A stretch of DNA of 64,000 bases from an uncultured Acidobacteriota bacterium (GCA_963804995.1 CAWDSK010000003.1:1504001-1568000), one strand, 5' to 3'; positions 1-64,000 are shown, numbered from the stretch's first letter. Program-made: numbers and translations. The notes: generated from the sequence alone by a model not told the origin.

Positions 1-158
1 GTGGCGCCCTCCACATGCACGTGAAAATCAACCAGAGGGAAGTCGAGACCGGTTGCGGCAGGCGGCGGCTCCTGCGCATGCAGTGGAGTGAACGAAAAGG
101 CAGAGACTGCGCCGGCGAATCCAAGAAAAGTGCGTCGTGAGATCGAAGAAGTGAGCAT
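1..158 (-). CDS. 5' part of a TAT-exported metal-dependent hydrolase (PHP/amidohydrolase-like); runs off the window start
   Basis: Manual translation MLTSSISRRTFLGFAGAVSAFSFTPLHAQEPPPAATGLDFPLVDFHVHVEGA shows an SRRxFL twin-arginine motif, AxA-like cleavage site and DxHxH metal motif. GGAGG RBS lies 9 nt upstream. Not in the ORF track. Confidence 0.7.
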   Translation of the reverse strand, partial: MLTSSISRRTFLGFAGAVSAFSFTPLHAQEPPPAATGLDFPLVDFHVHVEGA

Positions 159-613
159 CAATGCGGGCCTCCATATCGGATTTTCACCGCGCATGTTACT
201 ACGACTTGGGGGCGACAAGAACCCCCGTTTGAGTTTGGGCGCCCTGCCAGGCGATTGGGCCGGAGATCTGGGACATCGAGAAAAGGCGAGAGTTCGTTAA
301 TGGGACAGGCGGGGGGCCGGGGAACGCCAGTCTACGCGTGACTTGGTGGGACAGGTGTCCCATATGTTCTTCTCCCAGAGGCTCCGGGGGCGTTGTCCCA
401 CCAAATAACCAAGGTCCCGCCGAACCAGTTGTCCTTCGAGCGATCGGAACGACATAACCTCAGCCTCACCGCAGAAGCGCGCCACCTACGATGGAGGTCC
501 CTCATCTTTGCCAGCCCTTGAAGATGTTTAAAGATGAATCCGGGTGAGGTAGAATATATTCATCGCAGATTTAATCCAACTCATTCCTCCGGATTACTCA
601 TCACGAGGAAAGC

Positions 614-1447
614 ATGTTTGAGAGATACACCGAAAAGGCCCGAAGAGTAATCTTTTTCGCCCGCTACGAAGCCAGCCAATTTGGCAGCACTTATATTGAA
701 ACAGAACACCTGTTGCTGGGGATGGCCCGGGAAGACACAGCCATCGCCAAGCGTTTGTCGCGCCCTCCTTTCACCATCGAATTCATCCGCCAGCGCATCA
801 AAGAGCAAACCACCGCTCGGGGAAAAATTCCCACGTCTGTTGACCTGCCCTTAAGCGCTGGATGCAAGCGCGTTTTAAATTACGCTGCGGAAGAGGCCGA
901 TCGCCTCGGGGACAAGCACATCGGCACCAACCACCTGCTGCTCGGGTTGATAAGAGAAAGAGGGGGACTCGCCGCCAAGGTTCTGTCTGAGGCTGGGATT
1001 AACGCCTCTGAACTCCGCAGCGAAATTGGGAGGATGAGTGATTCCTCCTGGAAAGTCGCGCACCCCCAGCAAGCCAGGCATGAAGACTACGTGGAAATCC
1101 ATGGAGAGTTATGGGGCGCTGAATCGGTTCGCGAGCTGAGCGAATACTATCAGAAGTTTCATTGGGAAAATCGCCAGTGGGTCGCGCGCGATGCGTTGGT
1201 CTACCGCTCAAACTCAGATCTCTATCTCTATTCCGGGCAGGCGTATGACCCGGAAAAAGCCGACATCCTCAAGGGTGGGTGGATTGAAGACCACTGCGCG
1301 ATCTGTTGGTGGAGGCTTTTCGAGTCGGAGGAAACCGAGCACCGCTGGGGTTTCACCAACGGGCAGGATTGGCTATGCGTGGAATGCTACACAAGATTTA
1401 TCGAAAGTGACGCAGCGGACGGAGAAACCCTCGCTCCTGCTCCGTGA
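614..1447 (+). CDS. Clp N-terminal (Clp repeat) domain protein with C-terminal CxxC...CxxC domain and no AAA+ module
   Basis: MFERYTEKARRVIFFARYEA...TEHLLLG...HIGTNHLLLGL is a ClpC-type N-domain. The C-terminus has DHCAICWW and WLCVECY. No Walker motifs. GAGGA RBS. Confidence 0.85.
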   Translation: MFERYTEKARRVIFFARYEASQFGSTYIETEHLLLGMAREDTAIAKRLSRPPFTIEFIRQRIKEQTTARGKIPTSVDLPLSAGCKRVLNYAAEEADRLGDKHIGTNHLLLGLIRERGGLAAKVLSEAGINASELRSEIGRMSDSSWKVAHPQQARHEDYVEIHGELWGAESVRELSEYYQKFHWENRQWVARDALVYRSNSDLYLYSGQAYDPEKADILKGGWIEDHCAICWWRLFESEETEHRWGFTNGQDWLCVECYTRFIESDAADGETLAPAP

Positions 1448-1455
1448 TGCGACTT

Positions 1456-2568
1456 CTATTTCGCATGCGTCAATGCCAGCACGGCGTATGCCGTAGCGGC
1501 GTCGCTCATGAAGCGGCCGGTCTCAGGTGAGTTGGGCTTTTCCTTGTTCAACGAATATCCCATCCAACGGCCATCGCTCTTGTCCTGGTTCGACGCCAGC
1601 CAATCCAGGCCGCGTTTCATCCGGGGTTCGTTGCTTTTGACCCCTGCCTGTTGCAGGACGTAGGTGACGACCCCAGTGGCATAGCCGTCGCTCTTGGTCA
1701 CGAGGGGCGTGCCATCATGGCGCTTCCACCCACCCACAAAAGAAGAAAGACTGAAACCACCGTCTGACTGTTGCTTGCTAAGCGCTTCCTGGATGATGGC
1801 CTGCTTTTGCGAATGGGTCAGAAGATGGGGCACCTTCGTCGACGCCCAGAGCAGAATCAAGCGATTAATCAAGATCTGCGAATCGCGCTCCTTCACCAGG
1901 TATTCGCGCAGCAACGTCATGCCCTCGCGAATTTGTGGGGATGAACGATAATTTCCGGGTGCGGTCCCCACGACCAGGGCGGCGAGCGCGGCTCCGAAAT
2001 ATTGCGAATCACCCTCCCAGGGCGAGTTGTGAAACTGCAGCCAGGACCATGCGCCCCGCGCCTCGCCCGCTTTCAGTTGGAGCGCCCACATGTTGTCAAG
2101 CGCCAGGCGAGCGTCCGCACTCAGCTTGCCGGTTGGCGCGTCATAACCCACCAGAACCACAGCGTTCAGAACGGACTCGGTTCCGCGCGATTCCGCCGTC
2201 TTGGGGACGCCTCTTTTCTCGTCGGGATAAAATGGCTCGACTTCATTCCACAGCCGGACGCGTTTCGTAACGCTGGCGAGAAGCCTTTGTTCCTGGGGCG
2301 AGGGAGCTTGCTCAGCAAGCGCCGATCGAAGGGAGGGTCGGGCCATGGCGTAAGGCAACACGGTATGGCAGGATACACAGAAGGTTTCATGGTCGCGGGC
2401 GGCGGTGGGCCAGCTCACCCACCAGTCTTCCCGCCCATCGAGGTAGGCGGCGGCCGCCTTGGGGCTCCAGGAGGGAGAGTTCACGGTTGACGGGGGACCA
2501 TCAGCCGCGAATAGAAAAGCAGCAAGAAATGCGGCCAGCATGCAGGTCGCAAGTGTAACTGTCTTCAT
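1456..2568 (-). CDS. Secreted prenyltransferase/squalene-hopene-cyclase-like alpha/alpha-barrel protein
   Basis: Signal peptide, CVSCHT motif, QW-like repeats (QQSDGGF, NQDKSDGRW), SDGYATG and C-terminal AYAVLAL. Confidence 0.65.
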   Translation of the reverse strand: MKTVTLATCMLAAFLAAFLFAADGPPSTVNSPSWSPKAAAAYLDGREDWWVSWPTAARDHETFCVSCHTVLPYAMARPSLRSALAEQAPSPQEQRLLASVTKRVRLWNEVEPFYPDEKRGVPKTAESRGTESVLNAVVLVGYDAPTGKLSADARLALDNMWALQLKAGEARGAWSWLQFHNSPWEGDSQYFGAALAALVVGTAPGNYRSSPQIREGMTLLREYLVKERDSQILINRLILLWASTKVPHLLTHSQKQAIIQEALSKQQSDGGFSLSSFVGGWKRHDGTPLVTKSDGYATGVVTYVLQQAGVKSNEPRMKRGLDWLASNQDKSDGRWMGYSLNKEKPNSPETGRFMSDAATAYAVLALTHAK

Positions 2569-2795
2569 TAAAACTCACCTCCGTCACACGTTACCAAGTG
2601 GCTCAAAACCAAGGTAGTGCCAGCCGGGTTCACCTATCCCCTGTTCCAGATCGCAAAGGACGGCGTACGCCCAAACGCCCCATCAATAGCTTAGTGGAAC
2701 CCAGTGCCCCGCAAAACAACCCCAACCCCTTCCCGTCGAAGGGAGCCTTCCCGAGTATAGCGCCTCGGAGCTTGGTTCACAATTCCGAAGTCGAA

Positions 2796-2885
2796 GGTAG
2801 TGACGCATTTTGAAGTGCCACGGCCATCTTGGCCGTGACCCGACACGGGCGGGACGCCCGTGGCACTTCAAAATGCGTCACTACC
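2796..2885. mobile_element. MITE 1 (90 bp), IS1/IS1595-like ends, 8-bp target site duplication
   Basis: Perfect 28-bp inverted repeats GGTAGTGACGCATTTTGAAGTGCCACGG; direct repeat AAGTCGAA at 2788-2795 and 2886-2893. Confidence 0.85.
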
Positions 2886-2900
2886 AAGTCGAACATTGAC

Positions 2901-2929
2901 TTGACGCGGGTGCGAAGGGCTTGGATAAT
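2901..2929 (+). promoter_or_regulatory. Putative sigma70 promoter of ggt
   Basis: TTGACG-N17-GATAAT about 50 nt upstream of the ggt ATG. Confidence 0.55.
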
Positions 2930-2978
2930 TACCCAGCCTCATGGGGGGCAAACATTATTCAATTCGAGGGAGGTTCGT

Positions 2979-4794
2979 ATGGCAGCACCACGGGGAGCCC
3001 TGGGCGTCTGCTGGTTGGTCGTCTCGTTAGGGCTTGCGCCCCTGGCCTTGGCACAGGAAGTTACCACGCAGACCATGCGCCCGGTGATTCGGGGACGACA
3101 GGCCGCGGTATCATCCATGAAAGCCGAGGCCACCGAAGCGGCCCGCCGCATATTGGCAGAAGGCGGGAACGCTTTTGACGCGATTGTGGGGGGCCAAGCG
3201 GCGCTGGCGGTGACGGACTTCCCCAGCAATGGTGTGGGCAGCGACGCGGTTGTGCTTGTCTACGTGGCGCGGGAGAAGAAGGTGATATCCATCAATGCCG
3301 AGCCGCGCGCTCCGAAACTCGCCACCATCGAGTGGTATGAAAAAAATAACGGCGGCAAAATTCCTGAGAGCGATGGCTTGCTCTCCGGCGGGATTCCGGG
3401 GGTCGTCGACGCATGGTACATCCTATTGGACCGCTGGGGCACGATGAGCTTCGAGCAAGTTCTCCAGCCCGCCATCGAGCTGGCGGAAAACGGATTTCCC
3501 TTGAGCGAGGTTCGCGCCCACGCTATCGCCAATACCGAGAAGATTCGCAAGTACCCTTCTACCGTGAGAATTTATCTTCCCAACGGCCAGGCCCCGAAGG
3601 CCGGTGAGATTTTCAGAAATCCCGACCTCGCCCAAACCATGAAAAAGCTGGTCGAAGCCGAAAAGGCGAACCGCGTGAAAGGCCGCCACGCGGCGCTCGA
3701 GGCAGCACGCAACCGTTTCTACAAAGGCGATATCGCCCGTGAGATGGCGGCCTTTTCGGAAGCCAATGGGGGTCTGTTCCGTTATGACGATTTCGCGGCA
3801 TACACCGCGGAGGTCGAGAACCCCGTCTCGACCGATTACCGCGGCTACCAGGTATACAAGAACCCTTCCGCCACCCAGGGACCGACCGAACTTTTCGCCC
3901 TCAATATCCTTGAGGGCTTCGACCTGAAAGCGATGGGCCTTAACAGCATCGATTTTATTCATACCAACGTTGAGGCCATGAAGCTGGCGATGGCTGATCG
4001 CGAGAAGTATCTGGGTGACATGGACTACATCAAGATTCCTTACGACGGGCTGCTGTCAAAAGATTACGCGCGCGAACGCCGAAAGTTGATCGACCCGGCC
4101 AAAGCTTCGCTCGAATTGCGGCCGGGGTCGCCGGAGAAGTTCACGAGCGGCACGCCTCCGTCGGACCGGCATGTGCAAGTGGTTCTGGAGGGCAACGCGG
4201 ACCACACCGGCGACACCAGTTACATAGGCATCGTGGATAAAGATCGCAACATGGTGAGCTTTGAGCCGAGCCTCCACAGCGGCTTCGGAACCGGGGTCGT
4301 GATGGGCAACACCGGTATCATCTTCAACTGCCGCGGTGACTACTACTCCCTCGTGCGGGGCGAAGCGAACGCGCTCGAAGCCGGGCAAACGGCCGCGCAG
4401 CACGCTGCAAAGCACGCTGGTTATGAAAGATGGGGAGCCTTTCGCGATCCTGGGAAGCCCCGGCGGCGACGATCAGGTGATGCGCACCATCCAGACGCTC
4501 ATTAACGTGGTCGACTTCGGCATGAACATTCAGCAAGCCATTGAGGCGCCGCGCTGGACAACCAGCAGTTTTCCGGCATCGCCGTTCCCGCACACTATGT
4601 ATCCTGGCGCCATGGCCGTCGAGGCGCGAATCCCGGAGGCCACACGAAATGCGCTTATTGACCGTGGACACAAACTGCAGGTGGCGGGGCCGTGGTCGCT
4701 AGGGTCGAACGCCGGTATCATCGTCAATATGAAGACAGGCGTGCTGAGCGCCGGCGCCGATCCGCGTGTCGAGGCGTATGCCTGGGCGTGGTGA
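2979..4794 (+). CDS. ggt: Gamma-glutamyltransferase family protein with +1 frameshift near 4378-4380 (probably a sequencing error)
   Basis: GGNAFDA, catalytic-Thr region GDTSYIGIVDKD, HSGFGTGV. Continues in the second frame as PGKRPRSTL...GSPGGD...APRW...ADPR. GGAGG RBS before ATG 2979. Confidence 0.9.
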
Positions 4795-4801
4795 AGCGAG
4801 C

Positions 4802-4999
4802 GTAGCGCGGACCTCCGCTTTTGAGGTCCGCGGCTCTTCCTGCGAAAAACCGCAGATCTCAACCATGGGGCCTGCCCTGAGATTCGGTGGCATGAATCTG
4901 ATGAAGAACCGCAGATCTCAACCATGGGGCCTGCCCTGAGATTCGGTGGCATGAATCTGATGAAGAACCGCAGACCTCAAAAGCGGAGGTCTGCGCTAC
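4802..4999. repeat. REP family A inverted doublet with internal 59-bp tandem duplication
   Basis: GTAGCGCGGACCTCCGCTTTTGAGGTCCGCGGCTCTTC (4802-4839) and inverted copy (4962-4999); identical 59-bp unit at 4848 and 4907. Confidence 0.85.
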
Positions 5000-5157
5000 G
5001 GTTGCTCATGGGCGGAGTATTTTGCGTCAAACTGCGACACTATCCGCCGGCCTTTTGCCTTCCCATCTTTTCTCAAATCAACTAGCATTATCAGTTTCGA
5101 CTCGCGTGCTGGATTGCTCCTGCGCGAAAGCCTCAATGTATGGTGCCAGGTTTCGAT

Positions 5158-6645
5158 ATGACCTCCTCCCCCGTCCGTGTCCGCTTTGCGCCTTCGCCCA
5201 CCGGTTACCTGCACGTGGGCGGCGCGCGCACTGCACTTTATAACTGGCTTTTTGCGCGTCACGTGGGCGGTGTGTTGATCCTCCGCATCGAAGACACGGA
5301 CGTAGACCGTTCTAAACCCGAGCTCACCACGGCCATTCTGGAAAGCCTGGAGTGGCTCGGGCTCACTTGGGATGAAGGGCCCGTTTATCAATCGGAGCGC
5401 CTGACCCGTTACCGCGAGATGGCCGCCAACCTCGAGGGACTGGGTCACGCCTACCGTTGTTTCTGCACCCCGGAGGAACTTCAGGCCAAGCGCGCGCTGG
5501 CCGAAGCCGAACGCCGTGCCTGGAAATACGATGGCACGTGCCGCTCGCTCTCCCCAGTAGAGAGTGAGCGGCGGCGCAGTGAGGGCCGCCCCGCAGCGGT
5601 TCGCTTCCGGGTGCCGACAACGGGCCAGACGAGTTTCCATGACCAGGTCTTCGGGCACATCGAAATTGAGAATCACGACCTCGAGGATTTCGTCCTGCTG
5701 CGTTCTGACGGCCACCCCACGTATCACCTCGGGGTTGTAGCGGATGACCTCAACTTGCGCATCACCCATGTGGTTCGGGGCGCCGACCACATTTCGAACA
5801 CGCCGAAACAAATCCTTATGTATCAGGCGCTGGAAGCGCCGGTACCGGTCTTCGCCCACCTGCCGCTGATTCTCGGGCCCGATAAACAGCGGCTCTCGAA
5901 GCGGCATGGCGCAACGTCGGTAGGGGCCTATCGCGAACAAGGCATTTTGCCGGAAGCACTGGTCAATTTCCTGGCGCTGCTCGGGTGGACACCCCCCGGC
6001 CAGAGAGAGATTGTCACGCTAGAAGAAATGATTCGCGATTTCGAGCTGACTGCGGTTTCGAAATCGAACGCCGTCTTCGATCTCGAAAAATTGGCATGGA
6101 TGAACAGCGAGTACGTGCGCCACCTTTCGGCAGAACGGCTGTTCCCCGTGGTCGAGCACGAACTCCGCAGCGCGGGGCTGTGGCGCGACGCCTTCACGGG
6201 TGAAGAACGAGAACGCTTTGAGAGTTCCGCCCGCTTACTGCAAACCCGCGCCCGCAGTGTGCGAGACTTTTCCCAATCCGGCGGTGCGTTCTTCACGGAC
6301 GAGTTTGCTTACGACCCTGATGCGGAGAAGAAGTTTTGGAAGGATGCGGCGTTACCCGTGTTGCTTAAGGAGCTAGCGGAGCGTCTGGCTAAGACCCAAC
6401 CGTTTGACCTCGCGTCAACGGAGCAGGCTTTGCGGGGGCTGGCAGAGGAGAAAGGCGTGAAGGCAGGATTGTTAATCAACGCCACGCGCGTGGCGCTGAC
6501 CGGTCAGGCGGTGGCGCCCGGATTGTTTGAGGTGATGGTGGTGCTGGGGCCGGAGCGCGTCACAGCCCGCCTCCGCCGCGCCGCGACGCATTTGCGGGCT
6601 GGCAGTTCAAGAGCAGAGGCCAATCCTGAATCGCCTTCGAGCTAG
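5158..6645 (+). CDS. gltX: Glutamate--tRNA ligase
   Basis: RVRFAPSPTGYLHVGG (HIGH), LRIEDTD, RGADH, RLSKRHG (KMSKS-like), anticodon-binding domain. Confidence 0.97.
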   Translation: MTSSPVRVRFAPSPTGYLHVGGARTALYNWLFARHVGGVLILRIEDTDVDRSKPELTTAILESLEWLGLTWDEGPVYQSERLTRYREMAANLEGLGHAYRCFCTPEELQAKRALAEAERRAWKYDGTCRSLSPVESERRRSEGRPAAVRFRVPTTGQTSFHDQVFGHIEIENHDLEDFVLLRSDGHPTYHLGVVADDLNLRITHVVRGADHISNTPKQILMYQALEAPVPVFAHLPLILGPDKQRLSKRHGATSVGAYREQGILPEALVNFLALLGWTPPGQREIVTLEEMIRDFELTAVSKSNAVFDLEKLAWMNSEYVRHLSAERLFPVVEHELRSAGLWRDAFTGEERERFESSARLLQTRARSVRDFSQSGGAFFTDEFAYDPDAEKKFWKDAALPVLLKELAERLAKTQPFDLASTEQALRGLAEEKGVKAGLLINATRVALTGQAVAPGLFEVMVVLGPERVTARLRRAATHLRAGSSRAEANPESPSS

Positions 6646-6852
6646 TGTGGTGTCACGGTTAATATTTGACAAGGCTGTCCAACCCCCTCACCCCCCAGCC
6701 CCTCTCCCCCAAAGGGGCGAGGGGAGAGTTAATTCTCTTGCCCTCGCCCCCTTTGGGGGAGAGGGTGGCTGGTCGAGGCGTTCTCATCAGCCGAGGCCAG
6801 ACGGGTGAGGGGGTTCTACCCATTGTCAACTCTAACTCGGGACACCACACTA
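6643..6852. mobile_element. IS630-like MITE inserted at CTAG (TA duplication), carrying a CCCTCACCC/CCTCTCCC-type hairpin doublet (family B)
   Basis: Ends TAGTGTGGTGTC...GACACCACACTA; internal inverted CCCCTCACCC...CCTCTCCCC units at about 6683-6812. Confidence 0.65.
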
Positions 6853-6993
6853 GGAACCCTTGGCCTCGCCCATCTTTTTCCGCAGCGCTTGGTAAGTTTC
6901 CACGGCCACAATCGCTGCGGCAAGCACGGCGCCTACGGTCGTCAGCACTTCCGTGGTATTTTTCAAAACCCTCAGTAGCTTCCACACGGTCAT
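6850..6993 (-). CDS. Small 47-aa single-pass membrane protein
   Basis: MTVWKLLRVLKNTTEVLTTVGAVLAAAIVAVETYQALRKKMGEAKGS; GGAGGG RBS; ATG overlaps the upstream TGA (ATGA). Confidence 0.55.
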   Translation of the reverse strand: MTVWKLLRVLKNTTEVLTTVGAVLAAAIVAVETYQALRKKMGEAKGS

Positions 6994-7220
6994 AGCCCTC
7001 CCAGGGGCAGCCACACCTCGCCCGGCAAGTCTTCATTATACCGTTCCAGGCCCATAAATGTCGCGCGCACGGCCAGGACGGGCGCAATCGCGCGAAGGTC
7101 GTCGAGCAACTGCGCGGGCCCCACGTCACCGGCGTGCAGGATTTCGTCCACGCCATCGAAAAGTGACGAAAGAGCTGGGTCAAGGTACCCGTGTGTGTCT
7201 GAGACTACTCCAATTTTCAT
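6990..7220 (-). pseudogene. Truncated YfcE/MJ0936-type metallophosphoesterase
   Basis: MKIGVVSDTHG and HAGDVG are present. The expected AVRGNxD motif is replaced by AVRATF and the ORF stops at about 76 aa. Confidence 0.7.
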
Positions 7221-7266
7221 AGAAGCCAAGAGTCAGAAGTCAGAAGCCAGTATAGGAACGCCATTC

Positions 7267-7710
7267 TTACTTCTGGCTCCCGGCTTCTGACTCCTGACTT
7301 CCGCCTCTTGACTCCTCCGCGACGATCTTTTCCACCAAGCCCTTGCAGAGGGGACAAGCCGCATGGCTAATCCGGCAGGCGGCGATACTCAGATTGCAAC
7401 CGCATGGGCAGGGCTCCATGTTCAAACGGAAAAGAATATGGTTTCGTTGCTGGTTGGAGAACGACTTCAAATCGACACCGGGAGCCTCGGTCACATCGGA
7501 AGGAATAAAATCGGGGATGTTCTTCGGGCACTCATTGGGAGCCGGGCGGAGCGGGGCGGGTTCGATTTTCAATCGCGCTGGAGCCATCGCCCACACGAGC
7601 GCACCCAACAGCCCCAGGGTCAGCAACACGAGCACCCGCGAGCTTTGGGGTTTATTCTCACTCGGCACGGGGGGCGGAGTGCTACTCGAGTTGGGTTCGC
7701 TGGAAGACAT
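7267..7710 (-). CDS. Membrane-anchored protein with Cys-rich CxCGC-x6-CR-x5-C domain
   Basis: One hydrophobic segment, Pro-rich linker, then PGVDL...CPCGCNLSIAACRISHAAC; paralogous to the C-terminus of 8239-9153. Confidence 0.75.
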   Translation of the reverse strand: MSSSEPNSSSTPPPVPSENKPQSSRVLVLLTLGLLGALVWAMAPARLKIEPAPLRPAPNECPKNIPDFIPSDVTEAPGVDLKSFSNQQRNHILFRLNMEPCPCGCNLSIAACRISHAACPLCKGLVEKIVAEESRGGSQESEAGSQK

Positions 7711-8242
7711 CGGAGTTCACAGGCTTCACCGGCACATTGCGCGGAACAACTTTCACCGTCAGCGCCAGAGGGACACTCGCCGGCGGGAAGCAGGCATGAT
7801 CATTGCAAGCCTGGTAAGCCAGTTTTCCTTTCAGGTCATAGGATCCCGGCGCCACACCCTTCCCGACTTGCAGCAGCGCCCCCACCACCACCGTCCCCTC
7901 ATAGACAGAAAGCGAGATGTCGGAAAAAGCGAACTTTTTGAGCGATCCCTTGGGGTAGACGACGTTGGTCACAGTGATTTCTGAACTGGGATCGAGTTTG
8001 AGGTCGGTGGGAATCAGGTAGTTCAAGGAGGGCTTGTGGTCGTTGATGTGGTATCCGGGCGCGACCTCGGCCACCACAGCGATTTTCAATGGAGAGTTGG
8101 GATGGGCAGCGTCGGCCGCCAATACGGCATGTGCCTCTACTACCGGGTTGTTGTTTTGGGCCTGTCCAAGGCCCGCGGCCATCAGGGCAAGTAGCATGCT
8201 TCCAAAGAGCATCCGCATAGGCTGAGAATCTCGCTCCTTCAT
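7682..8242 (-). CDS. DsbD N-terminal (alpha) domain protein, secreted
   Basis: Signal peptide, PGYHIN, VYEG and YQACNDHACFPP motifs typical of DsbD-N domains. Confidence 0.85.
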   Translation of the reverse strand: MKERDSQPMRMLFGSMLLALMAAGLGQAQNNNPVVEAHAVLAADAAHPNSPLKIAVVAEVAPGYHINDHKPSLNYLIPTDLKLDPSSEITVTNVVYPKGSLKKFAFSDISLSVYEGTVVVGALLQVGKGVAPGSYDLKGKLAYQACNDHACFPPASVPLALTVKVVPRNVPVKPVNSDVFQRTQLE

Positions 8243-9153
8243 GATTTTTTATTCTTCAGGAACGTTTCCAGTTGGTCCTTTGCCAGCTTCAGGCTGATGC
8301 CACACTTGCGGTCAACCTGCCGGCATTTGAGCAAAGTAAAGTTGCAACCACAAGTACAGTTCTGGCCCGCCAATTGTTTTTTGAACGCTTCCCTCTGGTC
8401 CGCATTCAGCTTCGAAAGATCGATGCCTGGGATCTCCGAATCGACCACGGACGGGTCGCCCAATTCGATCTTGTCCTCCGCGTAAACCTGCCCGGCTTGA
8501 TGAAAGGTCGTCGCCCCTCCACCCGGACTCATGGCCAGCAACTGCTTGATCTCCGCCTCGAAAACGTCATAGCCGGATGCGCCAACGTGCTTCGCATAAA
8601 TCCGCCCGTCGCGCCCGATCAGGAAAGTCGTGGGCAGGCCCAGCACTCCGCCGTAAAGCTCTCCCAGACGGTCGTTGCCCACGGCCACGGGGTAATTCAT
8701 TTGAAATTGCTTGTAGAAATCGACAACGGGCTCAGCGCTGTCGTCCATCGAGATTCCAATCACGGCAAAGCCTTGCGCCCCATAGCGCTTTTGTAGTTCA
8801 ACGAATCCCGGGATTTCGATCCGGCACGGGCCGCACCAGGTCGCCCAGAAATCAAGCATTACGACTTTCCCTTGGTAATCGCTCAGTTTCAGTGGCTTGC
8901 CCGTGATGTCGGTCAGTGAAAAAGCCGGGGCCATGGGGTGGTCGCTGCTGCCTTTCGACTGCGCCCGGACGGCGGGCGAAATCCAGTAGCGATTCACGAA
9001 ATACAGGCCCACAACCAGCAGCACAGCCAGCAGGGCGCCCACCAGCAACTTCCACTGCTTCCCCGCTTTCGGTTCCTGCGGCAGATTCTCTGTCGCTGGG
9101 GGTGGATTGTCCACTGATTGCGGCGAATTCTCCACCGCCTTCGGTTCTTCCAT
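8239..9153 (-). CDS. TlpA/ResA-type thiol-disulfide oxidoreductase with extra C-terminal Cys-rich domain
   Basis: Membrane anchor, FWATWCGPC, GLPTTFLIGRDG; C-terminal CTCGCNFTLLKCRQVDRKC. Confidence 0.9.
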   Translation of the reverse strand: MEEPKAVENSPQSVDNPPPATENLPQEPKAGKQWKLLVGALLAVLLVVGLYFVNRYWISPAVRAQSKGSSDHPMAPAFSLTDITGKPLKLSDYQGKVVMLDFWATWCGPCRIEIPGFVELQKRYGAQGFAVIGISMDDSAEPVVDFYKQFQMNYPVAVGNDRLGELYGGVLGLPTTFLIGRDGRIYAKHVGASGYDVFEAEIKQLLAMSPGGGATTFHQAGQVYAEDKIELGDPSVVDSEIPGIDLSKLNADQREAFKKQLAGQNCTCGCNFTLLKCRQVDRKCGISLKLAKDQLETFLKNKKS

Positions 9154-9179
9154 GGCCTACACCTCACAATCTTACCATT

Positions 9180-10091
9180 TTAACGCCGGGCGCGTTTAGG
9201 CGCGGGCACCCCAGCATTCGCCGACCTGGGTGCTTGGCCAGCAGCCTCCTGCTGCAAAACAGGCCCGGCATTTCCATCGTTCGGGCCAGCTACTCCCGCG
9301 TTCCGGCTCAGACCATGCCGCATCTGCCGCCAAATCATAACTGTCGCGACGCCTGCCATCGCTATCAACGCGATGAACTGGGAGGTCGAGAGCAAGTGAT
9401 GAAACATAAATCCACGGTCCTCGTCACCCCGCAGGTATTCCAAAAAGAATCGCGCCACAGCGTACAAGCTCACGTAAGTAAGGAACACTTCCCCATCCCA
9501 ACGCCTTCGGGGAAATCGCCAGAGCACGATGCCGAAAATCACGAAGGTCGCGAAGGATTCGTAGAGCTGCGTGGGATGCAACCGAATTCCCAGGGGAACT
9601 CCAGCAACCTCATGCGCAAAAGTGCTGGTAAAAACCACGCCCCACCACGCGGTCGTGGGCTTCCCGTAGTCACAACCCGCGCTGAAACACCCCAAGCGCC
9701 CGATACTTTGCCCTACCGCCACCGCAGGCGCCAGCACATCCGCCAACTTCCAAAAATCCAGTTTCTGGACCCGCACGTACCACACTACAAAGAAAAGTGC
9801 CGCCAGAAACCCACCATAGAAAACTCCACCCGCCAGCAGGGTGGAAAGGCTGAATATTTCGCCGGGATTGGCTCGGTAATAGCTCCAGTCCGACAGGATC
9901 ATCAGCACCTTGGCGCCCACCAAAGCCACCAGGATGATCCAGGTGCAGAAGTCCAAGATCTGACCGGAATCCAAACCGATGCGGCGACCCAGTCGCATGG
10001 CCGTAAAGATCCCGGTCAATATCGCCAACACCAGCAGGATACCGTAAGTCGGTAGATGGAAGGCTCCGAGGCTGACTAAAATCGGGTGCAA
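9180..10091 (-). CDS. lgt: Prolipoprotein diacylglyceryl transferase family protein
   Basis: HPIL, YG, GGVFYGG, GRLGCFSAGCDYG, HPTQLYES, RFFLEYLRGD; TTG start. Confidence 0.85.
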   Translation of the reverse strand: MHPILVSLGAFHLPTYGILLVLAILTGIFTAMRLGRRIGLDSGQILDFCTWIILVALVGAKVLMILSDWSYYRANPGEIFSLSTLLAGGVFYGGFLAALFFVVWYVRVQKLDFWKLADVLAPAVAVGQSIGRLGCFSAGCDYGKPTTAWWGVVFTSTFAHEVAGVPLGIRLHPTQLYESFATFVIFGIVLWRFPRRRWDGEVFLTYVSLYAVARFFLEYLRGDEDRGFMFHHLLSTSQFIALIAMAGVATVMIWRQMRHGLSRNAGVAGPNDGNAGPVLQQEAAGQAPRSANAGVPAPKRARR

Positions 10092-10101
10092 ACTTTATCC
10101 C

Positions 10102-10827
10102 TTACAACGAGAATCGGTTCAGAAATGAAAAATAGCCGGAGATGATGGTGAACTTGTTGAAAGCCATCAGGACCCCCAGCACGATCAGCAGCACCCCTGA
10201 AGCCACTTCCACCACCTGCAAGTGTTTGCGGAATCCACTATAGAATTTCAAAAAGGTGGTGAGCCCGAGGCTGGTCAGAAGAAATGGTATGGCCAGTCCC
10301 GCCGAATAAATCGCCAGCAGGAACATGCCCTGAAACACCGTTTCGCGTTGGGCAGCAAGCGCCAGGATGGCCGCCAGGATGGGCCCGATGCAAGGAGTCC
10401 ACCCGAAGGCGAACGCGAATCCGAGCAGGAATGACCCGGTCAATCCGCGCCGCGGTGCACCGGTGTCCAGCCGAGCCTCACGGTACAGCAAAGGGATTTT
10501 CACCAGGCCGGTCAAGTGCAATCCAAAAACAATGATGACGATACCAGCGAGGATATTGAAGGCGGTCCGCTGGGCCAGCAGAAACTTCCCCACCCAGGTT
10601 GCCGACGCGCCCAGGATCACAAAAACCAGGGAAAATCCCGCCACAAAGGCCAGGGAGTTACGCAGGACGCGGCTCAAGAGCTGGTTGCTGGCATCGCTCT
10701 TCAGCTCTTCGATCGAGGCCCCGGAGAGCATGGAAATGTATCCGGGCACCAAAGGCAACACGCAGGGGGAAAGGAACGACACGATCCCTGCTACAAAGGC
10801 AATCGGAATGCTGAGTTCGTGATTCAT
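10102..10827 (-). CDS. ccdA: Cytochrome c biogenesis / DsbD transmembrane-domain protein CcdA
   Basis: SFLSPCVLPLVPGY and FAFGWTPCIGPIL; six hydrophobic segments. Confidence 0.93.
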   Translation of the reverse strand: MNHELSIPIAFVAGIVSFLSPCVLPLVPGYISMLSGASIEELKSDASNQLLSRVLRNSLAFVAGFSLVFVILGASATWVGKFLLAQRTAFNILAGIVIIVFGLHLTGLVKIPLLYREARLDTGAPRRGLTGSFLLGFAFAFGWTPCIGPILAAILALAAQRETVFQGMFLLAIYSAGLAIPFLLTSLGLTTFLKFYSGFRKHLQVVEVASGVLLIVLGVLMAFNKFTIISGYFSFLNRFSL

Positions 10828-10854
10828 GCGTCGTAAGAATCCCTCACCTTATTG

Positions 10855-10880
10855 GACGCAGCAACTCTCTTTCTGGCTGC
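10855..10880 (-). promoter_or_regulatory. Possible ECF-sigma-type promoter of the ccdA operon
   Basis: Minus strand reads GCAGCC-N16-CGTC about 28 nt upstream of the ccdA ATG; pattern resemblance only. Confidence 0.3.
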
Positions 10881-10984
10881 GTCAGGAGCACTGGAGCACG
10901 ACGGCGAGCCCCTCCGCACTTGTTACTTATTCCAAATCAAGTGTACCATAGCAGCGTGAATTGACGATTGCCGATGGACGATTT

Positions 10985-11075
10985 GGTGCTGTCCTAATTT
11001 GAACGTAGCGCCCCGATGCATCGGGGCTCAATGCCGGCTGGAAGCCGGCGCTACATTTCGAATTAGGACAGCACC
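10985..11075. mobile_element. MITE 2 (91 bp), IS1/IS1595-like ends, 8-bp TSD, GTAG-REP cargo
   Basis: TIR GGTGCTGTCCTAATT / AATTAGGACAGCACC; direct repeat GACGATTT at 10977-10984 and 11076-11083; interior GTAGCGCCCCGATGCATCGGGGC...GCCGGCTGGAAGCCGGCGCTAC. Confidence 0.85.
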
Positions 11076-11202
11076 GACGATTTTCGGTCTTTTGAATCGT
11101 CAATCGGGCCTCGAAATTCGACCCTAAGATGACACAACGGCTAAAGAGTAATGTAAGTCAATTCACCCCATTATCTGATAAAAGACTAGGAGCCTGCCCA
11201 AC

Positions 11203-11889
11203 TTGCTACGTGCCATAATCTTCGACTTCGACGGAATTATTGTCGATAGTGAACCCATCATCTTGAAACTGACCCAGGAAATGGCAGCCCAAGAAGGTTG
11301 GACGGTCAGCGCCGACGAGTACTATCGCGATTACCTGGCGCTGGACGACCGCGGCATTCTTGAGCACCTCTACGCCAGCCATAGGAAACCCTTGAATGTG
11401 GCGCGCCGCGATGAATTGGTGGCGTGGAAAGCTGCGCGTTATCTGGAAATCATTCGCGACGGGCTGCCGGCTATCTCGGGTGCGGTCGAGTTCGTCACGG
11501 AAATGGCCAACCTGTATCCCCTGGCGATTGCAAGTGGCAGCCTGCGGGTTGAAATCGAGCACTTGCTCCGCAAGCTCGGGCTGCGTGAAAAATTTCCTGT
11601 CCTGGCGACAGCGGATGACTGCCAGCATTCCAAGCCTGACCCGGAAGTGTATCTCCTGGCCCTCGCTCGCCTGCGCGCTCTTCCAATTTTCCGCGATAAC
11701 CCCTTGCAGTCCTCAGACTGCATGGCGATTGAAGATGCTCCCTTGGGCGTGGTTGCCGCACAGGCCGCCGGGTTCAAGTGCCTGGCGCTGACGCATAGTC
11801 GGCCGGCCGACGAACTCCAGCATGCCGATTGGGTGACTCGCGAGTTCGCAGATGTTCGCATAAGTGAGATCCTGACCGGCTTCGCGTAA
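11203..11889 (+). CDS. HAD-IA family phosphatase (beta-phosphoglucomutase-like)
   Basis: FDFDG motif I, ASGS, KPDP, IEDAPLG. Confidence 0.9.
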   Translation: MLRAIIFDFDGIIVDSEPIILKLTQEMAAQEGWTVSADEYYRDYLALDDRGILEHLYASHRKPLNVARRDELVAWKAARYLEIIRDGLPAISGAVEFVTEMANLYPLAIASGSLRVEIEHLLRKLGLREKFPVLATADDCQHSKPDPEVYLLALARLRALPIFRDNPLQSSDCMAIEDAPLGVVAAQAAGFKCLALTHSRPADELQHADWVTREFADVRISEILTGFA

Positions 11890-12072
11890 GCATTAATGCC
11901 GATGGCTTGGTCTCCCTTTTCTACTCACATGCCTTTTGGGTGTGTGAGGTGGACCACGCCGCGCGCAATGCTTGACAAGGGCTTAATAGGATGATGAAGA
12001 CTTGATAATCATTCAATAGGCCACTAGATTCTTTGGAGGATCACGGCTATACCTGGTAATTTCAAAGGTGAC

Positions 12073-12570
12073 ATGGTGATTGAGGTTCCCGGCGGTCCAT
12101 TATCCCCCTCTCCGGCAAACGCTGTTCCGGTATGCAAGCAGTGCAGTTACACCGGCATAGAGGAAGGCTATGAGTTCCCCCTCTGCTGGGATTGCCGGCG
12201 CAGATTGTCTATGCGGGCCTTCCCTAGGGCGATCATAGGTATCGGAGCGCTGGTACTATTGGCGCTCATTTTTGCAGCGACGTACTACCCCGATACAATC
12301 CGAGCCTCGATGACCTACGCGGAAGGCCGGCGCGCGGAAAAGGCCAAGGATTTCGACAGGGCCGTCTTCGATTACGAGACCGTACTGTCAACCTTTCCCC
12401 ACTCCCCGCTGGTTACGATGCATTTGGGAGTTGCCTACTACCGCAACGGAAATGTCCCACAGGCTGTCATGATCCTTCGCAATCTCAGGGAGCGAACAAT
12501 TCCCCTCGAAGTCGTCAAGCAGGTTGACGCCATATTAGCGGAAATCCAAAAGCCCACCGGAGTCAAGTAA
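12073..12570 (+). CDS. Membrane protein with N-terminal CxxC...CxxC and TPR-like repeat
   Basis: CKQC...CWDC, one TM helix, TPR-like LGVAYYRNG. Confidence 0.7.
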   Translation: MVIEVPGGPLSPSPANAVPVCKQCSYTGIEEGYEFPLCWDCRRRLSMRAFPRAIIGIGALVLLALIFAATYYPDTIRASMTYAEGRRAEKAKDFDRAVFDYETVLSTFPHSPLVTMHLGVAYYRNGNVPQAVMILRNLRERTIPLEVVKQVDAILAEIQKPTGVK

Positions 12571-13098
12571 ATGACCTGGGCTCTCCCCAGTCAAATCCTC
12601 GCCGTCTTGACGTTCCCCGGCGTAGTGCTCCACGAAATCGTCGAGCAGTTCTTTTGCCGTCGGATGCGTGTCGCCATTTTCAAGGTGTGTTATTTCCGCT
12701 TCGCGAGCCCTCCCGGCTTCATTGTCCATGAACCCCTGCCGCGCTTGCGGCAGTCGCTATGGCTCGGCCTTGGCCCTTTCTTTGTAAGCTCGGCGTTGGG
12801 CGCACTCATTGCCTTCCCCGCCATCGTGGCGGCGCTCGAATTCCGTGTGTACACTCTGACAGGTTACGTATTGGCATGGCTGGGTATATCGATCGCTATG
12901 CACTCCTTCCCCACCGTGGATAACGCCCTGGACCTTTGGCGCGCCGTTCGGAGTCACCCTAGTTCGCCTCTGCTTTCGACACCCCTGGCCGGGATTTTGT
13001 ACGTCGGTGCGGTTGGGCGCCTCTTCGGTGTGGATCTCCTCTATGGCATCGGCGTGGTAATCCTGGCTCCGGCCCTACTCGTTGCCCTCCTCCCCTGA
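12571..13098 (+). CDS. Membrane zinc-peptidase-like protein (DUF3267/M50-like) with degenerate HExxH
   Basis: TFPGVVLHEIVEQFFC, GFIVHE, GPFF, MHSFP; starts directly after the upstream stop codon. Confidence 0.7.
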   Translation: MTWALPSQILAVLTFPGVVLHEIVEQFFCRRMRVAIFKVCYFRFASPPGFIVHEPLPRLRQSLWLGLGPFFVSSALGALIAFPAIVAALEFRVYTLTGYVLAWLGISIAMHSFPTVDNALDLWRAVRSHPSSPLLSTPLAGILYVGAVGRLFGVDLLYGIGVVILAPALLVALLP

Positions 13099-13326
13099 GT
13101 TACCGCTGCTTGTTCACACTCGAAGGTCTTGCCTGGCCACGAGCATCAGTGGTGGTGCGGCGAGTGTCATTTCGAACCCTCTGCAAGAAATCATCCAGCG
13201 CGCGTTCTATCCAAGGAGGGGTTGACCAGACCGTGGAAATTGGCTGGCTATCTTTCCTAGTCAACAAGAGGTAGTCTGCTTGCCTCCGAGTTCTTATAAA
13301 AGTGACCTTCACAGGGAAGGTGGAAA

Positions 13327-14775
13327 ATGATGAAACCACGATGCACGCTGCGGCCCATCGCCGCGATGGTTCTTGCCGGGTGGCTTTGGACGGGAGTGGC
13401 GCAGGCCCAAACCACCGTGACCTCCAGCCAGGGGGACCAGCAAGAATTGGCCGTCACCGTTTATAACTCGAATGTCGCCCTGGTGCGCGATGTCCGTCGC
13501 CTGCGGCTGCCCACTGGCACAATCGATTTGCGCTATATGGATATCGCCGCCCAGGTCAATCCTGCCACGGTCCACATTGTTTCCTTGACCGCTCCGAAAG
13601 AACTGAACGTGATCGAGCAGAATTACGAGTACGACCTGCTCAGCCCGGAAAAGCTCTTACAGAAATACGTCGGGAAAGAACTGACGCTGGTGCGGGTTAT
13701 CAGCGAGAACAATTCCACCAAGGAAGTTCCCGTAAAAGCCTTGCTCCTCGCTTACAACCAGGGACCCGTTTGGAAGGTTGGCAATGAGATCATCACCGGC
13801 ATGGGTGCAGACCGCTACATCTTCCCTGACCTGCCGGAAAATCTCTACAGCAAGCCGACGCTGGTCTGGCTGTTGGATAATCGCCGGACCGGTGAGCAGA
13901 CCGTGGAAGCCTCTTACCTGACGAATGCGGTGAATTGGAATGCCGACTACGTGCTCACGGTGCACTCCGACCAGAAGGCTGCGGATTTAAATGGCTGGGT
14001 CACGGTCGTGAACCAAAGCGGCACGGCTTTTCGCAACGCACAACTGCAACTGGTGGCGGGTGAATTGAATCGCGTGCAACCGGAAAATGGCAGGGGGCTA
14101 CGCATCATGGCCTTGAAGGCGGAAAATGCTCCGGCGCCGCAATTCGCCCAAGAAGCGCTTTCCGAATACCACCTCTACACGCTCGAGCGTCATACCGATA
14201 TTCAGAACAACGAAACCAAACAAATCAGCCTGCTGGCTGCGGCCGGCGCCACCGTAGAGAAGGTCTTCGAAGTCGACGGCCAGTCGTATTACTTCCAAAA
14301 CCCCGTGAGCCCCGGGCAGCCGGTGAAGGAACCGGTGAAGGTGCTGATCAAATTTAAGAACGCGGAAGCCAATTCGCTGGGTGTTCCCCTGCCGGCCGGA
14401 ACGGTGCGCGTCTACCAGGGCGATTCCAAAGGCCACCTGCAATTCATCGGCGAGGATCGCATTGACCACACGCCCAAAGACGAAACCGTGAGCCTCCACA
14501 TCGGCAACGCCTTTGACGTGGTGGCGGAACGCAAGCAAACCGACTACCAGCGCCTCGGGCCCCACAATGTGGAAGTTGCCTACGAAATTTCCATCCGCAA
14601 CCACAAACCGGATGCCATTACCGTGCTCGTCAACGAGCCCATTGGCGGCGACTGGTCGATGCTCGATTCGAGTTTCAAGTATGAAAAGACGGCGGCTTTC
14701 GCGGCGCGCTTCACGGTGCCCGTGGCCGCCAACGGTGAGGCATTGCTCAAATATCGCGTGCGGGTTCGCTGGTAA
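13327..14775 (+). CDS. DUF4139 domain secreted protein
   Basis: Signal peptide, VTVYNSNVALVRD, EQNYEYDLL, WNADY, LPAGTVRVY, FIGEDRIDHTP. Confidence 0.85.
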   Translation: MMKPRCTLRPIAAMVLAGWLWTGVAQAQTTVTSSQGDQQELAVTVYNSNVALVRDVRRLRLPTGTIDLRYMDIAAQVNPATVHIVSLTAPKELNVIEQNYEYDLLSPEKLLQKYVGKELTLVRVISENNSTKEVPVKALLLAYNQGPVWKVGNEIITGMGADRYIFPDLPENLYSKPTLVWLLDNRRTGEQTVEASYLTNAVNWNADYVLTVHSDQKAADLNGWVTVVNQSGTAFRNAQLQLVAGELNRVQPENGRGLRIMALKAENAPAPQFAQEALSEYHLYTLERHTDIQNNETKQISLLAAAGATVEKVFEVDGQSYYFQNPVSPGQPVKEPVKVLIKFKNAEANSLGVPLPAGTVRVYQGDSKGHLQFIGEDRIDHTPKDETVSLHIGNAFDVVAERKQTDYQRLGPHNVEVAYEISIRNHKPDAITVLVNEPIGGDWSMLDSSFKYEKTAAFAARFTVPVAANGEALLKYRVRVRW

Positions 14776-14786
14776 AGAGGCGCCGG

Positions 14787-14822
14787 GTGTCAGGTGCCAG
14801 GTGTCGGGTGTCAGGCACCAGG
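14787..14822. repeat. Heptamer tandem repeat (GTGTCAG-like x5)
   Basis: gtgtcag gtgccag gtgtcgg gtgtcag gcaccag. Confidence 0.75.
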
Positions 14823-14828
14823 CTGGCG

Positions 14829-16741
14829 GTTGCGGTAGGGATACCGGTTACCCGGTACCCCCCGCACGGATCCGTACGTGCGCTGGTTAGCGCATACGGC
14901 TCTTATCTCGGATGTGTGGCGGCGAACCGTTGGGATGGCCAAGGATGCACAACGTGCGGAGCAGGCAACCAGCAGGCCGCAAGCTTCCCCAGTCGGTCCC
15001 AGTTGAGGCGGTGGCGTTGACTGCGTTGACGCAGTTGTGTTCGCCACAGTCGGGTCAACCGTTCCCGAAAGATTCGCAGGCGGTCGAGGTTTCCCGGTAC
15101 CGCGTGATAGTTGAAGTAGCCTTGCACGACCGACCGGAGCCATTTACCCGTATCCGCGATGGGATCGTGCCGACGCTGCCGGAGTTGTTGCTTGAGTTCC
15201 TGCAACTTCCCCCGCAGGCGCTTGCTGATCGTCTTCCGCTTCACGGTAAATTGCCCCCTCCGGTTCTTCCCGCTGATATGCGTGAAGCCCAGAAAGTCGA
15301 ACGTCTCCGGCTTACCTTCTCCTCTCCGTTTCCGGTAAAGTTCGGCAAACGGCCCGAACTCGATCCGGCGCGTTTTGTCAGGATGCAGTTCCAATCCAAA
15401 CTTCCCCACCCGCTCCCGGAAATCCTCCAGAAAGCGGTCGGCTTCCGTCTGCGATTGGAATCCAAGGACCGTATCGTCGGCATACCGCACCACGACCACG
15501 TCTCCCCGGGCGTGCTTCTTGCGCCACGCCTGCACCCACAGGTCAAAGACGTAGTGCAGATAGATATTCGCCAGCAGGGGCGAGACCACCGCCCCTTGTG
15601 GCGTACCCATCTCCGTCTCCGACCATTCGCCTTCCTCCCTCACCCCGGCTTTCAGCCATTTCTGGATGAGCCGGAGAATCCGGGGGTCGGCGACGCGATG
15701 CTGCACGAACTTGAGCATCCATTCGTGGGATATCGAATCGAAAAATCCACGAATGTCCGCGTCAAGAACGTAGTTCACGTGCTTCACCGTGAGCGCGTAC
15801 GAGAGCGCGTCCAGCGCTTGATGCTGGCTGCGTCCCGGTCGAAAGCCATACGAGAAGCCCAGAAAGTCTTCCTCGTAAATCGCATTGAGGATGGTGACCA
15901 CGGCCTGTTGGACGATCTTGTCCTCCAGTGCCGCAACCCCCAACGGACGTTGCCGCCCGTCGCCTTTCGGGATATACGCCCTTCGCGAGGGCTTCGCTCG
16001 GAATGCTCCGCGGTGGACCCGGCTGTGCAGATCGACGAGTCGACCTTCCAGCCCGCTTTCATACTCCTGCCACGTCATGCCGTCTACTCCCGGTGCAGCT
16101 TTTCGCTTCAAGGCGTAAAAGCTTTCCCGCAGCAGATCGACCGTTAAGTGGTGGAGCAAGGCCGTGAACTTCATCTCCCTGTGTTCCTTCGCGGCTTTCC
16201 GCACACCCGCGAGTCCCTGGGACACGCGTGCCCCGCTCTGTGTCGGGTGCGTGTTAGGCCAACGGGTGTTCTCCTTGATCAGCGGCCTTCCCTCCTCATT
16301 CTCCGCCAACGGCTTCCCGTCTTTGTTCAAATGATTCATCGGTACTGTTCCGCTGTCCGACTCCTCGAGAGCGTGCAGGCGGGCTGTACGGCCATCGCCT
16401 TTTCCCGCCGTCCGGCCACGATCTACGGCGGCCGGCGCCTCCGAGGTCTCCCGGTTCTCGTGCAGAAAGTGTCTAGGCGTGTCTGGGGTCTACGACTACG
16501 CAGGACTGTGCCGGAACTCGCGTTGGCGTCCCGGCCTCATGTTGCCTTCCGTTTAGTCTGAAAACGTCGGCGTCCTGATTGGACATTTTCGAAGCTCAAT
16601 ACCCAGCCCACCTATTCCCCTGTTTACGCTTCACCGTGCGCCTCACGACGCCCAGCGCAAAACTCGGGGCCGAGTGGATCGCTACTCCTTCCTCGTGAGA
16701 AATTTTCATTCTCTGCTTTCTGCCGGTTTATCCCGGCGCAC
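14829..16741 (-). mobile_element. Complete group II intron (subgroup IIB), 1913 nt, inserted in a REP hairpin
   Basis: 5' GUGCG at 16741; domain V with AGC triad at 14869-14902; domain VI with bulged A 8 nt from the 3' AAC end at 14829; EBS1 CAGACU (16560-16555) pairs with the 5' exon GGUCUG. Confidence 0.93.
14903..16339 (-). CDS. ltrA: Group II intron reverse transcriptase/maturase, no endonuclease domain
   Basis: AAPGVDG, RPLG, FSYGFRPGRS, GTPQG, RYADD, FDFLGF, maturase X domain GYFNYH; no HNH; stop codon abuts domain V. Confidence 0.97.
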   Translation of the reverse strand: MNHLNKDGKPLAENEEGRPLIKENTRWPNTHPTQSGARVSQGLAGVRKAAKEHREMKFTALLHHLTVDLLRESFYALKRKAAPGVDGMTWQEYESGLEGRLVDLHSRVHRGAFRAKPSRRAYIPKGDGRQRPLGVAALEDKIVQQAVVTILNAIYEEDFLGFSYGFRPGRSQHQALDALSYALTVKHVNYVLDADIRGFFDSISHEWMLKFVQHRVADPRILRLIQKWLKAGVREEGEWSETEMGTPQGAVVSPLLANIYLHYVFDLWVQAWRKKHARGDVVVVRYADDTVLGFQSQTEADRFLEDFRERVGKFGLELHPDKTRRIEFGPFAELYRKRRGEGKPETFDFLGFTHISGKNRRGQFTVKRKTISKRLRGKLQELKQQLRQRRHDPIADTGKWLRSVVQGYFNYHAVPGNLDRLRIFRERLTRLWRTQLRQRSQRHRLNWDRLGKLAACWLPAPHVVHPWPSQRFAATHPR

Positions 16742-16875
16742 CAGACCTCCGCCGTTGAGGTCTGCGGTTCTTCCCGTGCAACATGAGCGAATGTACCGTG
16801 GCGCGGCGCAGAGGTGCATGCATGACATTTGCAGTTGGAAGAACCGCGGACCCCAAAACCGGGGGACCGCGCTAC
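16742..16875. repeat. REP family A doublet; the left unit is interrupted by the intron
   Basis: CAGACCTCCGCCGTTGAGGTCTGCGGTTCTTC (16742-16773) and inverted GAAGAACCGCGGACCCCAAAACCGGGGGACCGCGCTAC (16838-16875). Confidence 0.85.
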
Positions 16876-16900
16876 GAAACAGGTCCGCGCCTCCCGTTCG

Positions 16901-16977
16901 CTGCTTACTGCCTTCTGCTTGCTGCCTACTGCCTTCTGCTTACTGCCTACTGCTCTCTGCTTACTGCCTACTGCTCT
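16901..16977. repeat. Heptamer tandem repeat (CTGCCTA/CTGCTTA-like, about 10 units) overlapping a stop codon
   Basis: ctgctta ctgcctt ctgcttg ctgccta ctgcctt ctgctta ctgccta... Confidence 0.85.
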
Positions 16978-18514
16978 GAAGCAAGCGATAACTCACGAAG
17001 GCCAGGCGTTTGCTGTCCGGCGACCAGGAGGGCACATTGATCGTCCCCTGCCCTCCGAAGAGTTTCACCAGGACACGCGGCTCACCGCCCGCCACGGGCA
17101 TGAGGCGCAGCATGACGTCCTGGTCAGCCGGATGCCCCTTTACCGTCTTGTCGTAGGAAAGGAACACGAGCCATTTTCCGTCGGGTGAAGGATGTGCGAA
17201 CCAGTTGGCGTAGTCGTCGCGGGTCACTTGCTCCTGCGCGCTTCCATCCGGGTGCATGCGCCAGATCTGCATCCAGCCGGTGCGCTCGGAGTTGAAGTAA
17301 ATGTATTGGCCATCGGGCGAATAATCCGGCCCATCGTCGAGACCCGGCGCATCCGTCAATCGCTGTGCTTCACCCCCCTCCACAGGAATCGAGTAGATAT
17401 CGCCGTTGCCGCCTCGAATCCCCGCAAACGCCAGCGTCTTGCCATCCGGAGACCAGCCGTGCCAGTAAGAGGGGCCCGTCTCCGTAACCTGCCGAGGCTT
17501 TCCCCCGCCTGCCGGAAGCACATAAACGAAGGGAATGTGATTCGGCGAGTGGGTAATCGCCAACCACTTGCCGTCCGGCGAGAAGCCGTGATCATTGTTG
17601 CAGTGGATGGCATCCCCGGTATCGAGCAGGCGTGGTTCGCCACCTTTAATCGGCACGGTATAGAGTTTCCCCTCACTATTAAAGAGCAGAAACTTTCCGT
17701 CGCGCGACCAGTTGGGCGCCTCAAAGCGTTTCTGTGCGTGATAGACGACGCGCCGCTTGTGCCCGTCAAGGGAGATGATTTCCAGGCGGCTTTCGACAGG
17801 CTGCGGGTGGGCGTGTTCCTCCTTGCCGCCCAGCACGTTCACATTCGAAAACACGGCCTCCTCCTCGGCGGCGGCGTCATGCGCACATACGGCCAGGCCC
17901 ACATAGACAGGGTCATGCAGAGGAACTTCCACCGTACCGGCCAGCTCGAATTGCCCTCCAGCAGGCGCGGCCCAAAGCGAAAAGGTGTTCCCCAGCCGAA
18001 CCAACCGAATGGTTTCCGGATTCGAGATCTTCGACTGAATCTCCTGGGTCGTTCCACCTTCCGTCAGGCGATATTGCAGGGCCGTGAGCCCGCTGCCGTG
18101 CACGACCAAGTCAGCATAGGGGGCGCTTGGACCCAAACCTTGCCGCACCATCCATCCTGCCTTGCGATGGGCATTGCCGCCGGGATGAGGAAATTTCACC
18201 TGGGTGGTCAAGGTCAGGTCTCCCGTGGCCTGCCGCCACAGGAAGTGGAAAGCATCCGTCTCCTTCCACATGTTGGCTCCGCCTCCGGTAATGTGGTACT
18301 CACCGTGTGCAGCATCGAAAGTTGTCGAACCTGCGAGGAGCGGCCCTCCGACGTCGGATTCGCCTTCGAAGTCGCCGAGTGAGGCGGGCGATGCAGCGAT
18401 CAAGGTCGCGAAGAGGATGCACACGGCAAGCGCGAGGAGCCGCCAGACGCCTCGTGGCGGTTCCAGATGGTTCGCGCGCTGGATGCGAATCGAAAAGCGA
18501 TGCAACTGAATCAT
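16961..18514 (-). CDS. Secreted TolB-like PD40 beta-propeller protein with N-terminal ConA/DUF1349-like domain
   Basis: [52 protein letters not shown]-domain [16 protein letters not shown]. Confidence 0.85.
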
Positions 18515-18575
18515 GACGCCCCCAGTCTTGAGCAAAAAGATAGTCGAAAGGCCAGTGGCTTGCAACCGTGGCGCG

Positions 18576-18864
18576 GGTAGTGTCCTAGTTTGGAAAGAAG
18601 CCCCAAGTGACCCCTCACCCGTCCCGCCCCGGCTGATGAAAACGCCGGCTGCGGTCCACCCTCTCCCCTCGGAGAGGGCGGTTACTCAAGGTAAGGTGCG
18701 GCGCCGTAGCCACCCTGAGATCATAGCCTTCTCCCCAGGGGAGAAGGTGGCTGACGTAGGAGGCCGGATGAGGGGTTACTTGCACCCGCAGGGCGTCGAA
18801 ACAATTTGCAACCTATAAATTCAAAAACCATTAGCCCGGTGCTGCGTCAAACTAGGACACTACC
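18576..18864. mobile_element. MITE 3 (289 bp), IS1/IS1595-like ends, 8-bp TSD, family B hairpin cargo
   Basis: 17-bp TIR GGTAGTGTCCTAGTTTG / CAAACTAGGACACTACC; direct repeat GTGGCGCG at 18568-18575 and 18865-18872. Confidence 0.88.
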
Positions 18865-18900
18865 GTGGCGCGAAGCGATGCTCCGGAGTCAAGAACCCTC

Positions 18901-18909
18901 TGCTATAAT
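18901..18909 (+). promoter_or_regulatory. Extended -10 element upstream of argS
   Basis: TGCTATAAT about 100 nt before the probable TTG start. Confidence 0.5.
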
Positions 18910-19011
18910 CTGTCGTTTATCGCAGCGCAAGCGCTTCTGACTGTAGGGGCGCCATTCGTGACGGCTTGGCGGTGCGGCATCGAGCCGCCGTCGCAACGGG
19001 GGAGCAGCTTC

Positions 19012-20998
19012 TTGTTACCGGAGATCCAACAAAAGATTCGCTCGAAATTTGTAGAGGCTGTGCGCGAGGTCTTCCATGTGGAAGTAGCCTCTCCCGCGCT
19101 CGTTACTCCGCCCAATCTGGAGATGGGTGACATCTCGCTCGCCGCTTGTTTTGAGCTGGCGAAGCAGTTGCGGCAGGCGCCTCGCAAGATCGCAGAGCAA
19201 CTCATGGCGCCCCTCTCCGCCGTCGAAGGCATCGAGCGCGTGACCGTGGCCGGGGCCGGCTATCTGAATTTCCATCTCCAGCGCGCCCAGGCCGCGGCGC
19301 GCCTTTTCGACCGGCGCAGTTCCCCGCCCACCGCGCAGACCAGCGCGCACGGGAAAATCCTGGTCGAACACACCAGTATCAATCCCAACAAGGCAGCGCA
19401 CATCGGCCACCTGCGCAACGCTGTTTTGGGGGATACGTTTGTTCGCCTGCTGCGCTTTCAGTCCGACCTCGTGGAAGTCGAAAACTACATTGACAACACC
19501 GGCGTGCAGGTTGCAGACGTCGTCGTAGGATTCCTGCATTTGCAGAAGAAGACTTTGGCGGAAGTTGAGGCGTTGACCCACGACGCTTCGGTTCGCTTCG
19601 ACTATTACTGCTGGGACCTCTACGCGCGAGTTTTCCAGTGGTACGAAGAAGATAAGGCGGCGCTCGCCCTGCGCTCACAAGCCCTGAAAGATATCGAGGA
19701 AGGCCACGGTGAGCCCGCCGCCATGGCCGAGGTGATCTCCACCGCCATCGTGCGCGCCCACCTCAAGACGATGCTGCGAATCAACATCCAATACGACGTA
19801 TTGGTTCAGGAAAGTGAGATTCTTAAACTCAACTTCTGGAAATCCGCGTTCGAGTTGCTGAAGAAGAATGGCGCGGTGCGCTTTGAGGAGAATGGCAAGA
19901 ACGCCGGTTGCTGGGTCATGGATCTGGCAGAAACTTCCGCAGAAAGCGAACCGGCGGATGGCGATGATATCAAGATTATAGTACGTTCGAACGGCACCGT
20001 GACCTATGTTGGCAAGGACATCGCCTACCACCTTTGGAAATTCGCCTTGCTCGACAAGGATTTTGGATACGCGGCCTTCCACCGTTATCCGGACGGCCAC
20101 GGCGTTTGGCGGACCACCGTCGCAGGCGAAGCTGACGCGCCGCCCTTCGGCCACGCGAGCGCAGCCTACGCCGTCATCGATACGCGCCAGTCCTACCTTC
20201 AGAACATCGTCAAAGCCGCATTCCACGCCCTGGGTTACCACGAGCGCGCCCGTAACCTCCACCATTTCGCATACGAGGTGGTCGGACTCACGCCCGTTTG
20301 CGCGGAGGAAATGGGAATTACGCTCAACCCGGATGACCGCGAACGCTCTTACGTGGAGGTTTCCGGACGCAAGGGGCAGGGCGTCAAGGCGGACGACCTG
20401 ATCGACACCCTCATCGCGCGCGCCTCAGAAGAAGTGGGCTCACGCGGCATGACCCAGGATCCTGTTCGAGCAACAGGACTACGCGCGCAAAATCGCTGTG
20501 GCGGCGCTGCGCTACTTCCTCCTGAAGTTCACGCGCCGCGTCATCATCGCCTTCGACTTCAAGGAGGCGCTGGCCTTCGAAGGTGAGACCGGACCTTACC
20601 TGCAATATAGCGTGGTGCGGGCGCGAAATATCTTTCGTAAATTCCAGGAGTCGCACCCGGAGTTCCAAGCCGCGGACCTGCCACGCACCTTCACTTCCGA
20701 ACAGTCACAGGGATTTTTCCGGGGAACGGATGGCTTGGCGTTTTGGGAGCTAACGTTGCTCGCCGGCCAGTTGGAGATAGTCGTAGACCAGGCCATCACC
20801 TCTGAAGAGCCTGCGGTGGTGGCGAAGTACGCCTTCCGCCTCGCCCAGGCCTTCAACAATTTCTATCATCACTTCCACATCCTGAGCGAAACGGATCCCG
20901 CCCGCCAGCAATTCCTGCTTTACCTTGTCTACCTCACGGAACGCACGCTCAGCCTGACCGTCGAACAAATGGGCATGGGAATTCCCGAACGCATGTAG
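19012..20998 (+). CDS. argS: Arginine--tRNA ligase with +1 frameshift near 20465-20467 (probably a sequencing error)
   Basis: GYLNF, VEHTSINPNKAAHIGHLRN, VSGRKG. The second frame continues EQQDYARKIAVAALRY...FEGETGPYLQY...PERM. Confidence 0.95.
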
Positions 20999-21109
20999 GT
21001 ACGCAGCTCCACGACCCGCGTATCAACTCGGCCTCACGACTTCCCCAATTGGGATTTGTTACCAGGCCATGGACTCGAAATCCGCGAGGGCTATACCGGT
21101 CGGGTATTT

Positions 21110-21529
21110 TCACCTGTGGGGCAGGTGAAGTTGGATGGGGAGGACCTTTGCATAATTCTTGAAATCCGGATCCAAAGTAAAAATTGACCACCGGCGGGAA
21201 AGCGCGACTGCACATATCAAGATGTCGACCGTAGAAACCACAATTCCCTTTGACCGGCACTCATTGCCGGCTCTTGCGGCCGTTTCGTAATCTGAGGTGG
21301 CGATCGGTTGATCCGGAAAGGCTCGGAGCTTTAGCCGAAGCTTTTCGTATTGCTCCGGGGTTTTAATCCCGGACAACAATTCCTGGCGCACCGGGCCGAT
21401 CATGCGACCGCGGCCTTCTTGGATCACTTCCGTCAATTCAGCAACCATCGACCGCTCAACCGCACTCAAGTCCTGCGGCTTACGGCGCAGCGCAAGTGAC
21501 CACACTGAAGTATCAATCAGTGTATTCAC
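21110..21529 (-). CDS. vapC: PIN-domain toxin VapC
   Basis: LIDTSVWS, QELLSG, VDILI, FTLDPDF; overlaps the antitoxin stop codon. Confidence 0.9.
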   Translation of the reverse strand: MNTLIDTSVWSLALRRKPQDLSAVERSMVAELTEVIQEGRGRMIGPVRQELLSGIKTPEQYEKLRLKLRAFPDQPIATSDYETAARAGNECRSKGIVVSTVDILICAVALSRRWSIFTLDPDFKNYAKVLPIQLHLPHR

Positions 21530-21732
21530 GCTAGTTTCCTCGAGCGCTCGCGCTTGTAATCATAGGCCCGATCATACTCAATCGTTCCAAACAGGGATAA
21601 GACACCTTGCTGCTTCCGGCGCTGAATATACTCATCAAGCGCTGCGTTCACGGTATCCTTCTTGGTGCGGTGATGGCCCAATTTTCGGGCCTCTTCAATC
21701 AGGCGGTCGTCGATGGCAAGGTTCGTCGGCAT
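21526..21732 (-). CDS. vapB: VapB antitoxin (DUF2191-like)
   Basis: MPTNLAIDDRLIEEA...TKKDTVNAALDEY...YDYKRER; immediately upstream of the PIN gene. Confidence 0.88.
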   Translation of the reverse strand: MPTNLAIDDRLIEEARKLGHHRTKKDTVNAALDEYIQRRKQQGVLSLFGTIEYDRAYDYKRERSRKLA

Positions 21733-21840
21733 AGGATAATCCCTCAATGATTCTACACATAGGAGTGTGTGATATCAAGCGCATCTTTATGTGTGGATAG
21801 TTGACAGTCCTGGGAAGAATCCTAGTGAACAATATCGCGG

Positions 21841-23325
21841 TTACGACCCAAGATCCGTCAAGAGCTGTACGAGCGTGCGCACGCCGTGACCTGTCGGGCC
21901 CTTGGCGCGATAAGGTTTTTCCTCACCCGCCCAGCGTGTGCCGGCGATGTCGAGATGCACCCAGGGCGTATCACCGGCGAATTCCCCGATGAACATGGCG
22001 CCCGTGATGGCTCCTCCCCAACGTCCGCCGGTGTTGGCAAGGTCGGCGATCGTGCTCTTGTACAGGTCGCGATACTCATCGTCCACGGGCAGTGGCCACA
22101 TCTTTTCTCCGGCGGCGTTGGCAGCGGCCAGCACGCGATCCACCCACTCCTTATTCCATCCGAAAACGCCGGTCGTGATGTTGCCGAGCGCCACCATCAC
22201 GGCCCCCGTCAGCGTGGCCGCGTCAATCAGCACCGTGCAACCCAACTGCTTTGCAAAGGTCAGCGCGTCGGCCAGCACCAAGCGGCCTTCCGCATCGGTA
22301 TTCAGGATCTCAATGGTCTTTCCGGACATCGAAGTGATGACGTCACCGGGCTTATAGGCTTTCCCGCTGGGCATATTATCAGTGGCGGGGACAAGCGCAA
22401 TCACTCGCACCTTGGGCTTAAGCTGTGCGATGGCTTGCATGACGCCCAGCATGGTGGCGCCGCCCGCCATATCCGTTTTCATCTCGTGCATATTCTCCGC
22501 AGGCTTGATGGAGATGCCGCCGGTGTCAAACGTAATTCCCTTCCCGATCAGGCCCACTACGGGTTGTTCCGGCGCGCCTTCGGGCGTATAGCGGATCACA
22601 ATCATCCGGGCAGGCTCGTCACTGCCTTGGGCGACGGCCCAGAAAGCGCCCATCTTCAGCCCTTGTATCTCGGCAGGTCCAAGCACCTGGCATTCCAAGC
22701 CGCAGCGTGACGCCATAGCCTCAGCGCGCACCGCCAGCATAGTGGGCGTCATCAGATTCGACGGCTCATTGACGAGATCGCGCGTGAAGTTCTGGGCCTC
22801 AGCAATGATGCGGCCCTGCTCCAGCGCGTCTACCGCCCCGGCGGGGAGAACTTCGCCGCCTGTCGCCAGTTCGAAGCGATCAATTCTTTTCTCAGAATTG
22901 CGCTCCGTCCGGTAACGGTCCGCGTCGTAGTCCGCCAACACCGCGGCCTCGGCAATCGACTTGACCGCAGACGGTTCACCCTTGCCTACTACCCAGGCCA
23001 GGTCCCGCACGCCACGCGTCCGGAGGGTTCTGACCGCCGTCCCCACCAGATTGCGAAGCTGTGCATCGTTAAACTTCTCGCTCTTGCCGGCCCCCACGAC
23101 GACGAGTTTGGACGCCGCCAATCCCACCGGCAGGTGAATCAATGTGCATTCAAAAGCCTTCCCGGTAAGTTCTCCTGCCGCCTGCAACGCTTCGAGGAAC
23201 CCCCGCGTTTCCACCGGCAATTGCTCCACGGTGCCGCTCAACTGCGGAGTGCCCTCGAAGGCAAAAACCACCAGCGCCGAAGTGACAAGCTGCGACAACG
23301 CCTCAGGTTGAAATTCGATCTTCAC
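21841..23325 (-). CDS. pepA: Leucyl aminopeptidase (M17)
   Basis: GKGITFDTGG, MKTDMAG, NTDAEGRL, WVHLDIAG. Confidence 0.96.
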   Translation of the reverse strand: MKIEFQPEALSQLVTSALVVFAFEGTPQLSGTVEQLPVETRGFLEALQAAGELTGKAFECTLIHLPVGLAASKLVVVGAGKSEKFNDAQLRNLVGTAVRTLRTRGVRDLAWVVGKGEPSAVKSIAEAAVLADYDADRYRTERNSEKRIDRFELATGGEVLPAGAVDALEQGRIIAEAQNFTRDLVNEPSNLMTPTMLAVRAEAMASRCGLECQVLGPAEIQGLKMGAFWAVAQGSDEPARMIVIRYTPEGAPEQPVVGLIGKGITFDTGGISIKPAENMHEMKTDMAGGATMLGVMQAIAQLKPKVRVIALVPATDNMPSGKAYKPGDVITSMSGKTIEILNTDAEGRLVLADALTFAKQLGCTVLIDAATLTGAVMVALGNITTGVFGWNKEWVDRVLAAANAAGEKMWPLPVDDEYRDLYKSTIADLANTGGRWGGAITGAMFIGEFAGDTPWVHLDIAGTRWAGEEKPYRAKGPTGHGVRTLVQLLTDLGS

Positions 23326-23371
23326 GGGTCATGGCTCCTTATTGGGATTGAGAGATACTTGCCAGCGCCGC

Positions 23372-23863
23372 TTAAGAGTGGCGCCGGCGGTGTTCCTGGA
23401 TGTCCTGCTGGGTTTCTCGTTCAATCGTGCGGCGCCGCGATGTCTCGCGATGGTCGTAAACCTTCTTGCCTTTCGCCAAGGCAATCTCACACTTGACCAT
23501 GTTCTTCTTCAGGTAGACCCGGGTCGGGACCACCGTGAGCCCTTTTTCCTGGGTGCGGGTCGCCAGCTTATCAAGCTCCTGCCGATGCAGCAGCAGGCGC
23601 CGGTCACGAAGCGGATCGTGATTGAGATAGCTTGCCGCCGTGTACGGGCTGATATGACAGTCAATCAACCAAGCCTGGCCCTTCTGAAAGTCAACGTAAC
23701 TGTCTTTGAGATTGATCTTCCCATCGCGAACCGACTTGACTTCTGTACCCGTCAATTCCATCCCCGCTTCGAATTTCTCCAGGAGATGATATAGGTGCTG
23801 CGCTTGCCGGTTGACGGCAAAGTGCTTCGGAGCGGGTTTGGACGGTGTGGACACAAAGCGCAC
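23372..23863 (-). CDS. smpB: SsrA-binding protein
   Basis: EAGMELTGTEVKSVR, HDPLRDRRLLLH, LAKGKK; the start may be the GTG at 23854. Confidence 0.96.
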   Translation of the reverse strand: MRFVSTPSKPAPKHFAVNRQAQHLYHLLEKFEAGMELTGTEVKSVRDGKINLKDSYVDFQKGQAWLIDCHISPYTAASYLNHDPLRDRRLLLHRQELDKLATRTQEKGLTVVPTRVYLKKNMVKCEIALAKGKKVYDHRETSRRRTIERETQQDIQEHRRRHS

Positions 23864-24049
23864 CTGACTGCGTAAACCAGCCTGTAATAACAGGCCATCT
23901 TAGCATAGGCCGGCGAAGACAGGGCGGCGCGTCTCGAAAAATGGCGGGAGGCAACTCCTGGGCACAGGCAGCAATCACAGTTGATGCCTCCGCCCCTTGC
24001 AGGTTCGCTTGGGCAGGCGCAGACGTTGTGGAAGGATCTTGGGTAACTG

Positions 24050-27000
24050 ATGGACGGAACTGGAGTTCTTCTATCGACTGACTCAGAAGCTGGCGCGCTG
24101 GTCTTGCGTGGACCCAACCGGCCGGATTTACTTCGCGAGGAATGTCTCGCTGACATCCTGATGGCATCCGCGCGGCGTCGCCCCCATCACCCGGCGCTGG
24201 TCTGGCGCAAGCGAGTTGTCACTTACGTGGAGTTGGACGCGTCGAGCCAGGCAGTGGCAGGAGCGCTAGTCAACCGTGGGGCGGCCGCCGGCCAGATTTT
24301 GGGATTGTTCATGCCGCGCGGTGCGGATTTGCTGATCGCGCAAGCCGGCATCACTCGGAGCGGTGCAGCCTGGCTGCCCTTTGATGCTGAGGCGCCGCTG
24401 GCCAGAGTCAAGATATGTCTTGAATCCGCCCAAGCGTGCGGCATGGTAACTTGCCGCGCCTGGTTGCCGCGTCTGGCGGAATTATCCGTGCCCGTCTGGG
24501 CCATAGAAGACCTGCTGGCCGAGGGTGATTCCACCCTGCCCTGCGTGGGGGCGAAGCCTTCTGACCCCGCTTACGTGATTTACACTTCCGGATCGACGGG
24601 ACAGCCCAAAGGCATTGTCATCAGCCACCAGAGCATCTGCCATTTCCTCCGCAGCGAGAATGAACTCCTGGGAGTGGATGAAAACGACCTGGTCTATCAA
24701 GGATTTTCGCTAGCCTTCGACATGTCGTTCGAGGAAATCTGGATTGCCTACCTGGCCGGCGCAACTCTGTGGATTGCTCCCGCCTCGCTGGTGGGTGATC
24801 CCGATTTGCTGGCCGAGACCTTCAGGCGGGAGTGCATCACCGTGGTGCACGCCGTGCCCACGATGATGAGTTTGATCCTCGACCCGCTGCCCACGGTGCG
24901 GCTGATCAATCTGGGAGGTGAAGCCTGTCCCGATGCGCTGGCTGAACGATTGACGCGGCCGGGGCGGCGAGTGTTTAACACATACGGGCCGACGGAGACC
25001 ACCGTGTCCGCCACCCTGGTGGAGTTACAACCAGGCGAGCGTGTGACCATCGGCATGCCGCTCCCGAATTACGGCCTAATGGTCGTGGATGAACAGCGCC
25101 AACCCCTCCCGCCCGGAGAGATTGGGGAGTTAGGCATCATAGGGCCGGGCCTCGCCCTTGGCTACCTAGACCAGCCCGAGTTAACGGCCGAACGGTTTAT
25201 CCCCAATCCCCTCGCCACGGGTCCTGACGATGCGCGATTGTTCCTGACGGGCGATCTGGTGCGCATGGAACGCGGCGGTCCGGTCCATTGGTTGGGACGG
25301 GCGGACAATCAAGTAAAGATTCGTGGATACCGTGTCGAGTTGGATGAAATTGCCGCCGCTCTCGCCGCGCAGCCTGGCGTGGCCGCAGCGGCCGTAGTCT
25401 TACGCCCCTTGGCGGGCACGGACCAACTGGTGGGATTTATCGTCCCCGCCTCGGATTTCAAACCAGACCGGGCTGCACTGCGGCAGGCATTGGCTCCCCG
25501 TCTTCCCGCCTACATGGTACCGGCGCACCTGGAGGTCTTGGCTGAACTGCCCCGCCTGCCCTCCGGCAAGCCGGACTTGCACGCCCTCCGCGCTATGCCC
25601 CTTAACGGTAACGAACCCAGCGGACACGAGCGGGCGAAGCCACGCAACGAAGAAGAAGTGGCGTTGTACGCTGCACTGGCCAAGCTTTTTGCCCATCCTC
25701 TGCTCCACCCGGACGCGGATTTCTTTGATGACCTGGGCGGACACTCCTTGCTGGCGGCGCGGTTGGTATCGATCCTTCGCACGGATACGCGCTACGCAAC
25801 CCTGAGTGTGCAAGATGTCTATCGCGAACGTCAGTTAGGCAAGATCGCTGCGGCCATGGAGCGACAACGCCGGCGCGCCCCCCAAGCCCTCGGGCCGGAG
25901 CGTACCGAAGTCCCCTGGCAGCGGCGCCTGGTATGCGGGATGGCGCAGTCCGTGGTAATTCCTTTCTTCGTTTTATTTCACATGGCCGACTGGCTGGGTC
26001 CGTTCTTTGTCTATCACTATTTCACGGGCAGTGAAGGCGACAGTATTCCGCTCGCAGTGTTGTACTCACTTTCCACCTTCCTGCTGGCGCGACTCCTGAC
26101 CTTCGGGATAGCCATCACCGGCAAATGGCTGGTGGCAGAACATTTGCCTGCCGGCCGATATCCATTGTGGGGGGTTACGTATTTTCGCTGGTGGCTGGCG
26201 AACAAGTTCTGCGAATTGCCAGATGTCTATTTGCTCGCCGCCAGTCCCTGGATGCCCTTGTACCTGCGCGCTCTGGGCGCGCGCATTGGACCGAACGTGA
26301 TGATTGATGCCATCACTCTGGGCGCGCCGGAACTGCTGACCGTTGAAGAGGGGGTCAGCATCGGCACTTTTGTGAACATCGAGAACGCCCGTGTTGAGGG
26401 CGGCATGCTGATCATTGGCCCGGTACATCTCGGCCGGGATTCAGTAGTCGATTCGTATGCCGTGCTTGAGAACGACACGAAACTCGGAGAGCGGGCGCGC
26501 CTGGGCGGGCAATCGGCACTGACCGCGGGGCGACGGATTCCCGATGATGAAACCTGGGAGGGTGCTCCGGCACGACCGGTCGATCGTCCCAAGGAAGTAT
26601 TGCCCCCGCGCCCACAGGTTGGAGTCATGAAACGGTGGGGGATGGCAGGCGTCTTTGCGGTAACAGCGATCGTGGTATCGGTGTTGTTCTTCCTCCCCAC
26701 CTTCCCAGCCTTCATGTTGATTGACTGGATGGACGCTCACACTTGGGATGTTTTCGAATCGAACCTCAGCCCGCTCACCGCTTTCGGAATATTTTTCATG
26801 ATGTCAATTCCCGCCAGCGCCTTATTTGTGTCCGCGACCATGCTCATAACCGCGGGCCTGCGCTGGCTCTTGCCGCGTCAAGTCCCCGGACTTTCCTCCG
26901 TGCAGAGTGTGGCCTTTTGGCGCAAGAAGCTCATGACCATGGTTCAGGACAGCAGCCTCAGTGCTCTGCATGGACTCTACGCCTCGGTCTATGCGCCCCT

Positions 27001-28054
27001 GTGGCTGCGCTTCCTGGGCGCCAAGGTCGGGCGGCACGCGGAAATCTCCACCGCTGAGGGTATCGTGCCCGAACTGCTCGTCCTGGGTGACGACAGTTTT
27101 ATTGCGGATGGCGCGATGTTGGGCGACGAGGAGCAGTACGGGGGCTGGATGGTTTTGAAACCCACGAAAGTCGGCCATCGTTCTTTTGTCGGCAATGGCG
27201 CTTATGTTCCTGACGGCACCACTCTGCCCGACGACGTCCTGATCGGTGTGCAAACCCGCACGCCCTCCAACGATCAGCTCAAATCCGGCCAGACCTGGAT
27301 GGGCTCACCGCCCATGCTCCTGCCCGCGCGCGAGCGTCTGACCGGTTTCGACGCCTCACTTACCTTCCGGCCCTCCCTCCTCCGCCGCTGGGGGCGCGGA
27401 CTCGTGGAGGGTTTGCGTATTGTGCTGCCGCTGGCGTTCGTGATTGCCAGCGGTTATCTAATCATCATCTTGGTGATGCCCCTGGCCGAGGACAAGGGGT
27501 GGGGGATCAAAGTGGCGATTGCACTCTCCATTGCCGGCTACCTGTTCGGGTTCGGATCTTTCCTGCTGGTGGTGGCGCTCAAATGGATTCTCATCGGGCG
27601 TTACCGCCCGCGCGCGGCCCCCATGTGGACACCCTTCGTCTGGATCAGCGAAGCGGTTACCAATCTATATGAATCTCTCGCCGTCCCGAATTTCCTGAAC
27701 CTCCTGCGCGGCACTCCCCTGCTGCCCTGGGCGCTACGCCTGCTCGGGGTGCGGATTGGCAAAGGCGTCTACATGAATACCACGGACTTTACCGAATTCG
27801 ATTGCGTGCGGATCGGTGACGAAGCGGAACTTAACGCTTGGTCCGGACCCCAAACGCACCTGTTTGAAGACCGCATCATGAAAATCGGGATGGTTGAGAT
27901 TGGCGCCCAGGTGACAGTGGGCGCACGCGGCATCATCCTGTACGACACCCAGGTAGGTGACCGAGTGCGTCTGGGCCCGATGACCTTGGTGGCTAAGGGA
28001 GAACGCCTGCCCGCCGATACCCGCTGGGAAGGTTCACCCGCCGTGCCGGCTTGA
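24050..28054 (+). CDS. Pls/PosA-family single-module membrane NRPS-like poly-amino-acid synthetase (A-T plus three TM/hexapeptide-repeat terminal domains)
   Basis: A domain YTSGSTGQPKG, YGPTE, TGDL, VKIRGYRVE; T domain DFFDDLGGHSLL; three LRxLGxxIG repeat units between TM pairs; QTHLFEDR and WEGSPA; no C or TE domain. Confidence 0.92.
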   Translation: MDGTGVLLSTDSEAGALVLRGPNRPDLLREECLADILMASARRRPHHPALVWRKRVVTYVELDASSQAVAGALVNRGAAAGQILGLFMPRGADLLIAQAGITRSGAAWLPFDAEAPLARVKICLESAQACGMVTCRAWLPRLAELSVPVWAIEDLLAEGDSTLPCVGAKPSDPAYVIYTSGSTGQPKGIVISHQSICHFLRSENELLGVDENDLVYQGFSLAFDMSFEEIWIAYLAGATLWIAPASLVGDPDLLAETFRRECITVVHAVPTMMSLILDPLPTVRLINLGGEACPDALAERLTRPGRRVFNTYGPTETTVSATLVELQPGERVTIGMPLPNYGLMVVDEQRQPLPPGEIGELGIIGPGLALGYLDQPELTAERFIPNPLATGPDDARLFLTGDLVRMERGGPVHWLGRADNQVKIRGYRVELDEIAAALAAQPGVAAAAVVLRPLAGTDQLVGFIVPASDFKPDRAALRQALAPRLPAYMVPAHLEVLAELPRLPSGKPDLHALRAMPLNGNEPSGHERAKPRNEEEVALYAALAKLFAHPLLHPDADFFDDLGGHSLLAARLVSILRTDTRYATLSVQDVYRERQLGKIAAAMERQRRRAPQALGPERTEVPWQRRLVCGMAQSVVIPFFVLFHMADWLGPFFVYHYFTGSEGDSIPLAVLYSLSTFLLARLLTFGIAITGKWLVAEHLPAGRYPLWGVTYFRWWLANKFCELPDVYLLAASPWMPLYLRALGARIGPNVMIDAITLGAPELLTVEEGVSIGTFVNIENARVEGGMLIIGPVHLGRDSVVDSYAVLENDTKLGERARLGGQSALTAGRRIPDDETWEGAPARPVDRPKEVLPPRPQVGVMKRWGMAGVFAVTAIVVSVLFFLPTFPAFMLIDWMDAHTWDVFESNLSPLTAFGIFFMMSIPASALFVSATMLITAGLRWLLPRQVPGLSSVQSVAFWRKKLMTMVQDSSLSALHGLYASVYAPLWLRFLGAKVGRHAEISTAEGIVPELLVLGDDSFIADGAMLGDEEQYGGWMVLKPTKVGHRSFVGNGAYVPDGTTLPDDVLIGVQTRTPSNDQLKSGQTWMGSPPMLLPARERLTGFDASLTFRPSLLRRWGRGLVEGLRIVLPLAFVIASGYLIIILVMPLAEDKGWGIKVAIALSIAGYLFGFGSFLLVVALKWILIGRYRPRAAPMWTPFVWISEAVTNLYESLAVPNFLNLLRGTPLLPWALRLLGVRIGKGVYMNTTDFTEFDCVRIGDEAELNAWSGPQTHLFEDRIMKIGMVEIGAQVTVGARGIILYDTQVGDRVRLGPMTLVAKGERLPADTRWEGSPAVPA

Positions 28055-28066
28055 GGAGGAGCAAGG

Positions 28067-28654
28067 ATGCCCATCGCCGTTACCACCCGGATCTCGAATT
28101 GGCCGCAGACACCTTTGTTGCCGTCACCCGGCCAAGCGGTGCTGGTCCGCGTGAAGACAGCGCCCTCGCGAACGATCGCACGGCAGGAACTGCGAACCGT
28201 CCTGCGCGAAGTGCTGGCGAAGTGGAGCGATCTCGCCCCTGACCAACTGCCTCTCGAAGAGTCACGGCGGGGGCCGGTTTGGCTCGGCCAACTCGCCGGG
28301 CAGACTCTGGACATCAGCCTGGCTTACCACGAGCAAGAAGGTTGGATCGGCCTGTTGCGGGGTGGGTGGATTGGTGTCGACGTCATGCGGGCCGAACTCG
28401 TAGCCGAAGCGAACGACGTAGCACGCCACTACCTGGGTCCTGCGGCCATGGCATCCCTGCAACAATCAACTGACCCCACGCTCGCCTTCGCTGTGGCTTG
28501 GACGGAACTGGAAGCGCAGCTCAAATGCCTGCGACTTGAATTAGTTGAACGGCCTGCCGGGCAAACGCTTGCGGCAACCCCGTGCACCCTCGATAGCATC
28601 TTCCTTCCTGAGCGTTTGGTGGTGACTGTGGCAACCCATTCTCCTTTGGCGTGA
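28067..28654 (+). CDS. 4'-phosphopantetheinyl transferase (Sfp-like)
   Basis: DISLAY, IGVDV, WTELEAQLKC; GAGGAG RBS; starts 12 nt after the NRPS stop. Confidence 0.85.
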   Translation: MPIAVTTRISNWPQTPLLPSPGQAVLVRVKTAPSRTIARQELRTVLREVLAKWSDLAPDQLPLEESRRGPVWLGQLAGQTLDISLAYHEQEGWIGLLRGGWIGVDVMRAELVAEANDVARHYLGPAAMASLQQSTDPTLAFAVAWTELEAQLKCLRLELVERPAGQTLAATPCTLDSIFLPERLVVTVATHSPLA

Positions 28655-28942
28655 TGGTGAACAGCGCGGCGGGGTCATTCATGAAAATTCGGAGGGTAAA
28701 AACAGGCGGATTTGGTGGGACAAGGGTCGCGTAGCCCCTCGGAGAGCTACAAGTGGGACAGTCCCACATTGATGACAAAAAGTGGCGGGCCTTCAAAAGT
28801 AGGGCAGGAAAGCACCCGAGGCGGAGCGCAACCTCCTTGCCCCGCGTTGAGCCGAGCGTGCAGATTTTCCGCCTCCGGCTGTCACGCAACGTCTTGTCAG
28901 AACGTGGCAGGCAGTGCAGGGGTCCCGGCCAGCCGGCCCTTC

Positions 28943-29386
28943 TCACTTTCCAAGCGTCACGGTGAAACTCGGATGGCAATCGGCGGCGGGATCGCTAGTT
29001 ACCGACTTAGTCGCGTCGCCGCTGCGGATGGTGAATTCCAGGGGAGGCTTCTTCAGCTTTTCGGGCAGACCTTCCATCCGCGCCCTACCGTCGCTGTTGG
29101 TGCCGACTTCCAGGTCGGTGTCCCTCTTGCTCATGAAACCGTACTTGACCTTGAGGTGGACCTTGGCGTCATAAACCGGCTTATTGGATGCGTCGACGAC
29201 GGTGAACTCAGCGGTACATGGTCCCATGCCGCCATTAATGGTTGGCACGTCGACCGGGTTCCCAGCCACGGACCGGGCACCCGCTGCGCTGAGGAAGAGG
29301 GTGGCCAGCATCCAGAAGGCAATCCTGGCGACGCGGGATCTGGAAGGCCTGACGTCCGGTGCGCTCACGGCAAGGTTCATAGTCAT
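28943..29386 (-). CDS. Secreted carboxypeptidase-regulatory-like domain protein
   Basis: Hydrophobic leader, FTVVDASNKPVYDAKV, TNSDGRA, two Cys. Confidence 0.65.
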   Translation of the reverse strand: MTMNLAVSAPDVRPSRSRVARIAFWMLATLFLSAAGARSVAGNPVDVPTINGGMGPCTAEFTVVDASNKPVYDAKVHLKVKYGFMSKRDTDLEVGTNSDGRARMEGLPEKLKKPPLEFTIRSGDATKSVTSDPAADCHPSFTVTLGK

Positions 29387-29615
29387 TCTCCTGGGTGAAT
29401 TGAAGGAAGCCTTGATTATAGGACATGTGCCGCCACTTTGGAGCTCAAAACGAGGCCTTTGGATTTGGCGTGTAACCCGATTCGTGTTAATGTGTTCGTC
29501 GAGCGTCCGTTCGGCGCAAAACGTACCATCAGTCGGGGTGGTACGAGTGCGTGGAAGTCTCGGGCACGGTTCGATTTATTGCATTCTTGCAGATTTCATA
29601 GAGAGGTTGAATCGG

Positions 29616-32600
29616 ATGATGAGTTACTCGATTCGACGCGCTTTGCCATGCCTAATAATTTTCGTCGGCGTAGGCTGCATGCTGGCCCATGCCCAGACCT
29701 TTCAGGGCAGTTTCACGGGCACCATCACGGATCCCATGGGGGCTGTTATCCCTGGCACTGCCCTGACCATTGTGGAAGTAGATAAGGGATTTTCCCGCAG
29801 CGCGGTCACAGGAAATGACGGTAGTTTTGAGATCCCCCTCTTGCCGCCGGGAAGATATCGCCTGACGGCCCAGAAGCAGGGCTTTGAAAAGACGGCCCGC
29901 GGCCCCCTGACCCTCCTGGTGAACCAGCACCTGCGAGTAGACATTTCTCTCAAGATCGGCCCCCAGGCAACGACCGTCACGGTCGAGGCATCACCTGCCA
30001 CGGTCGAGAGCCAGACCTCCTCCGTAGGAACCACCATCGACGAGCAGAAGGTGACTGAGGTCCCCCTGAATGGCCGGAATTTTCTGGAGCTGGCGTTGCT
30101 CGTCCCCGGCGTATCCCCCGGGACGGCGGGCTCCCATATCAGCTCCCGGGGTGGCGCCATCAACGTGAATGGGATGCGCGACTCGATGAACTCCTATTGG
30201 CTGGACGGCCTGGATGACACCTCGGTGGGCGTTGGCCAATACACCGTCGCCCCGCCGCTCGACTCCGTGCAGGAGTTCCGCATGGAGACGGGAGTATACG
30301 AGGCCAAATTCGGCGCCCACGCCGGGGCCGAAGTCAACATGGTGACCAAGTCAGGAACCAACGATTTACACGGCAGCGTCTATGAGTTCGCCCGCAATAC
30401 GGATTTTGACGCCCGCAACTTTTTTGACCCCTCGGTAGCGCCCATGCACCGCAACCAGTTTGGCGGGACGCTGGGGGGGCCCATCGTGCTCCCCGGTGTT
30501 TATGACGGACACGACCGCACGTTTTTCTTTTTCGCTTACGAAGGCACGCGTGAGCACCGCGACTTCTACGACAACTTCCTCGTCCCCAGCATGGCCGAAC
30601 GCCAGGGCCACTTCACGGATCTCCTGAACCCCAACTGTTCCAGCCAGACCCTGCTTCTCAATCCCCTGGGCGGAGGACAACCTTTCACCAACATCAATCA
30701 AGTCCTGCTGCAGGCGGACCCCGTGGGGCAAGCCCTGGTCAATCAGTACCCCGAGCCCAACATTCCGACCGCCACGTGCGGCGCGGCCAACTACCAGGCG
30801 CTGGTCAACCGGCAGGTCACCTACGACACCATGACGGGACGGGTCGACCATCAGTTCAACAGCAAGGATTCCGTGTTCTTCCGCTACAATCTGAACTTTG
30901 ATTGCGAGTTCTGGCCCACGGGCACAGTTCCGGAACTCACCACGACGATTCCGGGATATGGCCGCTTCTCTCACGATTCCTATCAGATGGGGGGCGTCGA
31001 TTGGACCCACATCTTCAACCCCAAGCTGGTCAACGAGGTCAAGCTTGGTTATAACCGCTGGCAAATCCGAGAGGTTGACCAGGATTTGGGGAGCACCTTG
31101 GCCTCAAGCCTGGGGATCATGGGCGTCGCGAACATCGGCTCGGTTCCCGCCGGCGTCCCCAACATGAACTTTTCGGGATACGCCAACCTGGGAGCCGACG
31201 AAACCACCCCCCAAAGTGGCGCGGTGAATACCTTCCAAATCGGCGACACGCTGACGCAAGTGCTGGGGTCACATACGATGACCTATGGCGCCGATATTCG
31301 CGAAGTCCGGCGCGGGAATTTTTCCGTCGACACCATCTCCCGGGGAGAATTTGATTTTACCGGATTCCTGACGGGCGGCCTGGGCCAGGTCTCGGCAGCA
31401 CAACTGGGCTGCCCCACCTGCACGCTCGGTAACAGCGTCGCGGATGCGTTGCTGGGCCTTCCCCAATACTGGCTGAACGGATTCCAGGAGTACATCTCCG
31501 GCCAATTTGGTGAATACGACTTCTTCGTCCAGGATGATTGGCGGGTTCGCCCCCATCTGACCGTCAACCTCGGCTTGCGTTACGAGTACAAGAGCCTAGT
31601 CACGGAAGGGTCGAACGGCTTTTCCAACTTCGATTTCAGCAACGGAGACTTGATAGTGGCCGGGAATAAGGCGGCAACCCTGTGGAGCTTTAACCCCAGC
31701 ATCAATCCGCTTACCGGCCAGTGGCAAATCAGCCCGGCGCCTTGCACGTCTCAAACTTGCAGCCAGCAAACGATCAATCTGGGAAGCACGGCAAGCAACC
31801 GCTCGCTGCAGAAGCCCGACCGCAACAATTTTGCGCCGCGCGTGGGGATAGCCTGGCAACCCTTTAAGAGCTCCAAAACCGTGCTGCGCGCCGGCTACGG
31901 GGTGTTCTACGATCAGACCTTCGGCGATGTCTATTTCCAGAAGGCTGCCAACCCACCCTTCGTTCAACTGAAGGAAGGCAACTCTCCCGCCGTGCTCGAA
32001 GGGTGCCTGCTGGGCGGGCCGTGCAATTTCATACCGGGGAGCGGCCAAATCATCCAGAATGCCCTGTCGGGAATCGTCGGCTCGATTTACCCCACCATGA
32101 GTCCTTTCCAGCTTAATTTCCGCAACGCCTTCATCCAGGAGTGGACCTTCGACATGCAGCAACAGGTCGGGCAAGCATGGCTCTTCGACGTGGGCTATGT
32201 CGGAACGCGGGGGCTGCACCTCGTCCAGGAAACCGATCCCAATCAGGCCATGAATCTTTCCACAGTTCCTTCGGCCGCCATTCCGGCGACGCTCGCGGCC
32301 TGTGAAAGCGTGAATGGCTGCCCGCGACCTTATCCCTATCTCTCCAGTTTCGGGTACACGCAATCCGCGGGCAGTTCCATTTACCACTCCTTCCAAGCCA
32401 AGGTTGAGCGGCGCATGTCCAAGGGCCTGTCGGTCCTGGCCGCTTACACCTATTCAAAGTCCATCGACACCACCTCCGGACCCTTCAGCGATACGCGCAA
32501 TGCGAACTTCCCCCAGAACTCTTACGATGTGGCGGCGGAAAAGGCGGTGTCGGATTTCAACACTCCGCACCGACTGTCCCTCGCTTATATGTGGGCCATG

Positions 32601-33152
32601 CCCTTCGGTTCGACCGTGGCAAAGCTCGATAACCGTAACCTGAATCACTTGATTGCAGGCTGGCAAGTGGGAAGCGTCCTCACCGTTCAGTCAGGTGCGC
32701 CGTTTACCCCCTTCGTGAGCGGAGGGATCAGCGGCGCCGATGAAGTGCAGATCACCGGGACGGGAAACGATACGGACCGCCCGAACGTCGCCAGCACCTC
32801 CTTCTACCCCACGAAACAAACCCCCCAGCAGTGGGTGAATGCCTCGGCCTTCAGCGCTCCCAGCCCCTTCACCTTCGGCAACGCAGGGCGCAATATCCTG
32901 CGGGGGCCGGGTTTGGGTAGCTGCGATTTCACCGTCCACCGCGACTTCCACCTGGGTGAAGCAAGCCACCTGGAGTTCCGTGCCGAGATGTTCAACATCT
33001 TCAACCGGGCTAACTTTGATATTCCGCAACGCAACCTGGCAGCCCCAAGCTTCGGCCAGATATTCAACACCGTGCAACCCGTGGCGGGCCTGGCCTCCGG
33101 CGGACCCGGCGAGCCGCGCGAGATTCAGTTAGGCATGCGGTTGGTGTGGTAG
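29616..33152 (+). CDS. Oar-like TonB-dependent receptor with CarboxypepD_reg N-domain
   Basis: GTITDPMGAVIPG, LPPGRY, PLNGRNF, VQEF, TKSGTN, FVQDDW, NFAPRVG, FRAEMFNIFN, REIQLGMRLVW. Confidence 0.95.
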   Translation: MMSYSIRRALPCLIIFVGVGCMLAHAQTFQGSFTGTITDPMGAVIPGTALTIVEVDKGFSRSAVTGNDGSFEIPLLPPGRYRLTAQKQGFEKTARGPLTLLVNQHLRVDISLKIGPQATTVTVEASPATVESQTSSVGTTIDEQKVTEVPLNGRNFLELALLVPGVSPGTAGSHISSRGGAINVNGMRDSMNSYWLDGLDDTSVGVGQYTVAPPLDSVQEFRMETGVYEAKFGAHAGAEVNMVTKSGTNDLHGSVYEFARNTDFDARNFFDPSVAPMHRNQFGGTLGGPIVLPGVYDGHDRTFFFFAYEGTREHRDFYDNFLVPSMAERQGHFTDLLNPNCSSQTLLLNPLGGGQPFTNINQVLLQADPVGQALVNQYPEPNIPTATCGAANYQALVNRQVTYDTMTGRVDHQFNSKDSVFFRYNLNFDCEFWPTGTVPELTTTIPGYGRFSHDSYQMGGVDWTHIFNPKLVNEVKLGYNRWQIREVDQDLGSTLASSLGIMGVANIGSVPAGVPNMNFSGYANLGADETTPQSGAVNTFQIGDTLTQVLGSHTMTYGADIREVRRGNFSVDTISRGEFDFTGFLTGGLGQVSAAQLGCPTCTLGNSVADALLGLPQYWLNGFQEYISGQFGEYDFFVQDDWRVRPHLTVNLGLRYEYKSLVTEGSNGFSNFDFSNGDLIVAGNKAATLWSFNPSINPLTGQWQISPAPCTSQTCSQQTINLGSTASNRSLQKPDRNNFAPRVGIAWQPFKSSKTVLRAGYGVFYDQTFGDVYFQKAANPPFVQLKEGNSPAVLEGCLLGGPCNFIPGSGQIIQNALSGIVGSIYPTMSPFQLNFRNAFIQEWTFDMQQQVGQAWLFDVGYVGTRGLHLVQETDPNQAMNLSTVPSAAIPATLAACESVNGCPRPYPYLSSFGYTQSAGSSIYHSFQAKVERRMSKGLSVLAAYTYSKSIDTTSGPFSDTRNANFPQNSYDVAAEKAVSDFNTPHRLSLAYMWAMPFGSTVAKLDNRNLNHLIAGWQVGSVLTVQSGAPFTPFVSGGISGADEVQITGTGNDTDRPNVASTSFYPTKQTPQQWVNASAFSAPSPFTFGNAGRNILRGPGLGSCDFTVHRDFHLGEASHLEFRAEMFNIFNRANFDIPQRNLAAPSFGQIFNTVQPVAGLASGGPGEPREIQLGMRLVW

Positions 33153-33248
33153 GTAGCGCCGGCGGCATTCATCCCGGTCTGATCGGGACGCCGCTCATGT
33201 GTAGAGGCGGCTTGACGCCGCCATATGGCGAGGTGAACTCGCCGCTAC
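33152..33248. repeat. GTAG-REP family C cluster
   Basis: GTAGCGCCGGCGGCATTCATCCCG...CGGGACGCCGC and GTAGAGGCGGC...GGCGAGGTGAACTCGCCGCTAC; related copy at 35026-35094. Confidence 0.75.
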
Positions 33249-33330
33249 GGTACGGGCGCGCCACCTGTCCCGATGGTTTTGATAGGGATGGCGTGCGCCT
33301 TGCCGACTACGGTTAGCCGCTGGACAATGG

Positions 33331-33507
33331 AACCCCCTCACCCGTCCCGCCCCGGCTGATGAGAACGCCGGCGGCGGTCCACCCTCTCCCCCAAAGGGGC
33401 GAGGGTTATGGGTTCGAATCACGCCACCTCTCTCCCGTGCGTAAATTCAAATTGACTCTCCCCTCGGTCGCCGCGGCGACAGAGGGGCTGGGGGGTGAGG
33501 GGGTTCT
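33331..33507. repeat. Family B hairpin doublet
   Basis: CCCCTCACCCGTCCCGCCCCGGCTGATGAGAACGCCGG...CCACCCTCTCCCC; near-identical to copies at 18610, 53946 and 55920-55978 (inverted). Confidence 0.85.
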
Positions 33508-33594
33508 GGGCTCTAGTCACCACCTGCAAAGGTTTTTACTTTTGACCTTTGCCCTTTGCCTTTTGGTTTTCTTTTGCGGCTCGGCCGCATCCGG

Positions 33595-34822
33595 TTACTT
33601 ACTCGTCCCTGTATCGCTCTCCATCACCGCCGCGGCCAAGGCGCGGACCAGCTCAGCCCCGAATTCCTTGCGGTCCTCCACGGTGGGGACGCGCCCCAGC
33701 TTCGAGTTGAATTCGATCATCTGCTCCATCAGCATGGCCGGCAGTTGGCGATCGTGAAATAGCCCCTGGTCGACGGTCATGCGGCCCGGCTTGCCCGGCG
33801 TGGTGGTTGCCCCCATATCGCGCAGCGGCGACGTGGGATGGAAGGTGGTGGTTTCGGCCAATGCCTCGAAGACACGCTCGCCGAGCGCTTTGAATGGCGC
33901 GGGCGCTTCCAGGTACTCGGTGGTTTCCGTGTTGTGCAGCGAAAGGAACAGATCGAGGCGATGTCCGGAATCCACCCAGTCAAGAATGGCCCGCCGCTGC
34001 GCCGCGATTTCAGGCATCTTCTGGGGGTCGACCGTGTCCCAGTTGCGGTTGAGGTCGTAACCGTTCCGGTTGTAGCGGACGCCCCCGTCCGCCACGCCGT
34101 CCGGATCGGCCAGGGGAAAGATCTTGTAGATCACCTGGTCGCGCATGCGCGCCGCCCGCTCATCCTTCGAGAGCAGGAAGCGCACGGCCCCCTCGCCCGC
34201 CCAGGAGGAACCGGTCTCCCACGCGTGCTGGCGGAACATGAGCCAGATGACCCGCTTCTGCGCCTCGGGGATTTGGGGGTTGGTAATGGTCAGCAGCGGC
34301 ATTTCCCTGCCCTCCACGGTGCGACCCACGGACTCTACTTTGAGGTACGGGCTCTTCTGAAAGCCAGCGAGCAGAGCCTCCAAATGCCGGTTGGTATAGG
34401 GCGCTACGTGCGCGATCCACAGGTGGTCGCGCTCCGGCGTGAAGTGCAAAGTCAGGTGCGGTTCCCGTTCGTCCCAAGAAACCTCATCATTCGTAAAGTT
34501 CTTCCAGTTTGTCCCGTCATAGCTATACACCGGCCGAATGCCCGGGTCGAGTGAGTATTCGGGGCCATGGTAGTTGTACTCGCCGGCCAAGTCGACAAAG
34601 TCGAGCGTGATCGGCTGGCGCGGAAGGTTGAGTAAGCTCGAAGTAATACCAGTCACCTTGGCGGTTGCGATGGTCCTGGTCGGATTGGCCCTGGACAGCG
34701 CAGCGCAGGTGCGTGGGGGATACCTGCTCCACCTTTCCGAGCGAGCCCCCTTCAAAGTTGGTCAAAACGCCAATCCCCGAGGGTGGCAAAAGTAAGGCAA
34801 GTAGCAAGCCCAGCATGGTCAT
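33595..34822 (-). CDS. Secreted M14 zinc carboxypeptidase family protein with +1 frameshift near 34630-34635
   Basis: Signal peptide, NFEGG and WYYF in one frame; PYT, RQHAWE, PDGV, DLNRNW and LSLHN in the next; AGGAGGG RBS. Confidence 0.88.
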
Positions 34823-35025
34823 CTCGAATCTCCCTCCTACTCGCGGCATTATAGCGTGACGAGTGCTTCCTGACCCGGGGAAGCTCTGTGTCGGTTTGTG
34901 TTGAGGCGGATCAGCGCCACCCCTTTGTCTTGTCAGCACCACCCCGGCGCTCCGAGCGCCGGGGTGGTTACGCGAGCGCCGGAGGCGATGGAGTAGTTAT
35001 CCTCTCTGCCGGTGGTGGAGTTTGG

Positions 35026-35119
35026 TATAGAGGCGGCGGCATTCATCCCGATCTTATCGGGACGCCGCCAATGGCGAGGTAAACTCGCCGCTACGTAAGG
35101 GGGTGGCGAGGTAAACTCA
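35026..35119. repeat. REP family C copy
   Basis: GGCGGCGGCATTCATCCCGATCTTATCGGGACGCCGCCAATGGCGAGGTAAACTCGCCGCTAC, similar to 33152-33248. Confidence 0.75.
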
Positions 35120-35299
35120 CATTAAAAATGACGCACCGTGAAGCTTTGCCTTGTGACATAACCCCTTGGAGTAGTATGCTATCGAGTCCTAGGTACCTCG
35201 CCCTAGCTCGCCGCTTTCTCTCGGAAAGCTCGCGGTTGTTTTATTGCCCTCGCACCGTCCACGACCCCTGGTTTCAATTCGATTTCGAGGGAGTTCTAC

Positions 35300-36313
35300 G
35301 TGAAAGCTATTCCGTTCAAGCGCGCCGCCCGCATGATTGCCCGGGGCACTTGGAGTTTTTGCACCAACCGACCGCTGGTGGTTTCCTTTGAGCTGACCCA
35401 TTCCTGCACAGCGGATTGCCAGCACTGCGACAAAGGTGGAATCAAGCCGGAGCCGTCGAGCCTGTTGCACGCCCCGGATTACGGCAGGCTGCGCGCCCAA
35501 CTGAAGCCCATGGCCGTCCAGTTGTCAGGCGGGGAGCCGTTGTTGCGCAGAGACCTGGAAGACATTGTGCGCGCCGTGAAGGAACCGAGCGGCCTCCCCT
35601 ACCTCATCCTGGTCACCAATGGCCGGCTCTTCACCGAGGAAAAGTACCTGGCGTTGCGGGCGCTCGGTGTGAACCAGTTTTCCATCTCCCTCGATTTCCC
35701 GGACGCGCGCCACGACTCCTTCCGCCGCTCCCCGGGCCTCTATGATCACTTGGCGGAACTCGTGCCCAAGCTCGCGGCGCACGGCTTCGACAACGTGGCC
35801 CTGAACACCGCCATCACGCGGGACAACCTGGGCTCCCTGACCGAGAGCTATCATCGCGCCAAGCAGTGGGGCGTGAGCATTTCCTACAGTGCGTACACGC
35901 CGCTGCGCACCCACAGCATGGACCACTACATCCGCTCGGCGGCGGATCTTCAAATCCTGCGCAGCACCCTCGATGAACTGCTGTCCCTCAAAGCGCAGAA
36001 CGGCCGCATCGCGAACTCCCCCTGGACGCTTTCGGGTATCCATGACTACTTCCTGGAAGGAACTATCCCCGGCTGCAAGGCCGGCCGCCGCTTTATGGTG
36101 GTGACGCCCTGGGGTGGCCTGCGCCCCTGCTCGATGTACGACGAAACTTACACGTCCCAGAAGGAAATCCTCAAGCAGTGGGTGCCCAAAAACCAATGCG
36201 GGGGTTGCTACGTTTCCATCCGCTCCTACCTCGACGCTTCTTTCTGGACATTGCTCAAGGATAATCTCTCCACCCGCGTCTTCGCCCGCCACGCCCGCGC
36301 CAAACAGTGCTGA
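35300..36313 (+). CDS. Radical SAM protein with C-terminal SPASM/twitch-like Cys motif
   Basis: CTADCQHC, LSGGEPLLR, TNG, ISLD; CKAG...PC...CGGC. Confidence 0.9.
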   Translation: MKAIPFKRAARMIARGTWSFCTNRPLVVSFELTHSCTADCQHCDKGGIKPEPSSLLHAPDYGRLRAQLKPMAVQLSGGEPLLRRDLEDIVRAVKEPSGLPYLILVTNGRLFTEEKYLALRALGVNQFSISLDFPDARHDSFRRSPGLYDHLAELVPKLAAHGFDNVALNTAITRDNLGSLTESYHRAKQWGVSISYSAYTPLRTHSMDHYIRSAADLQILRSTLDELLSLKAQNGRIANSPWTLSGIHDYFLEGTIPGCKAGRRFMVVTPWGGLRPCSMYDETYTSQKEILKQWVPKNQCGGCYVSIRSYLDASFWTLLKDNLSTRVFARHARAKQC

Positions 36314-36628
36314 TTACGGTTTGATAGGTTTCCCCTCACGGAAAATTAGTTCTACCACCACTTCACCGCGCTCGTTCCATTCCACCCAATTTCCTTCGCG
36401 CAAATCCCTGACGTATTCTCCCTCGGATTTCTTCTGGCCGTTCGGGTGCCAGTAGGTCCACCGTCCCGTCAATTGACCTTTTGAGAAGTCACCTTCCCCT
36501 TTGATGTTTCCCTTCGCATCATAGACCGGCCATTTTCCCTTTTTGGGCGCGAGGCGCGGCAGACGGCGAACCACTTCCACCCAAACACCGGAGATCACCA
36601 ACCTCTCCTGGTCCGAGTCAGCTCCCAT
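36314..36628 (-). CDS. MORN-variant repeat protein (YwqK-like); start uncertain
   Basis: GKWPVYDAKGNIKGEG, GRWTYWHPNGQKKSEGEY, GNWVEWNERG; the longer start at 36796 would overlap the divergent gene. Confidence 0.65.
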   Translation of the reverse strand: MGADSDQERLVISGVWVEVVRRLPRLAPKKGKWPVYDAKGNIKGEGDFSKGQLTGRWTYWHPNGQKKSEGEYVRDLREGNWVEWNERGEVVVELIFREGKPIKP

Positions 36629-36691
36629 TCGGAACAGGGTCAGGTTGTCGCGCCCGGCGGCGTCTGGAACTTTTGTTATAAACTCTCGTTT

Positions 36692-37504
36692 GTGGAAACT
36701 ACGGAACCAACCGAGTCCCCCGTACTGGTGGCTCTGCTCGGGGCCAGTAATCTCTGGATGGGCCTTCCCTCCGCCGTCCGGCAGCTCCTCAGACACGTGG
36801 GTTCAAGACCTCTCAAGCTCTTCGTGGCGGACGGATTTGGCCGGTCTTACGGAATGGAGGCGGGGTGCTTGGGCTTGCGTTTTCCGGGTGTGGTGCACTG
36901 TGGACTTTTCAGTGCCTTGGAGGAAGCGAAGAGAAGCACACGCTCCGCCGATGTATTGGCGCTGCTCACCGACCTCGGCAATGACCTTATCTACGGCGCG
37001 GGCGTGGCCACTCTTTCTCAGTGGATTCGAGAGTGTGTCGCTCGCTTGCGCAATCTCGGTGCAACTGCGGCAATCACGGCCTTGCCCATCGCCGGGATCA
37101 CTACCCTGCCCTCCTGGCGATATCAAATCCTGCGGCCCATATTATATCCGCGTCACACGGTTGTTCAGAACGATCTGAACCGTTCGATCCTGGCCCTACA
37201 GAAGGCACTCGAGGCGATCGAGACTGAGCAGCAAATCATCCTTCTCCCCACTGAGCCCGAATGGTACACCTTCGATCGTTTCCATCTCCGTCCACGCGCC
37301 TTAGACCAAGCTATGGGGATGTGGATCGATGCCCTGACGCAATCCCACTTTGGAGCCGCGACTGGCCAAGGAATCGCCCCCACTGTGTCAGCGCTCTCCC
37401 TCTACCTGCGCCGCCCGGCGGAATACACTTTCTTAGGCCGGGGTCACATAAGTCCAACCTCCGAGAGAAAGCTTTCTCCTGACGCCGTGGTGTTGTTCTA
37501 CTGA
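36692..37504 (+). CDS. SGNH/GDSL-like hydrolase
   Basis: LLGASN (block I), TDLGND (block III), DRFH (block V). Confidence 0.7.
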   Translation: METTEPTESPVLVALLGASNLWMGLPSAVRQLLRHVGSRPLKLFVADGFGRSYGMEAGCLGLRFPGVVHCGLFSALEEAKRSTRSADVLALLTDLGNDLIYGAGVATLSQWIRECVARLRNLGATAAITALPIAGITTLPSWRYQILRPILYPRHTVVQNDLNRSILALQKALEAIETEQQIILLPTEPEWYTFDRFHLRPRALDQAMGMWIDALTQSHFGAATGQGIAPTVSALSLYLRRPAEYTFLGRGHISPTSERKLSPDAVVLFY

Positions 37505-37515
37505 GGCGGACATCA

Positions 37516-37572
37516 CGTCGGGGCACCCCTCGTGTGTGCCCTCCACAAGGGCACCCCACGAGGGCCCCTACG
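37516..37572. repeat. GTAGGGGC-type REP doublet between convergent genes
   Basis: CGTCGGGGCACCCCTCGTG...CACGAGGGCCCCTACG; a related stub CGTAGGGGCACCCCTA lies at about 40841. Confidence 0.6.
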
Positions 37573-37618
37573 ATACGCGTTGGTTGCGGCCACCCAACCG
37601 CTGAATCTCCATCCCAGC

Positions 37619-38959
37619 TCACACAAATTGGTACTGGCCGGGAACGGGAACCGGAGGTACCTCCATCGCAAGTTTGTAATCGAACGCTTTGGGTTGGAGA
37701 TCCTGCTGCGAAGCCATGGCCTGCTCCCAGGTAATCTCCAGGCCGGAGTAAGCCGACTCGCGCGCCATGATGCAGGTCAGCGTGCTCTCCGCCACTTCCA
37801 CGCCGTCGTTCGCGTAGGGGCCATCGCCGCGAATGCTCGCCACCAGTCGCACATGTTCCTGAACGTAAGGGTCCATACCGGGCGAGCCCATATCGATACC
37901 GTCGCTGTGCCCTTTCGAGCCCGCCACGGTGTTCCACACCTTGCGATATCCGCCCTTGGGATACTGCCGGCAGGTGCTATAGAGGTGCACGCCATTCGGA
38001 TACACATAGTCGGCGGTCAGGTGATCGTAAATGTTCCCGTAGAGCTCTTCGTGGGGACGCCAGGCGACGCCGCCCGAGGCCACCACGCTCACCGGGTGCG
38101 CGCCCATCACCCAATTGCAGAAGTCAATGGTGTGGATGTGCTGCTCCACCATCTGGTCGCCGCAGATCCATACGAACGAGTACCAGTTGCGGTGCTGCCA
38201 CTCCATGTCTCCCCAACTGGGGTCGCGATGGTCGACATGCATGACCGGCCCGCTGAGGTAGCTGGCGCTGAGTGCGGTGACCTCGCCGATGGCGCCGTCG
38301 TGGATCTTCGCGACGGTTTCGATGTATTCCTTTTGGGCGCGGCGCTGCGTGCCCCCCACAACCACCAATTTCTGGTCCCGTGCCTTTTGGACGGAGGCAA
38401 GGAAGCGGCGTGTGCCCACGGCATCGGTGGCGATGGGTTTCTCCGTGAAGATGTGTTTCCCGGCGTTGACCGCGGCCTCAAACTGCGCGGGTCGATGGCC
38501 GGGCGGCGTGCACAGCAACACGAAGTCAACGTCCGCGGCAATGACCTTGCGGTAGGCGTCAAATCCCACGAAGCAATGTTCGGGATCGACCTTGACGCGC
38601 TTCTGAATCGACTCCACCAATTCCGGGAGTGGCTTGCCGGTGAATTCCGCGGCCCGCTTGGGGCTCGACCCCGCCAGGAACTTGGGATCGCGCAGCTTGG
38701 CGAGAGAGCCCTGCAGCTTGTCGTCAAAGATGTCTCCCATGGCGACCAGCTCGACGTGCGGATCAGCACTCAGCAGATCGGCCGCAGCTCCCGTGCCGCG
38801 CCCGCCACAGCCGACCAGACCGGCCCGCAGCTTCTCCTTTCCCGCTCCCCGGACCAGTTCAGGTCGCAGGATCGTGAATGCTGAAGCCGCCGCTCCGGCC
38901 GCCAACGACTTGCTGAGGAATGACCGACGATCGATGTTATGAAGTTCGTTTTGCGCCAT
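37619..38959 (-). CDS. TAT-exported Gfo/Idh/MocA oxidoreductase
   Basis: DRRSFL, GLVGCGGRG, EKP, GTQRR, EQHIH. Confidence 0.93.
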   Translation of the reverse strand: MAQNELHNIDRRSFLSKSLAAGAAASAFTILRPELVRGAGKEKLRAGLVGCGGRGTGAAADLLSADPHVELVAMGDIFDDKLQGSLAKLRDPKFLAGSSPKRAAEFTGKPLPELVESIQKRVKVDPEHCFVGFDAYRKVIAADVDFVLLCTPPGHRPAQFEAAVNAGKHIFTEKPIATDAVGTRRFLASVQKARDQKLVVVGGTQRRAQKEYIETVAKIHDGAIGEVTALSASYLSGPVMHVDHRDPSWGDMEWQHRNWYSFVWICGDQMVEQHIHTIDFCNWVMGAHPVSVVASGGVAWRPHEELYGNIYDHLTADYVYPNGVHLYSTCRQYPKGGYRKVWNTVAGSKGHSDGIDMGSPGMDPYVQEHVRLVASIRGDGPYANDGVEVAESTLTCIMARESAYSGLEITWEQAMASQQDLQPKAFDYKLAMEVPPVPVPGQYQFV

Positions 38960-39153
38960 GTTCACCTCTCCATGAATAGTGCTGTCTTCCAAAGTCCAGC
39001 GGTCGTACACACTGGTGCTTGGGGCCTGCGCCTCTTCCTCCGGCCTGTGATGAATAGCTGACCTTGCCTCCTGCGGACGGTAACGGTTCCTCCGGGGACG
39101 CCCAACGAAAGGGCGTTGTCGCGGGTATTATAGTCCCGCGTGTTGGAATGGCA

Positions 39154-39382
39154 AGCGGGTAGCCACGGTCACTGCTCTTGTGACCGTGGGCTTTTCCTTC
39201 GATGACGAACCAACGGTCAATACCAAAAACGAATAGGCCGTGGTCGAGTTTCAACGATTTTGCTTTGGACAAGGCAACGGTAGCGGCGTGCCCGATTCAC
39301 ATTGATTACGTGCGATTGCCATTGGGGTATCGCGCATGGGAAAAGCCCACGGTCAGAAAAACGCTGACCGTGGCTACCCGCT
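39154..39382. mobile_element. REPIN-like inverted GTAG-REP pair (family D) enclosing a probable RAYT/Y1 transposase remnant
   Basis: AGCGGGTAGCCACGGTCA...TGACCGTGGGCTTTTCC (39154-39197) is inverted at 39339-39382; the interior translates ...PWSSFNDFALDK... Confidence 0.7.
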
Positions 39383-39573
39383 GAACTTTCCTTTCGGCCA
39401 TCAACACACTTTTCAGACACTACGCCGGGCCTGCGCCTGGCCGGCGACTCCTAACCGCGCCGCGGCTGGTTGGCTCTCGGAACGGAATTCGACCCGGATC
39501 GCCGGGATCACGAATAGTGCTTGTGCAGATCGCGATCCGTGCGTAGCATGCTTGTCTCGAAGGAGGTAAGAAA

Positions 39574-40770
39574 ATGGCGCGAGACAAAGAGGTGGCATGC
39601 AACAAGACGTGGTGGAACGGGCGTGAGGCCTACTGCTTGACGAACGGGTTGGTGCAACTGGTAAGTCTGACGGGTGGGGGCCATCTGGCGGAATTTCGGT
39701 TCACGGATAAGAGTGGCCAGTCACGTATGAATCCTTTGTGGGCGCCGCCCTGGAAAACGATGGAGCCTTATCGCTATCAGGAAAAGCTGCACGGCAAGAC
39801 GTACGGTCCACGCTCGGAAGCGCAACTGCTTTCCGGCATCGCGGGGCACAATATTTGTCTTGATTATTTTGGTCCACCCTCGGAGGAGGAAGCCGCGGCG
39901 GGCATGTCGACGCACGGAGAAGCTCCCAGCGCGCGTTGGCGTAAGGAGCGCGCGCAGGTGACGGCCCGGCAGGCAGCGCTGAGGCTCGGCGTGCATTTGC
40001 CTGTGGCGGGACTGCGGTTCCGGCGCGAAATCCGCATGGCGCACGGCGAGTCCGTGGCCTACGTTCGGGAGACCGTGGTAAACGAGAACAAGCAGGACCA
40101 CCTCTTCCACTGGACGCAGCACGTGACCTTTGGCCCACCGTTTCTGGATGCGGAAGTGTGCCGCGTAGCGATTTCGGGGACCAACGGGTTGACACTTCCT
40201 GAGGGCTACGGAGGCCGCGAGTTGCTGGCCTCAGGAGAGGAATTCCGGTGGCCGCACGCGCCGGGAGCGAAGGGTGGGAAAGTGGATCTGCGGCAGCCTA
40301 TCTCTCATCAGGGTCTGGGCTTTTGCGCGGGTTTGCTTCTGGACCCGAACCGCGACATCGAGTTCGTGGCGGCGGTGAATACTGACGAAAACCTGTTGAT
40401 GGGCTACTGCTTCCGGCGCCAGGATTTTCCCTGGGCGGTGATCTGGGAGGAGAACTGCTCGCGGCAAGTGAATCCGTGGAAAGGGCGAACTCAAACACGG
40501 GGCATGGAGTTTGGCTCGACACCGCTGCCCTACCCGCGCCGGCAGGCCTTTGCCACGCCGCCGCTGTTTGGGACGCCGATGTTTTCGATTGTGTCAGCGC
40601 GCGGAAGTCTGACAGCGGAGTATGTGACTTTCCTCGCCACAGTGCCGCCTGACTTTGGAGAGGTTGAGGACGTCACGCTCGAAAAGGGTGCGATCCTCGT
40701 GCACGGGAGTCGTCAGAAGCTGCCCCTTCAAGTGCGGGCCAGAGGGTTGGCGGGACTTCTGGAAGGTTGA
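39574..40770 (+). CDS. Galactose-mutarotase/aldose-1-epimerase-like protein (DUF4432-like)
   Basis: GGHLAE, GHNICLD, HGEA, WTQHVTFGPPFL, RGMEF; AAGGAGGT RBS. Confidence 0.7.
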   Translation: MARDKEVACNKTWWNGREAYCLTNGLVQLVSLTGGGHLAEFRFTDKSGQSRMNPLWAPPWKTMEPYRYQEKLHGKTYGPRSEAQLLSGIAGHNICLDYFGPPSEEEAAAGMSTHGEAPSARWRKERAQVTARQAALRLGVHLPVAGLRFRREIRMAHGESVAYVRETVVNENKQDHLFHWTQHVTFGPPFLDAEVCRVAISGTNGLTLPEGYGGRELLASGEEFRWPHAPGAKGGKVDLRQPISHQGLGFCAGLLLDPNRDIEFVAAVNTDENLLMGYCFRRQDFPWAVIWEENCSRQVNPWKGRTQTRGMEFGSTPLPYPRRQAFATPPLFGTPMFSIVSARGSLTAEYVTFLATVPPDFGEVEDVTLEKGAILVHGSRQKLPLQVRARGLAGLLEG

Positions 40771-40891
40771 TCGACGAACAACTTACTCTGTAATGCAATA
40801 GCGTAAATCCTTGTTTTCCTGGCAAACAATTTGCACATCTCGTAGGGGCACCCCTATGAGACGCGTTGATTGCGGTCCCGCCCCACCTTTG

Positions 40892-42286
40892 CTACTTCTT
40901 CAAATCCTCCGGTGCGTCGATAAGGCTGCCCAGCATTTCGTAAATACGAATCAGCGCCTGATTCACCATGCGCTCGCCGGTTCCGACGGCGATATAGGTA
41001 TCGGAGTCAGCCGCTCCGTAACCACCTTCCGAGGCGGCTTTGACGGTGGGAAGATAATCATAATAACCGTTCGCGTAGCCCACAAAGAAAGTGCGGCGCA
41101 CCGGGCAGCGGTCGCGCCAGTTGACTTGAAAATCTACAAAGGGCTCGCCGGGCATGCTCATGAAGGCGATTTTTTTGTTGAGGAGAAGCGTTGTCATCAC
41201 CAGGGTAAGCTCGCGCCGGGGGTTATCGTTGTTCAGTAGCTCGGCGTGGTCCTCATACATTCTGGGACCGTAAGTCGCCAGCATCCCCTGCCGGAATTTT
41301 TTGGCATCCCAGCGCACGGGAAACGTGAGGGAGTCCTCGGCATACTGCAAACTGGGGTCGGCAGCGGCTTCGGTTTGGATTTTGTTCGCCACGCGCGCCG
41401 CTTCCGTGCCCAACTGTTCGCCGGTCCAGTCGCGCTTCTTGACGGCGTCATTGGCACGGTGCGTATCGGCGTAATAAGGATTGATGTCGCCGTCCCCACC
41501 CTGCAAAAAGAAACACAGTGGCCGGCCGCCGGTTGCGTCGCCCACGGATTGCTCCACGGTCCGGGCCATGACGCCCACATAATCCGCCGAGTACTCGAGG
41601 TTATCCGGGCCGAACACCACGGGGTGGCACGCGTAGTTCACCAGAATGGCCAGCGGCTTGCCATCCGTCGAGTCGACGCGCAAAACCGCAACCGTGGGAT
41701 CCAGGGGCGAGGTGGGAAGCTTGTCAGGATTCTCCCAGACCATGGTAACGGTGCCATCCGGATTGACGCGCCGTCGGTTGTAGCCGATGTTGACCCTGCC
41801 GAAGCCCGTGCCCAGTTGCGCTTCCACCTCGCGCCCGCGAGCTTCGGCGACGCCCTTCGCGATCTTGTTGAGGTCAGCGGTTTCCCAGGCGGGCGTATGG
41901 CTGGAAGGATATTCATCAAGGATATTGGGCCCGGAGTGTGTATGGGAGGCGGTAATGAGCAGGAAGGAAATCCCGCTCTCCTTGGCGATTTGATCGCGCA
42001 GTCGGGCGAGAGACGCGGGGCCAAAGGTCCGGCCCAGGTTGAGCGTGACCAGCGCCATACGCTTACCTTCCACCTCGATGACCAGGATCCGCGCGTAGAG
42101 AGGATCGAGCGTGCCGGTGGAAAGCTGCATGCGATCGAAGTACCCGTACATGGGCAAACCCGGCGGCGGGGTGATATCTACTTTCGCAACACCGGCCTTC
42201 AGGCCTGCTCCGAAGGCGAGCCCCGTGAGCACGCAGAAATAAAGCGCCAACCCTAAGGCAAGTTTCCGTCCCATGAGCCACCTCAC
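40892..42286 (-). CDS. Neutral/alkaline ceramidase N-terminal-domain family protein
   Basis: AGVAKVDITP, DPLYAR, ASHTHSGP, NYACHP, GDINP, PGEPF, GYANGY. Confidence 0.88.
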   Translation of the reverse strand: MRWLMGRKLALGLALYFCVLTGLAFGAGLKAGVAKVDITPPPGLPMYGYFDRMQLSTGTLDPLYARILVIEVEGKRMALVTLNLGRTFGPASLARLRDQIAKESGISFLLITASHTHSGPNILDEYPSSHTPAWETADLNKIAKGVAEARGREVEAQLGTGFGRVNIGYNRRRVNPDGTVTMVWENPDKLPTSPLDPTVAVLRVDSTDGKPLAILVNYACHPVVFGPDNLEYSADYVGVMARTVEQSVGDATGGRPLCFFLQGGDGDINPYYADTHRANDAVKKRDWTGEQLGTEAARVANKIQTEAAADPSLQYAEDSLTFPVRWDAKKFRQGMLATYGPRMYEDHAELLNNDNPRRELTLVMTTLLLNKKIAFMSMPGEPFVDFQVNWRDRCPVRRTFFVGYANGYYDYLPTVKAASEGGYGAADSDTYIAVGTGERMVNQALIRIYEMLGSLIDAPEDLKK

Positions 42287-43236
42287 TTGAGCTGTGCCTT
42301 CGACGCCATGGCCACCTGGCTAAGCGTCCCAAACCATACGCCTGGTTTCGACTGCATGTAGGTCACCAGGCGGTCGAGCGCCGCCAGCCGCGAGCGGTGT
42401 CCGGTTACGAACGGGTGCATGGTGAGCACGAACATCGTCCCCTCTTCATACGCCCGGTCGAATTCACCTTTGTAGATTTCATAAACGTCAGTGTCGCCCA
42501 CGCGGTTGTAGGCGTTCGACTGCCGATCGTAACTGTAGTAGGCGTAGTCGTCGAGAATCCACTCAACCGGCAGCTCGATGAGTCCCGTGGGTTTCCCTTG
42601 CGCAACAATCTCATAGGGACGGTCGTCAGCCATCAGGCTGGTGTCATAGAGCAAGCCCAGGTCCTGGATGATGGAGAGCGTGTCAGCCGTGAAATCCCAG
42701 GACGGAGTGCGAATGCCTGCCGGCTTGTGGCCCAGGCGCCGGGTCCACCAATCGAACGCCCGCGTGGTCAGCTCGCGCTCCTGACCGGGTTTCAAGTCCC
42801 CTATGAGCTCATGAATCCAGCCGTGAATTCCGATTTCGTGTTTCAGGGGCGACTTCAGAATCGCGTCGATGGCGTCGGGGTGAAGTTGCGCGTCCACGGC
42901 GGGGACGAAGAAGGTCAGCGGAATTTTGTGCTTCTCCGCCATCCCCAGAATGCGCGGCACTCCCACACGCGGCCCATACTCGCCTCGCGAAAGCGGTTGC
43001 GCGGAGGTATTCCCCGACCGCAAGAAACCCGATTCCGCGTCAAAGTCGAAAGAAAGCCCCACGGCCACGCGTGCCCCCTGGGGCCATTTCTTGGGCGTCA
43101 GGTCACGCCCGGCGCGAATCTTGTCCACGACCGCTTGAATGCGGGGAAGATCCCACTCCCAGACCGGCGTCTGGGTCTGCGCCAGCAAGGGAACCACCAG
43201 GAATAGCCCACTGAGAATCACTGCGCTACGCTTCAT
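42283..43236 (-). CDS. Secreted polysaccharide deacetylase (NodB/PuuE-like)
   Basis: SFDFD, GEYGPRVG, TFFVP, HEIGIHGWIHE, RTPSW, LTMHP. Confidence 0.9.
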   Translation of the reverse strand: MKRSAVILSGLFLVVPLLAQTQTPVWEWDLPRIQAVVDKIRAGRDLTPKKWPQGARVAVGLSFDFDAESGFLRSGNTSAQPLSRGEYGPRVGVPRILGMAEKHKIPLTFFVPAVDAQLHPDAIDAILKSPLKHEIGIHGWIHELIGDLKPGQERELTTRAFDWWTRRLGHKPAGIRTPSWDFTADTLSIIQDLGLLYDTSLMADDRPYEIVAQGKPTGLIELPVEWILDDYAYYSYDRQSNAYNRVGDTDVYEIYKGEFDRAYEEGTMFVLTMHPFVTGHRSRLAALDRLVTYMQSKPGVWFGTLSQVAMASKAQLK

Positions 43237-43342
43237 ACCAACCTCCTGACCTGCCAGCCGACTCCTTCAGGAAGGGGGGCTATATCAAAATGCCCAACGC
43301 ATGTCAATGCGCAGTTGTTTGTCGCAGCCGCAGATATGTTCC

Positions 43343-43688
43343 GTAGCGCGGTCCCCCGTCTTTTGAGGGGTCCGCGGTTCTTCGTTTGCAAAACCCGCAA
43401 ATCCCCAAAATACGGGCGGCGTCTTTGCCACGATACATTCGCTCAATTGGCATAGGAAGAGCCGCAGACCTCAACAGCGGAGGTCCGCGCTACCCTCGTG
43501 CATGGAATTCCATCGTGTTGTGCACAGAGCGAGCGGGCAGGGTTCGTAGCGCGGTCCCCCGTCTTTGGGGTCCGCGGTACTTCATTTGGAAAACCCGCAA
43601 ACGTTAACGACATGGGCCGGCCTTCGGAATCGGGTTCGTGACTCTCCCGAAGAACCGCAGACCCCAACGGCGGGGGTATGTGGCAGCC
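43343..43688. repeat. Two adjacent REP family A doublets
   Basis: GTAGCGCGGTCCCCCG... at 43343 and 43546; GAAGAGCCGCAGACCTCAACAGCGGAGGTCCGCGCTAC at 43456-43493; variant ending ...GGCAGCC at about 43649-43688. Confidence 0.85.
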
Positions 43689-43771
43689 GGCGGGGACGCG
43701 CACCGGGCGATCGCTGCCGCCTGCTTTTCCCGACTCGTCGGGACTCGCACAAAGCGCTCGCTGCCTACTGC

Positions 43772-44875
43772 CTATTTCAGCGCCACCCCGTAAAAGTAAT
43801 TGTACATAGTGTTGTTGTTCACACTCGGCACACTCTTATAGGAAGAAAATAGAACTGCCTGGTTCAGGAAAGTCATAAAGACATCCTGCTGAGTGGTGGG
43901 CGTGGTCACCCGGAAAGTAAACAGGCCGAAGCAGGGATTCGCAAGTTCGTTAGGTCCGAAGAGGTAAGGGGTATCGGCAACGGCCGCCAGGGCGCCTTGG
44001 GCCATGACGCCGCCTTGGGCATTGAGGAGCGTGACATTCCCCAGGGCGTCGACCACCAGGCTCCCGATGCCCATGCTGGGGGTTCCTGTCTCCACGTTGC
44101 CCTGTCCGTAACTGGCATTTCCTTTGTGATAATACATGGTCTTGTAAGTAGCGGCGTAGGTAGGGTCAAAGGCCTTCGTAGCCGCCTGCTGCAAACCGAG
44201 GATAGCGCCATTGGGATTATCCACGGCGAAGATCCCGTTGGGAGTCCCGAAAATGTAATCGGGCTGACTGGCATTCTCGGTGAGCGTCATGAAGGTCCCG
44301 GAGGGATCTTCCTGCATGTTGGCGCCGGCAAAGCTGGAGGAATTGAAGGAACCTTGCTGGTTCTGTGCCCCGTAGGGCCAGTAGTCTGACGTGGTGATAT
44401 TGGTCTGCGCGTCGATATTGACTGAGCCGATGGAAACGCCGCCTACGGAAGTCCGAAACTGCATGTAGTTGTATTGTTGATTGTCGAAGGTGCCAGGCGA
44501 GATCTGAGAGGCTTGGACCGCGGTGACCAAGGCCAACGTGTTGTGGTTGGGGCCCGTCTTGGCCGCCTGAATGAGCAGAACATAATTAGGGACCTCAAAG
44601 GCCGCCAGCAAGTTGCCGTTGGGATCGCTCAGGGTATAAGTCCCATCGGCGTTTGCCGTGTAGGCAACCGTCCCGCTGTCACTATTGGAATGATTTGTAT
44701 AAGTCAGGGTTTGCGCATTGGGATCGAGCGACACCGTAAAGAAATCACCGACCGATGCGGTTCCTGTGTATGTCCGCACTGCGGAGGGCTGCGAAACAGG
44801 CGTTGTCACACTTCCTGAACCGCAACCCATCGTTCCCAGAGCTAAGATGATGGCTATTGCAATACGATATTTCAT
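43772..44875 (-). CDS. Lipoprotein of unknown function (T/N/G-rich, beta-strand-rich)
   Basis: MKYRIAIAIILALGTMGC lipobox-like signal; GAGGT RBS. Confidence 0.75.
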   Translation of the reverse strand: MKYRIAIAIILALGTMGCGSGSVTTPVSQPSAVRTYTGTASVGDFFTVSLDPNAQTLTYTNHSNSDSGTVAYTANADGTYTLSDPNGNLLAAFEVPNYVLLIQAAKTGPNHNTLALVTAVQASQISPGTFDNQQYNYMQFRTSVGGVSIGSVNIDAQTNITTSDYWPYGAQNQQGSFNSSSFAGANMQEDPSGTFMTLTENASQPDYIFGTPNGIFAVDNPNGAILGLQQAATKAFDPTYAATYKTMYYHKGNASYGQGNVETGTPSMGIGSLVVDALGNVTLLNAQGGVMAQGALAAVADTPYLFGPNELANPCFGLFTFRVTTPTTQQDVFMTFLNQAVLFSSYKSVPSVNNNTMYNYFYGVALK

Positions 44876-45096
44876 GGATACACCTCGCGTAGTTTGGAGA
44901 CATCAATTAAGGGCTATCGGGAATCGGCCGCGAAACTTTAGAAGGATGAGAGAGATTTTAAGCGGGGTGCAGCGCCGGACATGAGGGGACCCTCATCGTC
45001 ACCGTTGGCTGGCCCAGCGGAGCCGCCAACCACGAGTTGATGGGGGTGGTGTGATAACATCGCTTCTTTATGACCCGGCAGAAAGGAGTAGGGAAA

Positions 45097-45657
45097 ATGG
45101 ATGATCCTGAACTTATCGAGCTGCGCGGACTGCTTGACCAGCATGAAAAGCTCGTCTACGAAGCCGTCAAGGCCGGTGTGGTGGACGGCCTCCCGCACGA
45201 AAGTCAACTCTACGCACAAGCGATACAAGAACACGTGCACCTGAAGCACGTTCACAACGCCCTTGAGTTCGCAGACCTGCGAGACGGAGCGCCCTACGAA
45301 ATCACATTCAAGGGGGATACGGTGAATCCCCTGGCCCACCTCGCGGTGCATTCGGCCGTCAAGGGACAGATTGAAAAGGACCCTTTGGTAAGGGCCGCTT
45401 TTGAAAAGATGGTGGCCACCGGCACTTCAGCTCATCAGGCCGAACACCTACTCGCTGCCATGCTCACGGAGCTACTGTGGGAGTACAGCCAGGCCGCCGA
45501 GGGTGGGCATGAGAGAGCAAGGTCGATCTACTATCGCAAAATCAAGAAGCTCAACTGGGGTTCGGCCTTTCGCAAAAAAACTTACCCAAAAGTTCAGTGC
45601 CGATCATTTCGTGTTCGAATAGGAAGGCCCGCCAAGACGGGCCTCAGGATTGGTTGA
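45097..45657 (+). CDS. DUF1841-like protein; the C-terminus may be frameshifted in the A-run near 45574-45580
   Basis: VNPLAHLAVHSAVKGQI and AHQAEH motifs; an alternative frame ends KKLTQKFSADHFVFE at 45622. Confidence 0.65.
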   Translation: MDDPELIELRGLLDQHEKLVYEAVKAGVVDGLPHESQLYAQAIQEHVHLKHVHNALEFADLRDGAPYEITFKGDTVNPLAHLAVHSAVKGQIEKDPLVRAAFEKMVATGTSAHQAEHLLAAMLTELLWEYSQAAEGGHERARSIYYRKIKKLNWGSAFRKKTYPKVQCRSFRVRIGRPAKTGLRIG

Positions 45658-45858
45658 GTGAATCTCAGGAAGGACTTTACCGCAGAGGCGCTGAGACGCG
45701 GAGAAAAGGGGTTTTCATTTTCAGATCTTTCCGCCTCCGCGCCTCTGCGCTAACAAGAGCACCTAAGGATTGTTGTACTGCCTTTTGCCTTTTGCCTACT
45801 GCCTTTCCCGACTTTGTCGGGACTCGCAGAAAGCGCTCGCTGCCTTTCTGCTCCCTCG

Positions 45859-46785
45859 CTACACCCCGATAATCCCCACCAACTCCTTCACCGCGGCTGC
45901 GGATTTTTCGAGTGCGGCCTGTTCTTCGGGCGTCAGCTTGATCGTAACGATTTCTTCAATCCCCTTCGCACCCAACTTAACGGGCACGCCTACAAACAAT
46001 CCGTTAATTCCGTACTCACCCTCGAGATAGGCGGCGCAGGGCAGTATCTTCTTGCGGTCGTTGAAGATCGCATCGATCATCTGCACCACCGCGGCCGAGG
46101 GCGCATAGAACGCGCTGCCGGTCTTCAGCAGATTCACGATCTCCGCGCCACCCTTGCGCGTGCGGTCAATAATCTTATCGAGTTGATCTTTGGGCATGAG
46201 TTGCGCCACCGGCACGCCTGCCACCGTGGTGTAGCTTGGGACCGGCACCATGGTGTCGCCATGCCCGCCCAGGACCAAGCCCTCCACGTCCTGCACGGAA
46301 ACGTTCAGGGCTTCGGCGATAAACGTCCGGTAGCGCGCGGAATCAAGCACCCCCGCCATGCCGATTACACGGTTCTTGGGGAAGCCGCTGACGCGAAAGG
46401 CGGTCTGCACCATGGCGTCCAAGGGATTCGTCACCACAATCAGAATCGAGTTGGGCGACTGCTTGGCCGCCTGCTCGACGGCGGAATGCACAACCTCAAA
46501 GTTGGCTCGCAGCAAATCGTCGCGACTCATGCCGGGCTTGCGAGGAAACCCTGCGGTCATCACTACGATGTCAGAATCCGCCGTGTCCTGGTAGTCGTTC
46601 GTGCCCTTGATCTTGACGTTGTAGCCTTCGATCGGGCCCGCTTCAAGCAGGTCCAATCCCTTGCCCTGCGGCACGCCCTCCAGGATGTCGATGATCACCA
46701 CATCGGCCAGTTGTTTGTCCACGATGCGGTGGGCAAGCGTCGCCCCCACGTTCCCTGCCCCGATTACTGTGACTTTTTTACGCAT
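45859..46785 (-). CDS. mdh: Malate dehydrogenase (LDH-like type)
   Basis: [38 protein letters not shown]. Confidence 0.97.
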
Positions 46786-46910
46786 AAATCCTCCCCCAAA
46801 GATATTGGGTGATCCAGCGATCGGGCGATCCGGCGAACAAAAACCATTCCGATGCAGATTGTTCCTTGCTCACCCGATCTCCCGATCTACCGATCACCCG
46901 ATGATTCCGC

Positions 46911-48335
<1,425 letters not shown>

Positions 48336-48494
48336 GGGTCAAAACCCTCTTTCTTGGTCGATTGCTTGTCACGTGGGCACTTACGTCGCGAGACTTTTAT
48401 ACCGAAAACAGTAAGAATAGTACACCCAGCAACAAGGAGACAAGGAGAGATTTGGTCTTTCGATCTACCGCCTATGTCCGCCGATTGCAGAGCG

Positions 48495-49754
48495 TTACTC
48501 ATACCGCAGGGCGGTGATGGGATCGAGTCGCGCTGCCTTCAAAGCTGGCCAGAGACCGAAGAACAAACCGACGCCTGTTGAGACAACAAAGCCTGCTACG
48601 ACTGACCACAGGGGGACGGTGGACGGCAGGCTAGGCACCAGGGTTCGGATGAGGAAGCTCAGCAGCCAGCCTACAGCGATTCCGATGATTCCACCTGAAC
48701 CGGTGAGCGTGACGGCCTCCAGCAGAAATTGCCAGGCGATATCGCGCTGGCGCGCGCCCACGGCCTTGCGCACGCCAATCTCCCGGGTGCGTTCCGTAAC
48801 CGACACCAGCATGATGTCCATGACGCCGATGCCCCCCACCAGCAAGCCGATGGAGGAGATCACCACCATCACCAGCGCCACGGTGCTGATAATGTCGCGA
48901 AACTCCGTGATGATGGACTCCGCCGTGGCGATCCCAAAGTTGTCCGGCTCGCTGGGTTTCACGTGACGGCGGCGGCGCAGGAGACCACGGATTTCATCCT
49001 GCGCCTCGTTCATCCGTCCGCGGGAAGCCAGGGCGCTGATGAAATGATCTCTCGCCGCAGGATAGAGCTTCTTGTAGGTCCAATAGGGTATAAAAATGTC
49101 ACGGTCGTCAGGACTGTCACCCAGGACTCCCTTAAACTTGTGGAGTGTGCCGATGACTTCCAAGGAGTGCCCATCCACAACCACGGTTTTGCCGACGGGA
49201 TCTTCGTGCTGAAAGAGTTGTTCCACCACATTGGCGGCAATGACGGTGACATCCCGCCGATGCAGATCGTCCGTCTGGGTGAAAAAACGGCCGTCGGCGA
49301 GAGAGGAGTTGGCGAGCGCCAGATAGTTCGCGTCCACACCCATATACTGTGCCCCTGCCATCTCGCGGCCCTTGTAACGCGCCGTGGAGGGTGGCAAGCC
49401 AAACTCGGCCATCTCACTGAACAGGCCCACCGACACCTCCTCGACGTCGGGGCATTGCTCCTTGATGGCCTTGGCGTCCTCGTAGCTCAGCGGTTTGCGC
49501 AGCCGCTCCTCGCGCGTCAGGCGGTGGGGCGCCCCCATCTCAAGCTTATAAAGCCAGATCACCCTCGTCCCAAATTGCTCCGCTGCCTGCACCAATTGCG
49601 CGTCGAGACCCGAAACGATCGAAGCCACTGCAATCACCGTGGTGGTGCCGATGAGGACGCCCAGCACGGTGAGAAAAGACCGGAACTTGTGCGCGCGCAG
49701 GGTGTCGAGCGCCAACCACAGGTTTTCACCGACGGCTTGCCAGTACGTCTTCAT
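48495..49754 (-). CDS. MacB/FtsX-family ABC permease
   Basis: RSFLTVLGVLIG, VSVTERTREIGVRKAVGA, LDPITALRYE. Confidence 0.93.
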   Translation of the reverse strand: MKTYWQAVGENLWLALDTLRAHKFRSFLTVLGVLIGTTTVIAVASIVSGLDAQLVQAAEQFGTRVIWLYKLEMGAPHRLTREERLRKPLSYEDAKAIKEQCPDVEEVSVGLFSEMAEFGLPPSTARYKGREMAGAQYMGVDANYLALANSSLADGRFFTQTDDLHRRDVTVIAANVVEQLFQHEDPVGKTVVVDGHSLEVIGTLHKFKGVLGDSPDDRDIFIPYWTYKKLYPAARDHFISALASRGRMNEAQDEIRGLLRRRRHVKPSEPDNFGIATAESIITEFRDIISTVALVMVVISSIGLLVGGIGVMDIMLVSVTERTREIGVRKAVGARQRDIAWQFLLEAVTLTGSGGIIGIAVGWLLSFLIRTLVPSLPSTVPLWSVVAGFVVSTGVGLFFGLWPALKAARLDPITALRYE

Positions 49755-49755
49755 G

Positions 49756-51054
49756 CTATTTCTCGGCACGCAGCGCCTGAATGGGATCAAGCGCCGCCGC
49801 CCTCCGGGCTGGGTAGATGCCGAAGAAGAGCCCTACCAGGGTCGAAACGGTAAGCCCCACGATCACCGCGCTGAGGGGCACTTCAGCAGTGAAAATGACG
49901 GCCACCAAACGCGCCAGGGCATAGGAGATGAGCACTCCCGTAAGGCCGCCGAGGCCCGCCAGTGCCGCAGCTTCGATCAGGAATTGCCATAGGATGTCGC
50001 TGCGCTTCGCCCCCACAGATTTGCGAATTCCGATCTCGTGGGTGCGCTCGGTGACCGTGGCCAACATGATGTTCATAATCACAATTCCGCCCACCACCAT
50101 GAACACCGCCACGATGCCAATCGTGACGGCAAAGATGGTGCCCGTCAGGTTCTGCCAGGCGCTCATCAGGGTTTCGGAGGCGTTGATGCCGAAGGTGTCG
50201 TCCTCGCAGTAGGGCACGTGGCGGCGCGCCCGCATCAGGATTCGAACCTCGTCCTCCAACTCCATCATATGCTGAGCGTCCGGGGCTTTGATGAAAACGA
50301 TCAGCTCCAGGTGGGGCATGAAAAGATTCCGGAAAGTGCCGAGAGGAATGAATACAAAATTGTCCTGGCTCACGCCGAAGGTGGAGCCCACCTTCTCCGC
50401 CACGCCCACCACGGTGAAGTTATGGCCTCCCACCACCAATTCCTTGCCAATGGGATCGGCGGAGGGGAAAAGCTTCTCCACAATGTCTTGGCCAACAAAG
50501 CAAACCCGCGTATTGTGGCGGTAGTCCTGGTCGGTGATGTACCGTCCCCACGCCACTTTTTCGCGGCCGATGTAGGCGTGGCTGGAGGTGATTCCCATCA
50601 GCGTCACCTCGGTGATCGACCGCCCGCCATATCGCGCCTCGGGACCGTTTTGTGGTTGCGCGATAGCGCTGATGGCCTCATAGCCGCTCAGCGTTTCCCG
50701 CAGGTATTCGTACTCCTCGAAACGGATGGGCCGGTTGTGCCGCAAAGCTTTCAGGAACTCGTCGTACCCCTGCGCCCACTTGAACTGATGAAGCACGAAA
50801 GTGTTCGTACCGAGATTGGCAATTTTGGTGGCGATATAGAGGTTCATGCCGTTCACCACCGACATCACAACGATCAGGGTGGTAGTGGCGATGACAACGC
50901 CGAGCAGGGTGAGGAAGGAGCGCAGCTTGTGGGTGCGTAGTTCTTCCAGCGCCAGCCAGAAAGCCTCGCGCGCCGGAATCCAGAAACCAGCGTGCTGCCG
51001 GAGCTTTTCCCGCAAGCGTGCAATGGCCGTGCGGGTTCGGCTAAAAATGGACAT
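49756..51054 (-). CDS. MacB/FtsX-family ABC permease
   Basis: KLRSFLTLLG, MNIMLATVTERTHEIG, LDPIQALRAE. Confidence 0.93.
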   Translation of the reverse strand: MSIFSRTRTAIARLREKLRQHAGFWIPAREAFWLALEELRTHKLRSFLTLLGVVIATTTLIVVMSVVNGMNLYIATKIANLGTNTFVLHQFKWAQGYDEFLKALRHNRPIRFEEYEYLRETLSGYEAISAIAQPQNGPEARYGGRSITEVTLMGITSSHAYIGREKVAWGRYITDQDYRHNTRVCFVGQDIVEKLFPSADPIGKELVVGGHNFTVVGVAEKVGSTFGVSQDNFVFIPLGTFRNLFMPHLELIVFIKAPDAQHMMELEDEVRILMRARRHVPYCEDDTFGINASETLMSAWQNLTGTIFAVTIGIVAVFMVVGGIVIMNIMLATVTERTHEIGIRKSVGAKRSDILWQFLIEAAALAGLGGLTGVLISYALARLVAVIFTAEVPLSAVIVGLTVSTLVGLFFGIYPARRAAALDPIQALRAEK

Positions 51055-51090
51055 GTCAACTGCGTTCCGCGCCTGAAGGCACCTGCGCGA

Positions 51091-53805
51091 TCACGCCGGC
51101 TTCAGCAGGCTGCGGAGAACTGTGGGCAGGATGCCGCCGTTGCGATAATAGTTCACTTCCACAGCGGAGTCGAGTCGCGCGATGGCCTGGAAAGTTTGCT
51201 TCCTGCCATTGGGCGCAACGGCGGTCACGGTAAGTTCGGAGCGCGGGCTTATCTCATTGCTCAGGCCCGTGATGTCGAAAACCTCTTGCCCGGTCAGGCC
51301 GAGAGTCGAAGCGTTTGCGCCTTCGCGAAACTGCAACGGCAGCACACCCATACCCACCAGGTTGCTGCGATGAATGCGCTCGTAGGATTCGGCGAGCACC
51401 GCCCGCACTCCCAACAACAGCGTGCCCTTCGCGGCCCAGTCGCGTGACGAGCCTGAGCCGTATTCTATCCCTGCCAGGATAACCAAGGGCACGCCTTCCT
51501 CGCGATAACGCAAGGCGGCATCGTAAATGCTCATCCGTTCGCCGTCGGGAAGGTGCAACGTAATGCCACCTTCCGTTCCTGGGGCAAGCAAATTCTTCAG
51601 CCGGATGTTCGCAAACGTCCCGCGTACCATCACACGATCGTTCCCACGCCGCGAGCCAAAGGAATTGAAGTCCTTCTTCGTCACGCCGTGCTCAACCAAG
51701 AAGCGGCCCGCGGGACCGTCCAACGGAATATCGCCGGCAGGAGAAATGTGGTCCGTGGTCACGGAATCACCGAGCATCGCCAGCACCCGCGCCCCGTGAA
51801 TCTCACGAATGGCAGAAGGGTCAGGCGTCAGTCCGGTAAAGAACGGCGGCTCCTGAATGTAGGTCGAGTCAGCCTGCCAATTGTAGAGCGCGCCCCCGGC
51901 AACAGGAATGGCATTCCAGGTAAGATTCCCATCCCAGGCATTCTGGTAACTCTCGCGAAACATCTCAGGGCGAACCGTGCGGCCCAGGGTCTCTGCCACT
52001 TCCGCTTGCGAAGGCCAGATATCCCGCAAATAGACGGCATTCCCCTGGCGGTCTTTCCCCAGGGGCTCGGTCGCCAAATCGATATCCACCGTTCCTGCCA
52101 GCGCGTACGCCACCACCAGCGGCGGGGAGGCCAGGTAATTGGCGCGCACCTGGGGATGCACGCGGCCTTCAAAATTGCGATTGCCGGAAAGTACCGCCGC
52201 GGCCACAAGCTGATTGTCGCTCACCGCGCTCGCCACTTCCGCGGGCAACGGTCCACTATTGCCAATGCAGGTTGTGCAACCGTAACCCACCAGGTTAAAG
52301 CGCAGCGCCGCGAGTGATTCGAGTAATCCGGCCGCCTGCAAGTATTCCGTTACCACCTTGGAACCGGGTGCGAGACTGGTTTTAACGTAAGGAGGAACCT
52401 GCAAACCCTTTTCGAGCGCCTTCTTCGCCAGCAAACCCGCACCAAGCATCACCGAGGGATTCGAAGTGTTAGTGCAGGAAGTTATAGCGGCGATCACCAC
52501 GGAGCCATGACTGATTTTGGCGCTGGAGCCGTTAAAACCCACACTCGCGCTGCGGCCAGCGTCATCGGCGGAAAGCCCGAACCCCCGCTCTCTTACCGGA
52601 GCCGTCAGCGCGCGACGGAAGGCCTGCTTCATTTGTGAGAGTGGCACACGGTCTTGCGGGCGCTTGGGACCGGCCAGGCTGGGCTCAACCGTTGCGAGAT
52701 CCAGCTCCGACACGTCGGTGAACTCCGGGTCAGGCGTTGCGACGGTCCGGAAGATTCCCTGCTCCTTGGCGTAGCGCTCGACGCGATCAATCTCCTCTTC
52801 GGTGCGCCCCGTCTGGCGCATATAGCGCAGCGTCTCAGCGTCGATGGGGAAGAAGCCCATGGTTGCGCCGTACTCAGGAGACATGTTCGCAACCGTGGCG
52901 CGGTCGGCCAGCGACATCTCTGACAAGCCATCGCCAAAGAATTCCACGAACTGGTCCACCACGCCCTTCTTGCGTAGAATCTGGGTGACCGTCAGGACCA
53001 GGTCCGTGGCTGTCACGCCTTCCATCAGTTTTCCGGTCATGCGGAAGCCCACAACTTTAGGCGTCAGGAAGTAATAAGGTTGCCCCAGCATCGCAGCCTC
53101 GGCTTCGATCCCTCCCACACCCCAGCCCAGCACGCCGAGTCCGTTGATCATCGTGGTGTGCGAATCGGTCCCTACCAGCGTGTCGGGTAAGAGCACCGTA
53201 TCGCCATTCGTCTTCTGGGTTAGAACCACCTTGGCCAGGAATTCCAGATTGACCTGGTGGACAATGCCCGTGGCCGGAGGCACGACGCGAAAGTTTTGAA
53301 ACGCCTGTTGGCCCCAGCGCAGGAATTCGTAGCGCTCGCGGTTGCGTTCAAACTCGATCTCCGCGTTGCGTTCGAGCGCGGCCCCGCTGCCAAAGAAATC
53401 CACTTGCACAGAGTGGTCAATCACCAAATCAACCGGAACCAGAGGATTGATCTTGGCAGGGTCGCCACCCAGGCGCCGCATGGCGGCACGCATCGCGGCC
53501 AAGTCAACAACCGCAGGGACTCCGGTGAAATCCTGCAAAATCACGCGCGCCGGTTTGAAGGGTACTTCTCGTGACGCGGGAGACTTGGCATTCCACTTGA
53601 CGAGCGAGGCGACGTCCTCTTCCGTCACCAGCGTGCCATCACAATTCCGCAGCAAAGCTTCCAGCAGAACTTTGATGGAAAAAGGCAGACGGGATACCGC
53701 GCCCAGCCCCGACTTTTCCAGCCGCTCCAGGCGGTAGATGACGGCGGGGCCGCTGCTGCTTTCAAGTGTACCGCGTGCTCCAAAAAGGTCGTGTGTTCTC
53801 TCCAT
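51091..53805 (-). CDS. acnA: Aconitate hydratase A
   Basis: [51 protein letters not shown]. Confidence 0.98.
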
Positions 53806-53942
53806 GCTTCCTCCGTAACTTCTACGATCCATGATAACGCCGAAGCGGGCGGGCAGTATGCGCTAGGCAGTCAGCAGATGGCGGTAGGCAATGTTGACAT
53901 AATATTATGCGCGCCCTAGTTAGCCCCTTGCTACCAGCGAAG

Positions 53943-54015
53943 GGACCCCTCACCCGTCCCGCCCCGACTGGTGAAAGCGCCGGCCGCGGTCCACCCTCTC
54001 CCCACGGGAGAGGGC
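53943..54015. repeat. Family B hairpin repeat
   Basis: ACCCCTCACCCGTCCCGCCCCGACTGGTGAAAGCGCCGGCCGCGGTCCACCCTCTCCCC. Confidence 0.8.
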
Positions 54016-54138
54016 TAGGAATCAAAGTCTCCTCACCGGAGAGGGTCGGATATCAGAATCTGCGCCAGCTTCGAAAATGCAAAATCACAAATCTAAAATC
54101 CCAGAAAGCGGCAGTGCTTTCTGCTTTCTGCTTTCCGC

Positions 54139-55674
54139 CTACTGCCTTCTGCCTCCCGCCTTCCCTCCCCATCCCGGCGCCACATACCCCAGGGCTTTCT
54201 CCGCCGCGGCCCTTCCGGTCCGGATGCAGTCTGAGATCCCAATCCCCGAATAAGCGTTTCCTGAAAGATACAAACCGGGAAGCTCGGCAAGGCGCTCTTC
54301 GATGGCACGCACGCGCTCCGCATGGCCCACCGGGTATTGCGCCATCGAGGCGGGCCAGCGATGCACTCGGTAGAAGAGTGGCTCGGCAGTGAAATTCAAA
54401 ATCTCTTTCAGCTCGCGCCGCACCACGGTGACGACTTCTTCGTCACCGAGGCCAAGCGCTTTCGGATCGCGCCATCCACCCAGAAAGCAGCGGAGCAGCG
54501 CTTTCCCTTCTGGAGCGCGGTGGTCGAACTTGGCGTGAACAAAGGTGCAGGCCAACATGCGTCGCTGCTCCTTGCGGGGGACCAGAAATCCGAAGCCTGC
54601 GGGGAGGGTGGCCCGCGCGCGGTCATCAAAGGCGAGCGAGACAGTCATCGAGGAACTATAAGGGATGCCCTCAAGCAACTCACTCAAGCGATGATCCAAG
54701 GAGGGAACCAATCCGCCATTCACGTACGCGGGCAGGGCGAGAATCACTGCATCCGCGTCGAAAGACGGGTGGCCTTCACATCCAATCTGGAATCGTCGCG
54801 AGCAGGAATCAGCAACACCCCCGGGCCCCCCCGGCGCAAACTCAATCGAGGCCACGCGGCGCCCCACAAACACTCGCGACTTCTCCACCTGGGCCGCAAG
54901 CTTTTCCGTCATCTGCTGGAGCCCGCCCTTGAGAGTCATGAAGAGCGGCAGCTTGCGAGGCGGCGCGGTGCCCGTTCCCGCCGAATCCAGGCCATTCGAG
55001 TTATTCGAGTTCGCCTCGCGTCGCTTCCGCATAGCCTGGAGTGTGGCACGCGTCAGGCTGCCGTACTTACGTTCCATCTCCCAAAAACGCGGCAGCACAG
55101 AACGGACGCTGAGCGCCGTTGAATCGCCACCATAAACGCCAGCCAGCAACGGGTCGGCGATATTCTCAACCATCGCCTGCCCGAAGTGCCGATTGACGAA
55201 GCACGCTACCGACTCATCCCCCCGATCCTGATCCGGAGGTGAGCAAAATAGTTCGCGCGCCGCTGCAATTTTCGCGCTGAGTGGAAGTAAGCGCGTTGTC
55301 ACCATCGGCCAGAGACGCGTGGGCACCAAAAACATCAACCCATCGGGCAGCGGCGCCAATTGCCCCTGATGGAGAATGTACGTGCGGCGCGCCTGGTCAT
55401 TCGAGCCCATCAGGTTGTCGCCCAACCCCAGTTCCCGCGCCAAGGCGGCGGCTTGCGGCTTTTCGGCGAGAAAACTGTCGGGCCCGGCTTCGATCACGAA
55501 GCCGTCAATCGTGTCGGTGCGAATCACGCCGCCCAAGCGGTCGCTTGCCTCGATCAGTATTTCCTCGACGGGCGCACCGGCCTGGCGAGCGCGAGCGAGC
55601 GTGTAGGCGGCGGCGAGGCCGGAAATTCCTCCGCCAATCACCGCCACTCGTCGAACATTGCTCCCGTCACTCAA
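54139..55674 (-). CDS. hemY: HemY-type protoporphyrinogen/coproporphyrinogen oxidase
   Basis: IGGGISGLAAAY, RLGG, EAGPDSF, GFGFLVP, MAQYPVGH, GIGISDC. Confidence 0.93.
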   Translation of the reverse strand: MSDGSNVRRVAVIGGGISGLAAAYTLARARQAGAPVEEILIEASDRLGGVIRTDTIDGFVIEAGPDSFLAEKPQAAALARELGLGDNLMGSNDQARRTYILHQGQLAPLPDGLMFLVPTRLWPMVTTRLLPLSAKIAAARELFCSPPDQDRGDESVACFVNRHFGQAMVENIADPLLAGVYGGDSTALSVRSVLPRFWEMERKYGSLTRATLQAMRKRREANSNNSNGLDSAGTGTAPPRKLPLFMTLKGGLQQMTEKLAAQVEKSRVFVGRRVASIEFAPGGPGGVADSCSRRFQIGCEGHPSFDADAVILALPAYVNGGLVPSLDHRLSELLEGIPYSSSMTVSLAFDDRARATLPAGFGFLVPRKEQRRMLACTFVHAKFDHRAPEGKALLRCFLGGWRDPKALGLGDEEVVTVVRRELKEILNFTAEPLFYRVHRWPASMAQYPVGHAERVRAIEERLAELPGLYLSGNAYSGIGISDCIRTGRAAAEKALGYVAPGWGGKAGGRRQ

Positions 55675-55773
55675 ATCTTTATGCTCCCGACTCTGATTAG
55701 GAAGATGCTATAGCTTGGTGTGCAAACAATATGTTTGGCCGCCAAAATCACCGATGGTCAGTAGCTAGCGTGG

Positions 55774-56032
55774 CGCCCCGATGATAGTTTTTGAATTTAT
55801 AAGTTGTAAATAGTCCTGACGCCCCGTCCGTGGAAGTAACCCCTCATCCGTCCTCCTACGTCGGCCACCTTCTCCCCTGGGAGAAGGCTGGGACCTACGG
55901 TGCCTAGCCCTCTCCGAGGGGAGAGGGTGGACCGCCGCCGGCGTCTTCATCAGCCGGGGCGGGACGGGTGAGGGGTCACTTGGGCGTTTGAGAATTCTAC
56001 AAGCTAAAAATCCAAAAACCATCATCGGGGCG
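55774..56032. mobile_element. MITE-like element with about 19-bp inverted ends enclosing a family B doublet; no TSD evident
   Basis: CGCCCCGATGATAGTTTTT ... AAAAACCATCATCGGGGCG; the interior is an inverted copy of the 18606-18780 cargo. Confidence 0.6.
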
Positions 56033-56101
56033 GTTCTTTATCAGATTCGCGCTGCCGAATCGGGGGCAGCTCCCATCGTTGAGATCTGAGTTCTTTCGCA
56101 T

Positions 56102-56139
56102 GAAGAGCCGCGGACCTCAACAGCGGAGGTCCGCGCTAC
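56102..56139. repeat. REP family A unit
   Basis: GAAGAGCCGCGGACCTCAACAGCGGAGGTCCGCGCTAC. Confidence 0.85.
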
Positions 56140-56149
56140 GATCTGTTCC

Positions 56150-57112
56150 CTATTCCCTATTCCCTGTTCCCTGTTCTTTGTTCTCTATACGTGCCGTCAC
56201 CAGGCTGGCCAGCGCCGCCGCGAACTGCGGACTGTCGTTCAGCGATTCCGAGCGCCGCACCGTAACGCCCCGTGCCCTTCCGAAATCACGAAACAGCACA
56301 TCGATATCGTAAAGGATTTCCACGTGGTCAGAAACAAATCCCACCGGCGCCAGCAAAACGTCCTTCACCCCTGCCGCGGCCAACTCCTCGATCTGCGATT
56401 CGACGGTCGGCCCAATCCACTTCTCGGCGGTCATTCCCTGGCTTTGGAACGCTATGCGATATTCATCCAAGCCTGCCGCCCTTGCCACCAGCGCCGCTGT
56501 TTCGCGCACTTGCTGCTCGTACGGATCACCCTCCGCGATCGTCCGTTCAGGCACACTATGTGCGGTGAAGATGACGGGGATCTGTCCGCCAGTCTCCTGC
56601 TCGGCGCGCTGGATTGCAGTCAGGAGGCGCTCGCGGAACGCCTCAATCAAGCCAGGGTGGTTATGCCAGCTCTCCACAAAATCCACTTTCAGCCGGGGCC
56701 CCGCCTGCGCCACCGCTTCCATCAGGTTTTTTCGATACAACCCGATGCTGGTACGAGAATTCTGTGGCGCGAGACAAACTGCCACGACGCGCTCCACGCC
56801 GTCAACCAAGAGACGGCCCACCGCCTCAGGAATAAACGGCCGCCAGTTCCGCATCCCCACGTAAACCGGATACGCAATCAACTTCGCCAGTGCTTCCGCC
56901 TGCAGCATAGTCAGTCGCAGGAGTGGCGACCCACCGCCGATCAGGCTGTAGCGGTGCGCAATTTCTTTCACTATAGGGTCAGATAAGGGCCGCCCGCCCC
57001 GTACGTTCAACAGGAATTCCGGGATGTCCTCGAGTTCGTCCGGGGCTCCGTGCGCGAGCAACAGGACTCCCCAACGAACTGCGTTTTGTGATTTGGGTTC
57101 TTGCATGATCAT
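56150..57112 (-). CDS. hemH: Ferrochelatase
   Basis: LLLAHGAP, GGGSPL, GMRNW, FTAHS, FQSQG, GFVSDHVEILYDID. Confidence 0.95.
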   Translation of the reverse strand: MIMQEPKSQNAVRWGVLLLAHGAPDELEDIPEFLLNVRGGRPLSDPIVKEIAHRYSLIGGGSPLLRLTMLQAEALAKLIAYPVYVGMRNWRPFIPEAVGRLLVDGVERVVAVCLAPQNSRTSIGLYRKNLMEAVAQAGPRLKVDFVESWHNHPGLIEAFRERLLTAIQRAEQETGGQIPVIFTAHSVPERTIAEGDPYEQQVRETAALVARAAGLDEYRIAFQSQGMTAEKWIGPTVESQIEELAAAGVKDVLLAPVGFVSDHVEILYDIDVLFRDFGRARGVTVRRSESLNDSPQFAAALASLVTARIENKEQGTGNRE

Positions 57113-57366
57113 GCCCCGCGTACCGGGCGGCCCCGCCTCGGCGCCAATCTGCAAGCGCCATTCTTGGAAGCCCGCGCATCTGTATCCCTTTGAATATACC
57201 ACGCGATGAACAAGTTGGGCCCGTCGCTCCACAGGGAGTCCGCACGCTATTTCTAACTCGGGTGCTATCTCCCAGCCCGCGCAGGAAAACTCCGGGAACC
57301 TTCTATCAGGACGTTCCGTATTACCCACTAGGAAAGCTTGGCCACTACGCCCGATGGAGCAATGAA

Positions 57367-59811
57367 ATGGAAATCTTATTGCGGGATGTCCGTTACGCCC
57401 TCCGGACAATCAAAAACGCCCCCGGCTTCGCCGCCGTCATCATCATTTCGATCGCACTGGGAATTGCCGCCAATGCTACCGTCTTCAGTGTCGCCAATGG
57501 CCTCCTGTGGGGTGTGTTGCCAGTGAAAGATCCAGGACGCCTGGTGATTTTCGCGGAGGGCGAATCCATCTCTTATCCCGACTTCTTGGACTATCGCGAT
57601 CAAACCGCGCAGGTCTTTGAAGGCGGCGTGTTTGCCCACTTTCCCCTGGTCCCCGCAAGCCTGGGGGGCAAGGGCGAGCCCGAGCGTATCTGGGGCCAAA
57701 TGGTCAGCGGCAACTACTTCTCCGTCGCGGGCACAACTCCCTTCCTCGGCCGCGCCATCCTGCCCGTGGAGGATACCGTCCGGAACCGCGACGCCGTGGT
57801 CGTTTTGAGCCATGCGTTGTGGCAGCGACGTTTCGGCCAAGACCGGTCAATCCTGGATAAACCCGTGGTACTGAATGGTCAGCGCTACACCGTAATAGGT
57901 GTCATGCCCCCGGGCTTTTATGGCACGGAGCACGGGATGGTGTCGGAGTTCTGGGTTCCGCTGGCCATGGCCGAACAGATCATGCCCGACCTCACAAAAT
58001 TTAATCCGTTCACCGACCGGGATAACTGTTGGTTGACCCTGAATGCTCGCCTGAAGCCCAACGTGAGTCACGCTCAGGCGGTGGCGGCAGTGAACGTCGT
58101 CAAGAAACGGATTGATGATACCTACCACCATAATGAAAAAGAGCACCAGCGGCCCCTAACGCTCGATCCCGCCGGCGGGTTGATCGCGGGGTCGCAGACG
58201 TTGGCCCTGAACCTGATGGTCGTGCTGATGGTGGTGGTCGGCCTCGTGTTGTTGGTGGCCTGCGCCAATGTCGCCAACCTGCTGCTGGCGCGCGCCACGG
58301 GCCGCCAGCGCGAGATTGCCATCCGGTTGGCGATGGGCGCCAGCCACAGGCAGGTGGTGCGGCAGTTGCTCACCGAGAGTGTTTTGCTCTCGCTTGGGGG
58401 CGCGGTAGTGGGCTTCGGGCTGGCAGCCATCGCGGCGCGGACGATTTCCCGTTTTGAGTTGCCGGTGCCCTTCCCGGTCGTGTTTGATTTCAACGTGGAC
58501 CTGCGGGTCCTGGCTTTCACGGCTGGTCTTTCCGTCCTGACCGGTGTCCTGTTCGGACTCGCTCCAGCGCTGCGCGCCACGCGTCCGGACCTGGTGGCGG
58601 CGCTCAAGAATGAGTCGACAGTCTTCGGACCCGTGCGGGGATTTGGTTTGCGCAATGGCCTGGTGGTTGTGCAGGTGGCGCTGTCGCTGGTGCTACTGGC
58701 GGGCGCGGGTCTTTTCCTCCGCAGCCTGCAGAATGCCTCCTCCATCGACATCGGCATGAAACCAGACAATATTCTGCTGATGGCGGTCGATCCGAAACTG
58801 CACGCTTACTCTCCCGAAAAGACACGGCAATTTCTTGCGCAGCTTCGCGAACGCGTTTCGGCACTGCCGGGAGTGCGCTCGGTGAGCTATGTTGACACGC
58901 TCCCCCTCAGCATCGGTGGGACCAGCTATAACTTTGCGGTGGCGAACGGCAAGGGGGGCGCGAAGCAGGATGTGAATGCCGATGTTTACAGCGTGGGCAG
59001 CGGCTATTTTGGCACCGTAGGCATTCCGCTGCTGCGGGGCCGTGACTTCAGCCCCAAGACCGACGACGGACACGTGGCGATAATCAATGCGGCCATGGCG
59101 CGTCGAATTTTCGGCACCGAGGACCCCTTGGGCCGCCAGATGGTCGGCGATAAGATTCCCTACACGATCATCGGTGTGGCGCACGACTCCAAATCGCGCA
59201 CCCTCGGCGAGGAAACCAAGAATTGCGCCTATTTGTTTCTGGAAGCGGCGCCCGAGAAAGTCTTCAGCTTTTTTGGGATTTCGATTGTCGTGAAGACGGC
59301 GATGAATCCACGGAGTCTGCTGCTGCCCATCCGGGCACAAATTGCCGCTCTCGACCCGGACCTTGCCATCTTCAACCCCGAGACCATGCAGGAACATGTG
59401 AACAAATCCATGTTGCTGCCGCGAATTTCGGCCATCCTGCTGGGAGTATTCGGAGCGGTGGGCCTGACCCTGGCCACCATCGGCCTCTATGGTGTGATGA
59501 GCTACTCAGTGCGGCGCCGCACCCGCGAGATCGGCATCCGCATGGCCCTGGGCGCCCGCCCCCGCGGGGTCCTGTGGATGGTCTTGCGCCAGGGCCTCAT
59601 GCTGACCGGCGTGGGACTGGTCATCGGGCTGGGCCTTGCTCTGGCCTTGGGCCGCTTCACTGCCAGCCTCCTCTATGGCGTCAGCGGCACAGACCTACTG
59701 ACGTTCCTCACGGTGCCCGCGGTGTTGCTCGCAGCGGCGCTTGCCGCAATGGTATTTCCGGCGCTTCGCGCCGCGCGTGTCGAGCCCACCACGGCACTGC
59801 GCTATGAATAA
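57367..59811 (+). CDS. ADOP-type duplicated ABC permease
   Basis: DVRYALR, LVACANVANLLLAR, REIAIRLAMGA, VVVQVALSLVLL, REIGIRMALGA, ALRYE. Confidence 0.93.
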   Translation: MEILLRDVRYALRTIKNAPGFAAVIIISIALGIAANATVFSVANGLLWGVLPVKDPGRLVIFAEGESISYPDFLDYRDQTAQVFEGGVFAHFPLVPASLGGKGEPERIWGQMVSGNYFSVAGTTPFLGRAILPVEDTVRNRDAVVVLSHALWQRRFGQDRSILDKPVVLNGQRYTVIGVMPPGFYGTEHGMVSEFWVPLAMAEQIMPDLTKFNPFTDRDNCWLTLNARLKPNVSHAQAVAAVNVVKKRIDDTYHHNEKEHQRPLTLDPAGGLIAGSQTLALNLMVVLMVVVGLVLLVACANVANLLLARATGRQREIAIRLAMGASHRQVVRQLLTESVLLSLGGAVVGFGLAAIAARTISRFELPVPFPVVFDFNVDLRVLAFTAGLSVLTGVLFGLAPALRATRPDLVAALKNESTVFGPVRGFGLRNGLVVVQVALSLVLLAGAGLFLRSLQNASSIDIGMKPDNILLMAVDPKLHAYSPEKTRQFLAQLRERVSALPGVRSVSYVDTLPLSIGGTSYNFAVANGKGGAKQDVNADVYSVGSGYFGTVGIPLLRGRDFSPKTDDGHVAIINAAMARRIFGTEDPLGRQMVGDKIPYTIIGVAHDSKSRTLGEETKNCAYLFLEAAPEKVFSFFGISIVVKTAMNPRSLLLPIRAQIAALDPDLAIFNPETMQEHVNKSMLLPRISAILLGVFGAVGLTLATIGLYGVMSYSVRRRTREIGIRMALGARPRGVLWMVLRQGLMLTGVGLVIGLGLALALGRFTASLLYGVSGTDLLTFLTVPAVLLAAALAAMVFPALRAARVEPTTALRYE

Positions 59812-59866
59812 CCCGTGTGAATCCCGCTTCAGGTCTACGGCCCAGAGGGAACAATCCAGAGCTTGT

Positions 59867-60223
59867 TCAGGGATTTGAAACGAGAGGAAGATCTCGCGCG
59901 GCCTCCTCTGTCGTCGGGTAAACGTCGATAATCTTGATGATTTGGGTGAGCTTCAGGACTCCTTCGACCATGCCCTTCACGCCCGTCAAGCGCAACGTTC
60001 CACTCAACTTCTTAAATCTCCCCAGACTTCTTACGATGGTTCCAATGCCGGCACTATCGATAAAGGTCACGCCTGAAAGATCGAAGATGACCGACGTCTC
60101 ATTCTGACGAATCATCTCTTCCACTTGCTGTTCAATTTGCTGACAATTTGCTCCGATGCGGACACTGCCTGTCATGCCAAGAACCACAACGCCCGGGCGG
60201 ATCTGCTTTTTGATGAATTCCAT
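59867..60223 (-). CDS. STAS-domain anti-sigma factor antagonist
   Basis: DLSGVTFIDSAGIG with conserved Ser. Confidence 0.9.
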   Translation of the reverse strand: MEFIKKQIRPGVVVLGMTGSVRIGANCQQIEQQVEEMIRQNETSVIFDLSGVTFIDSAGIGTIVRSLGRFKKLSGTLRLTGVKGMVEGVLKLTQIIKIIDVYPTTEEAARDLPLVSNP

Positions 60224-60293
60224 GATTTCATGCGCCTCACTTTGTGAATTGGACCGTCATCGGCCGGAGCCAGTTGCCCCCCACATAGCTGCT

Positions 60294-60587
60294 TCAATTC
60301 CGCTCCTCTCCCTCGTAAGGGAATTCGCGGATCAATCGCAGACAGCCCTCCAGGGCTTCCCACACAGAATCTCCCCACCCCGAGGGCAATAATGCGGCGG
60401 TTTTCTGATTCACCTGCTTATCCGCCTCAGCAAAGAAGCGCACGCGCTGGCCAGCGGGAGGCAGGGCGTACTCTTTCACCGTGATCTGAAAGGCCACGTC
60501 GCCTCCCGGCTGGCATTTCTTCATGGTGAAAAAATGGAGTTGAGCTAGGTCTTCGGAACGGTTGGTAGACGTAAAGTGCCACTCCAC
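60294..60587 (-). CDS. Hypothetical protein (97 aa)
   Basis: GTG start with GAGGAGG RBS, globular-looking composition, co-oriented with the STAS gene. Confidence 0.65.
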   Translation of the reverse strand: MEWHFTSTNRSEDLAQLHFFTMKKCQPGGDVAFQITVKEYALPPAGQRVRFFAEADKQVNQKTAALLPSGWGDSVWEALEGCLRLIREFPYEGEERN

Positions 60588-60812
60588 TGCTTGGGCCTCC
60601 TCGACAAAGTTTGACTGGTCACCGTAGGTGTGATGCAGAACAGTTTCATCTTAGGATGCGTCGCGAGCCGTGTCAACCAATCGAGGAGTGAACGCTTTCC
60701 GCCACCTGCTACCTGTGCTAGAGTTTCGCATTCGGGTAGGCGCTCCACCCGGGGTCCCAGCGGGAGGCGGCGTGCACCAGGGCACTTGAAACCCAGTGAA
60801 GGGGAATTGGGC

Positions 60813-61784
60813 ATGAGACATCGCAGGTTTGGACGCACCGGATGGATGGTGAGCGAGATTGGGTATGGCATGTGGGGCATGGGGGGCTGGACTGGCTCTG
60901 ATGACACAGAATCAGTCCGCTCCTTGCAGCGAGCGGTTGACCTGGGCTGCAATTTCTTCGACACGGCCTGGGCATACGGCAATGGCCATAGCGAAGAGCT
61001 GCTCGGCTGGCTGGTACGCAATAACCCGGGGGAAAAACTCTACGTGGCCACGAAAATCCCACCCAAAAATCTCGCCTGGCCCAGCCGGCGCGAGTTCACG
61101 CTGGACGACTGTTTCCCTCCCGACCACATTGAGCAGTACATCTCCTCAAGTCTTGAAAACCTGGGTCTCACCAGCTTTGACCTGATTCAGTTTCACACTT
61201 GGGAAGATTCCTGGCTCGAGGACGACCGCTGGGTGAAGAAGATCGACGATCTGCGCCACCAGAAAGTGTTCAGCGCCGTGGGCATCAGCATCAATCGCTG
61301 GGAACCGTGGAACGGCGTGCGCGCGGTGCAGTCAGGCCTGATCGATGCTGTGCAGGTCATCTACAACATTTTTGACCAGAACCCCGAAGATGAACTGTTC
61401 CCGGCCTGTGCGGCGTTGGATGTGGGCATCATTGCGCGTGTTCCTTTTGACGAAGGCTCGCTCACTGGCACAATCACCTTGGAGACCCATTGGCCCCAAG
61501 GTGATTGGCGCAACACCTACTTTGTGCCTCAGAATTTGAAAGCCACCGTCGACCGCGTGGAGGCGCTCAAGCCCCTCGTTCCTCGCGGCATGACGATGCC
61601 GGAGATGGCACTGCGTTTCATCCTGAATAACCCCGCCGTCGGTACTATCATCCCCGGCATGCGGAAGGTGAAGAACGTTCAGGAAAACCTGGGCGCGAGC
61701 GACAAGGGTCCCCTCCCGGTTGACCTGCACGCCGAACTCCGCAAGCACCGTTGGGACCGTACGCCAACCAAGTGGTCGCAGTGA
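60813..61784 (+). CDS. Aldo/keto reductase
   Basis: VSEIGYG, FDTAWAYG, ATK, IQFH, QVIYN, IIPG. Confidence 0.93.
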   Translation: MRHRRFGRTGWMVSEIGYGMWGMGGWTGSDDTESVRSLQRAVDLGCNFFDTAWAYGNGHSEELLGWLVRNNPGEKLYVATKIPPKNLAWPSRREFTLDDCFPPDHIEQYISSSLENLGLTSFDLIQFHTWEDSWLEDDRWVKKIDDLRHQKVFSAVGISINRWEPWNGVRAVQSGLIDAVQVIYNIFDQNPEDELFPACAALDVGIIARVPFDEGSLTGTITLETHWPQGDWRNTYFVPQNLKATVDRVEALKPLVPRGMTMPEMALRFILNNPAVGTIIPGMRKVKNVQENLGASDKGPLPVDLHAELRKHRWDRTPTKWSQ

Positions 61785-61886
61785 CCGTGTCGGGCGGTAC
61801 TTCAGGATTATTTGGATCGGACTGTGCGGCCGCGGTAGGGAATATCAAAGCCCATGTCTTAATCGCTGACATTAAGGGAGCTCATC

Positions 61887-63113
61887 ATGGCAATTAAATC
61901 TGACCTCACTCGCCGTGAATTCCTGAAAGATTCGGCAATTGCCGGCGCCGGAGCAGCGGTGCTGGGCGGCCTCGCACCAGCGCGCGTACTCGGAGCCAAC
62001 GAACGGATTCGCGTGGGCGTGCTGGGAAGCGGGCACCGGGCCCGGTCCGTCATGGCCCATTTCCTCCAAATCCCCTCAGTTGAGATTGTGGCTGTGTGCG
62101 ATATTTATGCGCCAGCCCGCGCCAAGGCTTTGGAGCTCGCAGGCCTCGGGGCACAATCTTATACGGACTATCGCGCCGTACTGGACCGCAAGGATATCGA
62201 CGCCGTTCTGATCGGCAGCCCTGACCATTGGCATAAGCAGATGCTCATCGACGCCGTCCACGCCGGCAAGGATGCGTATGTTGAGAAGCCCATCATGCAT
62301 TCCATCGAAGAGGGTGTGGAGATGGTGCGGGCTGTTGAGGAAACCCAGCGCATTGTGCAGACCGGCACCCAACAGCGTAGTTGGGAGCACTGGATCATGG
62401 GCAAGGAACTGGTGGCTTCCGGCAAGCTCGGCAAGATCACCATGGTCCATACTTACTGGTATCAGGACTATTTGGGGAAGGATAAGTTTCCGACAGTTGA
62501 CCCCGCCGATTTGGATTGGAAGAGCTTTCTGGGCGGTGCACCCGACCAACCCTTCACTCCGGAAAAATTTATCTGGTGGCGTTGGTATTGGGATTTCGGT
62601 GGAGGCATCCTCACCGACCTGCTCACACATTGGATTGACGTCATTCAGTGGTACATGGACCAACCTGCCCCCAAAACCGCCACTACGGTGGGCGGCCTCT
62701 ATCGCATGAAGTGGCAGTGCCCCGACACCGTCACCGCCGTTTACGAGTATCCCGGCGATTTCATGGTTACCTTCACCGGCTCGATCAACGGTGGCGTGGA
62801 CGACGGCGGCATCGAGTTCTGCGGGAGTGACGCGACCCTCAAAATCGACCGTTCCCGTCTGGCCGTATACTCCGAAAGCGAATCTTGGGTGCGGGGCACC
62901 TTCGCGCCTGAACCGGAAATCGTGGTGCGCTCTGAGCACGATGGAACTCTTGACAACGTGAGGAACTTCGTGGACTGTATGCATACGCGCAAGGCGCCCA
63001 ATGCCAACATTCAGGCAGGATTCGAGGCGGCACGCACTTCCTGGATCGGCAACAGCGCTTTGAAGCATGGCATGAAAGTCGTCTGGGACGGGACGAAAGG
63101 CAGGGTAGCATGA
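61887..63113 (+). CDS. TAT-exported Gfo/Idh/MocA oxidoreductase
   Basis: TRREFLK, PDHWH, YVEKP, GTQQRS, WRWYWDF. Confidence 0.93.
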   Translation: MAIKSDLTRREFLKDSAIAGAGAAVLGGLAPARVLGANERIRVGVLGSGHRARSVMAHFLQIPSVEIVAVCDIYAPARAKALELAGLGAQSYTDYRAVLDRKDIDAVLIGSPDHWHKQMLIDAVHAGKDAYVEKPIMHSIEEGVEMVRAVEETQRIVQTGTQQRSWEHWIMGKELVASGKLGKITMVHTYWYQDYLGKDKFPTVDPADLDWKSFLGGAPDQPFTPEKFIWWRWYWDFGGGILTDLLTHWIDVIQWYMDQPAPKTATTVGGLYRMKWQCPDTVTAVYEYPGDFMVTFTGSINGGVDDGGIEFCGSDATLKIDRSRLAVYSESESWVRGTFAPEPEIVVRSEHDGTLDNVRNFVDCMHTRKAPNANIQAGFEAARTSWIGNSALKHGMKVVWDGTKGRVA

Positions 63114-63995
63114 TGGGAGGCGCCAACATTAAGCCGTCGTGGATCCGAGGCTGGGGAATTCCGCTTCTCCTATTGATATGGACCGGATTGCCTGTGCGGG
63201 CGGAGGAGCCAACTCCTGCCAGGGCCTTCTACAATACCTTCACGGACGAAGATGAAATGGCTATGGGCCGCAAGGCTGCGGAGGAGACCGAGAAGCAGAT
63301 ACCGATCCTGGATGCTCCGCTGCTCACCGCATACGTTAACAACCTGGGTCAGAAGGTGGCCCAGTCGTCGCACCGTCCGCAGATTCAATACTCATTCAAG
63401 ATCGTCAATACTGACACTGTTAATGCCTTCTCACTGCCGGGAGGATATGTCTACGTGCATCGCGGACTGCTCGATTTCGTCCAAAGTGAGAGTGAATTGG
63501 CAGGAGTGCTGGCGCATGAAGTGGGGCACATTGTGGCCTATCACAGCATGAACGACGTCGCGCGCCGGGCGCTTGTCGATCGAGGAATCTACGAACTCAA
63601 GAAGGCCGGCGTCGTCAACGATCAGCAGGTGGGCGATATGATTGAGCATTATGGCGGGCCTATCCTGCTTTTTGCGGATCGCAAATTCAGCCGCGAAGAA
63701 GAGTCGGAAGCTGACCTGCTGGGACTTTACAACGCCATTCGCGCCGGATATGACCCCCAAGGATTGATCTCCGCGCTTGCCCGGCTCAGCAAGTTCACGG
63801 GGAATCCCACGCTCGTTCGAGGCCCTGCTCATGAACCACCCGCTCCCAGCCGAGCGTGTTCAGGCGTTGCGCGACGAATTGAAGCAACATCCGGCGCCCG
63901 CCGGCCTCGAAAAAGACAGCCTGGCGTTCCGGGCTGCCAAGCTGCATTTGAAGGCACTGCCGGCGCCACCACCGCCACCTAAGAAACCCCAATAG
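63110..63995 (+). CDS. M48 metalloprotease (BepA-like) with +1 frameshift near 63812-63817
   Basis: VNAFSLPGG, AHEVGH, ESEAD, AGYDP; the second frame continues FEALLMNHPLPAER. Confidence 0.9.
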
Positions 63996-64000
63996 TGCGA

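Follow-up and report, generated by a model that had tools for sequence, protein, structure and literature searches.

A class E-like group II intron inserted at a fixed site in a RAYT-associated REP hairpin of an uncultured Acidobacteriota bacterium

In a 64,000-nucleotide stretch of the genome of an uncultured Acidobacteriota bacterium (below, the window), a group II intron interrupts an intergenic repeat of the REP kind. The locus raises the question of whether the intron homes to the repeat as such, and which bases would guide it there. A reading made from the sequence alone (the sequence-only reading) had proposed that an endonuclease-less IIB intron, with its EBS1 matched to the repeat, uses a multicopy intergenic REP as its homing site, and this proposal is supported by the analysis of the copies in the whole genome, as all 37 of those with both flanks scorable occupy such a site.

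The intron and the repeat that it interrupts

The features of the locus are collected in Table 1. Both intron ends are identical among all full-length copies (in one nearly full copy a contig end has removed the first 9 bases), and the splice junctions are thereby fixed at 16741 and 14829 of the minus strand, where the sequence-only reading had placed them. The 5' exon ends with GGTCTG and the 3' exon starts with CGCCAGCC. The sequence has the GUGYG...AY ends, the domain I core, domains V and VI and the RT/maturase ORF in domain IV of a group II (IIB) intron. The encoded protein scored 347.8 bits against TIGR04416 (cut-off 300) and matched RVT_1 only in Pfam, with 40 residues between the end of the TIGR04416 match and the end of the ORF. 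The predicted fold of domain I contains the stem-loop CGUUU-UCAGACU-AAACG, whose EBS1 pairs with the exon end GGUCUG at 6/6 positions (one G-U), in agreement with the EBS1 first suggested; U at 16561 (delta), directly before EBS1, is invariant. Of the other guides that were to be sought in domain I, EBS2 was found through covariation among relatives (see below), while EBS3 showed no covariation. In the Rfam search no RF00029 match was listed for domain V at the gathering score. The A at 14836, in a predicted UA bulge, is a candidate for the branch point. The RNA runs were uninformative on expression: 0.21 of the words occurred in the best of them, and the contigs at 85% were fragments of relatives, none of which spanned the stretch or showed an exon-exon joint.

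Table 1. Features of the window around the intron, and loci of two groups of relatives
Feature	Position or loci	Strand	Remarks
DUF4139 gene	13327..14775	+	adjoins queA in relatives; here beside the intron 3' end
3' exon, B-type REP end	14821..14828	-	in relatives belongs to the queA-DUF4139 locus
Group II intron	14829..16741	-	1913 nt; GUGCG start, AC end; one of 40 near-identical genomic copies
Domain VI	14829..14867	-	predicted fold; A at 14836, the eighth base counted back from the end, as candidate for the bulged branch A
Domain V	14869..14902	-	AGC triad; predicted fold as expected
RT/maturase ORF	14903..16339	-	478 aa, YADD; no endonuclease domain detected; TIGR04416 and RVT_1
Domain I core	16486..16706	-	Rfam RF02005 group-II-D1D4-6, 173 bits, gathering 49
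Candidate EBS3 G	16549	-	coordination loop; no covariation support
EBS1 CAGACU	16555..16560	-	same in all 39 aligned copies; predicted fold
EBS2 core UGU	16583..16585	-	pairs with target -9 to -11; possible extension to 16581; covariation in relatives
5' exon, left part of target REP (A type)	16742..16773	-	IBS1 16747-16742; IBS2 16752-16750, where the hairpin loop ends on its 3' side
Partner REP, GTAG-tagged, GGTCCG type	16838..16875	-	inverted doublet with the target REP
TolB-like beta-propeller gene	16961..18565	-	upstream of the intron; then phoH-like locus in 3/7 relatives
Empty GGTCTG REP of the target family, intact	4962..4999	+	disfavoured strand
Empty REP, GGTCCG right arm, uncompensated left arm	43456..43493	+	sequence
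Empty stem-compensated GGTCCG REP	56102..56139	+	sequence
Sister introns at the GAAAACAAA-core repeat	L019, L023, L032, L034, L039, L040, L051-L058, L062		
Relatives with lengthened 5' ends	L017, L020-L022, L026, L029, L030, L037, L038, L043, L062, L063		

Comparison of the protein and of the RNA suggests a class E-like IIB intron without endonuclease, likely a member of class E. The RT/maturase shares 57% identity with the protein of a disrupted intron on Sinorhizobium meliloti pRmeGR4b versus 35% with that of the intact intron there; the disrupted intron matches RF02005, as the window intron does, and the intact one RF01999. A disrupted class E intron is described on pRmeGR4b (PMC5894124), and it is on the strength of this source that we took the disrupted intron to be S.me.I4. 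As to two further traits of the class, a stem-loop fitting alpha' at the end of the domain Id stem-loop aligns here to RF02005, and the predicted fold of domain V has a 4-nt loop in place of the 5-nt loop of class E.

The 5' flank of the intron (16875-16742) is an inverted REP doublet, and the REP stem motif occurs 12 times in the window (at most two mismatches) against 0.72 expected. The target is predicted to fold into a 10-bp stem (-11.6 kcal/mol, z -4.7) with positions -9 to -15 as a 7-nt loop, and the mirror strand is predicted to fold as well (-12.3 kcal/mol). Genome-wide, 88 of 275 tag-side sites lie in strict inverted doublets, the commonest pairing being one GGTCTG and one GGTCCG half. 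RAYT genes that score above the cut-off of NF047646 (the NCBIfam REP-associated tyrosine transposase) carry these repeats in their flanks in inverted orientation, the target types at L011 and L012 and related types at L008 and L010; because of this, the repeat can be called a true REP. By its sequence and genomic setting it is a RAYT-associated REP, that is a tagged imperfect palindrome, intergenic, present in hundreds of copies and in inverted doublets. GGTCTG sites within called genes or without context amount to 6/121 on polar contigs (outside the intron-bearing ones) and to at most 8 of the 142 in all, 7 of them genic. At two RAYT genes (L011:1246-1953, L012:1390-1959) a REP beside the gene is occupied by an intron copy, with possible consequences for the expression or activity of the RAYT.

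Four further REPs of the window had been listed as intact units of the target type. This holds for the one at 4962-4999, while those at 43456-43493 and 56102-56139 are of the GGTCCG type, and the right arm of the one at 43649-43688 is degenerate. The rejoined window site is itself a hybrid, of the A type in its left half and of the B type in its right. Short arrays of tandem repeats of about 7 bp lie at 16900-16975 and 14781-14820, on either side of the intron-REP block and beside the stop codons of both flanking genes.

Copies of the intron and occupancy of the sites

The whole genome yielded 40 matches of >99% identity, of which 39 are complete or almost so and one is truncated where its contig ends. 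Three of the 40 copies lack one flank; when the flanks of the remaining 37 were tabulated, as the sequence-only reading had proposed, 37/37 fell at the same position of a REP hairpin. Flanks farther out differ at nearly every copy, and the REP halves around the copies vary in type (A or B), in loop and in hexamer (three of these), with an intron of >99% identity between them. A copy pair in a 2133-bp tandem duplicate at the end of C6 is possibly an assembly duplicate, and intron copies coincide with four contig ends. Among seven shared SNPs (intron columns 58-1705), all four gametes occur for 20 of the 21 pairs, even at distances of 47-52 bases, a mosaic that fits gene conversion or a polishing artefact of multi-mapped reads. 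The same genome contains partial sister introns (C6:842676, C2:652257, C1:441116, C1:206552) and other RT families of 32-37% identity in several copies each (C1, C3, C4, C5, C6, C9).

With the copies removed in silico, the genome has 5172 sites at which C follows an EBS1-like hexamer, and all of these were scored. Tag-side hairpin sites were filled in 37 of 275 cases, versus 0/435 for mirror-strand sites and 0/4462 for non-hairpin sites; since the tag side was defined from the 3' flanks at occupied sites, the weight lies with the mirror and non-hairpin counts. On the contigs whose polarity was assigned from weak GC skew, KOPS counts and dnaA (C2:123925), with C1, C7 and C9 excluded, tag-side sites were filled at 30/113 on the G-rich strand, i.e., the lagging-strand template, and at 1/125 on the other (Fisher p 6.5e-10), the REP sites themselves being evenly stranded (113 vs 125). 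On the favoured strand 26 of 52 GGTCTG sites were filled, that is half of the best sites, against 3/52 of the sites mismatched to EBS1, and none of the 72 mirror REP sites. The site 4988-4993, named by the sequence-only reading as an example of an open target, lies on the disfavoured strand. A transcriptional origin of the strand bias was rejected, the direction of the upstream gene being without effect (14/28 vs 8/20).

Among favoured-strand sites that combine IBS1, IBS2 and C at +1, 0 of 13 intergenic non-hairpin ones (an intergenic status resting on rough gene calls) were filled versus 22/48 REP sites (p 0.002), and therefore a further site determinant beyond base pairing is likely; the candidates are A at -14/-15, the stretch from +2 to +5, and the hairpin fold. 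The occupied sites carry A at -14 in 34/37 and at -15 in 35/37, and positions -12 to -14 are A-rich also in relatives with unrelated targets. Base -10 is C in 36/37 occupied sites versus 3/147 mirror sites. Within favoured-strand REPs a full IBS2 was without clear effect on occupancy (22/42 vs 4/10). The site of one sister copy, L060, has no hairpin left arm, which favours a reading by sequence over a reading by fold.

The GGTCCG variant of the REP had been suggested to be an escape allele. Its occupancy is about six times less than that of GGTCTG (4/113 vs 32/142), as the mismatch to EBS1 predicts. We reject the suggestion on several observations: a compensating left arm accompanies 101 of the 113 GGTCCG REPs and only 2 are uncompensated, the variant occurs in 24/29 genomes of the genus, it is still filled, and it serves a sister intron of its own with EBS1 CGGACU. 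GGTCCG REPs are often the partner half of a doublet. They are present also in G009, G011 and G014, three genomes with no intron match in fragmented, 85-98% complete assemblies in which copies may be missed. The variant predates the intron burst, whose copies differ from one another at a few bases.

Among A-type sites, an A-left/B-right hybrid is found at 2/23 filled and 1/172 empty ones. The DNA that follows the DUF4139 gene in 15 of 19 loci of relatives maps in the own genome to C6:499.7-500.7 kb, which is queA (the remaining 4/19 gave no hit) and forms the 5' flank of another intron copy, C6:497772-499684 (L116); the DNA after the TolB-like gene in 3/7 relatives maps to the 3' flank of that same copy. 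Its site is B-left and A-right, complementary to the window site. Judged by the non-native flank pairs and the complementary hybrid sites, the two copies appear to have exchanged flanks. We lean slightly towards a real rearrangement over a misassembly. A crossover between copies on opposite replichores would fit the swap and would keep polarity; in G020 both loci run in the same direction 480 kb apart, an arrangement from which a crossover would give a deletion instead. Since contig ends at intron copies betray assembly trouble, the join could also be a misjoin. A second hybrid site, C9:287203, has flanks that are non-adjacent in five relatives, and no reciprocal intron-linked partner was found for it. 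Farther along the window, an ArgRS-like gene (18865-20998; the name was given by eye on the translation) is divided between two reading frames, the break lying at about 20500-20586 and being probably a sequencing frameshift.

Guide bases and targets among the relatives

The 5' domain of the intron was matched in 60 of 133 genomes of the family, the own genome counted. From 70 loci 67 rows were parsed; 13 were dropped for false internal starts or less than 16 bases of exon, and 6 further ones because of an unreliable EBS1 register (five of G045) or as a twintron copy (one), so that 48 rows representing 29 EBS1/EBS2 types were kept. One of the 29 types, L035, comes from an unpublished genome (G114), and no claim hangs on it. 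EBS1 and its target form 150/174 Watson-Crick pairs over the 29 types versus 70 when permuted. For EBS2, i.e., the three bases after the GAAA-A motif, facing target positions -9 to -11 across a 2-nt linker as in RmInt2, the count is 67/87 versus 28 permuted (maximum 46 in 10000), and five shifted registers gave 23-32 pairs, a control that preserves the relatedness of these introns, which are kin and not independent. EBS2 positions 4-5 are mostly unpaired. The covariation lends comparative support to a role of EBS2 in DNA targeting. For EBS3 it is absent among the relatives, in which +1 is C 14 times, G 6, A 4 and T 2 under a constant G; in the own genome this G would fit C at +1.

Relatives with EBS1 CAGACU or CAGACC lie in the same REP (L016, L017, L020, L024, L026, L059), those of G017 with CGGACU in GGTCCG-type REPs (L018, L046-L048), and the CAGAGU introns (L029, L063) in a third REP type. 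Sister introns with at least five EBS1 versions, both ORF-containing and ORF-less, are inserted just after a dispersed GAAAACAAA-core repeat, which has 61-152 exact copies in each of five genomes and 107 looser matches in the own genome. A sister clade with EBS1 UGGCUA (L041, L042, L078, L080 and C5:460087 of the own genome) is found at another repeat, with 1-39 exact copies in five genomes, and for several EBS types the target was matched to no repeat. On comparison of these loci, the same guide bases have been retuned in the relatives, either to variants of the REP or to different repeat families. The domain I tree with masked guides is poorly resolved (10/38 branches starred, bootstrap unsettled); it contains one supported sister pair with different target families and gives no order of events.

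Many relatives are ORF-less and 633-655 nt long, and at L078 two ORF-less copies stand head to tail. A number of relatives (Table 1) have lengthened 5' ends, GAAAGCG, GTAGCG or GTTGCG in place of GTGCG, with EBS1 pairing that stops just before the first G.

Homing into REPs and comparison with known systems

Considering the occupancy and covariation data, we regard the intron as probably a recently expanded class E-like element that retrohomes in the ordinary endonuclease-less way into a RAYT-associated REP. The site, the strand and the guide sequences are shown by the copies and their relatives, with strong comparative support; the steps of the mechanism are inferred. A particle of spliced RNA and protein would meet the single-stranded lagging-strand template at the replication fork, where -1 to -6 would be bound by EBS1 and -9 to -11 by the short EBS2. 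Some further flanking bases are probably read by the protein, for instance the A-rich stretch near -12 to -15 or +2 to +5. The RNA would then reverse-splice two bases inside the stem foot, and the nascent lagging strand would serve as the primer for reverse transcription. IBS1 occurs on both strands of the palindrome, of which only the one with the right loop and flanks would be used. Relatives would gain other repeats through changes in the same guide bases, and the many identical copies may later act as recombination substrates. Because the REP is intergenic and has hundreds of copies, about 40 intron copies would come at little cost. The same lagging-strand bias, and this pathway, are reported for the endonuclease-less class D introns RmInt1 and RmInt2 (PMC5894124, PMC4615759).

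The hairpin, folded on the single-stranded lagging template, could itself be part of the signal, the IBS2 at the 3' end of the loop acting as a toehold, EBS1 mimicking the left arm and invading the stem, and the protein perhaps holding the hairpin, in a class C-like manner with another geometry. All 37 sites are indeed hairpins, none of the 13 matched intergenic non-hairpin sites is used, and in the fold the loop above the 10-bp stem coincides with -9 to -15; however, IBS1 is hidden in the folded stem, the mirror strand folds and yet remained empty on the favoured strand, the L060 site lacks the left arm, and a repeat used by other sisters shows, by eye only, no comparable hairpin in its 42 upstream bases, which makes a role of the fold rather unlikely. 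When A at -14 is required, only 3 intergenic non-hairpin controls are left, so that sequence and structure are inseparable here. That not all copies arose by homing, but some by RAYT-driven REP transposition, gene conversion, duplication or inflation in the assembly, could appeal to the presence of RAYTs and REP doublets, to the C6 duplicate and the four contig ends at copies, and to the four-gamete SNP mosaic. We consider it very improbable, given that the REP halves differ around a nearly identical intron, that the outer flanks are distinct at nearly every copy, and that the 30-to-1 strand bias is absent from the REP sites. Still less credible is a selection filter, by which insertions would strike many hexamers and survive only in harmless REPs: most non-REP matches are genic (384/494 on the favoured strand), as it would need, but 0/110 intergenic non-hairpin sites with GGTCTG before C on that strand are filled, and the 435 empty mirror REP sites are equally harmless.

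Beyond ordinary homing into the REP, the class E lineage of this family might be a specialist parasite of non-autonomous intergenic repeats, with the 3-nt EBS2 as toehold on the loop of a folded single-stranded REP and an EBS1 that opens the stem by mimicry of the left arm, which hops between repeat families by a few guide bases and rearranges the chromosome in bursts; we hold this view to be doubtful. Were it true, plain homing, terminators and attC would be joined by a fourth mode of targeting, and bursts would turn short REPs into identical 1.9-kb repeats, as at the window copy.

A review of 2015 lists three target specificities of bacterial group II introns, namely homing sites, terminators and attC (PMC4424553). 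No description of REP homing by a group II intron was found in the searchable literature, although intron flank tables in supplements or subscription papers could hold cases; the words 'palindrom' and 'repeat' are absent from the main texts of PMC8919778 and PMC7306698. Relative to the papers cited here, the genome offers a first test case for class E mobility, in which filled and empty sites form a natural series. REP homing links two mobile-DNA systems, group II introns and RAYT-associated REPs, and shows a sequence-guided intron reaching class C-like copy numbers without harm to genes. The genome also provides comparative evidence that an EBS2 found dispensable for splicing serves to target DNA. 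With retargeted guides on a near-constant scaffold, the family amounts to a natural library, of use for gene targeting in a group that is poorly tractable. A real flank swap would mean that chromosomes, too, are rearranged by intron bursts in REPs.

The introns of Thermosynechococcus elongatus belong to the CL lineage and have diversified EBS sequences. They have in common with the window intron the proliferation within one genome, ORF-less riders and insertion into non-essential mobile DNA, but rely on heat-driven strand opening and target introns or IS elements rather than REPs (PMC2882425). A fixed REP position, with a REP restored when the flanks are joined, is known also for ISPsy8, ISPa11, ISPpu9 and ISPpu10, which are moved by DNA transposases with recognition by protein, and a Pseudomonas putida group II intron is REP-associated in only 2/9 copies in a table of the same paper (PMC1525189). 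Class C introns at terminators and attC likewise combine an intergenic hairpin context with high copy number; they have an EBS1 of 3-4 bp, no EBS2 and a stem-loop upstream of IBS1 (PMC4424553, PMC7923331, PMC7306698). The window intron differs from them in its 6-bp EBS1, its EBS2, an IBS1 inside the stem, and a protein and RNA that match class E, and on covariation and fold we reject its membership in hairpin-targeting IIC; the analogy with IIC introns drawn at first is a loose one.

With class E (IIE) on pRmeGR4b it shares RF02005, the lack of an endonuclease domain and the use of EBS1 and EBS2, while the class E passages of PMC5894124, PMC3753933 and PMC3552965 state neither a REP target nor a mobility pathway. 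The EBS2 of class E was found dispensable for splicing in vitro, and a role in homing was suggested (Nagy 2013); the EBS2 of the window intron differs in that it covaries with DNA targets and comprises only about 3 bp. The class D introns RmInt1 and RmInt2 of S. meliloti are likewise endonuclease-less, biased to the lagging-strand template and directed at a multicopy repeated target, RmInt2 homing to the inverted repeats of ISRm17 with a 2-nt linker and a tolerated EBS2 mismatch (PMC4615759, PMC5894124). By analogy, the window intron may resemble RmInt2 in its working, with EBS pairing as the guide, a link to the fork and a repeated target. RmInt1 and RmInt2, each present in 7-10 copies in strain GR4, target IS elements, whereas the window intron, of another class, is inserted in a non-autonomous intergenic REP in about 40 copies and has relatives retuned to several repeat families.
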